NCBI GenBank assembly: GCA_027593235.1
Contig: JAQCIU010000013.1
Coordinates: forward strand, 1 to 64,000
DNA: 64,000 nucleotides
Reading direction: 5' to 3'
Origin: Chloroflexota bacterium
Lineage (GTDB): Bacteria > Chloroflexota > Dehalococcoidia > UBA2979
Part shown: positions 1-64,000 of the stretch, in pieces
Position numbering within the stretch: position 1 is the stretch's first letter
Layout: the number at the start of each line of letters is the position of its first letter
Notes under the pieces: generated by a model
What the model was told of the DNA's origin: nothing
The model's database searches: none
Seen by the model: only the letters and a program-made list of their open reading frames with translations
Translations under genes and position numbers: made by a program

Positions 1-753
1 CAGCGACGGTCGGGGCTGACCCCGCCGGCGCATCATGAGGTAGTCGTTCAGCTCGTCGAAGGCGGTGCAGAATCCAGACGCCGACGCGAAGCTCCCGAAT
101 CCGCGCATTGGGTAGTAGCGCTGCTTGAGCGCCCGGTGGCTCTGCTCCGTGAAATTGTTCAAGTAGCGCGTCGTGCGGTGGACCACCTTCCGTCCGGCGA
201 TCCAGCGGATCGCCCGCGGGTACGCCGGGTGACGGTCGGTCGTCACTCGCGCGGGCTTGCGTTCGGCCACCTCGATCAGGCGCCTGAGGAAGCGGCGAGC
301 GGCGTGCTTGTCGCGGTGCTCGCTGAGCATCGAGTCGATCAGAGCCCCGTCGCGGTCGATTGCGCGGTAGAGGTAGCACCAGCGACCGTCCACCTTCACG
401 TAGGTCTCGTCGAGGTACCAGGAGATACCGACGCGACCACGACGCCGTGCGCGCAGTTGCTGGGCGACCAGCGGCGCGAACCGCAACTCCCAGACCCGCA
501 CCGTCTCGTGCGTGACGACGTAGCCGCGCTGCAGCAGGAGCTCAGCGACATCGCGGAAGCTGAGCTTGTATCGCAGGCGCCACAGTACGGCGAGCAGCAC
601 GACGTCCGTCGGGCACTGGAGCTCGTTGAAGGGCGTGCCGGTGCGCTCGTTGAATCTGCGCCGGCAGGAGGCACACCAGAACCGTCGGTAGCCCAGCGCC
701 GTCCGCTGCCGTCGCGGGTGCACGGTGTTCGATCGGCAGTGCGGACAGCTCAC
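1..753 (-). CDS. IS6-family DDE transposase (3' end runs off the window)
   Basis: Translated by hand from GTG 753 (GAGGA upstream): CPHC..CASC zinc ribbon, LSFRDVAELL, WYLDETYVKVDGRWCYLYRAIDRDG, VTTDRHPAY, YLNNFTEQSHRALKQR. Missing from the ORF track because it has no stop in the window. Confidence 0.93.
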   Translation of the reverse strand, partial: MSCPHCRSNTVHPRRQRTALGYRRFWCASCRRRFNERTGTPFNELQCPTDVVLLAVLWRLRYKLSFRDVAELLLQRGYVVTHETVRVWELRFAPLVAQQLRARRRGRVGISWYLDETYVKVDGRWCYLYRAIDRDGALIDSMLSEHRDKHAARRFLRRLIEVAERKPARVTTDRHPAYPRAIRWIAGRKVVHRTTRYLNNFTEQSHRALKQRYYPMRGFGSFASASGFCTAFDELNDYLMMRRRGQPRPSL

Positions 754-804
754 GGTGGTTCCTCATCTCAGCCTGAGGAGCCTACCCCGCGATCCGGACC
801 CTCA

Positions 805-818
805 TTCCTGACGCAGCC
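805..818 (-). repeat. Putative terminal inverted repeat of the IS6 element
   Basis: GGCTGCGTCAGGAA on the minus strand; the partner repeat is not visible in the window. Confidence 0.65.
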
Positions 819-1037
819 GGTGGTGAACGTGTAGCTGATGCGGAATTGGGCGGTGGAGAATCCCGCCAGCACCGCCGCGAAGGCATCGGCGGGTGACGCC
901 GCGCTCACCGTCGCCGAGGCCGCAGTTGTCGACGCGGTTGGCGATACCGAGGCGGTCGCGTCCTTGTTGTCACCGCTGCACGCGGTGCTCATCGCCAGTG
1001 CGGCAAGCAGCACCGCCAAGCCTGACCATGCGCGCAT
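819..1037 (-). pseudogene. N-terminal part of a lipoprotein gene interrupted by IS6
   Basis: MRAWSGLAVLLAALAMSTAC-SGD signal and lipobox, Ser/Thr/Ala linker, then FRISYTFTT running directly into the IS end. Confidence 0.75.
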
Positions 1038-1264
1038 GAGCACCAGCTCCCCACCGTCGTCGCGAACCTTGATCGTACTCGCCCGGCGAACGGGCCGGGT
1101 GAGCGAATACGCCCGTCCTTGCTCGCACTTCGCCCGATGCTACGATGCGGCGAGTTCGGGCCACCCGACCTGCTGACCGCATCAGGCGCCGCGCGCGCGC
1201 GTGGCCCAGCCCCCTTGCGACCCAGCCCTTGCCACGTACCGGGCGAAGAATGGAGCCGGCGTCC

Positions 1265-2434
1265 ATGAAGCTGCACGAATACCAGGCGAAGGAGATCCTC
1301 GCCGACTATGGCGTTCCCGTTCCGCGGGGACGGGTCGCCCGGACACCCGAGGAAGCCCACATCATCGCGGGCGAGTTGGGCGGCAAGGTCGTCGTCAAGG
1401 CGCAGGCCCACACCGGCGGGCGCGGCAAGGGTGGCGGCGTGAAGCTTGCCAACACCTCCGAGGAAGCGCGCGACGCGGCCCGTTCGATCCTGGGCATGCG
1501 ACTCGTGACGCACCAGACTGGCCCGGCGGGACTGCCGGTGCACTCGGTGCTCGTCGAGGAACAGATCTCGATCGCTCGTGAGCTGTACCTCAGCGTGGCG
1601 ATCGACAACTCCGCCGGGAAGCCGATCTTGATCGCCTCCGCCGCCGGCGGAATGGACATCGAGGAGGTCGCCGACTCGACCCCCGAGCAGATTCACCGTC
1701 AGCTCATCTACCCGCATTGCGGCTTCCAGCCGTACCAGGGTCGCGCCCTCGCCTTCGCGATCGGGCTGGATGGCGACCTGCTGCGGCCGGCCGCCGCGCT
1801 GATGGAGGCGGTGGTTCGCGCGTTCAACGAGAACGACGGCGCGATCGTGGAGATCAACCCGCTGGTCGTCACGACCGACGGCAAGCTGCTGGCCGCGGAC
1901 GCCAAGTTCTCCACCGACGACAACGCCGACTTCCGGCACCCGCGCCTCACCGAACTCCGCGACACCTCCCAGGAGGAGGCGCGCGAGGTTGAGGCGAAGG
2001 AAGCCGGCATCGAGAACTACGTGAAGCTGGACGGCAACATCGGTTGCCTCGTGAACGGCGCCGGGCTGGCCATGGCCACGCTGGACGCGCTGCAGTTCGA
2101 GGGTGGCAGCCCCGCCAACTTCCTCGATATCGGGACGGCGAACAGCGCGGACGCCGTGGTGGCCGCGCTCAAGATCATCGGCGCCGACCCGGACGTGAAA
2201 GCGGTCCTGGTCAACATCTTCGGCGGCCTCGCCCGAACCGACATCATCGCCGACGGTGTGGTGATCGCGAAGAACGAGGGGATCCTGCCGCAGCCGACCG
2301 TCGTCCGCCTAGCGGGCACCAACGTCGCCGAGGGCCTGAAGATCCTCGACGAGTCCGGACTCGACCTCATTCGCGCCGACGGCTTCGCCGAGGCGGCACA
2401 GAAGTCCGTGGCAGCCGCCGCGGCCGCGAGCTAG
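1265..2434 (+). CDS. sucC: Succinate--CoA ligase (ADP-forming) beta subunit
   Basis: [51 protein letters not shown]. Confidence 0.95.
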
Positions 2435-2445
2435 GAGCGCCCTCG

Positions 2446-3327
2446 ATGGCAGTGATTATGAACGAGGACAGTCGCGTCCTCATCCAGGGCTTCGGCGGCG
2501 CCGGCCAGCGTGAAGCGGCCACCTCGTTGGCGTTCGGCACCAACGTCGTCTGCGGCGTCACGCCCGGCCGCGGTGGCCAGGTGATCAACGACATTCCGGT
2601 CCTCAACACGGTGCGCGAGGGCGTCCGAGAGTTCGACGCGAACATCGCGCTGATCTTCGTGCCGGCCCCCTTCGCCGCCGACGCGATCATCGAGGCTGCT
2701 GACGCGGGCATCCCGACCGCGATCTGCATCACCGAGGGCATCCCGACGCTGGACATGGTGAAGGTGAAGGCCTACCTCCAGCAGTCGGCGACGCGCCTAA
2801 TCGGGCCGAACTGTCCGGGCGTCATCTCCGTCGCCGAGCGGTCGCGCGCCGGCATCATGCCGATCGACGTGTACATGCCCGGCAGCGTCGGGGTGATTTC
2901 TCGCTCCGGCACGCTGGTCTACGAGACGGTCGATCAGCTCACCCGCCTCGGCATCGGCCAGAGCAGCAGCGTCGGCGTGGGGGGTGACCCGATCATCGGC
3001 ACCTCACAGCGCGAAGCGCTCCAGCTCTTCCAGGACGACCCGGACACCGCCGCGGTGGTGCTGATTGGCGAGATCGGCGGCACGGCGGAACAAGAGGCTG
3101 CCGACTACGTCAAAGACATGACCAAGCCAGTGGTCTCCTTCATCGCCGGTGCGACGGCACCTCCCGGACGCCGGATGGGTCATGCCGGCGCAATCATCGC
3201 CGGGAAGGCCGGCACCGCCGCCGCGAAGCAGCAAGCGCTCCGCGACGCCGGCGCGACCGTCGTCGAATCGCCGTCCCAGATCGGTGAGACGATGCAGCGG
3301 GTGCTCAAGGAGCTGGGGCTGACCTAG
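2446..3327 (+). CDS. sucD: Succinate--CoA ligase alpha subunit
   Basis: [26 protein letters not shown], phospho-His motif RMGHAGA; directly follows sucC with a GGAG RBS. Confidence 0.95.
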
Positions 3328-3342
3328 CCAACGGGGGTTGCG

Positions 3343-3765
3343 ATGCCGGTTCTGCGCTTCGACCACGTCGCGATTCCGGCTGCCAACCCCGCGCCACTGC
3401 TCGAGTTCTACCGCGCCCTCGGCTTCCCGATTCTCTACGAGGCCGAGTGGCGCGCGGGCAACGGCGTACCCGCGATCGGCGTCGGGCCCGACCAGAAGAT
3501 CAACGTGCACCCGCCCGCGCTCTGGCAGCGCGAAGACTTCACGCTGCGCGGCCCGAACGCCGTGCCCGGCAGCGCAGACCTCTGTTTCGTCTGGGACGGG
3601 ACCGTCGAGGAGATACTCGCTGTCCTCGAAGGGGCGGGCGCCGCGGTCGAGCGGGGCCCGATGCCGATGCGTGGCGGTGCGCTCGCGGGCGAGGGGCGGG
3701 GCACCTCGGTCTACACGCGCGACCCGGAGCAGAACCTCGTGGAGTTCATCATCTACGAGGGCTGA
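3343..3765 (+). CDS. VOC/glyoxalase-family protein
   Basis: FDHVAI, QKINVH, PGSADLCF, SVYTRDPEQNLVEF. Confidence 0.85.
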   Translation: MPVLRFDHVAIPAANPAPLLEFYRALGFPILYEAEWRAGNGVPAIGVGPDQKINVHPPALWQREDFTLRGPNAVPGSADLCFVWDGTVEEILAVLEGAGAAVERGPMPMRGGALAGEGRGTSVYTRDPEQNLVEFIIYEG

Positions 3766-3837
3766 GCCAGCCCGTCCCGCCATACCCTCCCGGCAAGCCG
3801 CCCCGCGATACCGGCCCGCGATACCGAAAGGTCACAG

Positions 3838-4623
3838 ATGCAACGCACGACAATCGGCAAGGTCCAGATCACCGCGCTCGTGGACTCGCACTTCGCCTTC
3901 CCGGCGCCGCGCCTCTTCCCTGAGGTCGACGCGACCGAGGTCAATGCGTACGCGGATCTGATGAACGACGCTGGCGAGATCACGATGATCTGCGGCGCCG
4001 CGGTGTTGCGCGCCGACGGTCGCACGATCCTGGTGGATACCGGCAACGGGCCGGATGGCGCGCTCTTCGATGAGCTGGCAGCCGCGGAGGTAGCGCCGTC
4101 GCAGGTGGAGATCGTGGTGTTCACGCACCTTCATGGCGACCACACCGGCTGGAACATCGATCGGGAGAGCGGACAGCCGCTGTTCCCGAACGCCGAGTAC
4201 TGGATCCCGCGCGCGGACTGGGAGCATTACGGCGCGCAAGGCGGTACGAACTGGGAGACGATGCTCGCGCCATTGGAACCGCTGGGCGTGGTGAGGCTGA
4301 TCGAGGGCGAGATTCCGCTGACGGCCTCGCTGACGCTGGTGCCGACGCCGGGACACACTCCGGGGCACACCAGCATTCGCATCCGCTCCGAGGGCCAGCA
4401 GGCGTTCGTGCTCGGCGATGCCGTCGTGGACGAGATCAATCTCAACGAACCCGACTGGGGCAACATGTTCGACGGCGACGATCCGACCGCGGTCGCGACG
4501 CGCCACCGCCTGATCCCGCAGCTCATGGAGAGCGGGGAGCTGATCGTGGCAGCCCACCTGGGCAGCAGCGGGCTCGGGCGCTTCGCGCGGGTGGGCGCGC
4601 GACTTCGCTTCCAGGACCTCTAG
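3838..4623 (+). CDS. MBL-fold metallo-hydrolase
   Basis: LVDTG, THLHGDHTG, PGHTPGH, GD and C-terminal His ligands. Confidence 0.9.
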   Translation: MQRTTIGKVQITALVDSHFAFPAPRLFPEVDATEVNAYADLMNDAGEITMICGAAVLRADGRTILVDTGNGPDGALFDELAAAEVAPSQVEIVVFTHLHGDHTGWNIDRESGQPLFPNAEYWIPRADWEHYGAQGGTNWETMLAPLEPLGVVRLIEGEIPLTASLTLVPTPGHTPGHTSIRIRSEGQQAFVLGDAVVDEINLNEPDWGNMFDGDDPTAVATRHRLIPQLMESGELIVAAHLGSSGLGRFARVGARLRFQDL

Positions 4624-4657
4624 CGACACTGCTGCGCGGTCGTACCTCGACGAGCGG

Positions 4658-5122
4658 CTAGCCGCGTCGAGGGCGGTCGCGTTCGTCTGAATCGAGCAGG
4701 ATCGTCACCGGGCCGTCGTTCACGGCGTCCACCAGCATGTGCGCGCCGAATCGCCCCGTGGCGACCTCGATGCCCTCGAGGCGGAGGCGTACGACCAGCG
4801 CCTCGACCAACGGCTCGGCCACCTCGGGTGGCGCGGCGCCGGTGAACGACGGCCGGCGGCCCTTTCGGGTGTCGCCGTAGAGCGTGAACTGCGAGACGAC
4901 CAGGACCGCGCCGCGGACATCGAGGAGCGAGCGGTCAAAGCGGCCGGCGTCGTCGGGGAAGATCCGCAGGGTCGTCAGCTTGGAGACGAGCCAGTCGACC
5001 TCGGTGGCGCCGTCTTCGGGACCGACGCCGACGTAGGCGAGCAGTCCCGCTCCGATCGCGCCTGTTTCCCCGTCAGCGACGGTGACGCGTGCGCGGGCCA
5101 CCCGCTGCACTACCGCACGCAC
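4658..5122 (-). CDS. dtd: D-aminoacyl-tRNA deacylase
   Basis: MRAVVQRV, SQFTL, GRRPSF, NDGPVT. Confidence 0.96.
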
Positions 5123-5134
5123 GAGCGACCTTGG

Positions 5135-5380
5135 TCAGTCGCTGCTGGAGGAGGAGGAAGAGGAAGAAGAGGAGGAGGAGGAGGAGGAGGAGGAAGCGCT
5201 GTCCGAGCGACGGGAGTCGGTCTTGTAGAAGCCGCTGCCCTTGAAGGCGAGGGCCGGTACGGAGATCTGGCGCTTGGATGGCGCTCCGCACTTGATGCAG
5301 GTCTGTTCCGAGGGCGAGCCGAACGGCTGTTTCTGCTCGTAACGGTGCCCTTTGGTGCAGCGGTAATCGTAAGTCGGCAC
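5135..5380 (-). CDS. FmdB-family zinc-ribbon protein with poly-Ser tail
   Basis: GTG start, PTYDYRCTKGH...CIKCG...FKGSGFYKTD, then 18 Ser. Confidence 0.88.
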   Translation of the reverse strand: MPTYDYRCTKGHRYEQKQPFGSPSEQTCIKCGAPSKRQISVPALAFKGSGFYKTDSRRSDSASSSSSSSSSSSSSSSSSSD

Positions 5381-5480
5381 GCGTGCCCTCCTCGGCGCGT
5401 CGTCGCCGGCGAACATGACCGCACGGCATTCGATCTCCATGTTCGACCTGATTTGGATGGTTGGCAACCGGGTACCGTCA

Positions 5481-5540
5481 GGGCCGGGGTTCGGGCCGTG
5501 GTTCGGGCCGGGGTCCCGGCCAGGATCCGGGCCGGGGTTT
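5481..5540. repeat. Five tandem 12-bp repeats (consensus GGGCCGGGGTTC)
   Basis: gggccggggttc gggccgtggttc gggccggggtcc cggccaggatcc gggccggggttt. Confidence 0.85.
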
Positions 5541-5569
5541 CACGCTGGTTCCTCGGGCGCGGAGACTCC

Positions 5570-5664
5570 TATACTGACGGGCGCGAACAAACCACGTAAG
5601 CCGACGCCTGCCCACGCTGCCAGCGCGGGTAAATCTATGCGCCGGACGCTTTCAGGAGGTACCG
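5570..5664 (+). promoter_or_regulatory. rpsB promoter -10 (TATACT) and 5' leader, possibly S2-autoregulatory
   Basis: TATACT at 5570-5575, a leader of about 85 nt ending in an AGGAGG RBS. The autoregulatory role is inferred from position only. Confidence 0.45.
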
Positions 5665-6450
5665 GTGGCTACTGCTACCACAATGCGCCAGCTACTTGAG
5701 GCTGGCGTCCACTTCGGACACCAGACCCGTCGTTGGAACCCGAACATGCGGCCGTTCATCTTTGGTGAACGCAACGGCATCCACATCCTTGATCTCGCGC
5801 AGACCGTGCCGAGGCTCCAGGCCGCGTTGGACAAGGTCCGCGAGGTCTCGTCGAGCGGTGACAAGGTCCTGTTCGTTGGGACGAAGAAGCAGGCGCGCGG
5901 CATCATCGAGCGCGAGGCCGAGCGTTGCGGCATGCCTTATGTGAACAACCGCTGGTTGGGCGGCACGCTGACCAACTTCTCCACGATCACGAAGCGCATC
6001 CAGTACTACAACGAGCTGCGAAGCAGCTTAGAGACCAACCCGGAGATCGAGACCGCCACGGCCGGCCTGAGCCTGCGGCAGACCAAGCGCGAACGGGTCC
6101 TCCTGCAGAAGGAGTACGAGCGGCTCACCCGCGCGTTCGCCGGTCTTCGCACGCTGGAGCGGCCGCCCGGAGCGGTGTTCATCGTCGACCCCTCGATGGA
6201 GGAGATCGCGGTGGCCGAGTCGAACCGGACGCGCATCCCGATCATCGCGATGTGTGACACCAACGCGGATCCGGACGTCATCGACTTCCCGGTCCCGTCG
6301 AACGACGACGCGATTCGCGCGATCCAGCTGATGACGGGGTTGGTTGCCGACGCAGTCCTCGAGGGCGTCGCGGTTGGCGAGGTCGAGCAGCAATTCCAGG
6401 ACGCGACCGCAGTCGCGGCGGCCGGCGACGGCGCCGAGGCGAACGCCTAG
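5665..6450 (+). CDS. rpsB: 30S ribosomal protein S2
   Basis: LLEAGVHFGHQTRRWNP, RWLGGTLTN, DTNADP, NDDAIRAI. Confidence 0.98.
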   Translation: MATATTMRQLLEAGVHFGHQTRRWNPNMRPFIFGERNGIHILDLAQTVPRLQAALDKVREVSSSGDKVLFVGTKKQARGIIEREAERCGMPYVNNRWLGGTLTNFSTITKRIQYYNELRSSLETNPEIETATAGLSLRQTKRERVLLQKEYERLTRAFAGLRTLERPPGAVFIVDPSMEEIAVAESNRTRIPIIAMCDTNADPDVIDFPVPSNDDAIRAIQLMTGLVADAVLEGVAVGEVEQQFQDATAVAAAGDGAEANA

Positions 6451-6514
6451 TACCCGCTCCGGCGGTTGAGTACCGCCGGCAGTTGAATCCGCTCCGCGGA
6501 ATTGAGGAGACCCC

Positions 6515-7018
6515 GTGGTAACCACGAGTGATATCAAGCGTTTGCGCGAGGAGACCGGCGCCGGCGTCATGGACGCAAAGCGTGCGCTGGAGGAGGCGAG
6601 CGGAGACTTCGATCAGGCTCGCAAGCTGATCCGCGAGCAGGGCATTGCCGCCGCCGCGAAGAAGTCCGACCGCGAGACGAGCCAGGGCGTGGTTGAGTCC
6701 TACATCCACGGCGCGGGGCGCATCGGCGCCCTCGTCGAGGTGCAGTGCGAAACGGACTTCGTCGCCCGGACCGAGACCTTCAAGCAGCTTGCCCGCGACG
6801 TCGCGATGCAGATCGCGGCGATGAACCCACTCGGCCTGACCGAGGACGACGTCCCCGAGGACGTGGTGGGCAAGCGCGTCGATCACGCGTTGCTGAAGCA
6901 GTCCTTCATCCGTGACTCCAGCGTCACGATCGAAGCGCTGATTCAGACGGCGATCGGCCAGACCGGCGAGAATATCAAGATCGGGCGTTTCTCCCGGTTC
7001 GAGCTCGGCGGGAACTAA
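6515..7018 (+). CDS. tsf: Elongation factor Ts (short form)
   Basis: IKRLREETGAGVMDAKRAL, EVQCETDFVA, GENIKIGRFSRF; 167 aa. Confidence 0.96.
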   Translation: MVTTSDIKRLREETGAGVMDAKRALEEASGDFDQARKLIREQGIAAAAKKSDRETSQGVVESYIHGAGRIGALVEVQCETDFVARTETFKQLARDVAMQIAAMNPLGLTEDDVPEDVVGKRVDHALLKQSFIRDSSVTIEALIQTAIGQTGENIKIGRFSRFELGGN

Positions 7019-7044
7019 CCCGCCGATCAGCTCGTCCTGACAGC

Positions 7045-7079
7045 CAACAACGCCGTCGCTGAACACGACGGCGTTGTTG
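7045..7079. terminator. Perfect 14-bp stem-loop after tsf
   Basis: caacaacgccgtcg-ctgaaca-cgacggcgttgttg. Confidence 0.6.
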
Positions 7080-7217
7080 TGTGGAAGCGAGTCGCCCGAG
7101 GCAACGTAGTAGCTGGTGGCCGCCGACCACGCGACGGGGAATGCCCTGTCGCAGGACGCTCCTTGCGTGCGGTATCGTGTTGCTTCGCGTGCACGATGAA
7201 TAACGGAGGCGCCGGCG

Positions 7218-7775
7218 ATGATCGATGAGATCCTCCTCGACGCCGAGGAGCGCATGGACAACGCGGTGGAGGCCTTCAAGCAGGTCCTCGCCACGGTCCG
7301 CACCGGCCGAGCGAATACGTCGCTGGTCGAGCACTTGCAGGTCGAGCACTACGGTGAGCGGATGACGCTCATCCAGCTCGCCAGCCTCGGCGCACCAGAA
7401 GCCCAACTGATCACCATCCAACCATGGGATCAGAGTGCGGTGAATCCGATCATGAAGGCGATCCAGACGAGCGATCTGGGCATTACGCCACAGAGCGACG
7501 GCAAGCTGATCCGGCTCCCGATCCCCCCGCTCACGGAGGACCGCCGCCGCGACATGGTGAAGCAGGTCAACACCAAGACCGAGGAGGCGCGGATTTCCGT
7601 CCGGAACTCCCGCCGCCACGCGATGGACGAGCTGAAGAAGGCGCTGCGCGCCAGCGAAATCTCCGAGGATGAGGAGCACCGCGCCGAAGCCGAGATTGAG
7701 CGCCTCACGCAGGCGCACATCGAGCGTGTTGAGGCGGCTGGGAAAGAGAAAGAGCAGGAGTTGTTGCAGGTCTAG
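7218..7775 (+). CDS. frr: Ribosome recycling factor
   Basis: VRTGRAN, IQPWD, IPPLTEDRR, KEQELLQV. Confidence 0.97.
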   Translation: MIDEILLDAEERMDNAVEAFKQVLATVRTGRANTSLVEHLQVEHYGERMTLIQLASLGAPEAQLITIQPWDQSAVNPIMKAIQTSDLGITPQSDGKLIRLPIPPLTEDRRRDMVKQVNTKTEEARISVRNSRRHAMDELKKALRASEISEDEEHRAEAEIERLTQAHIERVEAAGKEKEQELLQV

Positions 7776-8620
7776 TGCCGTTGCCGGGCGGCGTCTCTGA
7801 CCGCCGCCGCGACGTTGGCCTGCTCCGCTCCCGGGAGACCGACTTGGTAGTCGAACCCGTCCCGGCGTCCGTTCCGCCCCCGCGTCTCCACGTGGTGCCT
7901 CGACACGTCGCGATCATCATGGACGGCAACGGGCGCTGGGCGCAGACGCGCGGCCTTGGCCGCGCGGAGGGCCATCGCGCCGGCGCAGAGGCGATCCGTC
8001 CGGTGATGGAACGCTTCGGCCAGCACGGCGTCGAGGTGCTGACGCTGTTCGGCTTTTCCACCGAGAACTGGGGTCGCCCGCGCACGGAGGTCCAGTCGAT
8101 CCTCAAGCTCGGCCGCGACTTCATCGACAACCACCTCGACGAGCTCGACGAGGCCGGTGTGCAGCTTCGTCACCTCGGAGATCTGGAACGCCTGCCGGGG
8201 TTTCTGCGCGGGCGGGTCGAGAAGGCAGTCGCGCGCACGAGCCACAACGAGAAGCTGATCCTCAACCTCGCGTTCAACTACGGCGGGCGCGCCGACATCG
8301 TGGAAGCGGTTCGCCAGCTCATCCGCGACGGTGTCGCGGCCGACGACGTGACCGAGGAAGCGATCGCCTGTCGCCTGGCGACCGCGGGGCTCCCGGAGCC
8401 GGACCTGCTGATCCGCACCGGTGGCGAGGCGCGCATCTCCAACTTCCTGGTCTGGCAGGCGACGTACGCCGAGTACTACTTCACGGACACGCTGTGGCCG
8501 GACTTCAACGCCGAACAGATCGACGCCGCACTCGTCGAGTTCAGCCGCCGTCAGCGCCGCTTCGGGCTGGTCCCGAACGCGGACGACGAGGAATCGCAGC
8601 CCGCCGAAACCGGCGCGTAG
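7775..8620 (+). CDS. uppS: Polyprenyl (undecaprenyl) diphosphate synthase
   Basis: HVAIIMDGNGRWA, FSTENWGRP, NYGGR, DLLIRTGGEARISNFL; start may be further downstream. Confidence 0.95.
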   Translation: MPLPGGVSDRRRDVGLLRSRETDLVVEPVPASVPPPRLHVVPRHVAIIMDGNGRWAQTRGLGRAEGHRAGAEAIRPVMERFGQHGVEVLTLFGFSTENWGRPRTEVQSILKLGRDFIDNHLDELDEAGVQLRHLGDLERLPGFLRGRVEKAVARTSHNEKLILNLAFNYGGRADIVEAVRQLIRDGVAADDVTEEAIACRLATAGLPEPDLLIRTGGEARISNFLVWQATYAEYYFTDTLWPDFNAEQIDAALVEFSRRQRRFGLVPNADDEESQPAETGA

Positions 8621-8630
8621 GCCAGATCCG

Positions 8631-9422
8631 ATGCTGAAGCAGCGATTGATCGTCGCGGCGATCGGGCTGCCGCTGCTTGCGGGGCTGCTGGCTGTCCCCG
8701 AGCCGCTCTTTTCCGCGGTGATTGAGGCGATCCTCGCGGTGGCGACTTTCGAGCTGGTGCGGAGCGCGCAGCCGGAGACGAACGACCTCACCATCCCCGT
8801 CAGCGCTGCCGCCGCTACGGCGCTGCTCGTCGCCCTCGTCCGCGCGGGCTTCGGTCCCGAGGTGTGGGCGCTGCTGCCGCTGACGGCAATCGCACTGGCG
8901 CTGCTGATCCGCGGCGGCAACCCGTTCAGCGATTCGATGGCCGGCTGGTGGATCGGCTCGGTGCTCTACGTCGGCATCCTCGGTTCGCACTTCGTCCTGC
9001 TGCGCGACCTGCCCGATGGTCAGCGCTGGCTCGTCGTCATGCTCGCAACGGTCTTCTCGACCGACACCGGGGCCTACGCGGTCGGGCGCACGTTCGGCCG
9101 GCACAAGATGGCGCCGACGGTCTCGCCGAAGAAGACCTGGGAGGGCGCCGCCGGCGGCTTCGCCTGCGGAGCGCTGGCCGCGGTGATCGCGCCGATCGCG
9201 CTCGACCTCGATGCGCCTAGTTCCGCGATCGTGCTGCTGGCGCTCGGCGTTCCCGTGATCGCGGAGATCGGCGATCTGGTGGAGTCGGCGCTCAAGCGAC
9301 GGCTCGGGGTGAAGGATGTGTCGCACCTGCTCCCCGGACACGGCGGGTTCCTCGATCGCCTGGACTCGCTGTTGTTCGCCGCGCCGTGGCTATATTGGAT
9401 CCTCCAATGGATGCCCAACTGA
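8631..9422 (+). CDS. cdsA: Phosphatidate cytidylyltransferase
   Basis: Multi-TM protein with DTGAY, SPKKTWEG, GDLVESALKR, PGHGGFLDRLDS. Confidence 0.95.
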   Translation: MLKQRLIVAAIGLPLLAGLLAVPEPLFSAVIEAILAVATFELVRSAQPETNDLTIPVSAAAATALLVALVRAGFGPEVWALLPLTAIALALLIRGGNPFSDSMAGWWIGSVLYVGILGSHFVLLRDLPDGQRWLVVMLATVFSTDTGAYAVGRTFGRHKMAPTVSPKKTWEGAAGGFACGALAAVIAPIALDLDAPSSAIVLLALGVPVIAEIGDLVESALKRRLGVKDVSHLLPGHGGFLDRLDSLLFAAPWLYWILQWMPN

Positions 9423-10579
9423 ACCGGGTGAAACGCATCGCTGTCCTCGGATCCACCGGGTCCGTGGGTCGGCAGGCGCTCGACGTGATCCGAGGTGCGC
9501 CCGATCAGTTCCAGGTAGTCGCGCTTTCGGGCGGCAGCAACATCGCGCTGCTTGCCGAGCAGGTCCGCGAGTTCCGGCCCGCCGTCATCTCCGCCCTTCC
9601 GGGCTCCGAGGCCGACGCGCTCCGCGCCGCTTCCGAGGCCGAGTGGGCCGATCTCGAAGCGATCGTCACCCGTCCCGACGTCGATGTCGTGCTGGCGGCG
9701 ACCAACGGCCTCGCTGGTCTCGCGCCGACACTGGCGGCGCTGCGCGCCGGCAAGCCGGTGGCGATCGCCAACAAGGAAGCGCTGGTCGTCGGCGGTCCGG
9801 TGGTGCTGGCAGCCCTCGAGGCAGGGCGCGCCCTCGGAGCGGAGCTCCGCCCGGTGGACTCCGAGCACTCGGCGATCTGGCAATGCCTGTGGGGCGAGCG
9901 GCCGGAACGGGTGGAGCGGCTGACGCTCACCGCCTCGGGTGGGGCATTTCGCGATCTCAGTCTCGATCAGCTCGACGCCGTCACGCCGGAGCAGGCGGTC
10001 AACCACCCCAACTGGGACATGGGCCGCAAGATCACGGTCGATAGCGCGACGCTCTTCAACAAGGGCCTCGAGGCGATCGAGGCACGCTGGCTGTTCGACA
10101 TCCCGCTCGATCGGATCGACATCCTTCAGCACCGCGAGAGCGTGATCCACAGCATGGTCACCTTCGCCGACGGATCGGTGAAGGCGCAGCTCGGCGAACC
10201 GGATATGGCGCTGCCGATCCAGGTCGCCCTCGCGTACCCCGACCGTGCACCGGTCCAACCGGCGGCACCGCTGGACCTCGCCGCGCGCGGCGCGCTGCAC
10301 TTTGGCACCGTCGAGCACGATCGCTTCCCGGCGCTCGAGATCGCCCTCGAGGCCGGGCGCCGGGAGGACACGACCGCCGCCGCCGTGTCGGGGGCCGACG
10401 AGGCCGCGGTGGCACAATTCCTCGCCGGAAACTGCCGATTCACGGATATTCCCCGACTGTTAGCGCTAGCATTGAACTCCCACCACCCGACGATCGATCC
10501 AGACCTCGAAGCGCTGCTCGCGGCCGAAGCGTGGGGGCGCCGTCTGGTCGACGAGGCTGTTTCCGCGGGAGTGGCATGA
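9407..10579 (+). CDS. dxr: 1-deoxy-D-xylulose-5-phosphate reductoisomerase
   Basis: LGSTGSVG, ANKE, PVDSEHSA, HPNWDMGRKITVDSAT; alternative GTG start at 9428. Confidence 0.96.
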   Translation: MDAQLNRVKRIAVLGSTGSVGRQALDVIRGAPDQFQVVALSGGSNIALLAEQVREFRPAVISALPGSEADALRAASEAEWADLEAIVTRPDVDVVLAATNGLAGLAPTLAALRAGKPVAIANKEALVVGGPVVLAALEAGRALGAELRPVDSEHSAIWQCLWGERPERVERLTLTASGGAFRDLSLDQLDAVTPEQAVNHPNWDMGRKITVDSATLFNKGLEAIEARWLFDIPLDRIDILQHRESVIHSMVTFADGSVKAQLGEPDMALPIQVALAYPDRAPVQPAAPLDLAARGALHFGTVEHDRFPALEIALEAGRREDTTAAAVSGADEAAVAQFLAGNCRFTDIPRLLALALNSHHPTIDPDLEALLAAEAWGRRLVDEAVSAGVA

Positions 10580-11811
10580 ACGAACGCTGGCACGAACGCA
10601 AAGCCGAAGCCCGCGCGCAGGCGGGTCGACCACCCAGCGGCTACGACTGGGCGCGGCGGCTGATCACGATCGTGGCGCTGATCGCCGCGATCGTCCTCGG
10701 GTTCATTTTCCTCTACAACGCCGTCAGTTCGGCGTTCCTGTTCATCTTCATCCTGATCGCGCTCGTGATGGCGCACGAGGCGGGCCACTTCTTCACGGCG
10801 AAGCTTTTCGGCGTGTACGTCCACGAGTTCGGGCTCGGGTTCCCGCCGCGCGTTGGCGCGTTCAAGTACGGGGAGACCGAGTACTCGCTGAACTGGCTGC
10901 CGATCGGCGGCTTCGTGCGGCTCGAGGGCGAAGAGGAGTCTGACCACCCACGCTCGCTCTCCGTGCGTCCGCGTTGGCAGCGGCTCGTGGTCCTCGGTGC
11001 TGGCGCGGTCGTGAACCTGATCCTGCCCGTCTTCCTCTTCGCCGCGGCACTCAGCTTCCCGCACGAGGTGGCCGTCGGCCGCGCTGCGATCTCCGAGGTG
11101 CTCCCCGGTTCACCGGCGGAAACGGCGGGCCTGCAGCCCGGCGACGTCATCTACACCATCGGCGGACGTGACACGCTGAACGTCGCCGAGGCAAGTCGCT
11201 ACATCCGCCTCAACGTCGGCAAGACGGTGGACCTGGGGATCCGTCGCGACGGCGAACTGATGACGATCCAGGTCGAGGCGCGCCGCGCTCCACCGACCGG
11301 TCAGGGCCCGACCGGGATTAGCATCGCGCCCTCGGTGCTCGCGCCCGACGGGCGCGCCTTCACCGAGACGCAGGCGCAGCCACCGTGGGAGTCGATCCCG
11401 AACGGCTTCCGTCAGACCTGGGACACGCTGATCCTCGCGCAGAACGAGATCCGTTCGTGGTTCGACGGCTCCACCAGTCCGCAGTTCGCCGGCCCGATCG
11501 GCATCGGTCAAACCGTCGGCGAGGTGGCGCACAACCAGGAGACGGCGAGCGACGCGGTGTCGCCGCTGCTCGAGCTGGCGGCGCTGCTCTCGATCAACCT
11601 TGGCATCTTGAACCTGCTCCCGCTGCCGATGCTGGACGGCGGTCGCATCTTCTTCCTGCTGATCGAGATCCTTCGAGGGGGCAAGCGCATCGCTCCGGAG
11701 AAGGAAGCGATCGTGCACATGGCGGGCTTCGTCGTCTTCATCAGCTTCGCGCTGGTGATCACCTTCATCGACATCAGCCGCATCGCCAACGGCGAGTCGG
11801 TGTTCCGCTAG
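10576..11811 (+). CDS. rseP: RIP metalloprotease RseP (M50 family, PDZ domain)
   Basis: HEAGH, PIGGFV, PDZ (SPAETAGLQPGD), NLLPLPMLDGG; ATGA overlap with dxr. Confidence 0.93.
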   Translation: MNERWHERKAEARAQAGRPPSGYDWARRLITIVALIAAIVLGFIFLYNAVSSAFLFIFILIALVMAHEAGHFFTAKLFGVYVHEFGLGFPPRVGAFKYGETEYSLNWLPIGGFVRLEGEEESDHPRSLSVRPRWQRLVVLGAGAVVNLILPVFLFAAALSFPHEVAVGRAAISEVLPGSPAETAGLQPGDVIYTIGGRDTLNVAEASRYIRLNVGKTVDLGIRRDGELMTIQVEARRAPPTGQGPTGISIAPSVLAPDGRAFTETQAQPPWESIPNGFRQTWDTLILAQNEIRSWFDGSTSPQFAGPIGIGQTVGEVAHNQETASDAVSPLLELAALLSINLGILNLLPLPMLDGGRIFFLLIEILRGGKRIAPEKEAIVHMAGFVVFISFALVITFIDISRIANGESVFR

Positions 11812-11837
11812 GAGCCGCAACGGGCTCGAGGCTACCC

Positions 11838-12404
11838 ATGCCCGGTCCCAGGCGCCTCCTCGTGGTTCTTGGAGCCCTCGCGGTCACGGCGGCGCTGTCC
11901 GCCGCGATGGTCTGGCTGCGATGGCCGGTCGAGTGCGCGCAGACCGGCATCGGGTTCGAGGCGGGGCAACCAGATCCCAACCTGCATGCCTGTGCCACGC
12001 GAAGCGGGGCGAGCGTCTCGCTAGACAACGCCCGACTGTCCGCCGTGGCGTGGGCGCAGGGCGCGAGCATCGGCCTCCTTGTTGCGGCGGGACTCGCGGC
12101 GCTGAGGACTGGATGGGTCCGACCTCCGTCCCCGGGGACTGTCGGCCAGGGACTCGCCATCCTCGCGGTCGCGGCGCTGCTGGGGCTCATGGCGTCGAGG
12201 AGCCTCTGGCCTGAGACATGCACAACGGCGGCGGAGTTCTCGAGTGGCGGGCAGGCGTTGATCTGTTCGACACCGCTGGGAATCGAACTCGATCGCGGCA
12301 CAGCTCGCCTCACGGCGATGCTCTGGGGGGAAGCTACGGCGGTCACCGCGCTGGCGATCGGCGGGATGGCGGCGTCGCGGAGACAACGACGGTCGCTCCG
12401 GTAG
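11838..12404 (+). CDS. Hypothetical 4-TM membrane protein built from two repeats
   Basis: Two copies of TM-WPxxC...CxTxxG...ARLxAxxW-TM; GAGG upstream of the ATG. Confidence 0.65.
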   Translation: MPGPRRLLVVLGALAVTAALSAAMVWLRWPVECAQTGIGFEAGQPDPNLHACATRSGASVSLDNARLSAVAWAQGASIGLLVAAGLAALRTGWVRPPSPGTVGQGLAILAVAALLGLMASRSLWPETCTTAAEFSSGGQALICSTPLGIELDRGTARLTAMLWGEATAVTALAIGGMAASRRQRRSLR

Positions 12405-12503
12405 GCGCGGATTAACGCCGCTCCGAGAGTGATCGGGTAGCCTCGTAGTACGCGCCGAAGCGCGCCATATCAAGGCGCGCTCGCGTAGTCCGAGGCGGTT
12501 CCG

Positions 12504-13679
12504 GTGCCCCTGAAGAACGCTCGTCGCAACCCCACCCGCGCCGTCAAGGTCGGGTCGATCCAGATCGGCGGCGGCGCGCCGATTGCCGTGCAGTCGATGG
12601 CCGCGACCAAGACCCAGAACATCGACGCCACCGTGCGCCAGGTCGAGCTGGTCCAGGCGGCGGGCGCGGACCTCGTACGCATCGCCGTCGACTCCAAGGC
12701 CGACGTGCGCGCCCTTTCCGAGGTGCGCGACCGCACGCGCGCCACCGGTGCGAACCTGTCCGTCGACCTGCAGGAGAGCTACCGGCTGATCTCGGACGTC
12801 GCGCCGTTCGTCGACAAGGTCCGCTACAACCCGGGCCACCTCCACCACCACGAGCGCGAGAAGAGCATCGAGGAGAAGGTCGCGTTCATCGCCGAGGAGG
12901 CGGTGCGGCACGATGTGGCGCTGCGCGTCGGGGTGAACTGCGGCTCGGTCGACCCGGTGCTGAAGGAGAAGTTCGGCCACGACGATGTCGGCGCGATGGT
13001 AGAGAGCGCGCTGCAGCACACGCGGATCCTCGATGACCTCGGGTTCACCCGGTACGTCGTGTCGATGAAGGATTCCGACTGGCGCAAGGTCGTCGAGGGC
13101 AACCGCCGCTTCGCGATCGAGCGTCCGGACATCCCCCTTCACCTCGGGGTTACCGAGGCGGGGATGCCGCCCGACGGCATCATCAAGACGCGCGTCGCCT
13201 TCGAGCAGCTCATCGCCGAGGGCATCGGCGACACGATCCGCGTCTCGCTGACCCTGCCCTTCGACGACAAGGGCCAGGAGATCACGGTCGGCCGCGCGAT
13301 CCTCGATGACATCGCCAACGGGCGCTTCCGCTCCGTGCCGACCTCGCTCGACCACGGCCTCAACATCATCAGTTGCCCCTCCTGCTCGCGTGTCGAGAAC
13401 GAGAAGTTCATCGAACTGGCGCAGGACGTGAAGGCGATGTCGACCTACGCGGCCGACTACGACGTGACGATCGCGGTGATGGGTTGCCGCGTGAACGGCC
13501 CGGGCGAGACCGACGACGCCGACATCGGCATGTGGTGCGGCCCGTTGGGCGTGAACCTCAAGCGGGGCGAAGACCTCGTGGGCCACTTCCCGTACGAGAC
13601 CGTCCTCGGCGAGGTGCGCACGCTGCTGGACGAGGTGATTGCGGGGAAGGTCCCCGAGCCCGCGCCCGCCGGGGACTAG
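12504..13679 (+). CDS. ispG: 4-hydroxy-3-methylbut-2-en-1-yl diphosphate synthase
   Basis: [48 protein letters not shown]. Confidence 0.96.
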
Positions 13680-13818
13680 TCTGCGGCGAACGGTCTGGCC
13701 TCGATCGCACGTTCGCCCCAGCTCGCGAGCCACGAGGGCAACTCGGGGTCGTCGGCCTGCAACCAGCCAAGAATCCCAAGGTCGCTGCCGGCGCGCACCT
13801 CCGCCGGCCTGTAAGTAT

Positions 13819-14301
13819 CTATCCCGCCTCCGGCACGCGCCGTTCCTCGAGCGCCGGTTGCTCGCCGCGGGCGAGGCCGTCCATCGCGCGGATGTCGGCG
13901 GCGAGGATCGCCTCGAAGGCTCGTACGTCGATGCCGCGGTACGGCGAGCCGCGGTCGCCGATCCGCTCGAGCGCGCGGCCGAGCAGTGCCTGCACGCCGT
14001 GTGGGTTGCCGCGCAGCCAGTGGGTGTAGCCGGCGCCAAGCTGAGCGAAGCCTTTGAAGACCTCCTCCTCCTCGGTGCCCTTTGACAGCGCCCAGCAGGT
14101 CTCCCACGCCTCGTGCGCGCCGAAGAAGTTGCGGGCGTTGAAGAACTCGATCGCGACGGCGTGGTTTTGCTCGACGTTGAGCGCGTCGAAGTTGGGGAGG
14201 TGCAGGCGGTTCTCGGAACCGGGCGGGAGGGGACGGCCGAGTTCGTCGCGCGGGCGGTCCGGCTTCGGCGGCGCTGGTACCTCGGAGTTCGTCTCACGCA
14301 T
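13819..14301 (-). CDS. DUF309-family protein
   Basis: FNARNFFGAHEAWETCW, KGFAQLGAGYTH, N-terminal RPRDELGRPLP; TACGCT 7 nt before the ATG. Confidence 0.85.
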   Translation of the reverse strand: MRETNSEVPAPPKPDRPRDELGRPLPPGSENRLHLPNFDALNVEQNHAVAIEFFNARNFFGAHEAWETCWALSKGTEEEEVFKGFAQLGAGYTHWLRGNPHGVQALLGRALERIGDRGSPYRGIDVRAFEAILAADIRAMDGLARGEQPALEERRVPEAG

Positions 14302-14362
14302 ATCTGGCAGCGTACCGCCATTCGGCGGGACACTGCCGGGCAGGATGACGACGAATCTACTC

Positions 14363-14387
14363 AACGTCGACTGATTAGGTAGACGTT
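14363..14387. promoter_or_regulatory. Putative Rrf2 operator (25-bp imperfect palindrome)
   Basis: AACGTCGACTGATTAGGTAGACGTT upstream of the Rrf2 gene; 16/25 identical to the palindrome upstream of nirK. Confidence 0.65.
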
Positions 14388-14442
14388 CTCACAGCGACCA
14401 CCTACTCTCGGACCGGAGCCGTGTGAACGCTTGGAGGTTTGC

Positions 14443-14874
14443 GTGCAGGTGGTGCTGGGCAAACGAGGCGACTACGCGATTCGCGCCGTGATCGATGTCG
14501 CGGCGCGCCACGGTGAGCGCCGCAAGGCGCGCGAGATCGCCGAGCGTATGTCGATCCCACCGAAGTACCTCTCACGCATCCTGGCTGACCTCGTTCGGGG
14601 GGGCGTCCTGCGGGCGACCGCCGGGCCCGACGGTGGATACCAATTGACCCGTCCCCCGCGCGACATCACGATGCTGCAGGTGATCGAGGCCGTCGAGGGC
14701 GAGACCGAGTCGCGCGACTGCCTGCTCCGAGGTGTGCCCTGTCAGAGCGGCGGTATCTGCGCCGTGCATCAGGCCTGGGTCAACGCCGAGAGCGCGATGC
14801 TGGAGCAGCTACGCCAGACCACGTTCGCCGACCTTGATGTCAAAGCGGAGCTCCCTCCGAGCCCGCGGCCCTGA
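14443..14874 (+). CDS. Rrf2-family transcriptional regulator (IscR/NsrR-like, Fe-S ligands present)
   Basis: DYAIRA, IPPKYLSRIL, GPDGGYQL, C-x6-C-x5-C-x2-H; GGAGG RBS. Confidence 0.92.
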   Translation: MQVVLGKRGDYAIRAVIDVAARHGERRKAREIAERMSIPPKYLSRILADLVRGGVLRATAGPDGGYQLTRPPRDITMLQVIEAVEGETESRDCLLRGVPCQSGGICAVHQAWVNAESAMLEQLRQTTFADLDVKAELPPSPRP

Positions 14875-14882
14875 GCCCGGCG

Positions 14883-15605
14883 ATGAAGCGAATCCGCCAG
14901 ATCGACGTCGAGGCGATCGCCGGCCTCACCGCCGCCGTGATCGCGCTGGTTCTTCATCTGCTGCACGTGGCCGACGAGGGTGTGCTGCTGGCGATCGTCC
15001 TCGTCATCCTCGCGTTGATCCTCGTACGCGACCTGCGGCGAGAGAGCCGCGAGGAGCGGCTCGAGGAGATGCTGTCGCAGACCGTCGTGGACCTCGCCGA
15101 CATCCACGCCGCCGTTACCCCGCCCGATACGGTACTGATCGGCCCCGCCCGACTGCGCGAGGTCAGTGCGCAGTTCGCTGAGCAGGCGACCGGCGAGATG
15201 AGCTGGTTCAACGTCTGCCTCTCGATGTTCGAACCGCAGGCGCTGTTCGACGTGCTACTCCGTCCGGCGGTCGAGAATCCGCGCGTGACCTCGATTCAGT
15301 TCGTCCTCGACGAAGGCGAACGGCAGCGCTGGGAGACGGCGGTCCTGCCGAAGCTCGCGCGGTGTAGTGGCGCCGAAAAGGTCCTTGAACCGCACTGGAG
15401 CAGTCTGCACGAGCCGGTCTCGGTCATCTTCGCGAACGCCGGAGCCGGCGGGGTCGAAGCGCTGCTGAGCTTCTGGGGAGAGCCCTTCATGGGGCAGGCG
15501 TCCGGCCAGAACGTGCCACGCTACATTTTCCACGTACAACGTCATTCAGAGCTGATCGGCCGACTGCGGGAACTGGAACGCAGCTACCGGCTCACTCCGG
15601 CTTAG
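14883..15605 (+). CDS. Hypothetical protein, 2 N-terminal TM helices plus a soluble alpha/beta domain
   Basis: Clean ORF 8 nt after the Rrf2 stop; WFNVCL..IQFVLD..LLSFWGEPF; function not recognised. Confidence 0.75.
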   Translation: MKRIRQIDVEAIAGLTAAVIALVLHLLHVADEGVLLAIVLVILALILVRDLRRESREERLEEMLSQTVVDLADIHAAVTPPDTVLIGPARLREVSAQFAEQATGEMSWFNVCLSMFEPQALFDVLLRPAVENPRVTSIQFVLDEGERQRWETAVLPKLARCSGAEKVLEPHWSSLHEPVSVIFANAGAGGVEALLSFWGEPFMGQASGQNVPRYIFHVQRHSELIGRLRELERSYRLTPA

Positions 15606-15669
15606 GATTCATTCGCCGGGCGTTCGATCGGATTCGGACGGGCATGGCGGACGGAAAGGAACTACCTGC

Positions 15670-16125
15670 ATGACCACCCAAATCGACACCGAGGCGCTCC
15701 ACGCGAACCTCGTGGCGCATGCTCCACATGCCGTGATCCTCGCGGGCCCCGACGGCGCCGTGACGGTTTGGAACGAGGCGGCCGAGCGGATCTTCGGCTT
15801 CACCGCCGAGGAGGCGATCGGCCAGAGTCTGGACATCATCGTCCCGGAGAAGTTCCGCGACGCGCACTGGACCGGCTATGACCGTGCGCTCGCCGCGGGC
15901 GAGACGAAGTACGCCGGGAAAGCGATGCCGACGAAGGCGATGCGCAAGGACGGCGAGGAGATCTACGTGGAGCTGAGCTTCGCGATGATCCACCAGGGCG
16001 ACGAGGTGATCGGCGCGCTCGCACTGGCACAGGACATCACCGAGCGCTTTGAGTCGGACCGCGCACAGCGGCGCCGCATGCGTGAACTCGAGGCCGAACT
16101 CGAGGAACTCCGCGGCAAGAGCTGA
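15670..16125 (+). CDS. Stand-alone PAS-domain protein with a C-terminal coiled coil
   Basis: WNEAAERIFGF..EEAIGQSLDIIVPE..H, RKDG..VELSF, QDITER; AAGGA RBS. Confidence 0.88.
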   Translation: MTTQIDTEALHANLVAHAPHAVILAGPDGAVTVWNEAAERIFGFTAEEAIGQSLDIIVPEKFRDAHWTGYDRALAAGETKYAGKAMPTKAMRKDGEEIYVELSFAMIHQGDEVIGALALAQDITERFESDRAQRRRMRELEAELEELRGKS

Positions 16126-16186
16126 TCCGCTCGCGCTCCGCGACCCCGGACATCGCGTCTAGCGTCCAGAGACCGGGTCGGCGCGC

Positions 16187-16978
16187 CTAGCGTCCCGCCA
16201 CCCACGTCAGCGCGACGGCGTCGGTCGGCGACCCCGCACCGGCTGCGAGGGTCTTGAGGTCGATCGCGACCAGGCCCTCATCAACAATCACCAGCAGCGT
16301 GCCGGCGCCCTCATCGATCGCGATCGATCGAGGGGTGGCCGGCAACTCGATCTGCCGGCCGGCGGGCGTCTCCCGCCGCAGATCGAACTCATGCAGTACG
16401 CCGGTGGCGGTGCTTTACCAGAGGGTGCCCGAAACGCCATCGACGGTCAGGCGCCGGAAGTCGAACGCCACCCCCTCGAGTTGGCTCGGGCCAATCGCGC
16501 CAGCCAGCTCGAGGGTGTCGAGGTCGTAGGCCAGCAGGCCGCCGCCGAGCGCCGAAACCAGCAGGCGTTCGCGGTCCTCGTCGATGGCGAAGGTGCGCGC
16601 GCGACCGTTGACCGAGCAGCCCCACAGGGCGACATCGGAGAACGGGCCGAGGTCCGGTCCGGCCGCGCCGGTGGCGAGTTCGATCGAGTGGATGCTCTGG
16701 TGGTCGTCGGAGTACCAGAGGCGCTCGTGGCTCGCGTCGTACGCGACCTGCCGGCCCCCGTTCGCGGGACGCGTGAGGAACAGGTCGGAGGCGAGCACCT
16801 CCCCGGTCGGAGCGGTGACGATCGATCCATCCGCCTGCGCCAGCCACAGCGCGGCGGGTGTCGACGCGGTGGAGGTCACCTCGGGCGTCCCGCCGGCGCA
16901 GCCGAGCGCAACGACGGCCAGCACGATTCCCGCGCCGGCCGTCTGGATGAGCCTCGTTGCCGCTCTGCGTGCGCCCAT
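16187..16978 (-). pseudogene. Beta-propeller-like lipoprotein with an internal TAA stop at 16415-16417
   Basis: Lipobox LGC and blade-like repeats (VAYDASHERLWYS, FAIDEDRERLLVS, LTVDGVSGTLW*S, IAIDEGAGTLLV). The frame stays open after the TAA until TAG 16187. Confidence 0.75.
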
Positions 16979-17056
16979 CGACGCGCCTCCCGCGGGTGGG
17001 ACGGCCTCGGCCGCCCCGCCCGCTATCGCATTGGCTATCGGTCTGTCATCGCTGCG

Positions 17057-18208
17057 CTATGCCTCGATCTGGGTGAAGATCTCGGGGGCCTCGGGACCTT
17101 CGACCACCAGGTGGCCGCCGGCGCCCTTCGGCAATCGGCTCAGCGCGTGGTCGACGAGGAGGAAGGTGCCAGGCACCTCCAGGTCGAACTCGACCATCGT
17201 TGCGCCGCCGGGAGCCACGGAGACCGTCTGCACACTTTCGGCCATTGAGCTGAACGAGCCCCAGGTCGCGGCGCGGTCGAAGATCTCGCCGATGACGTGG
17301 AAGCTGGAGGTCTTGTTGGGGCCGCCCACTCCGAAGAAGATGCGGACCCGTTCACCAACATTCGCCTTGAGTGCGCGGTCACCGGTGACCGAACCAACGG
17401 CGCCGTTGAAGACGACGTAGCTGGGGTTCTCCGCCGACATCCGCTCCAGGTCGAACGGCTGCATGCCCGGCTCCCCGGCCTTGCCGGAGGTGTAAATCTC
17501 GCCCTGGCAGACGTAGAACTCGCGGTCGACGGGGGGTAGGCCCTCGGGCGGTTCGATGACGATCAGCCCGTACATCCCGGCAGAGATGTGCAGATCGATC
17601 GGCGGTGTAGCGCAGTGGTAGATGTACACACCCGGGTGCATCGCCTTGAAGCGGAAGGCCTTGGTCTCGCCCTTCGCGACGCCAGTCAGGGTCGCGCCAC
17701 CACCGGGGCCGGTGACGGCGTGCAGGTCGATGTTGTGCGCGAGCGTGCTTTCCGTCGGGTTGGTGAGCGTCAGTTCAACGTCGTCGCCCTGGCGTGCCCG
17801 GATCATCGGGCCCGGGATCGTGCCGTTGAACGTCCAGAAGTGGTAGCCGACGCCGTCGGCGAGCTTCCCATCGAGCTCCTGGACCTCAAGCGACACCTGG
17901 ACCGTAGCCGGCTCGCTACGGTTGATCGGTCCGGGCATCTCCGCGACTGGGAGGTACTCGAGGTTCACTGCGTCCTGGACGATCGGAGCGCTGGTTGACC
18001 CACCACCCTGGGCCACGCTGGCGGCCTCGCTGGTCGCGGTGGGCGTCGCGTTCGCGCGGTCGACGACAGCCCGCTGAGCGGCGTCGCGCGCCTCGATGGT
18101 GTCGTCGGAGGTGCAGCCGACCGCCCCGACCAGCGGCAAGGCGACCCCAGCCATCGCGAGTCGCTGCATCAGCCGGCGCCGTCCGAGCATCTCTGTCAGC
18201 ACGGTCAT
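17057..18208 (-). CDS. nirK: Copper-containing nitrite reductase, Tat-exported lipoprotein
   Basis: HNIDLHAVTGPGGG, YHCA..HISAGMYG, SSFHVIGEIFD, LVDH; N-terminal GRRRLM...AVGC; AGAGGA RBS. Confidence 0.93.
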   Translation of the reverse strand: MTVLTEMLGRRRLMQRLAMAGVALPLVGAVGCTSDDTIEARDAAQRAVVDRANATPTATSEAASVAQGGGSTSAPIVQDAVNLEYLPVAEMPGPINRSEPATVQVSLEVQELDGKLADGVGYHFWTFNGTIPGPMIRARQGDDVELTLTNPTESTLAHNIDLHAVTGPGGGATLTGVAKGETKAFRFKAMHPGVYIYHCATPPIDLHISAGMYGLIVIEPPEGLPPVDREFYVCQGEIYTSGKAGEPGMQPFDLERMSAENPSYVVFNGAVGSVTGDRALKANVGERVRIFFGVGGPNKTSSFHVIGEIFDRAATWGSFSSMAESVQTVSVAPGGATMVEFDLEVPGTFLLVDHALSRLPKGAGGHLVVEGPEAPEIFTQIEA

Positions 18209-18234
18209 TAGTTCCTCTTTTCGTGATGCTTTGC

Positions 18235-18263
18235 TCATCGTTGAGTAAATGAGTCAACGATGA
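18235..18263. promoter_or_regulatory. Palindromic operator upstream of nirK
   Basis: TCATCGTTGA-N9-TCAACGATGA, perfect 10-bp arms 26 nt upstream of the nirK ATG. Confidence 0.75.
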
Positions 18264-18345
18264 CATCTCAGTATTCGTACGCTCCGTCACAAACGACAAG
18301 TGACTAAAGTCGCCCCGTTAATGTGACCTTTGGGCTCCACCCGCC

Positions 18346-19167
18346 TCACGTGTTGTCGCGGGGCCGCGACGGCGCCACTGCGGCGGCTTCGCCACGACCC
18401 TGCCGGTAAAGCGTAAGCCACTGCCTGAAACTCAATTCCGAGGGCGCCCCACCCGGATCGAAGCGCAGACGTTCAGCGAACAGGCGCACCTCCCGAGGTT
18501 TGAACCGCGCACGCAGTCCGCGCGCGACGTCGCCGGCGCCGAATGCGCCCTCGAGGAATCGCAGGTACGCCGGGCGCTCGGCGTCGGCGATCAGCGGCCG
18601 CGGTCGCCGCGCGAGGTGGAGCAGCACCGCGTCCACCGCCGGCGGCGGCGAGAAGTCCGTCCGTCGAAACCAGTGCACGATCTCCAGGTGCCACCACGGG
18701 TGCAGCGACAACGAGGCGACCGACTCCGGCGCGTACGGGCGTCCGGCGAACCGCGCGGCAGCCTCGAACTGGACCACGAGGTAGGCATCCTCCGGTGGCA
18801 ACGGAGCGGTGGTCAGCCGACGCACGACATCGGCGGTGCGGTTGAACGGCACATTGGCGAAGACCGCATAAGGAGCGTCGGGCAGCCGTGCGTCGAAGAA
18901 GTCTTCGCCGCGTACGTGCACGTTCCGCTGGCTGGCGAACCGTGCGTGCAGTCCGGCGACGAGGTACGGATCGACCTCGATCGCATGGACCTCGCGGGTG
19001 AAGGCGGCCAGCGCAGCCGTGAGCACGCCGGTGCCAGCACCGATCTCCACGACGAGATCGGTGGGGCGCAGCTCGGATTGGCGGATCAGCGTCCGCACCA
19101 GTCCCTGGTTACGAAGGAAGTGCTGAGAGAGGTCCGCGCGACGGCCGCGCTGCCGTCCCCCGGGCAC
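18346..19167 (-). CDS. Erm-like rRNA adenine N6-methyltransferase (RrnaAD family)
   Basis: SQHFL, VVEIGAGTG, IEVD, FANVPFNRT, FSPPPAVDA; looks closer to Erm than to KsgA (GQNFL/NLPY). Confidence 0.8.
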   Translation of the reverse strand: MPGGRQRGRRADLSQHFLRNQGLVRTLIRQSELRPTDLVVEIGAGTGVLTAALAAFTREVHAIEVDPYLVAGLHARFASQRNVHVRGEDFFDARLPDAPYAVFANVPFNRTADVVRRLTTAPLPPEDAYLVVQFEAAARFAGRPYAPESVASLSLHPWWHLEIVHWFRRTDFSPPPAVDAVLLHLARRPRPLIADAERPAYLRFLEGAFGAGDVARGLRARFKPREVRLFAERLRFDPGGAPSELSFRQWLTLYRQGRGEAAAVAPSRPRDNT

Positions 19168-19251
19168 GGGTGACCATCACACACATTGGGCAGCTCCTGT
19201 TCGGCGCAGTATATGACCGGTGATTCGGGGTGTGTGGTGGGTATCGCCGCA

Positions 19252-19280
19252 TTGTTCACGGTCCGGCGCACCCCTATCCT
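19252..19280 (+). promoter_or_regulatory. Sigma70-type promoter giving a probably leaderless proS mRNA
   Basis: TTGTTC-17 nt-TATCCT, with the ATG 7 nt downstream and no SD. Confidence 0.65.
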
Positions 19281-19287
19281 CGCCGCC

Positions 19288-21042
19288 ATGCGAATGTCAC
19301 GGCAGTTCGGACACACCCTGCGCGAAGCGCCCGCGGATGCGGACACGATCGCGCACCAGCTCCTCGTGCGGGGCTCCTTCGTCGATCAGCTCATGGCCGG
19401 CGTGTACTCGTACATGCCGCTGGGTCGCCGGGTGAAGCGGCGCATCGAGCAAGTCATCCGCGAGGAGATGGATCGCGCCGGCGGCCAGGAAGTGCTGCTG
19501 CCGACGATTCAACCCGCCGAGATCTGGGAGCAGTCCGGCCGCGCGCAGACGATGGCGGACGTGCTCTTCCAGCTCCAGGACAAGCGCGAGCGCGCGATGG
19601 TGCTGGGGCCGACGCACGAAGAGGTGATCACGAAGCTCTTCCAGGATCACGCCAACTCCTACCGTGATCTGCCGGTCACGCTCTACCAGATCCAGACGAA
19701 GCTCCGCGACGAGACGCGCCCGCGCAACGGCCTGGTGCGCGTCCGCGAGTTCACAATGAAGGACGCCTACTCGTTCGACGTGAACGACGCGGGCCTCGAC
19801 GTCTCCTACGACGCGATGTTCGAGGCGTATCGCCGCATCTTCGCGCGCTGCGGGATTCCGACCGTCGCCGTCGAGGCCGATTCCGGCGCGATCGGCGGCA
19901 AGGGATCGCAGGAGTTCATCTTCCTCACCGACACCGGCGAGGACACGATCCTGCTCTGCGAGGAGTGCGGCTACGCCGCCAACCAGGAGAAGGCGGACTT
20001 CGTCCGCCCACCCGCGATCGAGGGCGACGCGTCGCCGCTCGAGGAAGTCGCGACCCCCGGCATCACGACGATCGACGCGCTCGCCGAGTTCCTGGGCGTC
20101 GAGGCACGCCAGACCGCGAAGGCCGTCTTCGTGATGGCTGAACCGCGTACCGGTGGCGATTCGTTCCCTGTCTTCGCCGTGATCCGTGGGGACCTCGACG
20201 TGAACGAGGTCAAGCTGATGAACATCCTCGACGCGCGGGCGCTCGAGGCGATGACTGACGCGCAGATCAACGCCTACGGCCTGGTCGCGGGATACGCATC
20301 GCCGATCGGCGTGAATCAGGCGCTGAAGATCGTCGCGGACGTTTCCATCCTTGGGTCGCCCAACCTCGTCGCCGGTGCCAACAAGAGCGGCTTCCACCTG
20401 CGCAACACGAACTACGGGCGCGACTGGACCGCCGACCTCGTGGACGACATCGCGCTTGCCGAGGCAGGCCACCTCTGCGCGCACTGCCCGGACGGTGTCA
20501 CCGCCCCGCTCCGCTCGCGACGCGGAATCGAGATGGGGCACGTCTTCCGGCTCGGCATGACCTACACCCTGCCGTTCAACGTCACCGTGCTCGATGAGAC
20601 GGGCGAGCACGTGATGCCGACGATGGGCTGTTACGGCATCGGCGTGGAGCGAATCGTCGCCGCCGCGGTTGAGGAGCACCACGACGACGCCGGCATCGTC
20701 TGGCCGGCCTCGGTCGCCCCGTACGACGTGCACCTGGTCGGTCTGAGTCTGACGCGCGATGAAGCGGTCGGCGCGGACGCGGAGACGCTGTACACCGAGT
20801 TCCAAGACGCGGGCGTGGACGTGCTCTTCGACGATCGGGACGAGTCGCCTGGTATCAAGTTCAACGACGCCGATCTGATCGGCATCCCGATTCGTCTCAC
20901 CGTCTCGCCGCGGAATCTGAAGGCGGGCGTGGTGGAGCTGAAGCGTCGGGACGCCGAGGAAGCCGAGCAGGTACCGCGTGACGAGGTCGTCGCGCGTGTG
21001 CGGGCGATCCGCGCGGAGCTGCTCGCCGCGCTCGTCGTCTGA
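19288..21042 (+). CDS. proS: Proline--tRNA ligase (bacterial type, with editing domain)
   Basis: LGPTHEE, YQIQTKLRDE.RPR.GLVRVREFTMKDAYSF, IEMGHVF, MGCYGIG. Confidence 0.97.
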   Translation: MRMSRQFGHTLREAPADADTIAHQLLVRGSFVDQLMAGVYSYMPLGRRVKRRIEQVIREEMDRAGGQEVLLPTIQPAEIWEQSGRAQTMADVLFQLQDKRERAMVLGPTHEEVITKLFQDHANSYRDLPVTLYQIQTKLRDETRPRNGLVRVREFTMKDAYSFDVNDAGLDVSYDAMFEAYRRIFARCGIPTVAVEADSGAIGGKGSQEFIFLTDTGEDTILLCEECGYAANQEKADFVRPPAIEGDASPLEEVATPGITTIDALAEFLGVEARQTAKAVFVMAEPRTGGDSFPVFAVIRGDLDVNEVKLMNILDARALEAMTDAQINAYGLVAGYASPIGVNQALKIVADVSILGSPNLVAGANKSGFHLRNTNYGRDWTADLVDDIALAEAGHLCAHCPDGVTAPLRSRRGIEMGHVFRLGMTYTLPFNVTVLDETGEHVMPTMGCYGIGVERIVAAAVEEHHDDAGIVWPASVAPYDVHLVGLSLTRDEAVGADAETLYTEFQDAGVDVLFDDRDESPGIKFNDADLIGIPIRLTVSPRNLKAGVVELKRRDAEEAEQVPRDEVVARVRAIRAELLAALVV

Positions 21043-21118
21043 TCTGGCGACCAAGCGGCGTGCCGGGCCCGATCGGGTCGCGTTGGACCTCGTCAGTGCG
21101 CGCCCTCACGTCGATGCC

Positions 21119-21203
21119 TTGAGGCGGCGAGCGCGCGGGTGTTACGATGACACCTCGCACGGCCTCTACTTCTAGAGACGTGGGCGCCGTGCCCACGTTT
21201 TTT
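21119..21203 (+). promoter_or_regulatory. nusA promoter and leader terminator (attenuator-like)
   Basis: TTGAGG-18 nt-(TGn)TACGAT at 21119-21148, then hairpin ACGTGGGC-GCCGT-GCCCACGT plus a T-run at 21178-21203. Confidence 0.7.
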
Positions 21204-21276
21204 GTTGACCACCGCCAGTTCCCGACGCCGGGTGGCCGTCCACGGCTCGGGTCGCCTCAGGAGCGCACGACAGCGC

Positions 21277-22890
21277 ATGAAGAACGACTTCGTCTCCGCC
21301 ATCACACAGCTCTCCGCTGAAAAAAACCTCAACGCTGACGCGGTGTTTAGCGCCGTTGAAGCAGCGATGGCATCCGCGTTCAAGAAGGACGAACTTCAGT
21401 ACGCCGAGATCGAGGTATCGATCGACCGCGTCGATGGTGACATCGAGGCCTGGCGTACCTGGGCGATCACCGACGACGACGAGATCGAGGATGACGAGAT
21501 CCAGCTCTCCCCGGAGCGCGCGAAGGAACTGGGCTTCGCCGACGCGAAGATCGGCGACGTCGTTCGCCGTCCGATCGAATCCGGACCGCAGACCGGGCGC
21601 ATCGCCGCCCAGACCGCGAAGCAGGTCGTGCTCCAACGGCTCCGCGAGGCTGAGCGCGACTCGGTTTTCGAGGACTTCACCGGCAAGGAAGGCGAGATCG
21701 TCTCTGGCACGGTTCTGCGCGTGGAGCGCGGACGCCAGCAGGTAATCCTGGACCTGGGCCGGACCGAGGCCGTGCTGCCCTATTCCGAGCAGATCCGCGC
21801 CGAGCACTACCGCATCAGCCAGCGGCTGCGCGTTTACGTCAAAGAGGTCTACCGCGCGACACGCGGCCCGCAGGTTGTCGTCTCCCGCGCCGCCCCGGAA
21901 CTGCTCCGCCGGCTCTTTGAGCTGGAAGTCCCGGAGATCGCGCGCGGGACCATCGAGATCATGGGCGTCGCCCGTGAGCCCGGGTACCGCACCAAGGTCG
22001 CGGTGATCTCCCGCCAGGAAGGCGTCGATCCAATCGGCGCCGTCGTCGGCGTCCGCGGCGCCCGCATCCAGAACATCGTCAACGAACTCAGCGGCGAACG
22101 CATCGACGTGATCCGCTGGGACCCGAACGATATGGCGTACGTCGCAAACGCCCTCAGCCCTGCCGAGGTGGTGTCGATCAACGTCGACGAAGACACGCAC
22201 ACCGCGTTCATCGCGGTCCCTGACCGACAGCTCAGCCTCGCCATCGGCAAGGAGGGCCAGAACGCCCGACTCGCCGCGAAGCTGACCGGTTACCGGATCG
22301 ACATCCGCGGCGAGGGCGCGATGATCACTGGGGGCGAGGACCTATACCCGCCGCCGGAGCCGAACATGGACCCGATCCTCGTGCGCGAGCACGCCGCGAT
22401 CCCGTCCACGGCAGAACTCGCTCCGCTGCCCACCGGTCCGGACTACGCGCGCCCCGGCCTGCCGGGCGAGGGTGCACACGCCACCGCCGAGCCGATCGCG
22501 GTCCCCGCGGCGGAGGAGGAGGCTCGGCTCACCCCCGAGCAGGAGATCCTCGCGGAGTTCGTGGAAGAGCAGCCAGCGGCGCAGGTCACCGAAGCTCCGG
22601 TCGAAGAGGCCCCCGCGACGCCGCGACGCCGCGACGAGCCGCTCGGTCTCCGCTTCGGCGATGACATTCGCGAGCGCCAGGTCCAGGAAGAAGAGGAAGA
22701 GCGCGAGCGCGAGAGCCGTGGCCGCCGCCGTCGTGGTGGCACCCCGGCCCCGCGTGCCGCCCGTCCAGAGCGTCGTGGACGCCGTCCCGCCTTCGACGAA
22801 TACGAAGAGGACGAGATCGAGGCCGCGTTGCACGGTGAGGAATTCCTCGCGGGCGACCTCGATGAGCCGGACGACGAAGACGAAGGCTAA
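21277..22890 (+). CDS. nusA: Transcription termination factor NusA with a long acidic C-terminal extension
   Basis: GRIAAQTAKQV, S1 and KH domains, AREPGYRTKVAV, LAIGKEGQNARLAAKL. Confidence 0.96.
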   Translation: MKNDFVSAITQLSAEKNLNADAVFSAVEAAMASAFKKDELQYAEIEVSIDRVDGDIEAWRTWAITDDDEIEDDEIQLSPERAKELGFADAKIGDVVRRPIESGPQTGRIAAQTAKQVVLQRLREAERDSVFEDFTGKEGEIVSGTVLRVERGRQQVILDLGRTEAVLPYSEQIRAEHYRISQRLRVYVKEVYRATRGPQVVVSRAAPELLRRLFELEVPEIARGTIEIMGVAREPGYRTKVAVISRQEGVDPIGAVVGVRGARIQNIVNELSGERIDVIRWDPNDMAYVANALSPAEVVSINVDEDTHTAFIAVPDRQLSLAIGKEGQNARLAAKLTGYRIDIRGEGAMITGGEDLYPPPEPNMDPILVREHAAIPSTAELAPLPTGPDYARPGLPGEGAHATAEPIAVPAAEEEARLTPEQEILAEFVEEQPAAQVTEAPVEEAPATPRRRDEPLGLRFGDDIRERQVQEEEEERERESRGRRRRGGTPAPRAARPERRGRRPAFDEYEEDEIEAALHGEEFLAGDLDEPDDEDEG

Positions 22891-22956
22891 CGAACCGGGG
22901 TCCGATCCCGGCCACCGCACCACTACGAGCCGGCAGCGGCCCAGAGAGCGAGCACG

Positions 22957-24750
22957 ATGACCCAACCGACAACCACGGTCCGCCTGCCGCAGGCGATCGT
23001 CGTCGGCGACCTTGCGACGGCCCTCAACGTCACAGCCGTTGACGTCATCAAAGAGCTGATGAAGAACGGCGTGATGGCCACGATCAACCAGGTCGTGGAC
23101 TTCGACACGGCTGCCGTCGTCGCCGCCGACCTCGGCTTCGAGCCCGAAGAAGAGGATCGCGAGCCGACCGCTTCGGAGATCGCCGCCGAAGCAGGCGTCG
23201 AGCGCCCCTCCACCTCCATGCGCCTGGTCGAGGACGACGACCCGAACCTCGTACCACGCCCCCCGATCGTCACCGTGCTCGGCCACGTTGACCACGGCAA
23301 GACCACGCTGCTGGACACGATCCGCCGCGCGAAGGTCGTGGATTCCGAGGCCGGCGGCATCACCCAGCACATCGGCGCCTACCAGGCCACGGCGCCTGAC
23401 GGCCGCTTGATCACCTTCATTGACACCCCCGGCCACGAGGCCTTCAGCCAGATGCGCGCCCGTGGCGCGCAGGTGACGGACGTCGCGATCATCGTGATCG
23501 CCGCGGACGACGGCCTGATGCCTCAGTCGCGCGAAGCGATTGATCACGTGCGCGCCGCCGGCGTGCCGATGGTCGTCGCGATCAACAAGATCGACGCGCC
23601 GAACGCGGACATCGATCGCGCGCGCACCCAGCTCACGGAGATTGGTCTCGTCCCCGAGGACTTCGGTGGTGACCAGGTCGTCGTCCCGATCTCCGCCCTC
23701 AAGGCGACCGGGATCGACGAACTCCTCGAGAGCGTGTTGCTCGTCTCAGACCTCGACCAGCCGAAAGCGAACCCGCAGCGGGACGCAATTGGCATCGTCC
23801 TCGAATCAGCCAGCGACCGTCAGCGCGGCGTCGTGGCGACGCTGCTGGTCCAGAGCGGCACGCTGCGCCAGGGCGACGCGATTATCTGCGGCCTGACCTC
23901 CGGTCGCATCCGCGCGATGACCGATCACGAGGGCAACCGCATCAAGGAAGCCGGACCGGCCACCCCCGTCGAGGTCATGGGCCTCAACGACGTGCCGCCG
24001 GCTGGCGAGCGCTTCGAGGTCCGCGCGAGCGACAAGGTCGCCAAGCGCGAGGCCGAGGATCGTCAGCGCGAACTGGTTGCCAGCGGCGCCGAGCGTGAAA
24101 TGGTCACGCTGGATTCGCTCTTCGGCGAGATCCACAAGGGCAACGTTAAGGACATGAACATCGTGCTCAAGGCCGATGTTCAGGGTTCGCTCGAGCCGCT
24201 CGTCGACACGCTCGACGATCTGAGCGTCGACGAGGTGAAGACGAAGGTCATTCACGCCTCGGTCGGCTCGATCAACGAGTCGGACGTGCAGCTCGCCGTT
24301 GCCTCGAAGGGCGTGATCATCGGCTTCAACGTGGAGCCGGAGACCGGCGCCAAGCGCCTCGCCGACCAAGAGGGCGTGGAGATCCGCCTCTACAGCATCA
24401 TTTACGACATCATCCAAGACGTCGAAAAAGCCGTGCAGGGGATGCTTGAGCCGATCTACGAGGAGCGACAGGACGCGCTCATCGAGGTCCGCCAGATCTT
24501 CCGCCTCGGTCGCCGCAACGCGATCGCGGGCTCGTACGTGCGCGACGGCACGGTGCTCCGCTCCTCCCGCGCGCGCGTCATGCGCGGCGGCGAGATGATC
24601 TTCGAAGGCCCGTTCTCCAGCCTCAAGCGCTTCGACGATGACGTCCGAGAGGTCGCGACCGGCCTCGAGTGCGGCATCCAGATCGACGGCTTCACCGACT
24701 TCCAGGAAGGCGACGAAATCGTAGCCTTCCGCATGGAGCGCACGCGCTAA
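22957..24750 (+). CDS. infB: Translation initiation factor IF-2 (short form)
   Basis: [44 protein letters not shown]. Confidence 0.97.
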
Positions 24751-24805
24751 TCACCGACCGGGTGACCGCGGGCGCGTGCCCGCGGTGGCGCTACGGAGTA
24801 GCCCT

Positions 24806-25168
24806 ATGAGCAGGCGCACCGAACAGGTCGGCGACCTGATCCAGAGCGTGCTCGCGGATCTGATCCGACGACGCCTCAAGCACCCCGCGCTGACCAACGT
24901 CATGGTCTCGATCACCCGCGTCGAGGTCACACCGGACTTCGCCCACGCGACCGTGCACATCAGCGTCCTGGGCGACGACACACTGCGCGAAGAGGTGATG
25001 GAGGGACTTCGCCACAGCGAGGGATTCCTCCACCGCGAGATCTCCAAGGAGGTCCACCTCCGCCGCGTTCCGCGCCTGCGCTTCGCACATGACCGGTCGA
25101 TGGAAGAGGCCGAACGCCTGACCGCAATCATGCGCGACGTTGCGCGCAGCGAAGGCCGCGAGCTCTAA
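24806..25168 (+). CDS. rbfA: 30S ribosome-binding factor RbfA
   Basis: SITRVEVTPDFAHATV, LRRVPRLRF.HDRS. Confidence 0.93.
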   Translation: MSRRTEQVGDLIQSVLADLIRRRLKHPALTNVMVSITRVEVTPDFAHATVHISVLGDDTLREEVMEGLRHSEGFLHREISKEVHLRRVPRLRFAHDRSMEEAERLTAIMRDVARSEGREL

Positions 25169-25171
25169 CCG

Positions 25172-25258
25172 ATGGCCCAACAGACAAGCGAGCGCGACGG
25201 AATCGCAGCGCAGGCGACCGCGCGCATCCGAATGGCAGCACAAGCGACAGCGCGGTAA
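25172..25258 (+). CDS. Putative 28-aa peptide MAQQTSERDGIAAQATARIRMAAQATAR
   Basis: Fills the rbfA-truB gap in frame with both genes; its internal repeat differs only at synonymous positions. Confidence 0.45.
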   Translation: MAQQTSERDGIAAQATARIRMAAQATAR

Positions 25259-25261
25259 CCA

Positions 25262-26197
25262 ATGGCACTGCGCGGGTTCCTGAACATCGACAAGCCGGCT
25301 GGCATCACTTCGTTCGATGTGGTGCGGCACATTCGGCGCGCCGCCGGCATCCGCAAGGTCGGTCACGCCGGCACGCTCGACCCGGCGGCGACCGGCGTCC
25401 TCCCGATCGCGATCGGCGATGCCACGAAGCTGATCGAGGAGCTGGTTGACGCGCACAAGGCCTACCGCGGCGTGATCCGCTTTGGCGCCGCCACCGATAC
25501 CTATGACTCCGACGGCGAGGTGGTTTCCGAATGCGACGCCTCGGAGGTGACCCGCGAGGCGATCGAGGCGCAACTCGACCAGTTCCGAGGCCTCATCCAG
25601 CAGGTTCCGCCTGCCTTCAGCGCCGTCAAACGCGGTGGCGAGCCGGCGTACCGTGCCGCCCGCCGCGGCGAGCCAATGGAGCTCGACGCCCGCCCGGTGA
25701 CGGTCTACGACCTCGCGGTTGGCGAGTTGGACCGCAGTGATCCGAAGCGCCCATCGATCGTCGTGGACATCAAGTGCAGCCGTGGCTTCTACGTCCGCTC
25801 GCTCGCGCACGACCTCGGCGCCGCGCTTGGCGTGGGGGCACACCTCGACGGCCTCGAACGCACGGCCGTCGGTACGTTCGTCGTCAGCCAGGCGACGCCG
25901 CTCGACCGTGCCTGCGAACTGCTCGAGGCGGGCGAGACGAACGATCTCGTGCACGCGCTCGATGCGGTGCTCACGAAGTGGCCGGCCGTAATCGTCGGAC
26001 GGCGTGACGCCTCGGACATTCGCCAGGGCCGCGACATCATCGCGATGCCGAGGCCCGGCTACGTCGCGCCCCCGCTGGCCGAAGGCAAGCCCCGCCGCGC
26101 CCGCTGCTACGGCCCGGACGGCGAGCTGCTCGCGCTCCTCGATCAGGGTTTGGTCGTCGGCGCCTGGCACCCGTACCGGGTAGTACCGCCGGCGTAG
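25262..26197 (+). CDS. truB: tRNA pseudouridine(55) synthase
   Basis: DKPAGITS, KVGHAGTLDP, QVPPAFSAVK, GFYVRSLAHDLG. Confidence 0.96.
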   Translation: MALRGFLNIDKPAGITSFDVVRHIRRAAGIRKVGHAGTLDPAATGVLPIAIGDATKLIEELVDAHKAYRGVIRFGAATDTYDSDGEVVSECDASEVTREAIEAQLDQFRGLIQQVPPAFSAVKRGGEPAYRAARRGEPMELDARPVTVYDLAVGELDRSDPKRPSIVVDIKCSRGFYVRSLAHDLGAALGVGAHLDGLERTAVGTFVVSQATPLDRACELLEAGETNDLVHALDAVLTKWPAVIVGRRDASDIRQGRDIIAMPRPGYVAPPLAEGKPRRARCYGPDGELLALLDQGLVVGAWHPYRVVPPA

Positions 26198-26281
26198 ACG
26201 CCGCGCCGCGGTCAGGGGATTGGCAGCCGCGAACCGACGAAGTCGTAGCGACGGACGGTCTCGTCACGCAGACTACGGAGC

Positions 26282-27157
26282 ATGTTGCTCTGGTTGGCCA
26301 TACGCGCCGGGACCGCGCTCGCGAATATCGTCCCGTTGCGGGTGAGCTACGCGCTCGCCCGCGGTGCGGGCACCCTGACCTACTGGCTGTGGTTCGGCGG
26401 TAGACGGCGCTGCATTGCCAACATGCGGCACGTCACCAGCGGTGACGACGCCGCGGCGCGCCGCATCGCGCGTCAGTCATTCGGCAACTACGCCGTCTTC
26501 CTGATCGACTTCCTCCGCTCGATGAGCGCGACCCCCGAGGACACCCGCCGGCGCGTCATCTTCGATCGCTGGGCGGACCTCGAGGCCCTGCGCAACGGCA
26601 ACGGGATCGTCTTCGTGACGATGCACCTCGGGAACTGGGACCTTGGCGCCGCCGCGCTTGCACTCGCCGGATTCCCGATCACGGTCGTCGCGGACAGCTT
26701 CAACAATCCGCGCGTCGATCAGCTCGTGCGCGACTCCCGCACCCACCTCGGGATGACCGTGCTTGCCGCCGAGCGAATGGGGCCGGGCATCATTCGCGCG
26801 CTGCGGCGCAACGACGTGATCGCCGCCCTTGCCGATATACCCGCGCCACCCAGTGGCGGCGTCACGGTCCAGTTCTTCGGTGATGCGATCAGCGTCCCGG
26901 ACGGCGTCGCCAGACTCGCGCTGCGGACGGGCGCCTCGGTCGTTGTGGCCGCGCTCCCGCGCCACGCGCCGTGGAGCGACCGCATCGAGGCCTGGATCGA
27001 GCCAGTGGCATTCGAGCCGACCGGCGACAATGACGTTGATGTGCCCGCGCTCACCCAGGCGATCTTCGGCTACCTGGAGACGATGGTCCGACGGCGTCCC
27101 GACCAGTGGTACATCTTCCGTCACCTCTGGACCGCCGATGCCGCCGCGTCCGCCTAG
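26282..27157 (+). CDS. Lysophospholipid acyltransferase (LpxL/PatA-like) 1
   Basis: HLGNWD (HX4D), LAD, FFG, PDQW. Confidence 0.88.
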   Translation: MLLWLAIRAGTALANIVPLRVSYALARGAGTLTYWLWFGGRRRCIANMRHVTSGDDAAARRIARQSFGNYAVFLIDFLRSMSATPEDTRRRVIFDRWADLEALRNGNGIVFVTMHLGNWDLGAAALALAGFPITVVADSFNNPRVDQLVRDSRTHLGMTVLAAERMGPGIIRALRRNDVIAALADIPAPPSGGVTVQFFGDAISVPDGVARLALRTGASVVVAALPRHAPWSDRIEAWIEPVAFEPTGDNDVDVPALTQAIFGYLETMVRRRPDQWYIFRHLWTADAAASA

Positions 27158-27175
27158 CCTCGGGAGTCGTTACCG

Positions 27176-28081
27176 GTGATCCGACTGCGGTTGCTTCAAC
27201 TGCTCGTGCGCGTCGGCGATCGGGTGCCGACAGCGATCCTCTACGCCCTCGCGCGTGCCGCCGGCACCGTGGCGTGGTTCGCCTCCGGTAGGCTGCGTCG
27301 CACGACCCGCGATCACATGCGCCACGTCTACCCGGCCGCGACACCGAGGAGCGCCATCGATCGCGCCGCGCGCGGCGCCGTCTGCAGCGCCGCGCTTTAC
27401 TACGTCGACTTCGCGCGCACCGCGCGGCTGCGACCGGACGCCGTCTTCGATCAGGTCGATGCCCTCGAAGGCATCGACGCGCTCTTCCGCGCCTACGATC
27501 GGGGGCGCGGCGTGATCCTCGCGTCGGCGCACCTCGGTAATCCCGAATTCATCGCCCCGGCGCTGGCGCCGCTCTTTCCGATCATGGTGCTCACCGAACG
27601 GCTGGCGCCTCCAGCGCTCAACGACTTCGTGCACGGCGTCCGCGGACACAGCGGCGTCCGCTTCGTCCCCGCCGATCGCCATGGCGTGCGCGAGGCCTTG
27701 GAGCAGCTTCGCTGCGGCGGGGTCCTCGGCATGCTCGTCGACCGCGATGTGCTCGGGACGGGCGAGCCGTTCCCGTTCTTTGGGGAGCGCGCCGCGATGC
27801 CTCGAGGCGCCGTCGAACTGGCGTGGCTGACGGGCGCCGCGATCGTGGTCGGGTTCGTGACGCGGTCCGGCACGGGGCGCTACTGGATCGCGCTCCACGA
27901 GGTCGCGGTCCTCACCCGCGGCGCCGGCTCCGGCGAGCGCGGCGCGGACATCGAGGCCGGCATGCGGAGCGTGCTCGCGGCGATCGAGGACGGCATCCGC
28001 TCCGCTCCGGATCAATGGTTCCCGCTCAGCCCGATCTGGACCTACGGGCTGACGCCCGATTCGGGTGACCGCTCCCGCTAG
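27176..28081 (+). CDS. Lysophospholipid acyltransferase (LpxL/PatA-like) 2
   Basis: HLGNPE (HX4E), LVDRD, FFGE.A.MPRG, PDQW. Confidence 0.88.
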   Translation: MIRLRLLQLLVRVGDRVPTAILYALARAAGTVAWFASGRLRRTTRDHMRHVYPAATPRSAIDRAARGAVCSAALYYVDFARTARLRPDAVFDQVDALEGIDALFRAYDRGRGVILASAHLGNPEFIAPALAPLFPIMVLTERLAPPALNDFVHGVRGHSGVRFVPADRHGVREALEQLRCGGVLGMLVDRDVLGTGEPFPFFGERAAMPRGAVELAWLTGAAIVVGFVTRSGTGRYWIALHEVAVLTRGAGSGERGADIEAGMRSVLAAIEDGIRSAPDQWFPLSPIWTYGLTPDSGDRSR

Positions 28082-28758
28082 GCTGGCGGCACCGATGCCG
28101 GCTGCGCCCAGCGCACCTCGCTCAGCGAGGTGACGTGTTCCGGCAGCTCGACGCCCGGGAGCAGGCGGTCGTCCGGGATCGCCGCGTCGATCGTCTGGTG
28201 CAGCGGCACCACGCCCGCCCAGATTGGCAACTCGTAGTCCTCAGGCTCGTCGATCGGGCCGCCGGTGCGAACCTTCGCGGATACCTCGTCGATCGCGATG
28301 CTGAGGATCGTCGTCGCTTTCAACTCCTGCTCGGTCGGCTGGCGCAGCGTCGCCGCGCGACCGGGGACCAGCTCTTCGATGAACCGATCGAGGAGTTCCG
28401 GGCGCTTCGCCGTGTCCTCGATGCGGGCCTCGCCCAACAGCATCACCGAACGGTAGTTCACGGAGTGATGGAAGCCGGAGCGCGCCAGTACCAGGCCGTC
28501 CAGGTGGCTCACGGTGAGGCAGACGGGGGCGCCCTCGGCGGCGCGAAGCATGTTGCTGGCGCTCGATCCGTGCCAGTACACGCGGTCACCCTCGCGCCAG
28601 TACAGCGTGGGCGTCACCATCGGCTGCCCGTCGATCACGTAGCCCACGTGGCAGAGGACGCCCCCATCGAGGATCGCGTCGATCGCTGCCCGGTCGTAGC
28701 ACCCACGCGTCGGTGATCGCCGCAGCCGCGTTCGCTTCGTTGGTGCCTCGTCCGCCAT
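28078..28758 (-). CDS. Pyridoxamine 5'-phosphate oxidase-like (NimA-like) flavin-binding protein
   Basis: YWHGS, DGLVLARSGFHHSVNYRSV, SAKVRTG, WAGVVP. Confidence 0.9.
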   Translation of the reverse strand: MADEAPTKRTRLRRSPTRGCYDRAAIDAILDGGVLCHVGYVIDGQPMVTPTLYWREGDRVYWHGSSASNMLRAAEGAPVCLTVSHLDGLVLARSGFHHSVNYRSVMLLGEARIEDTAKRPELLDRFIEELVPGRAATLRQPTEQELKATTILSIAIDEVSAKVRTGGPIDEPEDYELPIWAGVVPLHQTIDAAIPDDRLLPGVELPEHVTSLSEVRWAQPASVPPA

Positions 28759-28924
28759 CGCATGTCCCCGTCCAGTAATCGCCGTTGCTCGCCGGCTTGC
28801 CGCTCCCGCGAGCAGCGCAGGGTATCGAGCTTGCCCCTCCATCGCACGCCGGATTCGGACCAGCATCGGGTCACCTGCCACAACGACCATCAGCACTGGA
28901 CCCACTCCGTACAATGGCCGCGTC

Positions 28925-29749
28925 ATGAGCACGTATCGGGACGAACGTCCCTCGATCGCCTCCCTCCTCACCACCGACATCCGCTTCGGCCGCGCTGATC
29001 TCCATGTTGAAACCAACCGGGGCGAGGGCGCGGCCGACCTCGAAGCGATTCTTCAGCGCACCGAGCAACGCGCCGAACTCGATTTGATCGCAATCGCCGA
29101 CCGCGATCGGATCGACAGTTCCCTCGATGCCCGCGAGCGGGCGGTCCGCGACGGGCTCAGTTTCGAGGTGGTGCCGGGGATGCTGGTTACGAGCACCGAC
29201 GGCCCGCTCCTGGCGCTCTGGGTCGAGGAGGCCGTGCCTGCGGGCGCGTCCGCCGCACACACGATCGAGGCTATTCACCGCCTCGGTGGACTCGCGATCG
29301 TGCCGCACCCGTTCGCACGCTGGCGGCGCTCAATCGGTCGCGCGGACCTCGAGGCGCTGCTCAGCTCGGACGATCCGGCGATCCACCCGGATGCGATCCA
29401 GGTCGCCAGCGGCTCCGCGCGGGCCAGCTCCGGAGCGGCGCGCGCGCTGGAGTTGAACGCGAAGCGCTATCACCTGGCCGAGATCGGGGCGAGCAACGCA
29501 GTGTTCGCCGAACGGATCGCAAGCGCCTATACACTCTTCCCGGGTACGCTGCGTCCCGCCGTGCGGGCAGCCGAACTCCGTGTTGCCATCGAAAACGGGA
29601 CCGCGCGGGCGGGCCGGGGGCAGCGCGCACCACTCCGTCAGATCGGCTGGCGACGTATCGCCGAACAACGCGGCCGCGAGGTCGGGTTTGCCTCGCGCCG
29701 ATCGGTGCCCGCCTGGGCCGAACGGCTTGCGTTAGGGGGATCGCGATGA
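28925..29749 (+). CDS. PHP-fold protein with degenerate metal-binding motifs
   Basis: ADLHVET, IAIADRD, GGLAIVPHPF, GASNA align with PHP motifs; ATGA overlap with the next gene. Confidence 0.8.
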   Translation: MSTYRDERPSIASLLTTDIRFGRADLHVETNRGEGAADLEAILQRTEQRAELDLIAIADRDRIDSSLDARERAVRDGLSFEVVPGMLVTSTDGPLLALWVEEAVPAGASAAHTIEAIHRLGGLAIVPHPFARWRRSIGRADLEALLSSDDPAIHPDAIQVASGSARASSGAARALELNAKRYHLAEIGASNAVFAERIASAYTLFPGTLRPAVRAAELRVAIENGTARAGRGQRAPLRQIGWRRIAEQRGREVGFASRRSVPAWAERLALGGSR

Positions 29750-30930
29750 AGATCGCACTTGTATCGCCCTACGACTGGCTCACGCCCGGCGGGGTCAATG
29801 GCCACATCGGCCAACTGGCCGAGGAGTTCGCGGCACGCGGCCACGAGGTGCTGATCCTCGCGCCCGCGAGTGGGCGGGTCGCCGACCCTCGGGTGCGCGT
29901 CATGGGGCGCCCGATCTCTGTCCCCGCGTCCGGCTCCACAGCTCGCATCGCCCTCAATCCCACGCTCGGGCACCAGGTGAAGCGATTCCTGGAAGAGGAA
30001 CACTTCGATGTAGTGCACGTCCATGAGCCGCTGATGCCGGTCCTTCCGATCCACGTCCTTCGCCACTCGAAGGCCGCGAACGATCGGGTGATCAACGTCG
30101 GCACGTTCCACGCCCGCAAGGACGGTGGCAACCGCCTGTACGGCTACGGCCGCCGCCTGCTCAAGCGCTGGTTCCGCGAACTGGACGGCAAGATCGCCGT
30201 TTCGCCGCCGGCCGCGCAGTACGTCGGCGAGTACTTCCCCGGCTTTTACAACGTGATCCCGAATGGCCTTGATATCGAGCGGTTCGCGAACCCACTGCTC
30301 GAACCGCTCGCCGAGTTCGACGACAACCTGATCAACATCCTCTACGTCGGGCGCGCGGAGAAACGGAAGGGTCTCGCCTACCTGATCCGTGCTTTCGGCG
30401 TAGTCAACGCCCGCGATCCCAACACCCGACTGATCATCGTCGGTCCAGACTCCCGCACCCGGCGTCGCTACGAGGCTTCCGTGCGCCACAGCGGTCAGCG
30501 CAACATCGTCTTCGCGCCGGGGCCCTCAAACGAGCAACTCCCCCGCTACCATCGCAGCTCGCACATTTTCTGCGCGCCAGCGCTCGGGAATGAGTCACAG
30601 GGATATGTCATTCTCGAAGCCATGGCTGCGGGCCTCCCGATCGTCGCGTCGAACATCGAGGGTTACGCCTCGGTGGTGACGCACGGCGTCGATGGGTTGT
30701 TGGTCCGCCCGAAGGACACGCTCGGCCTTGCCGATGCGCTCACGCTGCTGGTCCGCGACAAATCCAAGCGCGACGCGCTGGCCGAGGGTGGCCGGGTGCG
30801 CGTGGAGGACTACTCCTGGCCGCGCGTGACGCAGCAGCTCCTCTCCTACTACGACCGACTGCTGGATCAGCACCACACCTGGGAGCAGGCACGCGCACGC
30901 GCGCGACTGCGCCGCCTGATGCGCGCATGA
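29746..30930 (+). CDS. GT4 glycosyltransferase, PimA-like phosphatidylinositol mannosyltransferase
   Basis: MKIALVSPYD..PGGV..H, VHVHEP, GR.EKRKG, ESQGYVILEAMAAG. Confidence 0.85.
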   Translation: MKIALVSPYDWLTPGGVNGHIGQLAEEFAARGHEVLILAPASGRVADPRVRVMGRPISVPASGSTARIALNPTLGHQVKRFLEEEHFDVVHVHEPLMPVLPIHVLRHSKAANDRVINVGTFHARKDGGNRLYGYGRRLLKRWFRELDGKIAVSPPAAQYVGEYFPGFYNVIPNGLDIERFANPLLEPLAEFDDNLINILYVGRAEKRKGLAYLIRAFGVVNARDPNTRLIIVGPDSRTRRRYEASVRHSGQRNIVFAPGPSNEQLPRYHRSSHIFCAPALGNESQGYVILEAMAAGLPIVASNIEGYASVVTHGVDGLLVRPKDTLGLADALTLLVRDKSKRDALAEGGRVRVEDYSWPRVTQQLLSYYDRLLDQHHTWEQARARARLRRLMRA

Positions 30931-30991
30931 CCGATCGCCGCCGCCGACTCGCCCTCGCTGACCACTCGCGCACCAACGAAATACACGCCGG

Positions 30992-31582
30992 ATGAAGCTC
31001 CTCCCGACCCGCATCTCCGCGGAACGCCTCGCGCCGATCGTCGGTGTGTTCGTCGCGCTGGGAGTGACCCCAAACATGATTACGGTGGCCGGGCTGCTTG
31101 GGAGCATCGCGGCGGCCGTCGCGGTCGCCGATGGGCGGCTGCTCCTCGGTGGGGTGCTGGTGCTGGTGTTTGGCGGGCTCGACATGTTCGACGGGGCGGT
31201 CGCGCGGGCGACGGGGAAGGCGACGCCGTTCGGGGCGCTGTTCGACTCGGTGCTCGACCGGCTCTCCGAGGCGGTCGTGCTCGGCGGGATCCTGGTCTAC
31301 GAGCTGGATCGCGGGAACCAGGAGGAGACGATCCTCGCGTTCGCGGCGGTGGTTGGGTCGATCCTAGTGTCGTACGTGCGCGCGCGCGCCGAGGGCCTCG
31401 ACGTTTCGATGACCAGCGGGCTGTTCACGCGCCCGGAACGGGTGATCCTCACGGGGGCGGCGCTGATCCTGGGGCTGCTGCGCCCCGCGCTCTGGATCCT
31501 TGCGGTAGTGACGCTGGTCACTGTGGCACAACGGGTCGACACTGCACGTCGGCTGCTGGCGGAGGAAACGAGCGCCCAGTAG
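30992..31582 (+). CDS. CDP-alcohol phosphatidyltransferase (PI/PIP synthase-like)
   Basis: TPNMIT, DMFDGAVAR..G...FGALFDSVLDR, SYVRARAE, RPER. Confidence 0.9.
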   Translation: MKLLPTRISAERLAPIVGVFVALGVTPNMITVAGLLGSIAAAVAVADGRLLLGGVLVLVFGGLDMFDGAVARATGKATPFGALFDSVLDRLSEAVVLGGILVYELDRGNQEETILAFAAVVGSILVSYVRARAEGLDVSMTSGLFTRPERVILTGAALILGLLRPALWILAVVTLVTVAQRVDTARRLLAEETSAQ

Positions 31583-31630
31583 CCCGCGTCCATTGCGCGC
31601 AGCGCGAGGCGTCGAGGAGGGTCGAGGACC

Positions 31631-32488
31631 ATGGTCAAGCCGGCGAGCCCGATGGACCGCGAGGATGCGACCCAGGTCGCGCAGTACCTGTCTCAGCGCA
31701 TGGCGGCGCCGGTCAGCTTCGACGTCTGGACGCGCCAGGAGTCTGGGCTGGTGCGCACGGACCGCGACACCTGCAACCACTGTGGCGACGCGCTGGAACT
31801 GGCGCGCCAACTGGGCAGCCTGCACCCCGCGCTGCGGATCACCGCCTACGACCTCGATAAGCACGCGTCGCGCGCCGAGGAGGCGGGGATCACGCTCGCG
31901 CCAACGACGATCCTGCGCGGGAACGGGCGGTCGATCCGCCTCGTGGGGCTGTTCTCCGGGCTGCTCTTCCCGGCGCTCCTCGACATCATCTGGTTCCTCT
32001 CGCGCGGCGAAGCGCCGCTGCCGGAGGAGACGCGTATCGGCGCCGCCGAACTCGGAGCGGTCGAGATCGAGGCGATGCTGGCGCCCTACGACCCCTATTC
32101 AGCGCACATGGCGCGTCTGCTCGGCGCATTCGCGGTCGAGTCGAAGGCGATCAAGCTGCAACTGACGGAGATCGCCGAACTCCCGGTGCTTGCCAGCCAG
32201 CGGGCGGTCACGGAGGTGCCGATTGTGAGCATCAACGGCCGACGCTTCTCCGGGGCCTGGGACGATGCGCCGCTGCTCGAGCAGATTCAGCGGGTGATCG
32301 CGGGCAACACCGACGCCGTGATTCGCGACCGCGTCCTTGCCTCCGAGTTCCTCACCGAGGAGCAGGCGATCCAGCGAGCACGCGAAGCCGCGCAGCGGGA
32401 GCAGGGGACGGGCGGCATGACTGCCCCGACACCGGGGAACGCGGGTGGCCAGGCATCACCGGGTGGTCTGATCATCCCGGGGCGCTAG
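31631..32488 (+). CDS. Two-domain thioredoxin-fold protein (PDO / AhpF N-terminal-domain-like)
   Basis: N-terminal CNHC; second fold carries DPYS where a CxxC is expected, plus VTEVP..ING. Confidence 0.75.
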   Translation: MVKPASPMDREDATQVAQYLSQRMAAPVSFDVWTRQESGLVRTDRDTCNHCGDALELARQLGSLHPALRITAYDLDKHASRAEEAGITLAPTTILRGNGRSIRLVGLFSGLLFPALLDIIWFLSRGEAPLPEETRIGAAELGAVEIEAMLAPYDPYSAHMARLLGAFAVESKAIKLQLTEIAELPVLASQRAVTEVPIVSINGRRFSGAWDDAPLLEQIQRVIAGNTDAVIRDRVLASEFLTEEQAIQRAREAAQREQGTGGMTAPTPGNAGGQASPGGLIIPGR

Positions 32489-32537
32489 CCGATCCGCCGC
32501 TCGCCGCTCTGGCGCGAGTTGGTCAGGCCCTCGGCGG

Positions 32538-33926
32538 TTAGGCGCGCCCTCGGCGGGACAGCGCGAAGGCGCTGCCACCCAGGGCCGCGACGATCAGCAG
32601 GGTCACGAGCGCGACGATGATCCCGCTTGCTCCGCTCCCGCCATCGCTTCCGCCGTCGCTGCTGTCGGCCCCGGATGCGCCAGACGTGGCGGTCCCAGCC
32701 GCCCCCGCTCCGCTGCGCGGCGCCGCCGCGACCGAGGTCGGGATCGCCAGTGGCGCACGCGTCGCCTCGGCGCCCGGCACGGCCGTGCCGGCAGCGCTCG
32801 AACCGAAGTCGATCGCCGTCATGCCGTTGGCCTCGCGCCAGAGGTTGTAGAGGCCGTTCTGATCGACGCCGTAGACGGCCATCAACGCGTCGTCGGTCGG
32901 CGAACCGGCCTTGATGGTGCGGTAGACCTCGGCAAATGCTTCCTCGCCGAAGTTCGAGACCATGAAGTCGACGGTCGACCAGGACTGTCCGTAGAAGAGG
33001 TTGATGAGGCTCGCCTCGTTGGCGGGCGACTGGAGCGATCGCAGGTTGAGCGGCGCGCCGGTCTCGATGGCGAAGCGGATCGCCGAGCTATAGCCGGAGC
33101 CCGGGGTGTTCTGCATGTAGACCGCGGTGCCCTCGTCGAGCCAGGACGGCACGCGGGTGAACGCTCCGTCGCCAGCCACCTTGGTGACGATGTGCGCGGT
33201 TTCGTGGCGGATCACGTCAACATCCGGGGTGAAGACGAAGATCAGATCAGGCGCGACGCGCTGACCGCCAGTCACGACCTGCGAGTCGAAGGTCTCACCG
33301 CGCGGCTGTCGCGCCAGATCGCCATCGGACTCGGACGCCCAGACCATGACCTTGACGGGGTATTCGACGGTCGCCTCGAGCAGGGCCTCGGTGTCCGCCA
33401 GCGATGAGCGTGTGGCCTCGAAGGCGAGGTCGGCGCGATCCTGGTTGCTGCCATACCAGTAGACGGTGACGGCGCCTTCGGTGCGGTTCTGCCAGTCGTA
33501 GCGGCCGTCGAGGAAGACGAACGACTCCTCGTCGGTGGTCACCTTCGTGCCGTCGCGATCGGTCAGTTCCCACTGGATCACGAATTCGGAGCCGACCGGG
33601 ATGTAGCGGCTGGCGGTGACGGTCCCGAGCGTGAAGGTGACGTCGGTCCGAGTTGCCGGAACGAACTCCGCGACCCCGCCGCCACCGACATTGCCGTCCG
33701 GGTTGAGCACTTTGTAGATGAAGCGGGCCGACTCCAGGCTCGACGGCGCTTCGACGCTCACGCGGAAGCTGACTTCGCGCGGATCCGCGCTCTCGATCCG
33801 CGTCTCGCCGGCCGTGATGCTGCCCGCGCGCGCCGATTGTGGGGCGATCGCCAGCACCGCTGCCAGCGCCAGCGCGAATAGGCCGAGGGCAGTCGCGACC
33901 CTCGCGGTGCCAGGGGTGCGGATCAC
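32538..33926 (-). CDS. Membrane-anchored peptidase MA-like metalloprotease
   Basis: Signal peptide, HETAH, PSWLDEGTAVY, low-complexity linker, C-terminal TM helix and basic tail. Confidence 0.82.
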   Translation of the reverse strand: MIRTPGTARVATALGLFALALAAVLAIAPQSARAGSITAGETRIESADPREVSFRVSVEAPSSLESARFIYKVLNPDGNVGGGGVAEFVPATRTDVTFTLGTVTASRYIPVGSEFVIQWELTDRDGTKVTTDEESFVFLDGRYDWQNRTEGAVTVYWYGSNQDRADLAFEATRSSLADTEALLEATVEYPVKVMVWASESDGDLARQPRGETFDSQVVTGGQRVAPDLIFVFTPDVDVIRHETAHIVTKVAGDGAFTRVPSWLDEGTAVYMQNTPGSGYSSAIRFAIETGAPLNLRSLQSPANEASLINLFYGQSWSTVDFMVSNFGEEAFAEVYRTIKAGSPTDDALMAVYGVDQNGLYNLWREANGMTAIDFGSSAAGTAVPGAEATRAPLAIPTSVAAAPRSGAGAAGTATSGASGADSSDGGSDGGSGASGIIVALVTLLIVAALGGSAFALSRRGRA

Positions 33927-35057
33927 GAGGCGACGGCCGTGTCGTCAATGCCGACCTGGCTCCGCAGGTAGTCGTAGATGAACTCGTCGATGGCGCCATC
34001 GAGGACGGCGCCGGTGTCGCTGGTCTCGGTGCTGGTGCGCAAGTCTTTCACCATCCGGTACGGCTGCAGCACGTAGGAACGAATCTGGTTGCCCCAGCCC
34101 GCGTCCACGTGCACGCCCTTGATCTCCGCCCGTTCCGCTTCGACACGCTCGATCTCGAGTTCGAGGAGCCGTGACTCCAGTACGAGCATCGCGCTCTCGC
34201 GGTTTCGATTCTGCGATCGCTCATTCTGACAGGTGACCACAATCCCGCTGGGGATGTGTGTGATCCGCACCGCAGTGTCGTTCTTCTGGACGTTCTGGCC
34301 ACCGTTGCCGCTGGCGCGGTAGGTATCGATCCGCAGATCGTCCGAGTTGATCTCGACGCTGATATCGCCCTCGGAGGCCTCGGGCATCACCTCGACCAGC
34401 GCGAAGCTGGTGTGGCGCGAATGGGACGAGTCGAAGGGTGAGATGCGCACCAGGCGGTGGACGCCGCGCTCGGACCGGAGGAGGCCGTAGGTGTTGTCGC
34501 CTGCGATGCGGATCTCGACGGACTTCAGCCCGGCCTCATCGCCGTTGCTGATCGAGAGAATTTCCGTCTTGAAGCCGTGCCGATCGGCCCAGCGCAGGTA
34601 CATGCGGAGCATCATCTCCGCCCAGTCCTGCGCCTCGGTGCCGCCCGCGCCCGCGTGAATCGCGAGCATCGCGTTGCGGTCGTCGTAGTCGCCGCTGAGG
34701 GTCAACTCAACCTCGAGGGCGTCGAACTCACGCTCGAGCTTGACCAGCTCGGCGTCGAGGTCCCGCGCCAACGCCGCGAGCTCGTCCTCGTCGTCGATCG
34801 CCTCGGCCATTGCGAGGAACTCCTGGATGTCACTCGAGCCGGTCTCCAGCACGTTCCAGGTGTTCACGAGGTGTTCGAGGCGTGCAATTTCCTTCATGAC
34901 GCGCTGCGCGCGCTTCTGGTCGTTCCACAGATCGGGGGCCTGCGATTGCTCGCGGCGTTCGGCTAGACGGCGTTCCTGTGCGGGCAGGTCAAAGTCGCAC
35001 CTGCACATCCCGCACGCGCTCGAGTAGCTCGGCGACTCGCTGTCGAAGTTCGTCCAT
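33923..35057 (-). CDS. prfB: Peptide chain release factor 2 (programmed +1 frameshift)
   Basis: MDELRQRVAELLERVRDVQVRL-(CTT TGA C)-DLPAQ...; SPF motif, GGQ, WGNQIRSY. Confidence 0.96.
34988..35003 (-). other. prfB +1 frameshift site with internal SD
   Basis: Minus strand reads CAGGTGCGA CTT TGA C, the canonical RF2 layout. Confidence 0.9.
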
Positions 35058-35153
35058 CGTCGTTCCATCGTCGCATGGACAGCGGATTCAAGGGAATGGA
35101 GAACGCCCCGGCTGGATGAACCAGCAGGAACGTCCTGCTTGCGCCGCGGCAGT

Positions 35154-36035
35154 TCAGCTCGCGGCTCGCGCCGCCTTCAGGGCGTTCACGAGCAGCATCG
35201 CGCGGGTCATCGGGCCGACGCCACCGGGCACGGGCGTGATCGCGCTGGCGATCTCCTTCACCGCGTCGAAGTCCACGTCTCCCGCCAGGCGGAAGCCGGC
35301 CTTCTTCGAGGGGTCGTCGACGCGGTTCGTCCCGACATCGATCACCACCGCTCCCGGCTGGACCATGTCCGCCGTGATCAGGTTCCGCCGCCCAGCGGCA
35401 GCGACGAGGATGTCGGCCTCCCGGGTGACGCTGCCGAGGTCGCTGGTCCCGGTGTGCGCGATCGTCACCGTCGCGTTCGCACCGGCCGCCTTCGCAGAGA
35501 GCAGCATGGCGAGTGGCCGCCCGACGAGGATCGAGCGCCCAACAATCACCACCCGCTTCCCGGCGGGATCGATGCCGCTGCGCAGCAGCAACTGCTGGAT
35601 GCCGGACGGTGTCGCGGGGATGAACACTGGCGCGCCCTGCACGAGCCGGCCGAGGCTGGTCGGCCCCAGTCCATCCGCGTCCTTGCCAGCATCCAGCGTC
35701 GCGTCGACGAGAGCGTCATCCACACCCGGCGGTAATGGCTTCTGGACGATCACGCCGTCGACGGCGTCGTTCGCGTTGAGGCCACGGACGACCGCGAGGA
35801 TCTCGGCCTGGGTCGCGGTCGCGGGGAGCGCGACGGTGTCGCTGGTCATCCCGACCTCGGCGCAATCGCGGTGCTTGAGGCGGACGTAGGTCGCGGACGC
35901 GGCGTCGTCACCGACGAGGACGGCGGTCAGGTGCGGCGGGCGGCGCCCGGCGGCGACCAGCTCCGCGACGCCTGCGGCGACCTCGGCGCGTACCTCCGCC
36001 GCAATCGCGTTGCCATCGATAATGCGTGCCGCCAC
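35154..36035 (-). CDS. folD: Methylenetetrahydrofolate dehydrogenase/cyclohydrolase
   Basis: IIDG, YVRLK, KDADG, GRSILVGRP, ITPVPGGVGPMT. Confidence 0.96.
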   Translation of the reverse strand: MAARIIDGNAIAAEVRAEVAAGVAELVAAGRRPPHLTAVLVGDDAASATYVRLKHRDCAEVGMTSDTVALPATATQAEILAVVRGLNANDAVDGVIVQKPLPPGVDDALVDATLDAGKDADGLGPTSLGRLVQGAPVFIPATPSGIQQLLLRSGIDPAGKRVVIVGRSILVGRPLAMLLSAKAAGANATVTIAHTGTSDLGSVTREADILVAAAGRRNLITADMVQPGAVVIDVGTNRVDDPSKKAGFRLAGDVDFDAVKEIASAITPVPGGVGPMTRAMLLVNALKAARAAS

Positions 36036-36185
36036 GGTTCCCCCTGCCCTGCTCGAAGCGCGAGTATCGCACGCGTCACAGCCAGTCCCCAGCCGCCTCG
36101 GATGGTGCGCGGCGGCCTCGTGGCGGTGGTGAGCGCGGCGGCGCGGCGTCGTCGGAGGGTGAGCGTCCCTGATAGATTCAGCGGC

Positions 36186-36680
36186 GTGACTACACATTCC
36201 GTTGGCATCGACATGATCGAACTGGATCGCGTGCGCGCGGTGCTCAAGAAGTACCCGGAGCGCTTCATCCACCGCGTCTTCACACCCGCCGAGGCCGCGT
36301 TTTGCCGCGGTCGGGTTCCCGAGCTGGCTGCCCGCTTCGCCGCCAAGGAGGCGGTGATGAAGGCACTGGGCACCGGCGCCCGCTCCGTCGCCTGGCGCGA
36401 AATCGAGGTGCTCCCCGACCGCCGAGGAAAACCGCTTGTCTACCTCTACGGCGGCGCGCGTACCCGCGCCGACTTCATCGGCCTCGAGGCGATCGACATT
36501 TCGCTGACGCACCTCGATTCGTTCGCCGTCGCCTCGGTCGTCTGCACGCAGCGGATCCGTGAGCAGGAGCCCGAGGAGGCGCGGCCTCGGCTGATCGCGC
36601 GTCTCAAGCAGCGCGGGTTGCTGGTGGACGACGACGGCGAGGAGCGCCTGCCGGACGTGCTCCCGCCGATCCGCAAGTAG
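36186..36680 (+). CDS. acpS: Holo-ACP synthase with a C-terminal extension of about 40 aa
   Basis: VGIDMIE, ARFAAKEAVMKALGTG, GKP, ISLTH; TGaTAGATT 7 nt before the GTG. Confidence 0.93.
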   Translation: MTTHSVGIDMIELDRVRAVLKKYPERFIHRVFTPAEAAFCRGRVPELAARFAAKEAVMKALGTGARSVAWREIEVLPDRRGKPLVYLYGGARTRADFIGLEAIDISLTHLDSFAVASVVCTQRIREQEPEEARPRLIARLKQRGLLVDDDGEERLPDVLPPIRK

Positions 36681-36745
36681 TCTCGCCCCGCGGGGCAGCC
36701 CGACCAGCACCGCCAATCCCAGCAGCACCGAGAAGGTCCAGCACC

Positions 36746-38461
36746 GTGAGCAAACTCGTCACCGTCGCGCAGATGCGCCAACTGGAAGCGGCGGCCGTCG
36801 CGGCCGGCGTTAGCGAACAGCAACTGATGGAGGAGGCGGGGATCGCCGCCGCGCAGGAAGCGTGGATGGCGGTCGGCGCGATCGAACAGCGCGGCATCCT
36901 GATCCTGGTTGGGCCCGGCAACAACGGTGGCGACGGCCTGGTCGCGGCGCGTCACCTGGTCCAGTTCGGCGCGATCCCATACGTCTACCTGCTGGAGCCG
37001 CGCGCGGAGGACGACCCGCAGTGGCAGGCGCTGCTGGAGTCCGAGGTGCCCTGGACCACCGTCGCGGAAGACCCGAACTTCGAGCGGCTCGACGCGCTGT
37101 TCCGCGATGCCTCGGCCGTGATCGACGCACTGCTCGGGATCGGCGCATCACCGCGCGAGCGGCCAATCGCGGGCGCGCTCGCGGAGATCCTGCGCCGCCT
37201 GCGTGCGACCGAACGCCGCGTCCCGGCGCCACAGATTCTCGCCCTCGATGTACCGACCGGCGTCGACGCGGATAGCGGCTACGCGGATCCGCTCGCGGTG
37301 AACGCCAGCGCCACGGTGACGTTTGGCTTCGCCAAGGTTGGTCTCTACTCGGTTCCCGGGCGGGCGAACGCCGGGCGGGTGATCCCCGTGGATATCGGCA
37401 TCCCGAAGGCCGCTTCCGCCGATCTCCCCTTCGAGGAACTACGACTGCGCGACCTGAAGGCGGTGATGCCGGAGCGGCGCGACGACGCGAACAAGGGCAC
37501 GTTCGGCACGGTCACGATCGCCGCCGGATCGCGACGCTACCCGGGCGCCGCGCGGCTCGCCGCGGAAGCGGCCGCACGGTCCGGCGCCGGCCTCGTGCAA
37601 CTCGCCGCCCCCGAGGTGATCCAGCCGCTGCTCGTGCACGGGCTGCCGGACGTGATCCACGAGCCGCTGCCATCGACCGATGGCACGCTGGACGCTTCGG
37701 CGGCACGCGCGCTGTTGCGCGCGCTCAACGGCGGCCGGTCGAACGTGCTGCTCGTGGGCCCCGGGCTGTCGCTCAGCAACGAGAGCCGCGCTTTCGTCCG
37801 CCACCTCCTCGCGGGCATCGACGACATCGATGGCCCGTCGGCGCTGGTGCTGGATGCCGACGCGCTCAACGTGCTGGCGGACGATCCGGAGTGGTGGACG
37901 CGGCTCGCACTACCGCGCGTGCTGACGCCCCACCCCGGCGAGATGGCGCGGCTGACCGGCACCAGCGTCGAGCAGGTCCAGGCGACACGCCTGGACACCG
38001 CCGCGGCCTACGCGAAGCTCACGAATTCCGTCGTGGTGTTGAAGGGCGCCTGCACCGTGATCGCGGCGCCGGACGGTACGGCCCGTCTCTCCGAGGCAGC
38101 GAACGCGATGCTGGCGACCGCCGGGACCGGCGACGTGCTCGCCGGTCTGATCGCGGGGCTGATCGCGCAGGGGCTCGCGCCGTACGACGCGGCCGCGGTA
38201 GCGGTTTATGTCCATGCGGACGCCGGACGCCGCGTCGCGGAGAGCCACGGTACCGCCGCGGGGCTGGCGCAAGACTTGCTCGCCGTGCTGCACGAGTCGC
38301 GCCGGCTGCTCGAGCCGACGGGGGCCGGCGCTGGGTTGCCGGACTTTAGCGCCCTCGGCGGTATGGGCGGTGCTGGGGGGATGGGCGGCGGCGGCATGCC
38401 AGGGATGGCGGGCCTCGGCGATGCCGGCGGGCTGCCGGACAGTGGCGGATCGCCGTTCTAA
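36746..38461 (+). CDS. nnr: Bifunctional NAD(P)H-hydrate epimerase/dehydratase
   Basis: GPGNNGGDG, LDVPTG, NKGTFG, DADALN, LTPHPGE, AGTGDVL. Confidence 0.93.
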   Translation: MSKLVTVAQMRQLEAAAVAAGVSEQQLMEEAGIAAAQEAWMAVGAIEQRGILILVGPGNNGGDGLVAARHLVQFGAIPYVYLLEPRAEDDPQWQALLESEVPWTTVAEDPNFERLDALFRDASAVIDALLGIGASPRERPIAGALAEILRRLRATERRVPAPQILALDVPTGVDADSGYADPLAVNASATVTFGFAKVGLYSVPGRANAGRVIPVDIGIPKAASADLPFEELRLRDLKAVMPERRDDANKGTFGTVTIAAGSRRYPGAARLAAEAAARSGAGLVQLAAPEVIQPLLVHGLPDVIHEPLPSTDGTLDASAARALLRALNGGRSNVLLVGPGLSLSNESRAFVRHLLAGIDDIDGPSALVLDADALNVLADDPEWWTRLALPRVLTPHPGEMARLTGTSVEQVQATRLDTAAAYAKLTNSVVVLKGACTVIAAPDGTARLSEAANAMLATAGTGDVLAGLIAGLIAQGLAPYDAAAVAVYVHADAGRRVAESHGTAAGLAQDLLAVLHESRRLLEPTGAGAGLPDFSALGGMGGAGGMGGGGMPGMAGLGDAGGLPDSGGSPF

Positions 38462-38597
38462 CGGGCGTCCTCGAAGGTCAGCCGCGAGAGCGGCGGCGCG
38501 CTGGCGAATTCTCACGTCGCCAGAAGCCCCTTGCTACACTGCGAAACCGTATGGCGAGGGGCCGCATTTGCGGTTCTGCCCGGCCGGGAGGCCGCTC

Positions 38598-39608
38598 GTG
38601 AGCGACGCAACGAACGCGCCCGCAGGCGCCGCCTCCGACACCGATCCCACTGCTCTGCTGTTCCCGGGACAGGGATCGCAGGCGCCGGGCATGGGCAAGC
38701 TCGTCCACGAACACTCCGCCGCCGCCCGTCTCGCGTACGAAGAGGCCAGCGACCTCACCGGTATCGACCTGGTGAAGGTTTGCTTCGAATCGGACATCGA
38801 CGAGCTCGCTGAGACCCGCGCGACACAGCCGGCGATGGTCACGACCTCGGTCGCTTTCCTCCGCGCGATGCGCGAGAAGCTCTCCGAGGCGGGTGAGCGC
38901 GTGCGCCCACGGCTCTTTGGCGGTCACTCGCTCGGCATGTTCAGCGCTGCCGTCGCCGCGGAGGCGCTCTCGTTCCGGGATGCGCTGCTGATCATCCTCG
39001 AACGCGCGCGCCTGATGAGTGAGTTCAACGCGGCGCGCCCGGTGGGCATGGCCTCGATTCTGGGCCTCGAGTACGACGTGGTGCGTCAGATCTGCGAGGA
39101 CGCAACGCAGTCGCCCGAGGACCGCGTCGATGTCGCGAACCACAACCTGGACACGCAGATCGTGGTCAGCGGCGACGTCGCGGCGCTGGAGCGCGCGATG
39201 GACCGCGCCCGCGACCTGCAAGGCCGCGCGATTCGCCTGAAGGTGAAGGTCTCCAGTCACACCCCGCTGCACAACGAGCAGGCGGAAGAGTTCGCCTGGG
39301 TGATCCGCGAGATCCCGATCGCGGATCCGCTTCAACCGATCGTCTCCAACGCCACGTCCCGCCTGCTGTCGACCGCCGCCGAGGTCCGCCGTGAATTCGA
39401 GGAGCAGCTCCGCTCTCCCGTCTTCTGGACGAAGAACGTTCAGCGGATGGAGAGCGAAGGCGTCGACACCTACATCGAGGTGGGCCCCGGTCACGTCCTC
39501 TCACGCATGGTGAAGCGCATCTCTGACCAACTCACCGCGGTGTCGCTGGACGACGCGCGCGAAGAGCCGATCCCGATTTCGGTCATTCCCCACCCCAGCG
39601 CTCGCTGA
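38598..39608 (+). CDS. fabD: ACP S-malonyltransferase
   Basis: FPGQGSQ, TQPA, GHSLG, EVGPG. Confidence 0.92.
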   Translation: MSDATNAPAGAASDTDPTALLFPGQGSQAPGMGKLVHEHSAAARLAYEEASDLTGIDLVKVCFESDIDELAETRATQPAMVTTSVAFLRAMREKLSEAGERVRPRLFGGHSLGMFSAAVAAEALSFRDALLIILERARLMSEFNAARPVGMASILGLEYDVVRQICEDATQSPEDRVDVANHNLDTQIVVSGDVAALERAMDRARDLQGRAIRLKVKVSSHTPLHNEQAEEFAWVIREIPIADPLQPIVSNATSRLLSTAAEVRREFEEQLRSPVFWTKNVQRMESEGVDTYIEVGPGHVLSRMVKRISDQLTAVSLDDAREEPIPISVIPHPSAR

Positions 39609-40849
39609 TGCCGCGCGAAGTCGTGGTTACGGGGCTGGGCATGATCAGCCCGGTCGGAAAGAACGTCGCTGACGGCTGGGACAGCATCGTCGCCGGCCGC
39701 TCCGGGATCGGCCTGATCAGCCGATTCGACGCATCCCAGTACGAGTACCCGATCGCCGGCGAGGTGGACGGCTTCGAGCCCTCGGATCACGTGGAAGCGA
39801 AGATCCTGCGCCGGATCGACCTCTCGACCGCCTTCGCGATCGCCTCCGCGCAGGAAGCGGTGGCCGACGCGCAGCTTGAGATCAACGCGGAGCGACCGGA
39901 CTCGGTCGGAATCCTGCTCGGCACGGGCATCGGCGGCGCGCACCTGATGGTGGAGCAGCAGCGGATCCTCGAAGAGAAGGGGCCGCGTCGGGTCTCGCCG
40001 TTCCTGATCACGAGCATGCTGCCGGACACCGCGACCGGCTTGGTCGCGATCGCCCTCGGTGCGCGCGGCCCGAACTTCGCCGTGACCGCTGCCTGCGCCA
40101 CCGGTGGCGCGGCGGTGGGCGAAGCGGCGGAGACGATCGCCCGCGGCGAGGCCGAGGTGATGATCGCGGGCGGCTTCGAGGCGCCGTTACAGCCGATCTA
40201 CTACGCCGGCTTCAACGCGATGAAGGCGCTGGCGACGCACGAGGATCCGACGCAGGCGGTGCGGCCCTTCGACAAGGATCGCAACGGCTTCATCCTCGGT
40301 GAGGGCGCCGGCACGCTGATCCTCGAATCGCTGGAGCACGCGCAGGCGCGGGGCGCGAAGATCTACGCGCGCTGGATGGGCGCCGCGACGAGCAACGACG
40401 CGTTCGACATGGTGGCCGCCGCCGAGGATGGCCGCGGGATCAACGAGGCGATGCGACGCGCCCTCAGTCGGGCGAACCTGACGCCGGATCGCATCTCCTA
40501 CATCAACGCCCACGGCACCGGCACGCCGCTCAACGACCGCGTCGAGACGCGGGCGATCCGCGACGTGTTCGGCGAAGATGCCGATCGCGTGATGGTCTCC
40601 AGCACGAAGGCGATGCACGGCCACATGATGGGTGCCTCGGGCGCTGTCGAGGCGGTGATCTGTGTGCTGGCCTGCAAGCATGGGATCGCGCCGCCGACGA
40701 TCAACTACACGACGCCGGATCCGGACTGCGACCTGGACTACGTCCCGAACATCGCCCGTGAAGCCCCGATCGAGTACGCGATGAGTACGTCGGTGGGCCT
40801 CGGTGGACACAACTCCGCGCTGATTTTCGGACATTGGGGAGGCGATTGA
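39608..40849 (+). CDS. fabF: Beta-ketoacyl-ACP synthase II, copy 1
   Basis: AACATG, RPFD, GEGAG, NAHGTGT, GHMMGA, GLGGHN. Confidence 0.92.
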   Translation: MPREVVVTGLGMISPVGKNVADGWDSIVAGRSGIGLISRFDASQYEYPIAGEVDGFEPSDHVEAKILRRIDLSTAFAIASAQEAVADAQLEINAERPDSVGILLGTGIGGAHLMVEQQRILEEKGPRRVSPFLITSMLPDTATGLVAIALGARGPNFAVTAACATGGAAVGEAAETIARGEAEVMIAGGFEAPLQPIYYAGFNAMKALATHEDPTQAVRPFDKDRNGFILGEGAGTLILESLEHAQARGAKIYARWMGAATSNDAFDMVAAAEDGRGINEAMRRALSRANLTPDRISYINAHGTGTPLNDRVETRAIRDVFGEDADRVMVSSTKAMHGHMMGASGAVEAVICVLACKHGIAPPTINYTTPDPDCDLDYVPNIAREAPIEYAMSTSVGLGGHNSALIFGHWGGD

Positions 40850-42093
40850 TGGACACGGCACGTGTCGTCGTCACGGGCATCGGAATGATGACCCCGGTTG
40901 GGATCGGTCGCGACGCGAGCTGGGTCGCGATGCTCGAGGGCCGGAACGGGATCGATCAGATCACCCTGGTCGAGGCGGCGGACCTCCCGTCCACCATCGC
41001 CGGCGAGGTGACTGGCTTCGAGCCGACCGACTGGCTCAACCGCAAGGATGCCCGCCGCATGGACCGCTTCGTCCAGCTCGCGATCGCCGCGACCGACGAG
41101 GCGCTGGAGCAGTCCGGCCTCGACGTTCGCGCGGAGGCGGATGAGATCGGCTGCATGATCGGATCCGGCATCGGCGGCATCGGCACGCTGGAGGATCAGT
41201 TCCACGTCTTCTTCGACAAGGGCGCCCGCAGTGTCTCGCCGTTCCTGGTCCCGATGTTCATCTCCGACATGGCCGCCGGACAGGTCTCGATCCGCACCGG
41301 CGCGCGCGGTCCGAACGTCAATACGGTGAGCGCCTGCGCCTCCGGCGCGGACGCGATCGGCACGGCGTACGAGGTGCTGCGGCGCGGCGACGCAAAGGCG
41401 ATGATCACCGGTGGCACGGACGCGGGCGTGACCCGGATGTCCGTGGCGGCATTCGCGGCGTCCCGCGCGCTGTCGACCGGGCAGAACGACAACCCGGAAC
41501 ACGCCTCGCGCCCGTTTGACCTCGATCGCGACGGGTTCATCCTCGCGGAGGGCGCCGGCACGCTGATCCTCGAGACGCTCGAGCACGCGCAGGAGCGCGG
41601 GGCGACGATCATCGCGGAGCTGGTGGGCTACGGCGCATCGGCGGACGCGTTCCACGTCACGCAGCCCTCGGAAAACGGCGAGGGCGCGGCGCGTGCGATG
41701 AACGCCGCGCTGAAGAAGGCGGGGATCAACGCGAGCGATGTTGGCTACATCAACGCGCACGCGACCAGCACACCGCTGAACGACAAGTTCGAGACGATGT
41801 CGCTGCGCACGGTCTTCGGCGAAGCGGCGGGGGCGATTCCGATCTCCGCGACGAAGTCGATGATCGGCCACACCCTCGGTGCTGGTGGGGCGATCGAGGC
41901 GGGCGTGACGATCCTGTCGATCCGCGATCAGCGCATCCACGGCACGCGGAACCTCGTGACGCCGGACCCGGAGTGCGATCTGGACTACGTGAGCGAGGGC
42001 GCGCGCGACGTGCCGATCGAGTACGCCATCTCCAACTCGATGGGCTTCGGCGGGCACAACAGCTCCCTGGTCTTCAAGCGCTTCGCGGAATAG
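40849..42093 (+). CDS. fabF: Beta-ketoacyl-ACP synthase II, copy 2
   Basis: SACASG, SRPFD, NAHATST, GHTLGA, GFGGHN; TGATG overlap with copy 1. Confidence 0.93.
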   Translation: MDTARVVVTGIGMMTPVGIGRDASWVAMLEGRNGIDQITLVEAADLPSTIAGEVTGFEPTDWLNRKDARRMDRFVQLAIAATDEALEQSGLDVRAEADEIGCMIGSGIGGIGTLEDQFHVFFDKGARSVSPFLVPMFISDMAAGQVSIRTGARGPNVNTVSACASGADAIGTAYEVLRRGDAKAMITGGTDAGVTRMSVAAFAASRALSTGQNDNPEHASRPFDLDRDGFILAEGAGTLILETLEHAQERGATIIAELVGYGASADAFHVTQPSENGEGAARAMNAALKKAGINASDVGYINAHATSTPLNDKFETMSLRTVFGEAAGAIPISATKSMIGHTLGAGGAIEAGVTILSIRDQRIHGTRNLVTPDPECDLDYVSEGARDVPIEYAISNSMGFGGHNSSLVFKRFAE

Positions 42094-42096
42094 CCG

Positions 42097-43914
42097 GTGA
42101 CCGTTCCTCCGCCACAGGAGACACCGCTCGTCGAGCAGGCTCCGTGGGAAGGCGCGATCAAGCGCCGGCCGCCAACCAACGGCGATGACGGGCCCGCGCC
42201 CTTTACCGGCACCGTCACGCACGGCTCAGCAGGTCGCCTGTGGCGCCTGATGCCCGATCCTGACCTCAGTGGCTTCGCGGACGCAGGAGCGGGGCTGCCG
42301 CCGCTCATGCGGCGTCTGCTCGCACGTCGTGGGGTACACAACGCCGAGGAAGCGCGCCGCTACCTCGGTAGTCCGGGGGAGCTGACCGATCCGCGGCTGA
42401 TGCCCAACCTCGATGTGGCGGTGCTGCGTCTGGCCGCGGCGTGTCGTGCGGGCGAGACGGTGGCCGTGTTCGGCGACTTCGACGTGGATGGCGTGACCTC
42501 GACGACGATCCTGACGGAGGGGCTGCGCGAGCTTGGCGCGAAGCCGATGCCGTACATCCCCGACCGGTTCCTCGAGGGCTACGGGCCGAACGTGAACGCG
42601 GTGCGACAGCTTGCCGACCGAGGCGCGACGCTCCTCGTGACGGCCGACTGCGGTACCTCGTCGACGGTCGAGGTGGCCGAGGCGAACGGTCTGGGCATGG
42701 AGGTGATCGTGATCGATCACCACACCGTGCCGGATGAGCTGCCGGCGGCGCTGGCGCTCGTGAACCCGAAGCTCACCGATTCGCGGTACGGGTCGGAGCC
42801 GGCGGCGGTCGGGGTGGCCTACAAGGTCATTCACGATCTGTACGACCACTTCGGGCGGGCGTACGACGCGGACTCCCACCGGGCGCTGGTCGCCCTGGGG
42901 ACGGTCTGCGACCTCGCGCCGATGGTCGCGGAGAACCGCGATCTAGTGCGGCTTGGTCTGGAGGCGATCCGGACGACGACGCGGCCCGGTCTGCGCGCGC
43001 TCGCGAAGGTGTCGAACGTCGATCTCAGTACAGCGAACGTCGACACGTTCGGGTGGGTGCTGGGGCCGCGGCTGAACGCGGCGGGACGGATGCTGCACGC
43101 TCAGGTCGCCCTCGATCTGATGCTGGCCGACAACGATTCGGACGCCGAGCGGCTGGCGAAGCAGCTCGACGAGCTGAACCGCGCGCGGCGGGATGACACG
43201 CAGGCGGCGATCACCGACGTGCACGACCGGCTGAGCGCGGCCGACCTCGAAGCGGCGCTGATCGTGGCCGCCTCGCCGGAGATCTCCTCGGGGATCATTG
43301 GCCTCGCGGCTTCGCGACTGGTCGAGCAGCACCACCGACCGGCGATCGTGATGCAGACGGACGATCGGGAGGCACGAGGATCGTGTCGCTCGCTGCCCGC
43401 CTTCGACATCACGGCGCTGCTGCGGCGCCACGCCGACCTGTTCCTGCGATTCGGCGGCCACCGCGCGGCGGCCGGATTCACCCTCGACGTAGCGCGCGTC
43501 CCGGAGCTGAAGCAGCGCCTGATCGAGGACGCGACCAGCGCGATCGATCCGCAGGATCTGCTGCCGGCATTCGAGGTCGAAGAGGAGTTGTCGCTGCAGG
43601 TGGTCGACCGGCGGCTGATCCAGTGGCTGGGCCTGCTCGGTCCCCATGGGATCGGCAATCCGACGCCCGTCTTCCTGGCGCACAACGTCTCCGTCGTGAA
43701 GAGCCGTGGCGTCGGGCAGGGTGGCGAGCACCTCCAGCTCGTGCTGAAGGAGGGCGCCGTCACGTGGCGCGCGATCTCCTTCCGTAATGCCGCGGCCGCG
43801 GTTCCCGAGGGCGAATCGGCAGACCTGATCTACACCTTCCGCCGCGACGATTTCCGCGGCGACGGCGCACTGCAACTGGAGGTTCTGGACCTCCGCCCGG
43901 CGATCGGCGCCTAG
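42097..43914 (+). CDS. recJ: Single-stranded-DNA exonuclease RecJ
   Basis: GDFDVDG, ADCG, IDHH, GPRLNAAGR, GSCRS, FGGH.AAAG; start uncertain. Confidence 0.94.
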   Translation: MTVPPPQETPLVEQAPWEGAIKRRPPTNGDDGPAPFTGTVTHGSAGRLWRLMPDPDLSGFADAGAGLPPLMRRLLARRGVHNAEEARRYLGSPGELTDPRLMPNLDVAVLRLAAACRAGETVAVFGDFDVDGVTSTTILTEGLRELGAKPMPYIPDRFLEGYGPNVNAVRQLADRGATLLVTADCGTSSTVEVAEANGLGMEVIVIDHHTVPDELPAALALVNPKLTDSRYGSEPAAVGVAYKVIHDLYDHFGRAYDADSHRALVALGTVCDLAPMVAENRDLVRLGLEAIRTTTRPGLRALAKVSNVDLSTANVDTFGWVLGPRLNAAGRMLHAQVALDLMLADNDSDAERLAKQLDELNRARRDDTQAAITDVHDRLSAADLEAALIVAASPEISSGIIGLAASRLVEQHHRPAIVMQTDDREARGSCRSLPAFDITALLRRHADLFLRFGGHRAAAGFTLDVARVPELKQRLIEDATSAIDPQDLLPAFEVEEELSLQVVDRRLIQWLGLLGPHGIGNPTPVFLAHNVSVVKSRGVGQGGEHLQLVLKEGAVTWRAISFRNAAAAVPEGESADLIYTFRRDDFRGDGALQLEVLDLRPAIGA

Positions 43915-44048
43915 CGCAGCGCCGTCCGAGGCCGCGCGAACGGCGGCTGCACCGCTGGCTCGAACGGCCGGCGATCCCTTCTCAGTATCACTAGCGTTGT
44001 CGGGCCTTCACTCCGCGCCGTACTATCCCCGCAGATGAGGGGGTAGCG

Positions 44049-46073
44049 ATGAAGTCTTACACGTCTGACCGTCTGCGTAACGTTGTCCTGATGGGCCACG
44101 GCGGAGCGGGAAAGACGACGTTGGCTGAATCGATGCTCTTCGCGGCTGGCGCGATTAGCCGCCTCGGTAGCGTGGACGACGGCACGACGGTCGCCGACTA
44201 CGACGAGGACGAGCACCAGCATCACTACTCGATCTCCACGGCGCTGCTGGCGATCGAGTGGGATGAATGCCGGATCAACCTGCTGGACGCGCCCGGCTAC
44301 GCCGATTTCGAGGGCGAGGTCGTCTCCGCCGTCCGCGCCGCCGATGCCGCGCTGATCGCGGTCGATGCCTCCGCCGGCGTCCAGGGCGGCACCGAACTAG
44401 CATGGCAACGCGCCGACGAGGCGGGCCTACCGCGGATCTGCGTCGTCACCCGACTCGACCGCGAGAACGCCAGTTTCGAGCGGGCGGTGGAGAGCCTCCG
44501 CGAGACCTACGGCAAGCGTGTGATCCCACTCGGACTCCCGGTCCGCGGCGCCGACGGCAAGCTCACCAGCTTCTTTGACCTGCGCACGCACGACACGCCG
44601 CCGGACGGCATCGTCGGTGACCTTGAGGCCGCGCGCGAAATGCTGGTCGAAGCGGTCGCCGAGACGGACGACGAACTGCTGGTGAAGTACCTGGACGGCG
44701 AAGAACTCACGCGCGAGGAGATCACCGTCGCGCTACATGACGCGATCGAGAGTGGCGCGGTGGTGACCGTTGTCCCGGTCTGTGCGCCGCTCAGCGTCGG
44801 GGTCGAGGGTTTGCTCAACAACATCGTGAACCTCATGCCCTCGCCACTTGGACGCGAGCACGCGCTCAGCGAGGGCACCGTGACGACGAGCGTGGACGGC
44901 CCGCTGGTGGTGCAGGTCTTCAAGACGCTGGCGGATCCGTTCGTCGGGCACCTCTCGCTGATGAAGGTGATCTCTGGTTCGCTTCCGGCGAGTCTCAGCC
45001 CGTACAACGTCCGTTCGCGCTCAACGGAGCGGCTTGGGCACCTCTTCCTGCAGCGGGGCAAGGAGCAGATCGCCGTCGACGAGCTCGTCACCGGCGACAT
45101 CGGCGTGGTGGCAAAGCTGACCGACACGCACACCGGCGACACGCTGGTCGCCTCCGCCGATCACGCGGTGACGGTGGCTCCGCTGCCGTTCCCGCACCCC
45201 ACGTACCGGACCGCTTTGCACCCCGCGAGCCAGGACGACGTGAACAAACTGGCTTCGGCGCTGCACCGGCTCCAGGAGCAGGATCCAACGATCAAGGTCG
45301 ACCGTGACGCGGACACCGGTGAAACGATCATGCTGACCATCGGCGACGCCCAGGTGGCGATCGCCTGCGCGCGCCTCGAGCGGGTCTACGGCGTCAAAGT
45401 GACCCCGGAGTTGCCACGCATTCCCTACCGCGAGACCGTCAGCGGCGTCGCGAAGGCGGAGTACAAGCACAAGAAGCAGAGCGGTGGGCACGGGCAGTAC
45501 GGCCACGTGGTGATCGAGATCGCGCCGTTGACGCGCGGCATGGGCTTCGAGTTCGCGGAACAAGTCGTCGGCGGCAGCGTACCTCGGCAGTTCATCCCCG
45601 CGGTCGAGAAGGGCATCCACGAAACGCTGCCGCGCGGTCCGCTCGCGCAGTCACCGATCGTCGACGTGAAGGTGACGCTCCTCGATGGCTCGTCGCACGC
45701 GGTCGATTCGTCGGAGATGGCATTCAAGACCGCCGCCTCGCACGCGCTCCGCGACGGTCTGCTCGAGGCACAGCCGACGCTGCTGGAGCCGGTGATGCGG
45801 CTACGTGTCCACGTCCCCGGCCAGTACGTTGGCGATGTGATGAGCGATATCAGCACCCGCCGCGGCCATGTCCACGGCGTCGAGGGCGAAGGTGCGTTTT
45901 CGATGATCGAGGCCGACGTTCCGCTCTCCGAGGTGCAGCGGTACGCCACGGAGCTGCGCGCGATCACGCACGGGCGCGGTCGCTTTGAGCTCGAGTTCGA
46001 TCGTTACGTGGAGGTGCCGGCGCACGTCCAGGACTCGATCATCACGACGCTGCGCGGCGGGAGCGCCAACTAG
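44049..46073 (+). CDS. Elongation factor G-like protein (EF-G2 paralog)
   Basis: GHGGAGKT, DAPG, KKQSGGHGQYG, VDSSEMAF; lacks RGITI and has TRLD in place of NKxD. Confidence 0.9.
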   Translation: MKSYTSDRLRNVVLMGHGGAGKTTLAESMLFAAGAISRLGSVDDGTTVADYDEDEHQHHYSISTALLAIEWDECRINLLDAPGYADFEGEVVSAVRAADAALIAVDASAGVQGGTELAWQRADEAGLPRICVVTRLDRENASFERAVESLRETYGKRVIPLGLPVRGADGKLTSFFDLRTHDTPPDGIVGDLEAAREMLVEAVAETDDELLVKYLDGEELTREEITVALHDAIESGAVVTVVPVCAPLSVGVEGLLNNIVNLMPSPLGREHALSEGTVTTSVDGPLVVQVFKTLADPFVGHLSLMKVISGSLPASLSPYNVRSRSTERLGHLFLQRGKEQIAVDELVTGDIGVVAKLTDTHTGDTLVASADHAVTVAPLPFPHPTYRTALHPASQDDVNKLASALHRLQEQDPTIKVDRDADTGETIMLTIGDAQVAIACARLERVYGVKVTPELPRIPYRETVSGVAKAEYKHKKQSGGHGQYGHVVIEIAPLTRGMGFEFAEQVVGGSVPRQFIPAVEKGIHETLPRGPLAQSPIVDVKVTLLDGSSHAVDSSEMAFKTAASHALRDGLLEAQPTLLEPVMRLRVHVPGQYVGDVMSDISTRRGHVHGVEGEGAFSMIEADVPLSEVQRYATELRAITHGRGRFELEFDRYVEVPAHVQDSIITTLRGGSAN

Positions 46074-46172
46074 CGGCGCAGCGCGGGCACGCGTGACGAC
46101 GGCGAGGCGAGGTTGGCAGGGCTCGGGATTCGGAACAGGGTCGATCCGCCGCCTGAGCGGCAGGATCCGAGG

Positions 46173-46631
46173 CTAGTTCGTTTCGCGGGAGTTGGACGCC
46201 CAGAGCGTCTCGTACTGCTCGCCACTCACAGCACGCAGCAGTTCACGCACCTCGAGGCTTCGCAACTCCCGCAGGCAGGCGTCGGCCATCTCCAGGAACT
46301 GGCAGGGATCCGAGGCGAGCCCCTGCACGCGGGAGATCACGTGCGTCCAGACGCCGAGCCGCGAGAGCGAGTCGACGCGGTGCGTCCAGGGAATCATCGA
46401 AATGGATTGGGGGCGGGGGAAGGTGGGACGGAGGCGGCGGAAGGAGCGATAGCGTTCGAGGCCGTCTTGCGCGATTGGGACGAGGGTGACCAGTGGGCCG
46501 GCATGGTCGTTCTGCCGCGTGTCGAGAATCAGCGTCTTACCGAGAAGCGGAAAATAGAGGGTGATGACGTCAGCTTCGTCGATATTTTGCACGACCCGAT
46601 CCAGGTCGAGCTCGATTCCGCTGTCCAGCAT
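46173..46631 (-). CDS. Hypothetical protein
   Basis: Clean 152-aa ORF just downstream of tyrS on the same strand; no motif recognised. Confidence 0.7.
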   Translation of the reverse strand: MLDSGIELDLDRVVQNIDEADVITLYFPLLGKTLILDTRQNDHAGPLVTLVPIAQDGLERYRSFRRLRPTFPRPQSISMIPWTHRVDSLSRLGVWTHVISRVQGLASDPCQFLEMADACLRELRSLEVRELLRAVSGEQYETLWASNSRETN

Positions 46632-46655
46632 ATGGAAGCCCCCGCCTATCTCTAG

Positions 46656-47903
46656 CTAGTGTAACTGTCCGGCCTTGGTAAGTCGTAAAAAGCGGTGCCG
46701 TCCGACGCGAATTTCATCGCCCGGTTTCACCGGCAGCGTGAACTCATCGACGCGTTCGCCGTTCACGGACACGGCACCCTGGCCAACGAGCCGGCGGACC
46801 TCGCCGTTGCTGCTGGCGAGGTCCGCGCCGGTGAGCACGTGGTGCAACGGCTGTTCGCCATCGACCTCGTACTCCGGCATCTCCTCGGGAGTTTCCTGGC
46901 GCTGGATCGTGGCCTCGAAGTAGGCCTGCGCGTCGGCGGCGGTGCCGTCATCGGAGAAGACGGCGACGATCTCGCCGGCGAGCCGCTTCTTCGCCTCCAT
47001 CGGCGGGAGCGTCCCGTCGTCGACGGCCTCGGCGATCTGGTGCACCGCGGCCGGGGTGAGCGGAGTCACCAGCGTGAAGAAGTCGAGGATCACCTCGTCG
47101 GGGAGCGACATCACCTTGCCGTACATGTCGTTCGGCGGCTCGTTGATCCCGATCGAGTTCCCGGTCGACTTGGACATGCGCTGCGTGCCGTCCGTGCCAA
47201 CGAGGATCGGCAGCGTGATCACAACCTGCGGCCGCTGCTCGTTGTCGCGCTGGAGCGTCCGTCCGGCCATGAGGTTGAAGAGCTGATCGCTGCCCCCAAC
47301 CTGGACGTCGGTTTCGAGGACGACGGCGTCCTGGGCTTGCATGATCGCGTACATGAATTCGCTGAGGTAGATGGCGTCGTGGTTCTGCCAACGCTTGGCG
47401 AAGTTGTCCCGTTCGAGGAACTGGGCGACGGTGAACTTCGAGGTGAGGCCGACCACGTCGGCGAAGGTGAGCTTGCCCAGCCAGTCCGCGTTGTAGCGGA
47501 CGGTGGTGCGTTCCGCGTCGAGGATCCGGAAGGCCTGATCGGCGTAGCTGCGACCGTTCTCAGCCAGGCGGTCGGCGGTGATCATCGGGCGGCCCTTGTC
47601 CTTGTCGGACGGATCGCCGACGAGGCCGGTGAAGTTGCCGATCAAGAACGTGACGTCGTGGCCGAAGTCCTGGAACTGGCGCAGCTTGCGCATCGGCAGG
47701 GTGTGGCCGAGGTGCAGGTCAACCGAGGTGGGGTCGAAGCCGGCGTAGACCTTAAGCGGGCGATCCTCTTCGAGGCGTTCGCGCAGCTCGGCTTCCATGG
47801 TGGTGTGGGTGCGGTCATCGCCGTACTCGACGCCGCCGAGGAGCACCGAGAGCTGCTCTTCGACCGGAGCCATCTGGCGCGGCTTTGGTTTGCTGGGGGT
47901 CAT
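46656..47903 (-). CDS. tyrS: Tyrosine--tRNA ligase
   Basis: GFDPT..LHLGH, GGSDQLFN, RMSKS, C-terminal S4 domain. Confidence 0.97.
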   Translation of the reverse strand: MTPSKPKPRQMAPVEEQLSVLLGGVEYGDDRTHTTMEAELRERLEEDRPLKVYAGFDPTSVDLHLGHTLPMRKLRQFQDFGHDVTFLIGNFTGLVGDPSDKDKGRPMITADRLAENGRSYADQAFRILDAERTTVRYNADWLGKLTFADVVGLTSKFTVAQFLERDNFAKRWQNHDAIYLSEFMYAIMQAQDAVVLETDVQVGGSDQLFNLMAGRTLQRDNEQRPQVVITLPILVGTDGTQRMSKSTGNSIGINEPPNDMYGKVMSLPDEVILDFFTLVTPLTPAAVHQIAEAVDDGTLPPMEAKKRLAGEIVAVFSDDGTAADAQAYFEATIQRQETPEEMPEYEVDGEQPLHHVLTGADLASSNGEVRRLVGQGAVSVNGERVDEFTLPVKPGDEIRVGRHRFLRLTKAGQLH

Positions 47904-48823
47904 GCGAACCACTCACGGGTGGCGACGAGGTCGCGATCGATCTGGGCGCGGAGCGCGTCGATGCCATCGAACTTCTGCTCGGAGCGGAGGCGGTGGAGGA
48001 GCTCGACGGTGACGACATCTCCGTAGAGATCGCCTTCGAAGTCGAGGAGGTGGGTCTCGACGAGACGCTTCGGCTCGCCCTCGAAGGTGGGGCGCACGCC
48101 GATGTTGGTGCAGGCGTGCAACTCGCGGTCGCCGACGTGGGCGCGGGTGACGTAGACGCCGTTGGGCGGGAGCCAACGGTCGGCGCTGACGCCGACGTTG
48201 AGCGTGGGGAAGCCGATCTGACGCCCGCGTTCGTCGCCATGGAGCACGGGGCCACGGAGCAGGAAGGGATGGCCGAGCAGGTCGGAGACGGACTCCATCT
48301 CCCCGGCCGCCAGCGCCTCACGGACGCGGGTGCTGGAGACGCGGTCATCACCATCGCCGAGGAGTGGGATCGGCAGCACCTCGAACCCGAGCTGCTCGCC
48401 GATCGCGGTCAGCACGGCGACGGTGCCCTCGCCGCCGCGTCCGAGGCGGAAGTCCTCGCCAACGACGAGGAGGCCCATCCGGGCCTCTTCGACGAGCAGG
48501 CGGCAGAAGTCGAGCGCGGAGACCTGTTGCAGCTCCGAGGTGAACTGGAGCACCGAGACGAAGTCCAGGCCGAGGCCGCGAAGCAGTTCGACGCGGCGTT
48601 CGAGTGATTCGAGGTAGCTGATCTTCACGTCCGGGCGGACGACGGTCAGCGGATGCGGGTGGAAGGTGACGACGCCGCCGCCGAGGCCGCGCGAGCGCGC
48701 TTCCTCCAGCATCCGGGCAATCAGCATCTGGTGGCCGCGGTGGACGCCGTCGAACACACCGATGGAGAGCGCGTGCGCTCCCGGTGTGACGCTCGCCTGG
48801 AGCTCTTGGCGGACCAGCAACAC
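47900..48823 (-). CDS. ribF: Bifunctional riboflavin kinase/FAD synthetase
   Basis: IGVFDGVHRGH, VSSTRVR, GRQIGFPT, NIGVRPT, VETH. Confidence 0.96.
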   Translation of the reverse strand: MLLVRQELQASVTPGAHALSIGVFDGVHRGHQMLIARMLEEARSRGLGGGVVTFHPHPLTVVRPDVKISYLESLERRVELLRGLGLDFVSVLQFTSELQQVSALDFCRLLVEEARMGLLVVGEDFRLGRGGEGTVAVLTAIGEQLGFEVLPIPLLGDGDDRVSSTRVREALAAGEMESVSDLLGHPFLLRGPVLHGDERGRQIGFPTLNVGVSADRWLPPNGVYVTRAHVGDRELHACTNIGVRPTFEGEPKRLVETHLLDFEGDLYGDVVTVELLHRLRSEQKFDGIDALRAQIDRDLVATREWFA

Positions 48824-48918
48824 CGGTGGCAGACCCTTTCGCAGTCGAACAATATACCCGCGTTCGAGAGTGGGAAGTGACGAAATCGTACCATCGCCGG
48901 CCCGCAGGGCAGAGCGGA

Positions 48919-49881
48919 TCAGACGCCGGTGAACTCCTCGGCAAGCTCACCGAGATCGGGGATCACGGCGCCCTCGATCTTCACGAGGTCGATATCACCG
49001 AAGCGCTCGGATTGCGTCGCTTCGAGGTAGCGCGACTTGATCAGTTCGAGGATCGCGAGGAAGTCGACGATCACGGTGACGCGTGAGGTCGCGTTTTCGA
49101 CGAGGCGGCGGAAGCTGGTGCGCTGTTCGCGCTCCAGGAGATCAACGATGCTGCGCAGTCGATCGCGGAGGCGGATGCGCTCCATGACGATCGTTCCGAC
49201 CGGCTCCTCCTCGGGCAGCCGGTCCATCACTTCACGGAGCACCTCGACGAGTGAGTCGAGGGTGACACGATCGAGGCCGGTTGGGAGCGTGACCTCGGGC
49301 GGCGCGACCTCGCGGCGATAGGTCTGGTGACCGGTGTCACGCTCGCGGAAGAACTCGGCGGCTTCCTTGAAGCGCCGGTACTCGCGCAGCGCCTTGACGA
49401 GGTCTTCGGGTTCGTCATCGTCGACCTCCGGATCCTCTTCTTCGACCGGCAGCAGCGCGCGTGATTTGAGCAGGAGCAGGCGCGCGCCGATCGCCACGAA
49501 GTCCGCGAGCGCACCGAGGTTGATCTCCTCGGCGGCGCGCAGGTAGGCGAGGTATTGCTCCGTCACGCGCAACAGCGAGATCTCGGTGATGTCGAGTTCG
49601 TTGCGCTCGATCAGGTGGAGCAGCAGATCGAGCGGGCCCTCGAAAGCGCCGTCGAGCAGCGGGACGTTGAGCTGGAAGGCAGGCTCGACCGTGGTCTCGT
49701 CGTCCGGGTCGGGCGCAGCCACGGCAGCGGGATCCTCGGAGGCCGCGCCGTCGTCGATCGTGACCGCCTGGGCGGCGCTGTCCTCGATCGTGGGCGCCGG
49801 GGCGTCGCTGTCCTCGGTGGCGGCGACCGCGGCGGGAGCGTCGCGATCGTCGGTGGCGGGCCCGGCGGGCTCGTTGGTCAT
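48919..49881 (-). CDS. scpA: Segregation and condensation protein A (kleisin)
   Basis: FEGPLDLLLHLI, LLLKSRALLP, FLAILEL; acidic N-terminal extension. Confidence 0.93.
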   Translation of the reverse strand: MTNEPAGPATDDRDAPAAVAATEDSDAPAPTIEDSAAQAVTIDDGAASEDPAAVAAPDPDDETTVEPAFQLNVPLLDGAFEGPLDLLLHLIERNELDITEISLLRVTEQYLAYLRAAEEINLGALADFVAIGARLLLLKSRALLPVEEEDPEVDDDEPEDLVKALREYRRFKEAAEFFRERDTGHQTYRREVAPPEVTLPTGLDRVTLDSLVEVLREVMDRLPEEEPVGTIVMERIRLRDRLRSIVDLLEREQRTSFRRLVENATSRVTVIVDFLAILELIKSRYLEATQSERFGDIDLVKIEGAVIPDLGELAEEFTGV

Positions 49882-50276
49882 GAGGTGGTCCCGGTCGCGG
49901 CTTCCTGGCGCTCGATCAGATCGGCGCGCAAGCGGCGGGCGCCGCGCAGGTAGATGTGCTGCAACTCGGCGTTGGAGCGTTCGGTGTTCACGTGCATCAG
50001 GATCCGGACGCAGCGGCTCAGCGAGCCGGGGACGTTCATGTCGTGGAGGCATTGCAGGGCGACGTCGGTCCAGCCGTCCTCGCGAGCGGCAACGGCCGGG
50101 AACTCGGCGTTGAGATCGACGGTGGTGGTGAAAATGATCGAGGCGACGTGATCGTGCTCGATCTGATTCGCCTCGACGATCGCCGATAGCAACTCGCGGG
50201 TCGCTTCGAGGATCTCCTCGCGAGAGTTGGATTCCACGGTGGTTGCACCGCGGATGCCGCGGACCATCATCGTCAC
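49878..50276 (-). CDS. aroH: AroH-type chorismate mutase
   Basis: VRGIRGATT, DLNAEFPA, SL.RCVR, HIYLRGA..LR.D. Confidence 0.94.
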   Translation of the reverse strand: MTMMVRGIRGATTVESNSREEILEATRELLSAIVEANQIEHDHVASIIFTTTVDLNAEFPAVAAREDGWTDVALQCLHDMNVPGSLSRCVRILMHVNTERSNAELQHIYLRGARRLRADLIERQEAATGTTS

Positions 50277-50292
50277 GTTGCGCGTCTCCCCG

Positions 50293-51117
50293 TTAGCCGT
50301 TGGCCGCGACGGGCGACCGTCCACTCATTCGTTCGCAAAAGGCACGCACCAACGCGGCGCGTTCGTCCCGGGGCGCATCGCGCACGAGGTTGACGAACGC
50401 GCTGCCGACGATCGCGCCATCCGCGATGCTCCCGACTTCCCGCACGTGCTCCGGCTCCGAGATGCCGAAGCCGACGGCGAGCGGCAGGTCCGTGTGGCGG
50501 CGCACCCGAGCGAGGAACTCCGCGAGACCTACAGCCATCTCCTGACGCGCGCCAGTGACGCCCGCCAGGCTGACACAGTAGACGAAGCCGCCGGCGTGTT
50601 CGGCAACCACCTGGAGCCGCGCCTCGGTGGAGGTGGGGGCGACGAGGTAGATCACGGGGAGTCCGGCGGCGCGCGCCGGCCCTTCGACCTCGGCCGCCTC
50701 GTTCGGCGGCATATCGACGACGATCAGCCCATCGACGCCCGCGGCGACGGCATCGCGCACGAAGGCGTCGCTCCCATAGGCGAGCAGCGGGTTGATGTAG
50801 CCCATCACGATGATCGGGATCTCGATGCCGCGCGCGCGTAGATCGCGCACCGTTGCGAAAACGGTGGAGGCGTTGACGCCCTGGAGCAGGGCCTCGTGGT
50901 AGGCCTGCTGGTTGGTAGCGCCATCGGCGAGCGGGTCGGAGAACGGGAGGCCGAGTTCGATCGCATCCGCGCCGCCGGCGATGGCGGCCTCGATAATCTC
51001 GGCGGTCGCATCGGCCTCGGGCCAACCGGCGGGCACGAACGGCATCAACGCGGGGCGGCCTTCGGCGCGCGTCCGGGCGAACATCTCGGCGATGCGATCG
51101 GGACGGTCAGCGGTCAA
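50293..51117 (-). CDS. trpA: Tryptophan synthase alpha chain
   Basis: ELGLPFSDPLADG, MGY.NP, GVTG, VGFGIS, DGAIVGSA; the TTG start overlaps the upstream stop. Confidence 0.96.
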   Translation of the reverse strand: MTADRPDRIAEMFARTRAEGRPALMPFVPAGWPEADATAEIIEAAIAGGADAIELGLPFSDPLADGATNQQAYHEALLQGVNASTVFATVRDLRARGIEIPIIVMGYINPLLAYGSDAFVRDAVAAGVDGLIVVDMPPNEAAEVEGPARAAGLPVIYLVAPTSTEARLQVVAEHAGGFVYCVSLAGVTGARQEMAVGLAEFLARVRRHTDLPLAVGFGISEPEHVREVGSIADGAIVGSAFVNLVRDAPRDERAALVRAFCERMSGRSPVAANG

Positions 51118-51875
51118 TTGAGGACCCCAATCACGGTCACGATAAGGCTCACGGTGTTGATGATGAAGTGCGCGGTGATGCTCACCCAGAGCGAACCGGA
51201 TGCCTTGAAGGCCCATGCGAAGAGCATGCCGATGATGGTGAACGGCAACAATACGGCGAGATTGACGTGGAACGCACCGAACGCGAGGCCACTGACCGCA
51301 ATCGCCGCCCAACTCGGCCAGACGCCGTCCAGTGCGCGAAAGAGCAATCCGCGGAAGAAGATCTCTTCCGCGAGCGGCGCGACGGCGACGACCGCGACGC
51401 CGAAAATGACGAGCAACCCGACGAGCGGAAGGGTGTCGGAGCCCTCATCGATCGGGATCGAATTGCCGCCCTCGAAGATGCCGGTATCGACACCCAGCTC
51501 GTGGAGCGCCTGGATGGCGATCCCGTAGCCGAGCAGCACGGAGTACGACCCGGCGACGGCGATGCCGACAGGCGCCCAGCGATCAGGGCGCCGAAACCCG
51601 AGCTGGGCAAGGTTGATGTGGCGCCGCCGTGCCAGCATGAGGACGGACAGCCCGAAGAAGACCTCGAACGCGATGGTGAAGATCGCGGCCGCGAAGTCCT
51701 GGCCGTCCCCTTTGAGATCGAGCGCGGTGACGAAGGCGACGAGGAGGGTGGAGATCAGCACGAACCCGGCGACCAGGATCCCCATTCCGATCAGCGGATC
51801 GCGCCCACGCCAACCGGCCTTGGGGACGACAGGGGGCGCACGAAACGCAGTGGCGACCGGAGGTTCGGCGAACAT
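51114..51875 (-). CDS. CPBP (Abi/CAAX) intramembrane metalloprotease
   Basis: EEIFFRG, FGAFH, AHFIIN; multi-TM. Confidence 0.92.
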   Translation of the reverse strand: MFAEPPVATAFRAPPVVPKAGWRGRDPLIGMGILVAGFVLISTLLVAFVTALDLKGDGQDFAAAIFTIAFEVFFGLSVLMLARRRHINLAQLGFRRPDRWAPVGIAVAGSYSVLLGYGIAIQALHELGVDTGIFEGGNSIPIDEGSDTLPLVGLLVIFGVAVVAVAPLAEEIFFRGLLFRALDGVWPSWAAIAVSGLAFGAFHVNLAVLLPFTIIGMLFAWAFKASGSLWVSITAHFIINTVSLIVTVIGVLN

Positions 51876-51945
51876 CGTCTGAGCGTATCAGCGAGTCCGG
51901 ATGCGGGATCACGCGGCGAACACGACCGAGCGATACGTTGGCGCG

Positions 51946-52623
51946 ATGTCACAGCTCGTGTCGGTGGTGATCCCCGCGTTGAACGAAGCCATGGTGATCC
52001 GACGGGCGGTGCGGAGCGCGCTGGTTGCCGGCGCCTGCGAGGTCATCGTGGCTGACGGCGGCTCGACCGACGGGACCGTCGCAGCGGCGATCGAGGCGGG
52101 GGCACGGGTGATCGCGGCACCTCGGGGGCGGGGGCCGCAGCTCAATGCCGGCGCCGCCGCGCGCGGGGGCGACGTGCTGCTGTTCCTGCACGCGGACGCG
52201 CTGCTACCGGCGAACGCGGTTCAACAGATCGAAGTGGCGCTGGCCGATCGAGGCGTGGTGGGTGGGAACTTCCGGATTCACTTCGGGACCGGCCGACACG
52301 CCCGATTCCTGGCAGCGTTCTACCACGTGATCCGCCAGCTCACTGTGTACTACGGCGACTCGGCGATCTGGGTGCGTCGGGAGCACTTCGCGGCGATCGG
52401 CGGGTTTCCGCCGTACCCGCTGATGGAGGACTTGAAGCTGGTGCAGCTCCTGCGGAAACGCGGGCGGATGGCGTACCTCGATGGTCCCGTGCACGCGTCG
52501 CCGCGGCGCTGGGAGCGTGGCGGGCTGCTGCGAACGTGGGCGAGCTGGGTAGTGATCCAGACGCTGTACTTCTGCAACGTCTCGCCGCCGCGGCTGGCGC
52601 GGCTGTACCGGCACATTCGATAA
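51946..52623 (+). CDS. GT2 glycosyltransferase, TIGR04283-like (rSAM/arsenosugar-associated)
   Basis: SVVIPALNE, DGGSTD, GRG.QLNAGA, LFLHAD, YGD, PLMED, SPRRW. Confidence 0.88.
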   Translation: MSQLVSVVIPALNEAMVIRRAVRSALVAGACEVIVADGGSTDGTVAAAIEAGARVIAAPRGRGPQLNAGAAARGGDVLLFLHADALLPANAVQQIEVALADRGVVGGNFRIHFGTGRHARFLAAFYHVIRQLTVYYGDSAIWVRREHFAAIGGFPPYPLMEDLKLVQLLRKRGRMAYLDGPVHASPRRWERGGLLRTWASWVVIQTLYFCNVSPPRLARLYRHIR

Positions 52624-52657
52624 CAACTCAGCGACGAAGCAGGACTAGGGTCGGCGG

Positions 52658-53125
52658 ATGAACCAGGGGACCGGGGCCATCTTCGTCGTGGGGTTGATCG
52701 TGTTGATCGCGGCCGGCGTCTTTGCGTTCGGGCTGGCGGGTGGCAGTACCACGATCACACCCGGGCCCCCGGAGCTGGGGTTCGAGTCCATCCCCACGGA
52801 TGGATCGGCGGTGGTGGCCAGCAGCTCCCAGAGCGGTGGGTTGAAGCTGCTGGGCGTGCGGTTCCACCAGCCGGACTACACCCTCAATGTGGCGCTGGCC
52901 GTGCCGGAGAGCTGCCTGGTGGACGACGGCAGCGGGCACGAGCGGCTGCGCGCCGATGGGGAGTGCGCCGACCTCCCGGTCTCGGGCGCAGTGAGCGGCG
53001 GCGGCGTGACGGCGGGTGGCGACCGGATCGTGCAGATCGCGATCGTGGTGTCGCGCGCCTGCCACGAGGCGATTGCGCTGGGCGCGGCGTGGCCGAGTGA
53101 CCTCAAGGTTTGCCGGGCGGCGTGA
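52658..53125 (+). CDS. Hypothetical membrane-anchored exported protein with 4 Cys
   Basis: N-terminal TM helix, beta-rich body, four Cys; TAGGGT 6 nt before the ATG. Confidence 0.7.
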   Translation: MNQGTGAIFVVGLIVLIAAGVFAFGLAGGSTTITPGPPELGFESIPTDGSAVVASSSQSGGLKLLGVRFHQPDYTLNVALAVPESCLVDDGSGHERLRADGECADLPVSGAVSGGGVTAGGDRIVQIAIVVSRACHEAIALGAAWPSDLKVCRAA

Positions 53126-53213
53126 TTGCGGGCGGGGTGACGCCGCTCACGGCACAGCGAGCGAGGCGCTGGCAGGCTCGACCGTGCACCCGATCGAGGG
53201 CGAACGGAGCCGC

Positions 53214-54188
53214 GTGACGAGCATCGAGTCGATCTACTGGGTCTTCACGCACAACTGCAATCTGCGGTGCGCGCACTGCTACAACGACTCGCGGCCGGGC
53301 GCCCCGACGATCACGCAGGCGGAAGCCGATGCGGTCCTCGGGCATCTGCCGGAGGTGGCGAACCGCTTCATCCTGTCGGGCGGCGAGCCGCTGGTAGAGC
53401 TGGAGCTGCCGCTCCACCTCGTGAGGTCGGGACGCGCGAGGTACCCGCACGCGCGGGTCGCGCTGCAGACGAACGGTGATGTGCTGGATCGTTCGACGCT
53501 CGACGCGCTGACCGTGGCGGGCGTCGATAGTTTCTCGATCTCGTCGTACGACCAGTTCCACCCGCGGCCGGCGGGGAAGTTCGAGGGCCTTCGATCGTTG
53601 TTCGCAAGCGCAGGGGTAGTGGAGCGGCAGGTGGGGGACCCGGCGGAGAACCGGCCGGGTGGTGACGCGGAGTCCGAGGTGAGTTTCACGGTTTGGGGCG
53701 CAAACCCGGAGCTGTGGGTCGGTGGAATCTGGCCGCGCGGGCGAGCGATGAAGTACGGGCTGGCGCAGCTCATGCCGGAACACAACTTCTGCGATCGCTG
53801 GTCGGGCGCGCTGGGGTTCCTGGATGACGGTTCCGCGCAGCAGGAGGTGTCGATCCAGCTCACCTCGGTGTATCCGTGCTGCCCGGGGACGGTGGAGCCG
53901 TTGGGGGATCTCGCGGAGGAATCGCTGACCTCGATCCTGGCGCGGCACCGCGGGGATCCGATGTGGGCGGCGCTGAACCGCGGCGACCCGGCGGCGATGG
54001 GGGCGCACGCGGGGTTCGATCGGGGGGCAGCCCTCGAGCGAATCGAGGCGCTGGGGTCGGTCTGTCTCTGGTGCGACGAGTACATGACGGAACGGGTGCG
54101 GGCGCGGGGCGATCGTGCGGAGGAACTGCCCGTCCAGGGCGAGCGGCGGCTGGTCCCGATCGCGACGATCGAGGGCGGCGCGCACTGA
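53214..54188 (+). CDS. Radical SAM protein with C-terminal auxiliary Cys motifs
   Basis: CNLRCAHC, SGGEP, QTNG, then NFC, YPCC and CLWC. Confidence 0.9.
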   Translation: MTSIESIYWVFTHNCNLRCAHCYNDSRPGAPTITQAEADAVLGHLPEVANRFILSGGEPLVELELPLHLVRSGRARYPHARVALQTNGDVLDRSTLDALTVAGVDSFSISSYDQFHPRPAGKFEGLRSLFASAGVVERQVGDPAENRPGGDAESEVSFTVWGANPELWVGGIWPRGRAMKYGLAQLMPEHNFCDRWSGALGFLDDGSAQQEVSIQLTSVYPCCPGTVEPLGDLAEESLTSILARHRGDPMWAALNRGDPAAMGAHAGFDRGAALERIEALGSVCLWCDEYMTERVRARGDRAEELPVQGERRLVPIATIEGGAH

Positions 54189-54256
54189 CTGGCTCCGACT
54201 CAAACCGATTGGCGCTGACTCGCGCCGAACCGTAAGGGGCGACGTAGGCTGCGGGC

Positions 54257-54964
54257 ATGACGAGCGAACCTCGAGGGCCGGCGATCGGCGTGCTCACGCG
54301 GTACCCGGAGCGCGGGCGCGGGAAGACGCGCCTGGCGGCGGCGATCGGCGCGGACGCGGCGTACGCGCTGGCGCGGGCGATGCTGCTCGACGTCTGCGAC
54401 GCGGTGCGGGCGACGGCACTCTGCCACCCGACGGTATTCGTCGAACCCGCGGAGGCGATCGACGACACAGTGGAGCTGACGGGGATCCTCGATGTGCGCG
54501 CGCAGGCGAGCGGCGACATCGGCGCGCGGATGCTCGCGGCGACCGCGTCGCTCGCCAGCGACGGATACGGCCCGGTGATCCTCGTGGGATCCGATCTGCC
54601 GTGGTTGGAGCCGGGGCGATTCCATCACGCACTGCGGGCGCTGCGGCGAGCGGACGTAGTGTTCGGGCCGGCCGCGGACGGTGGCTACTACCTGATTGGG
54701 ATGCACCGGCCACTCGCGGCGCTCTTCGAGGGTGGCGCGATTAGCTGGGGTGGGCCGAGCGTCCTCGATGCTTCGATCGCGGCGGCGCGACGGGTGGGGC
54801 TCGACTATGGGCTGCTGCCGGAGGGGTTCGACGTGGACACGGCGGCAGACCTCGATCGGTTGCGGGACGAGCTGGCGCGTCGCGCGATCGACGGCGAGGC
54901 GTTGCCGCGACACACGGCGGAGGCGCTGGAGGCACTGGACGCGCTCGGCCTCGGGGGCGGGTGA
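54257..54964 (+). CDS. TIGR04282/DUF2064-like glycosyltransferase (CofC-like fold)
   Basis: GKTRL, QASGDIGARM, VGSDLP, GPAADGGYYLIG, DVDT..DL. Confidence 0.88.
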   Translation: MTSEPRGPAIGVLTRYPERGRGKTRLAAAIGADAAYALARAMLLDVCDAVRATALCHPTVFVEPAEAIDDTVELTGILDVRAQASGDIGARMLAATASLASDGYGPVILVGSDLPWLEPGRFHHALRALRRADVVFGPAADGGYYLIGMHRPLAALFEGGAISWGGPSVLDASIAAARRVGLDYGLLPEGFDVDTAADLDRLRDELARRAIDGEALPRHTAEALEALDALGLGGG

Positions 54965-54992
54965 TCCGCCGCGGCGCGCCGAGGATTGCCGA

Positions 54993-55708
54993 TCAGAACG
55001 TGTAGCCGAGAACCTCGATGTCGGAGCGATAGATCTCGGCGACGCGCTGGCTGGTGCCGGCGTCGTAGTAGGCCGTGTAGTGATCGAAGCGGTCCTTTGC
55101 TCGGAAGGCGTGGCCGGCGAGACGGAATCGCCGCAGCCAGAGCGCGTACGCGAACTGCATGGCTCGCACCCGGCGGTAGGCGTACTGGGCCAGCTCATCC
55201 GAGGAGTTGAGGTGGGGCAGCGACGCGGCAGTCCGAGGGCATCGCAGACCTCGAATAACTCGGGCGCGAGGTTCTCGAAGCGAATCAGGCGATCGACGAT
55301 GACGTTGCCGGAGTCGTCGCAGACGAAGTCGGTCTGCGGGCGGACGAAGTAGTGGAGGCGCTCCCACAGTTCGCCAGCGAGTAGCTCGTTCACGAAGACG
55401 GCGAAGGGGACGTGGATCGCGAGGTAGCGATACATGGAGACCACGCGCGCCCACGGGTTCCGGACCGTCGCGAACGTGAGGTAGTCGTCGAACATCGCCT
55501 GCGGGAGGTACTTGAGGCGCACATAGTCCGCGGCGGTGAGGTGCGACAGGTACGGCGGGCCGAGCGTCGGATCGCTGTTCGGGGTAATCAGCAGTTGTGG
55601 CGCGCGCTCCCAATCGATGCCGAGCGCGTCGGTGAAGGCGTGCTCGATGCTCTCGCCCGCGGCCTTCGGAACATGAACGAACACGCAGCGATGGTGATGG
55701 CTGATCAT
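54993..55708 (-). pseudogene. Sulfotransferase family 2 protein with a 1-bp frameshift near 55228
   Basis: FVHVPKAAG.S, VRNPWARVVSMY and IRFENL in one frame; LPHLN..YY...IYRSDIEVLGYTF in another. The span is 716 nt, one short of 239 codons. Confidence 0.82.
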
Positions 55709-55732
55709 GAGAGGGGTCGGTCGCCGATCGGG

Positions 55733-56941
55733 CTAGAGGGTGAAGTGCAGTGCTTCGGCGACGGTGTTCATGTCCTTGTCGCCGCGCCCGCTGAGGTTCA
55801 GCAGCACCACGTCATCCGGCGTCAGTTCCGGGGCGAGCTTCGTGAGGTAGGCGACGGCGTGCGATGACTCGAGGGCAGGCACGATGCCTTCCAGTTCGCA
55901 GAGGAGCTGGAGGGCAACGAGCGCTTCCTGGTCGGTGATAGCGTGGTACTCGGCGCGCTCGTTGAGCTTGAGCCAGGAGTGCTCCGGGCCGACCCCGGGG
56001 TAGTCGAGCCCGGCGGAGATGGAGTGGGCCTCGATGATTTGACCCCATTCATCCTGGAGCAGCATCGACTTCGCGCCGTGGAGCACGCCGGGGCGGCCTT
56101 TCGAGAGCGTGGCGGCGTGGCGGCCGTTGAGGCCCTCGCCGGCTGCTTCGACGCCGATCAGGCGGATCGGGTCATCGAGGAGCGGGTAAAAGAGGCCCAT
56201 CGCGTTGGAGCCGCCGCCGACGCAGGCGATGCCGATGGTGGGGAGCCGCCCTTCCTGCTCGAGGATCTGGGCGCGAGCTTCGCGACCGATCACGGACTGG
56301 AAGTCGCGGACCATCATCGGGTACGGGTGCGGGCCAACGACGCTACCAATGATGTAGTAGGTGTCGGCGACGTTGGTGACCCAGTCGCGAATCGCCTCGT
56401 TAGTCGCGTCCTTGAGGGTGCGTGAGCCGGCGTTGACGGTGCGGACCTCCGCGCCAAGCAGCTTCATGCGGAAGACATTGAGCGACTGGCGACGAACGTC
56501 CTCGGCGCCCATGTAGACGACGCACTCAAGGTCCAGCAGCGCGCAGACGGTGGCGGTGGCGACGCCGTGCTGGCCAGCGCCGGTCTCCGCGATGATGCGG
56601 CGCTTGCCCATGCGCTGGGCGAGCAGGCCCTGTGCGAGGGCGGCGTTGATCTTGTGCGCGCCGGTGTGGGTGAGGTCCTCGCGCTTCAGGTAGACCTTCG
56701 CGCCGACGCGCTCCGACAGCCGCTCGGTGAAGGTCAGCGGCGTAGGCCGTCCGACGTAGTTCTTGAGGAGATCATCGAGGCGCGCGCGGAACGCGGGATC
56801 CGCCATCGCCTCGTGGTAAGCGATCTCCAGCTCGGCGACCGCGGGCATCAGGGTCTCGGGGATGTACTGGCCACCGAACTCACCGAAGTGCCCGGTGGCG
56901 TCCGGGAAGGGATCGGATCGGGGGTGTTCAGTGGTGGTCAT
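55733..56941 (-). CDS. trpB: Tryptophan synthase beta chain
   Basis: [42 protein letters not shown]. Confidence 0.97.
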
Positions 56942-57005
56942 GTTCGTCCCTGCTGCAGTCGTTCGGTGCCTCGGTCGGTTGGCATGTTCGCGGGTTCGGG
57001 CGGAC

Positions 57006-57755
57006 TCAGGACATGCTTTCGTCAGCGCGGCGCACCGCCTCGATGAAGGCGCGCACGCGGCCGTAGTCCTTGCGGCCGTTGGTCTCCGTGCCGGTGGCGA
57101 CATCGACAATCCACGGCTCGACGGCGCGGATCGCTTCGGCGACGTTTTCCGGGCTGAGGCCACCGGCGAGCATGATCGGGATCCGATCGGCGACTCGTCG
57201 GGCCACCTCCCAGTCGAAGGTGCGGCCAGTGCCGCCACGGTAGGGACCGTGCGCGGCATCGAGTCCGAGCGCGATCGCGAAGCCGGGCTGCACTGAGACG
57301 AGGGAATCCGAGGGCGAATCGAGCGGTGAGACGTGCACGATCTGGATCACCTGGCGGGTGACGAGCAGGCAGTCCTCCCAGCTCTCATCGCCGGAGAGCT
57401 GGACGAGATCGACACCCGACTCCTCCGCGAGTTCGTTGACCTCGTCGATCGGCTGATCGGCGAAGATGCCGACGGTGAGCGGTCGCTTGACCTCGAGGTA
57501 GGCCTCGATCACCTCGGCGCCGTGGCGGAACCACGGCTCGATCTCCTCGCGGGCAGCGGACTGCGCGGGTGGCGGCACGGCGAACGGGTGATCGGCGAGC
57601 GGGGCGCCGAGGGCGCGGACCATCGCGCGCGCCTCATCGATGTCGACCTGTCGGGTCGATTTGGCGAAGTTGATGCCGACGAAGTCGGCGCCAGCCTCCG
57701 CGGCGGCGAGGACATCCTCGGGCGTTCGGTTCCCGCAGATCTTGACGAGGGTCAT
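57006..57755 (-). CDS. trpF: Phosphoribosylanthranilate isomerase with an internal insertion
   Basis: VKICG, VQLSG.E, GGTG..FDW, LAGGL..ENV, DVATG.E. Confidence 0.92.
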
Positions 57756-57783
57756 CGGTCACTCCGATCGCACACGGCACGCG

Positions 57784-58647
57784 TCATCGTGGAGTCCCGG
57801 CTGGTGCGATCATGAACTCGCGCGCGCGTTGTTCGACATTGTCGCCGGTAACGAGCGCTTCGCCGATCAGCAGCGCGTGGGCACCGGCAGCGGCCATGCG
57901 TTCGGCGTCCGCGCGGGTGCGGATCGCCGACTCGGCGACGAGCGTGGCTGCGGCACCGACGAGGCCGGCGAGACGCTCGGTGGTCCCGAGGTCTTCCTCG
58001 AAAGTACGGAGGTTGCGGTTGTTGACGCCGACGACGCGCGCGCCGCAGTCGAGTGCGACGCGCAGCTCCGGCTCGTCGTGCACCTCGATCAGTGGCTCCA
58101 TGCCGAGGGCCCGGGTGCGGGCGATCAGCCTGGTGAGTACGTCAGGCTGCAGGAGCATGACGATCAGCAGGACGGCGTCGGCACCGTGGGCGCGCGCCTC
58201 CAGGAGTTGGTACTCGTCCCAGATGAACTCCTTGCGGAGCAGGGCCGGGCGATCGGGGTCAGCGCGGAAGGCCGCGCTGACGTCCGCGAGATCCTGGATG
58301 CTGCCGGCGAAGAAGTCGGGCTCCGTGAGGATGGAGATCGCGGCAGCGCCAGCACGGGCGTAGCTGGTCGCCTGCTGGACGGCATCGAGATCGGCGTCGA
58401 AGACGCCCTTGCTGGGGGAGGCGCGCTTCACCTCCGCGATCAGGCGGACACGCGCGCCCTCGGGGGTGGCGGGGCGACCGCCGCGCAGCAGTGCCTCGAA
58501 GTCGCGTGCGGGTGGCGCGCCCTCGATGAGCGCGGCCAGCACTGACTCTGGTCGCGCGACGCGATCCTCGGCGAGTCGCAGGCGGCGTGCGGCGACGATC
58601 TTGTCGAGCACGGTGCCGGTGTCGCGGGTCGCGCTCGCGTCGGACAT
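57784..58647 (-). CDS. trpC: Indole-3-glycerol phosphate synthase
   Basis: IAEVKRASPSKG, SILTE, LRKEF, GVNNRNL, AES. Confidence 0.95.
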   Translation of the reverse strand: MSDASATRDTGTVLDKIVAARRLRLAEDRVARPESVLAALIEGAPPARDFEALLRGGRPATPEGARVRLIAEVKRASPSKGVFDADLDAVQQATSYARAGAAAISILTEPDFFAGSIQDLADVSAAFRADPDRPALLRKEFIWDEYQLLEARAHGADAVLLIVMLLQPDVLTRLIARTRALGMEPLIEVHDEPELRVALDCGARVVGVNNRNLRTFEEDLGTTERLAGLVGAAATLVAESAIRTRADAERMAAAGAHALLIGEALVTGDNVEQRAREFMIAPAGTPR

Positions 58648-58653
58648 CGGGGG

Positions 58654-59712
58654 CTACTTCCCCGCCGCGCGGCGGGTGGCCTCGACGAAAGCGCCGGTCT
58701 TGGCAGCGGCCTCGCCGCTGTCGATCGCCTTCGCGGCCAGCTCCGCGCCCTGCTTGATGGAGGAGGCGAGGCCAGAGACGTAGAGCCCGGCGGCGGCGTT
58801 GGCGATGATCAGATCGCGGACGGCGAGCGGGCCCTCACCGCGGAAGACGGCGCGGAGGATACCGGCGTTGTCTTGCGGGGTCCCGCCCAGGATCGCGTCG
58901 AACGGGTGGATCGAGATACCGAGGTCGAAGGGGGTCACGGTGCGGCGGGTGACCTGCGTGCCTTTGACCTCGAAGATCGTCGACGGGCCGGTGACGGTGA
59001 GGTCATCGAGGCCGTCATCGCCGGAGACGACGAGCGCGTGGCGCATGTCGAGGCGGGCAAGCGCGTGGGCGAGCTTCTCGCCGACCTCGGGGTTGGCGAC
59101 ACCCATGACGTGGCAGTTGGCGCCGGCCGGGTTCGTGAGCGGGCCGAGCAGGTTGAAGATCGTGCGGACGCCGATCTGGGGGCGCAGCGGGCCGGCGAAC
59201 TTCATCGCGGGGTGGAACGACTGCGCGAACATGAAGCCGACGCCGGTCTGCTCCACGCACTGCGCGACCTGCTCCGGGGTGAGTGCGATCTGGGCGCCTA
59301 GCGCTTCGAGGAGATCGGCGGAACCGGACTGCGAGGTCATCGCGCGGTTGCCGTGCTTCGCTACCGTCGCGCCGGCGGCAGCGGCGACAAACGCCGCCGC
59401 GGTCGAGGCGTTGAACACCTTCCGGGAGGAGCCGCCGGTACCGGCGGTGTCGAGCAGCGGGCGCGCCTTGATATCGACGCGGAGGGCGTAGGAGCGCATC
59501 GCCTTCGCCATGCCGACGATCTCGTCGACGCTCTCGCCCTTCATGCGGAGGGCGGTGACGAACGCGCCGAACTGGGCGGGCGTCGCCTGTTCACCCTCGC
59601 TGGCCGGACCCTCGAGGCCAGCGCGCATGATGTCCTGCATCGCGCCGCGCGCTTCGGCCTCGGTGAGGTCGCGCCGCTCGTCGACGAGGGCGGCGATTGC
59701 TTCCTTGATCAC
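58654..59712 (-). CDS. trpD: Anthranilate phosphoribosyltransferase
   Basis: DTAGTGG, FNAST, KHGNR, GSAD, FNLLGPLTNPA. Confidence 0.96.
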   Translation of the reverse strand: MIKEAIAALVDERRDLTEAEARGAMQDIMRAGLEGPASEGEQATPAQFGAFVTALRMKGESVDEIVGMAKAMRSYALRVDIKARPLLDTAGTGGSSRKVFNASTAAAFVAAAAGATVAKHGNRAMTSQSGSADLLEALGAQIALTPEQVAQCVEQTGVGFMFAQSFHPAMKFAGPLRPQIGVRTIFNLLGPLTNPAGANCHVMGVANPEVGEKLAHALARLDMRHALVVSGDDGLDDLTVTGPSTIFEVKGTQVTRRTVTPFDLGISIHPFDAILGGTPQDNAGILRAVFRGEGPLAVRDLIIANAAAGLYVSGLASSIKQGAELAAKAIDSGEAAAKTGAFVEATRRAAGK

Positions 59713-60314
59713 GATGCGACCACCTCGGCAGCGCGCAGGTGCGCAGGTGCGCTCACGCCGAGGAAGTTGGCGAGGAGCTGGTGGCCGACCTTCGTCATGA
59801 TCGATTCGGGGTGGAACTGGATGCCCTCGATCGGGAGCGTCTTGTGCCGGACGCCCATGATGACGCCGCTCTCGGAGCGGGCGGTCACCTCGAGTTCCTC
59901 GGGGACGGTGGCCGGATCGATCGCGAGCGAGTGGTAGCGGATGCCCTCGAAGGGATTGGGTAGGCCGCGGAAGACGCCCTTACCGTCGTGCTCGATCATC
60001 GAGGTCTTCCCATGGAGGATCTCGCCCGCGTAGTTCACGGTGCCACCGTACGCCTCGCCGATGGCCTGGTGGCCGAGGCAGACCCCGAGCAGCGGGACCT
60101 GCCCTGCCGCGGCTTTCACGAGATCGATGGAGATGCCCGCCTCCGCCGGCGTGCAGGGGCCGGGCGAGATCACGATCTGATCCGCGCCCATCGCCAGGCA
60201 GTCCTCCACGGAGATCTCGTCGTTGCGATGGACCTCGACCTGGGCGCCGAGTTCCGAGAGGTACTGGTAGAGGTTGAAGGTGAACGAGTCGTAATTGTCG
60301 ATGAGTAACAGCAT
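59709..60314 (-). CDS. trpG: Anthranilate synthase component II (glutamine amidotransferase)
   Basis: IDNYDSFT, SPGPC, GVCLGHQ, RYHSL, QFHPES. Confidence 0.95.
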   Translation of the reverse strand: MLLLIDNYDSFTFNLYQYLSELGAQVEVHRNDEISVEDCLAMGADQIVISPGPCTPAEAGISIDLVKAAAGQVPLLGVCLGHQAIGEAYGGTVNYAGEILHGKTSMIEHDGKGVFRGLPNPFEGIRYHSLAIDPATVPEELEVTARSESGVIMGVRHKTLPIEGIQFHPESIMTKVGHQLLANFLGVSAPAHLRAAEVVAS

Positions 60315-60344
60315 GAGGTTGCCGTCCTTCGTCATGTCGCTAAT

Positions 60345-61274
60345 TTAGTCCTGGCGAGCGGTGTCCGACATCGCCAGGAGCTGTTCGGTGTGTTCGTGTT
60401 CGTGGCGGGAGATCTTGGCGATGCGATCGCCGATCCGGACGGCACCGCGTTCGTGGTGGTTGCCGTACTGGGTGAGCTGATCGTCCTCGAGACTGGCGAG
60501 CCAAAAGCGGGTGCGCTCGCGCGCCGCGTCCAGGCGTTGGCGCACGGTTTCGAGGTCGTCGACCGGCCGCGCGCGGTAGAGATCGTGCCACTGCGCGTCG
60601 TTGAAGCCGCGCCAGGTGTGCCCGGCGATGCGGAGCAGCCGATCGGTCTCGGCCAGGTAGTAGGTCTCGACATCGGCGATGTGCGCGAGGATGTCGAGCG
60701 GCGACCAGCCGTCCGTCAGTTGCTCCTCGCGAGCCGCCTCGGGGACGGACTCGAAGGCGGCGAGCAGCGCGCCGCGCGTCTCGTTGAGCAGCGTGCCGAT
60801 CGCATTCGCGGTCTGCGGATGCTCCGCAGCGCCGAGGGTGCGGGCGAGCCAGGCGGCGACCTCCGGCAGCAGTTCCGAGCCAACCGACGGGGTCGCGGGG
60901 TGTGCCCAGACGGCATCGGCGTAGTGCTTCGCGTTGAAGCGCGGCTCGCCGCGCCATGCACGACAGAGGAACGCGTTCACGATGAAGCGTGAACCGCCCT
61001 CACCGCTGACGTAGAGCGTGTCCTCGAAATCGAACGGACCCGGCTCGACGTGGACGTGCTCGCGCAGCACGCGCCCGAGTGCTTCCTCGGCGGTCTCGTC
61101 GTCGGCGACGCCGGTGATCGGGAGCGACCAGCGGCCGGCGAACGGACCGGCATCGAGGTGCCGGAGGAGGAGGACGCGGCCGTCGTCACGGCGCATCACG
61201 GCCGCGGAGGCAAGCAGCGGGCCGGCCGGTGGGCCGGCAGATGAAGCGGGGGGCGGAGAAGCATCGTTGGTCAT
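60345..61274 (-). CDS. NUDIX-like domain fused to a DinB-family domain
   Basis: N-terminal GRVLLLR..GRWSLP..DETAEEALGR; C-terminal WSPLDILAH...HEHEH. Confidence 0.82.
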   Translation of the reverse strand: MTNDASPPPASSAGPPAGPLLASAAVMRRDDGRVLLLRHLDAGPFAGRWSLPITGVADDETAEEALGRVLREHVHVEPGPFDFEDTLYVSGEGGSRFIVNAFLCRAWRGEPRFNAKHYADAVWAHPATPSVGSELLPEVAAWLARTLGAAEHPQTANAIGTLLNETRGALLAAFESVPEAAREEQLTDGWSPLDILAHIADVETYYLAETDRLLRIAGHTWRGFNDAQWHDLYRARPVDDLETVRQRLDAARERTRFWLASLEDDQLTQYGNHHERGAVRIGDRIAKISRHEHEHTEQLLAMSDTARQD

Positions 61275-61291
61275 TGGTGTCGTCTTTCGCC

Positions 61292-62761
61292 CTAGTAGCC
61301 GAGGCTGCCGGTCGGCGGCCCGCCCTCGCCGTGTTCCGCATCATCCAACGCGGCGATCAACGCGCGCGCCTTGTGCTGGCATTCCTCGTACTCCTTCAGC
61401 GGATCGGAGTCGAAGACGATGCCAGCGCCCGCCTGCACGTGTGCCCAGCCGTCCTTCATCACCAGCGTGCGGATAGTGATGCAGGTCTCCGCGTTGCCGG
61501 ACATGTCGAAGAATCCGACGGCGCCCGCGTACGGCCCGCGCTGATCCGGCTCGAGTTCGGCGATGATCTCCATCGCGCGGATCTTCGGGGCGCCGGAGAC
61601 GGTCCCGGCCGGGAAGGCGGAGCGCAGCGCGTCGTAGGCGGTCATGTCGTCCCGCAACCGGCCCTGCACGTGGCTGACGAGGTGCATGACGTGCGAGTAG
61701 TACTCGATGTCGAGCTGCTGGGTGACCTCGACGGTGCCCGGCGTGGCGACGCGTCCGACGTCGTTGCGGCCGAGGTCGAGCAGCATCACGTGCTCGGCGA
61801 TCTCCTTGGGGTCGTGGGCCAACTCCTCGGCGAGACGCTCGTCGTCGAGCGGAGTCTCGCCGCGCCGGCGGGTACCGGCGATCGGGTGCACCTCAACGAG
61901 GTCGTCCTCGATGTTGACCAGTAGCTCCGGGGAAGCGCCGACGATGTAGGTGTCGTCGAACTTGAGGTAGTACATGTACGGCGAGGGATTGATCGCGCGC
62001 AGGCTGCGATAGACCTCGAACGGGTGCGCCCCCGTCTGCCGCGAGAAGCGGAGCGAGATGACGCCCTGAATGATGTCGCCCTCGACGATGTAGTCCTTGA
62101 TCCGACCGACCGCGGTCATGTACTCCGCCTGCGACCAGTTCTCCTGGATCGGCTGACCGGCGACACCGTCGAAGGGGATGTACGGCAGCGCGCCGAGCGG
62201 GATCTCGAGGCGGGCGACGAGTTCGTCGATGCGGCCAACGGCCTGGCGGTAGCTGGAGTCGATATCGCCGTCGAGCCGGACGTGCGAGACCACCTTGATC
62301 GAGTGCATGAGGTGATCGAATACGAGCAGGGTCTCGGCGAACATCAACCATGATTCGGGCAACCCGATGGTGTTCGGACCGGCGATCGGCAGATCCTCGA
62401 AGTGACCGCCCGCCTCCCACCCGAGGTAGCCGACGGCGCCGCCGTGGAAGCGGGGCAGCCCCGGGACCTCCACGGCCTGCAGGCGCCCGAGTTCGCGTTC
62501 GATTTCGTCGAGCGGATCGCCATCGCTGTGATCGCGCGCGGCGACGCGGAAGGGCTCCGTGCCGATGAAGGAGTAGCGCCCGAGCCGCTCGCCGCCCTCG
62601 ACGGATTCGAGGAGGAACGAGTAGGGACCGCGGGCGACCTTCAGGTAGGCGGAGACGGGCGTCTCCAGGTCAGCGCGGACCTCGCGGAAGACGGGGACGA
62701 TGTTGCCTTTCCCCTGGAGGCGACGGACTTCGTTCAGGGGTGGGGTGTACTCACCGGGCAT
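61292..62761 (-). CDS. trpE: Anthranilate synthase component I
   Basis: LETPVS, FLLESVEGG..GRYSF, NPSPYM, PIAGT, EHVMLLDLGRND, GTVSGAPK. Confidence 0.97.
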   Translation of the reverse strand: MPGEYTPPLNEVRRLQGKGNIVPVFREVRADLETPVSAYLKVARGPYSFLLESVEGGERLGRYSFIGTEPFRVAARDHSDGDPLDEIERELGRLQAVEVPGLPRFHGGAVGYLGWEAGGHFEDLPIAGPNTIGLPESWLMFAETLLVFDHLMHSIKVVSHVRLDGDIDSSYRQAVGRIDELVARLEIPLGALPYIPFDGVAGQPIQENWSQAEYMTAVGRIKDYIVEGDIIQGVISLRFSRQTGAHPFEVYRSLRAINPSPYMYYLKFDDTYIVGASPELLVNIEDDLVEVHPIAGTRRRGETPLDDERLAEELAHDPKEIAEHVMLLDLGRNDVGRVATPGTVEVTQQLDIEYYSHVMHLVSHVQGRLRDDMTAYDALRSAFPAGTVSGAPKIRAMEIIAELEPDQRGPYAGAVGFFDMSGNAETCITIRTLVMKDGWAHVQAGAGIVFDSDPLKEYEECQHKARALIAALDDAEHGEGGPPTGSLGY

Positions 62762-62897
62762 GGCGAACCTCGTGTATGGCGCTTGCGGGACGGCGGCTGA
62801 GCGAACGTGCACGGCTGCGCCACCACTGCCCCCGGCCGCTGTGATCGCCCAGAGGGCGACCGGCGTTGGCGGGCACGTGACGGGTGTCGCTGCTCAT
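62751..62897 (-). CDS. Putative 48-aa trp leader peptide with tandem Trp codons
   Basis: GAGGAG RBS 9 nt before the ATG; MSSDTRHVPANAGRPLGDHSGRGQWWRSRARSLSRRPASAIHEVRHAR; overlaps the trpE start by 11 nt. Confidence 0.6.
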   Translation of the reverse strand: MSSDTRHVPANAGRPLGDHSGRGQWWRSRARSLSRRPASAIHEVRHAR

Positions 62898-62982
62898 CGT
62901 TCGATTCTCCTCATCCCAGCGGCCATACGGCCGAGGGCTCCTCGTCTCGCCTCGGGCGGTTGACCGAGATCGTTTCGCACAC

Positions 62983-63270
62983 AAAAAAACCACCGCCCGT
63001 GGGGCGATGGTCCTCGCGGTGCCACCCACATTTCGCCGGCACGGCGGAGCCGCGTCGACGCATCTTCGGAGCACGGCCACCGTTCGAGACGGGGCGATGC
63101 CCTGGGCCTGGATAACGGCGCCCACACCGTCGACGCCTACTTGCGCTCCAGAGGAGCGCGTTTGGGCCGAGACTCACGGGTCCATTCGGTCGTTGCTGGC
63201 GGGCGCCGGTTCTCAGCTTGTCCGGTTCTCTGTAGCCCCGCGTGACGACGTACTACTCCCGATCAACGTC
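62983..63270 (-). ncRNA. T-box riboswitch with Trp (UGG) specifier and intrinsic terminator
   Basis: Stem I with AGUA, AGAGA and GCUGAGA motifs; GAA-UGG-A specifier (63182-63184); T-box AAUGUGGGUGGCACCGCG (63015-63032); hairpin plus U7 (62983-63011). Confidence 0.93.
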
Positions 63271-63296
63271 GGTATTGAAACCTCAGTAATCGGTCG

Positions 63297-63325
63297 AGGC
63301 TACGCCACAGCTCGAAAGCATGCAA
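63297..63325 (-). promoter_or_regulatory. Sigma70-type promoter of the trp operon
   Basis: TTGCAT-17 nt-TAGCCT just upstream of the T-box. Confidence 0.65.
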
Positions 63326-63342
63326 CGAGATTAGCGGCCCGC

Positions 63343-63738
63343 CTACGCCTCGTCCGGGCCTCGCGAGCCAAGCTGCTGGGCCGAGTCACACAACTCCACG
63401 TATGAATCGAAGAACTGCTCCTGAAAGCGGACGGCCGCGGCGATCTTCTGGGCGTCCCAGGTCTCCGCGCCGACGACGGCGACGAGCTTGTCTTCGACGT
63501 CATCGCGACGGCGCACGATGCCGACGACCTCGGCGCGCTCGCAGACCTCGAGGGGTTCGCTGGTACCGAGGAGGTAGACGTCGAGTTCTTCCCCGTCGGG
63601 GGCGAGCACGCCGGGGACGAAGCCGTAGTTCACCTCGTAGGCGTAGCCGTGCTCGGGGTGAGTGGATCCGAGCGGGCGATCGATCACGACGCGCGTGGTG
63701 CGCCCGGTCCAGTCCTGGGGGTGGAGTGAGTCGTCCAT
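63343..63738 (-). CDS. Small inorganic pyrophosphatase-family protein
   Basis: IDRPLGS.HP, YEVNYGF, DGEELDVY, EDKLV. Confidence 0.85.
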   Translation of the reverse strand: MDDSLHPQDWTGRTTRVVIDRPLGSTHPEHGYAYEVNYGFVPGVLAPDGEELDVYLLGTSEPLEVCERAEVVGIVRRRDDVEDKLVAVVGAETWDAQKIAAAVRFQEQFFDSYVELCDSAQQLGSRGPDEA

Positions 63739-63740
63739 CG

Positions 63741-64000
63741 CTACGCTCCTCGCCGCGCGATTACGGTAGCCCAGCCGCGCGATCCCGCGTTGAGGTGCGA
63801 TTGCTCCTCCTCGTGGATCTCGATGACGAGGTCGTCGATCGCGAAACCAGCGGCTTCGACGCGGGCCCGCCAGTCCTCGGGCGCGAGGTAGCCGTAGAAG
63901 AGCTCCGCGCCGGGGGCCGACTTCCGCGGGACGAAGCCCTCGCTGTCGCCAACTTGCACGGAGCCGACGAAGGCGGCGCCGGGGCGGAGCACGCGAGCGA
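63741..64000 (-). CDS. C-terminal part of a probable class I SAM-dependent methyltransferase (start outside the window)
   Basis: RVLRPGAAFVGSV, AAGF, terminal VIARR strand. Confidence 0.65.
   Translation of the reverse strand, partial: ARVLRPGAAFVGSVQVGDSEGFVPRKSAPGAELFYGYLAPEDWRARVEAAGFAIDDLVIEIHEEEQSHLNAGSRGWATVIARRGA

Follow-up and report, generated by a model that had tools for sequence, protein, structure and literature searches.

A Trp T-box and a Trp-codon leader ORF in tandem ahead of trpE in a family of Dehalococcoidia

The trp operon in the 64,000-nucleotide stretch of Chloroflexota DNA that we analyzed (hereafter the window) is preceded by two elements that both appear to read the charging of tRNA-Trp: a complete T-box with a Trp specifier and, between its terminator and trpE, a short open reading frame (ORF) that contains tandem Trp codons and ends just inside trpE. 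A sequence-only reading of the window had proposed two such stacked sensors. The same arrangement recurs in relatives, and the conservation of its ribosome-binding site, Trp codons, and overlap with trpE strongly supports a family-wide tandem pair of Trp-tRNA sensors ahead of trpE. The likeliest reading is that the second sensor would act on trpE translation. As to how, we tentatively suggest, while giving the idea slightly less than an even chance, that ribosomes finishing the leader block the trpE start and that a ribosome stalled at least 43 nt upstream frees it, as in the rtpLP system of Bacillus subtilis.

The features of the locus, in minus-strand order from the probable promoter to trpE, are the following:

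63297..63325, minus strand: probable promoter, with -35 TTGCAT (63325-63320), 17 nt, and -10 TAGCCT (63302-63297), inferred from sequence
62997..63275, minus strand: T-box leader with stem I, stem II, IIA/B, stem III, and antiterminator (RF00230)
63182..63184, minus strand: specifier codon UGG (Trp) in the context GAA-UGG-A, from the Rfam alignment
63018..63024, minus strand: T-box bulge UGGCACC, from the RF00230 alignment and comparison with tRNA-Trp
62981..63011, minus strand: intrinsic terminator hairpin and U run, from a terminator scan (fold z -3.88)
62907..62912, minus strand: Shine-Dalgarno (SD) sequence GAGGAG of the leader ORF, 9 nt ahead of its ATG, read from the sequence
62751..62897, minus strand: leader ORF of 48 codons, ATG to TGA, out of frame with trpE, read from the sequence
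62820..62825, minus strand: tandem Trp codons 25 and 26 of the leader, 58 nt ahead of the trpE ATG, read from the sequence
62728..62806, minus strand: C-rich, G-poor stretch around the trpE start, a candidate open landing site or Rho site
62767..62771, minus strand: weak trpE SD, GAGGT, within the leader ORF, read from the sequence
61292..62761, minus strand: trpE, anthranilate synthase component I, 489 aa (TIGR00564, over cut-off)

The RF00230 covariance model matched the T-box over its full length (model positions 1 to 219) with 67.2 bits and an E value of 2.3e-14, although this score lies below the Rfam gathering score of 93 bits; a scan of the window at gathering returned nothing, and the T-box was detected in E-value mode. 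All three T-boxes in this genome score under the RF00230 gathering score, as do those of four of the six control genomes with matches. The specifier fits the regulated pathway, with UGG standing ahead of trpE, and it is UGG in 67 of 68 T-boxes of the family (66 clear and one with a second candidate, the remaining T-box not being parsed), as read with a looser specifier pattern that replaced a stricter one able to parse only 17 of the 68. The bulge UGGC can pair with the GCCA at the 3' end of the tRNA-Trp encoded in this genome, and the terminator overlaps the antiterminator, making the two folds mutually exclusive. With the full-length match, the complementary bulge, and the terminator hairpin all located, the complete T-box with UGG specifier and terminator seen in the sequence-only reading is borne out. 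Of the promoter seen there, the sequence is present, but TTGCAT-17-TAGCCT scores below the threshold of a sigma-70 scan, which returned no promoters; what backs it is a similar pattern ahead of 60 of the 68 family T-boxes (mostly TTGACA/TAGCCT, 31 loci), the chance rate of which is uncontrolled.

Downstream, trpE comes first in an operon with the order trpE-(Nudix/DinB-like)-trpG-trpD-trpC-trpF-trpB. An in-frame GTG at 62812 was considered as the trpE start and rejected because homologues align from the ATG at 62761. The spacer between the T-box terminator and trpE measures 221 nt, against the roughly 220 nt first claimed, and the leader ORF within it proved to be as described: 48 codons behind a GAGGAG, with the tandem pair as its only Trp codons and its stop inside trpE. 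The leader TGA lies 8 nt past the first base of the trpE ATG, and the two reading frames overlap by 11 nt. Dinucleotide shuffles produced an in-frame Trp-Trp in 31 of 5,000 cases. Genome-wide, 23 of 1,796 long ORFs have a short ORF with a strong SD ending at their candidate start, and only two of those 23 short ORFs contain a Trp cluster, the trpE leader and one on contig C35.

We then compared the trpE loci of the family, a sample of 99 genomes in which the trpE N-terminus was detected in 97, from 21 genera, with one locus analyzed per genome (97). A T-box motif with a U run was found within 1 kb of trpE at 68 loci from 16 genera, and an ORF with at least two Trp codons is present at 64 of these 68. 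Using a rule blind to Trp, which takes the best SD in the spacer and an ORF of at least 25 codons, we recovered an ORF with at least two Trp codons and a stop no more than 40 nt from the trpE start at 60 of the 68 loci. Among the eight misses, four have such a Trp ORF from a different, hand-chosen start (one of them stopping at -45), two have a single Trp, and two (G055 and G102) have none. Where an ORF was picked (67 loci), the leader frames together hold 185 TGG codons and the other two frames 33 and 25. Because the family genomes are kin, these counts are non-independent trials; the pattern holds genus by genus. Leader ORFs across the family span 34 to 54 codons and the inserted segment 130 to 310 nt. 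At 58 of 65 loci the leader has a stronger SD than trpE, whose own GGAG-type signal (-11 to -8) is kept across the family. Thus, the ribosome-binding site, the Trp codons, and the overlap noted in the window all prove to be conserved in relatives.

To describe what selection keeps in the leader, we surveyed 72 leaders: the 64 with at least two Trp codons, two with one Trp, and six that lie behind trpS. The leader stop falls between -4 and +14 relative to the trpE start in 64 of the 72, between -25 and -45 in seven, and at +38 in one, with an ATGA overlap in 38. In the other out-of-phase frame, which the leader does not use, a stop between -10 and +14 occurs in only 19 of the 72. The last Trp codon is 43 to 86 nt ahead of the trpE start in every one of the 72 leaders, never nearer, and the first Trp is codon 16 to 25 in the 60 Trp-blind picks. 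The reading frame is kept as well: gaps in multiple alignments come in multiples of three in 33 of 52 cases inside the ORF versus 18 of 74 upstream, and an alignment-free comparison gave 21 of 25 distinct lengths keeping phase in the ORF versus 13 of 35 upstream. An earlier count from pairwise DNA alignments, with 35 of 85 gaps in multiples of three, had indicated no frame keeping; it was judged unreliable because pairwise DNA alignments split gaps.

The amino acid sequence behaves differently. Between close pairs, substitutions at the three codon positions run at 0.16/0.15/0.14 in the leader versus 0.02/0.01/0.19 in trpE, and Trp is enriched 4.4-fold in leaders whereas every other residue is enriched at most 1.7-fold. 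In the sequence collection, the peptide has been called as a protein (a singleton cluster on two contigs), which could speak for a function of its own; it has no NCBIfam match, and we rejected a functional peptide because the substitution rates are flat over codon positions. Given these rates, the Trp enrichment, and the excess of in-frame TGG, it is scarcely credible that the peptide itself is functional or that GC-rich DNA produced the ORF by chance. As judged by conservation, the Trp codons, the frame, and the stop position are under selection while the peptide sequence drifts, and we therefore regard the leader as a codon sensor, not a protein.

Natural variants within the family indicate which gene this sensor serves. 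In the family, 29 loci lack a T-box next to trpE; seven of them are arranged as T-box, trpS, and then trpE, and at six of these seven the Trp leader lies between trpS and trpE. The leader thus keeps its place ahead of trpE even with trpS in between, which makes it an element of trpE rather than of the T-box. In eight g10 genomes, a short ORF with a single Trp terminates 69 to 84 nt early, ahead of a U/C-rich gap, and G002, a close relative without T-box or Trp codons, keeps the SD, the start, the open frame, and the overlap. No leader was seen at the remaining 13 of these loci (g8, g15, g16, G007, and G091).

Outside the family, we examined 60 loci from 36 families, hand-picked among 150 listed matches (249 of 301 genomes matched). 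A T-box motif lies within 400 nt at 24 of these loci, mostly much nearer to trpE than in the family; none of the 24 has a Trp-Trp ORF in the spacer, and three further outside T-box loci are likewise without a leader. Among the 36 outside loci without a nearby T-box, 25 have trpS directly upstream of trpE. In those outside loci that were inspected, trpS often ends at the trpE start. Apparent Trp ORFs in other families were discarded, being mostly off-frame readings of the 3' end of trpS. At one outside locus, there is an ORF with the family's geometry and one Trp codon. A TrpE tree (100 columns, a quick method, and 77 rows, with at most three per genus and state) separates outside from family rows with a support of 98 and is otherwise poorly resolved; it places several leaderless loci among leader-bearing genera, which suggests losses, in a tree too weak to order events.

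Clustered Trp codons ahead of trpE, usually followed by Arg, recall the classical trpL attenuators, passages on which describe them in Escherichia coli, Corynebacterium, and Streptomyces (PMC8346122, PMC1262725). The likeness to E. coli TrpL drawn in the sequence-only reading holds for the shared WW-R motif and fails for the mechanism. The leader is not a classical attenuator, because none of the 72 leaders has a U-run after its Trp codons. Unlike in trpL, no terminator or antiterminator lies past the Trp codons; the ORF instead begins after the terminator and runs into trpE. We found no second intrinsic terminator, and the sole terminator between 62000 and 64000 is the one upstream of the leader ORF.

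Alternatively, the UGG codons might pair with the trpE SD or start and be released by the stalled ribosome. Such pairings can be drawn by eye at some loci, and the wider trpE start region does open by about 2.8 kcal/mol once everything upstream is covered. This hairpin switch nonetheless failed our folding tests. Over 65 loci, the mean cost of opening the trpE start was 9.7 with the RNA free, 9.4 with a ribosome at the leader start, and 9.7 and 9.9 with a ribosome on the Trp codons, which therefore leaves the cost unlowered. Compared to its shuffles, the real Trp block had the stronger closing effect on the trpE start in only 35 of 70 cases. When six genus groups were aligned, no helix proved to be shared between genera, nor did we find a conserved helix between stall site and target SD of the kind present in SD-sequestering translational attenuators. 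We consider a switch of this type very improbable.

The base composition around the trpE start is distinctive. From the Trp codons into trpE, family C/G values are 1.8 and 2.3, compared to 1.0 and 1.1 for 466 control genes of this genome, and in 12 of 16 genera the excess of C over G is as high as or higher than the 90th percentile of the controls. Opening the trpE start also costs less than opening control starts (genus mean 10.1 versus 12.9 kcal/mol), although in the window's own genus it costs more than in the controls (16.6 kcal/mol). Both ingredients of a Rho-dependent leader attenuator, a C-rich, G-poor stretch and Rho itself (detected in 93 of 99 family genomes), are thus present. Passages of one report propose Rho for terminator-less leader peptides in Actinobacteria (PMC1262725), a proposal that counts for Rho here too. 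Under this explanation, the C-rich stretch would be a Rho loading site and the position of the leader ribosome would decide whether transcription ends early in trpE, in keeping with the lack of an intrinsic terminator past the Trp codons in all 72 leaders and with the U/C-rich gap past the early stop in the g10 variant. However, no untranslated gap separates the leader stop from trpE. Of the C-rich stretch, only about 12 to 15 nt would lie under a ribosome stalled at the Trp codons, so the stall would expose the site rather than hide it, unless trpE initiation covers the stretch; with such cover, the Rho model would merge into the ribosome-traffic reading that we favor below. As the main output of the leader, we consider it unlikely.

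We instead lean, tentatively, toward control of trpE by the traffic of ribosomes on the leader. Uncharged tRNA holds the antiterminator of a T-box, and transcription then passes the terminator. At this locus, whose T-box has the required anatomy, a shortage of charged tRNA-Trp would accordingly allow uncharged tRNA-Trp to promote readthrough, yielding an RNA that bears the leader ORF with its selected Trp codons, frame, and stop position. With charged tRNA-Trp at hand, ribosomes loaded at the strong leader SD would terminate on the trpE SD and start and hold new initiation low. When charged tRNA-Trp runs short, a ribosome would stall on the Trp codons, the traffic would cease, and the weakly structured, C-rich trpE start would be left open to new initiation. 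Untranslated trpE RNA would in turn be exposed to Rho, with an effect that may spread along the operon.

Several observations point this way. The Trp codons keep a distance of at least 43 nt from the start, leaving room for a stalled and an initiating ribosome; trpE retains its own SD even though the leader SD is the stronger at most loci (58 of 65); the start region is, on average, more open than in controls; and the sign of the response would be sensible. Also counting for blockage by finishing ribosomes are the stop at -4 to +14 in 64 of 72 leaders and the attachment of the leader to trpE behind trpS. On the same side, TRAP (PF02081) was found in none of the 99 family genomes, TrpR was not found in this genome, which is 90% complete, and Rho is widespread (93 of 99). 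A precedent exists in that, according to passages of one study, translating RtpLP to its end keeps RtpA from being translated (PMC2311275). Against the same reading, the ATGA overlap (38 of 72) is, in the passages of one paper, the best geometry for positive translational coupling (PMC12548453), and the harder-to-open trpE start in the window's genus runs counter to an open landing site. The 43-nt floor could, in addition, be inherited.

These objections raise the possibility of the opposite sign, in which trpE is translated mainly by ribosomes coming off a finished leader, and the Trp codons thereby limit TrpE synthesis at low levels of charged tRNA-Trp. If reinitiation were efficient, leader completion would switch trpE on. 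Selection holds the stop at the trpE start, and overlaps of this kind usually couple positively; passages of one report describe four Sinorhizobium meliloti uORFs overlapping by no more than 13 nt that raised downstream expression (PMC13285730). The Trp-less leader kept in G002 fits a positive role, and the trpS genes directly upstream of trpE at 25 of 36 outside loci count in the same direction. Positive coupling would, however, cut Trp synthesis when it is most needed, it leaves both the 43-nt floor and the kept trpE SD unexplained, and seven leaders stop 25 to 45 nt short of trpE. We regard this sign as quite improbable, and we say the same of its combination with the T-box, a band-pass in which expression would require uncharged and charged tRNA-Trp together.

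A positive overlap could also be combined with protection of the message, a stalled ribosome shielding trp mRNA from 5'-to-3' decay while the overlap couples trpE positively. In the erm leaders of Bacillus, a stalled ribosome protects the downstream mRNA. Such stabilization would have the right sign and would account for both the ATGA overlap and the Trp-less G002 leader, and a leader that stays with trpE behind trpS fits it as well. The genome has a TIGR00649 gene over cut-off, which we take to be RNase J-type, but its presence says little because TIGR00649 is also over cut-off in 8 of 14 control genomes. Stalling would, moreover, reduce the coupled flux of ribosomes into trpE. This explanation seems to us distinctly unlikely, and blockage of the trpE start by finishing ribosomes remains the reading that we carry forward.

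The closest known arrangement is that of the B. subtilis at operon (T-box, rtpLP, and rtpA), reportedly the subject of work by Chen and Yanofsky in 2003 and 2004 (cited in PMC10327191). The comparison with rtpLP, already made in the sequence-only reading, is apt: in both, a Trp T-box precedes a Trp-codon ORF with its own SD that stops at the initiation region of the next gene, and tRNA-Trp charging would be read twice in series. The rtpLP leader has about 10 codons and stops just ahead of the SD. In contrast, the leaders here have 34 to 54 codons, their Trp codons lie 43 to 86 nt ahead of the target start, and in most of them the stop overlaps the target. Our locus is not a member of the rtpLP system, because its target is trpE and not rtpA, which encodes anti-TRAP, and TRAP was not found (0 of 99). 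The two arrangements occur in different phyla and probably arose independently.

Other known systems share some of its features. Like transcriptional T-box leaders of RF00230, including that of Dehalococcoides trpE, this T-box has the full anatomy, a Trp specifier, and a terminator before trpE; passages on the T-box ahead of Dehalococcoides trpE mention no leader ORF (PMC2494555). In other Dehalococcoidia families, trpE usually follows close behind the terminator without a Trp-Trp ORF (0 of 24), whereas here 130 to 310 nt are added. Bacillota trp operons are described in one source's passages as carrying tandem T-boxes (PMC12452182), and they too would place two serial tRNA-Trp sensors ahead of a trp operon, but the second sensor here is a translated ORF that would read charged tRNA. 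With coupled ATGA uORFs, our leaders share the stop-start overlap, the strong upstream SD, and an unconserved peptide, although the passages on those uORFs describe no cluster of codons that would sense an amino acid of the pathway encoded downstream (PMC13285730, PMC12548453).

Full-text searches of mostly open-access literature turned up no description of a T-box combined with a Trp-codon leader at trpE or in Chloroflexota, nor of a band-pass logic requiring uncharged together with charged tRNA-Trp; a T-box survey may have mentioned the arrangement before. In the literature searched, T-box and leader-peptide sensing are described together only for one Bacillus regulatory gene. The pair reported here sits directly on a biosynthetic operon, in another phylum and in 66 genomes, and T-box surveys that end at the terminator miss this second layer of control. 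Its natural variants, with trpS between the sensors, Trp codons lost, T-box lost, or early stops, give design rules: the Trp cluster comes later than codon 15, no fewer than 43 nt separate it from the trpE start, and the stop falls on that start. They also pose the question of whether a stop-start overlap can serve as an amino-acid-gated repressor without an RNA hairpin. If the overlap instead couples positively, the pair would be a band-pass needing both forms of tRNA-Trp at once. That this family of uncultured Dehalococcoidia independently built a portable, structure-free Trp sensor, gating trpE by ribosome traffic alone, is a view to which we incline only provisionally, at a little short of even. 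If it is true, an ORF of 34 to 54 codons would be conserved only in its Trp cluster, its minimum distance, and its stop on the trpE start, and at some loci one T-box would drive trpS while trpE needs a second signal.

We found that the tRNA-binding bulge of the T-box reads GGCGCC in place of GGCACC in 11 of the 68 T-boxes of the family, and that the order of the elements ahead of trpE also varies. At seven loci (L249-L255, from genomes G005, G045-G047 and G051-G053), trpS lies within the arrangement, giving the order T-box, trpS, Trp leader, trpE; all seven carry the T-box, six carry the Trp leader, and the distance from terminator to trpS is short.

Other family members have altered the leader, the T-box or both. 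The close relative G002, of the same genus (L005 / L258), lacks the T-box, and its trpE leader contains no Trp codons; the intervening leader sequence has diverged despite retention of the Shine-Dalgarno (SD) sequence, the start codon, a 47-codon open frame and the stop at +8 relative to the trpE start. At L141 (G093), a 1-nt deletion past the Trp codons shifts the leader stop to +38, the sole such shift among the 18 loci of genus g6.

Genus g10 (L023, L177-L183) also lacks the T-box, and at all eight of its loci we observed an ORF that follows an SD sequence, spans 18-21 codons and has a single Trp, at codon 15, these ORFs having been picked by eye rather than by a blind rule. Their stop falls 69-84 nt upstream of trpE, and in predicted folds the start region pairs with the sequence preceding the Trp codon. 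Four loci of genus g15 (L022, L174-L176) have lost the tRNA-binding part of the T-box and retain the promoter and a T-box-type terminator, separated by a gap of about 60 nt, with an ATG immediately after the -10 element. G102, also of g15, has a complete T-box and no leader.

The genome of the window carries two further T-boxes (L032, L033), both scoring under the Rfam cut-off, and the genes that follow them resemble thrS and ileS. In both cases the gene begins about 60 nt downstream of the terminator. Around the trp operon itself, the window holds the following genes:

60345-61274, minus strand: 309-aa gene between trpE and trpG; its N-terminal part gives weak Nudix matches, its C-terminal part weak YfiT/DinB-like ones
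50341-51081, minus strand: trpA, about 4.6 kb beyond trpB
63343-63738, minus strand: gene upstream of the trpE T-box region, with weak inorganic pyrophosphatase matches

The 309-aa gene contains 8 Trp codons, compared with 0-4 per gene in the six trp genes for which we made the count, and the trpB-trpA interval holds several ORFs, part of them on the opposite strand.

Outside the family, L231 (G383) has a Trp-Cys-Ser-Ser-Trp-Trp frame, without a start codon, downstream of a T-box-like motif and terminator. At L201 (G268, another family), a 37-codon ORF with one Trp lies between trpS and trpE; the Trp is 50 nt before an ATGA overlap, a geometry that matches the family leader and was seen at 1 of the 60 outside loci. 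This ORF may be either a chance occurrence or a distant relative.
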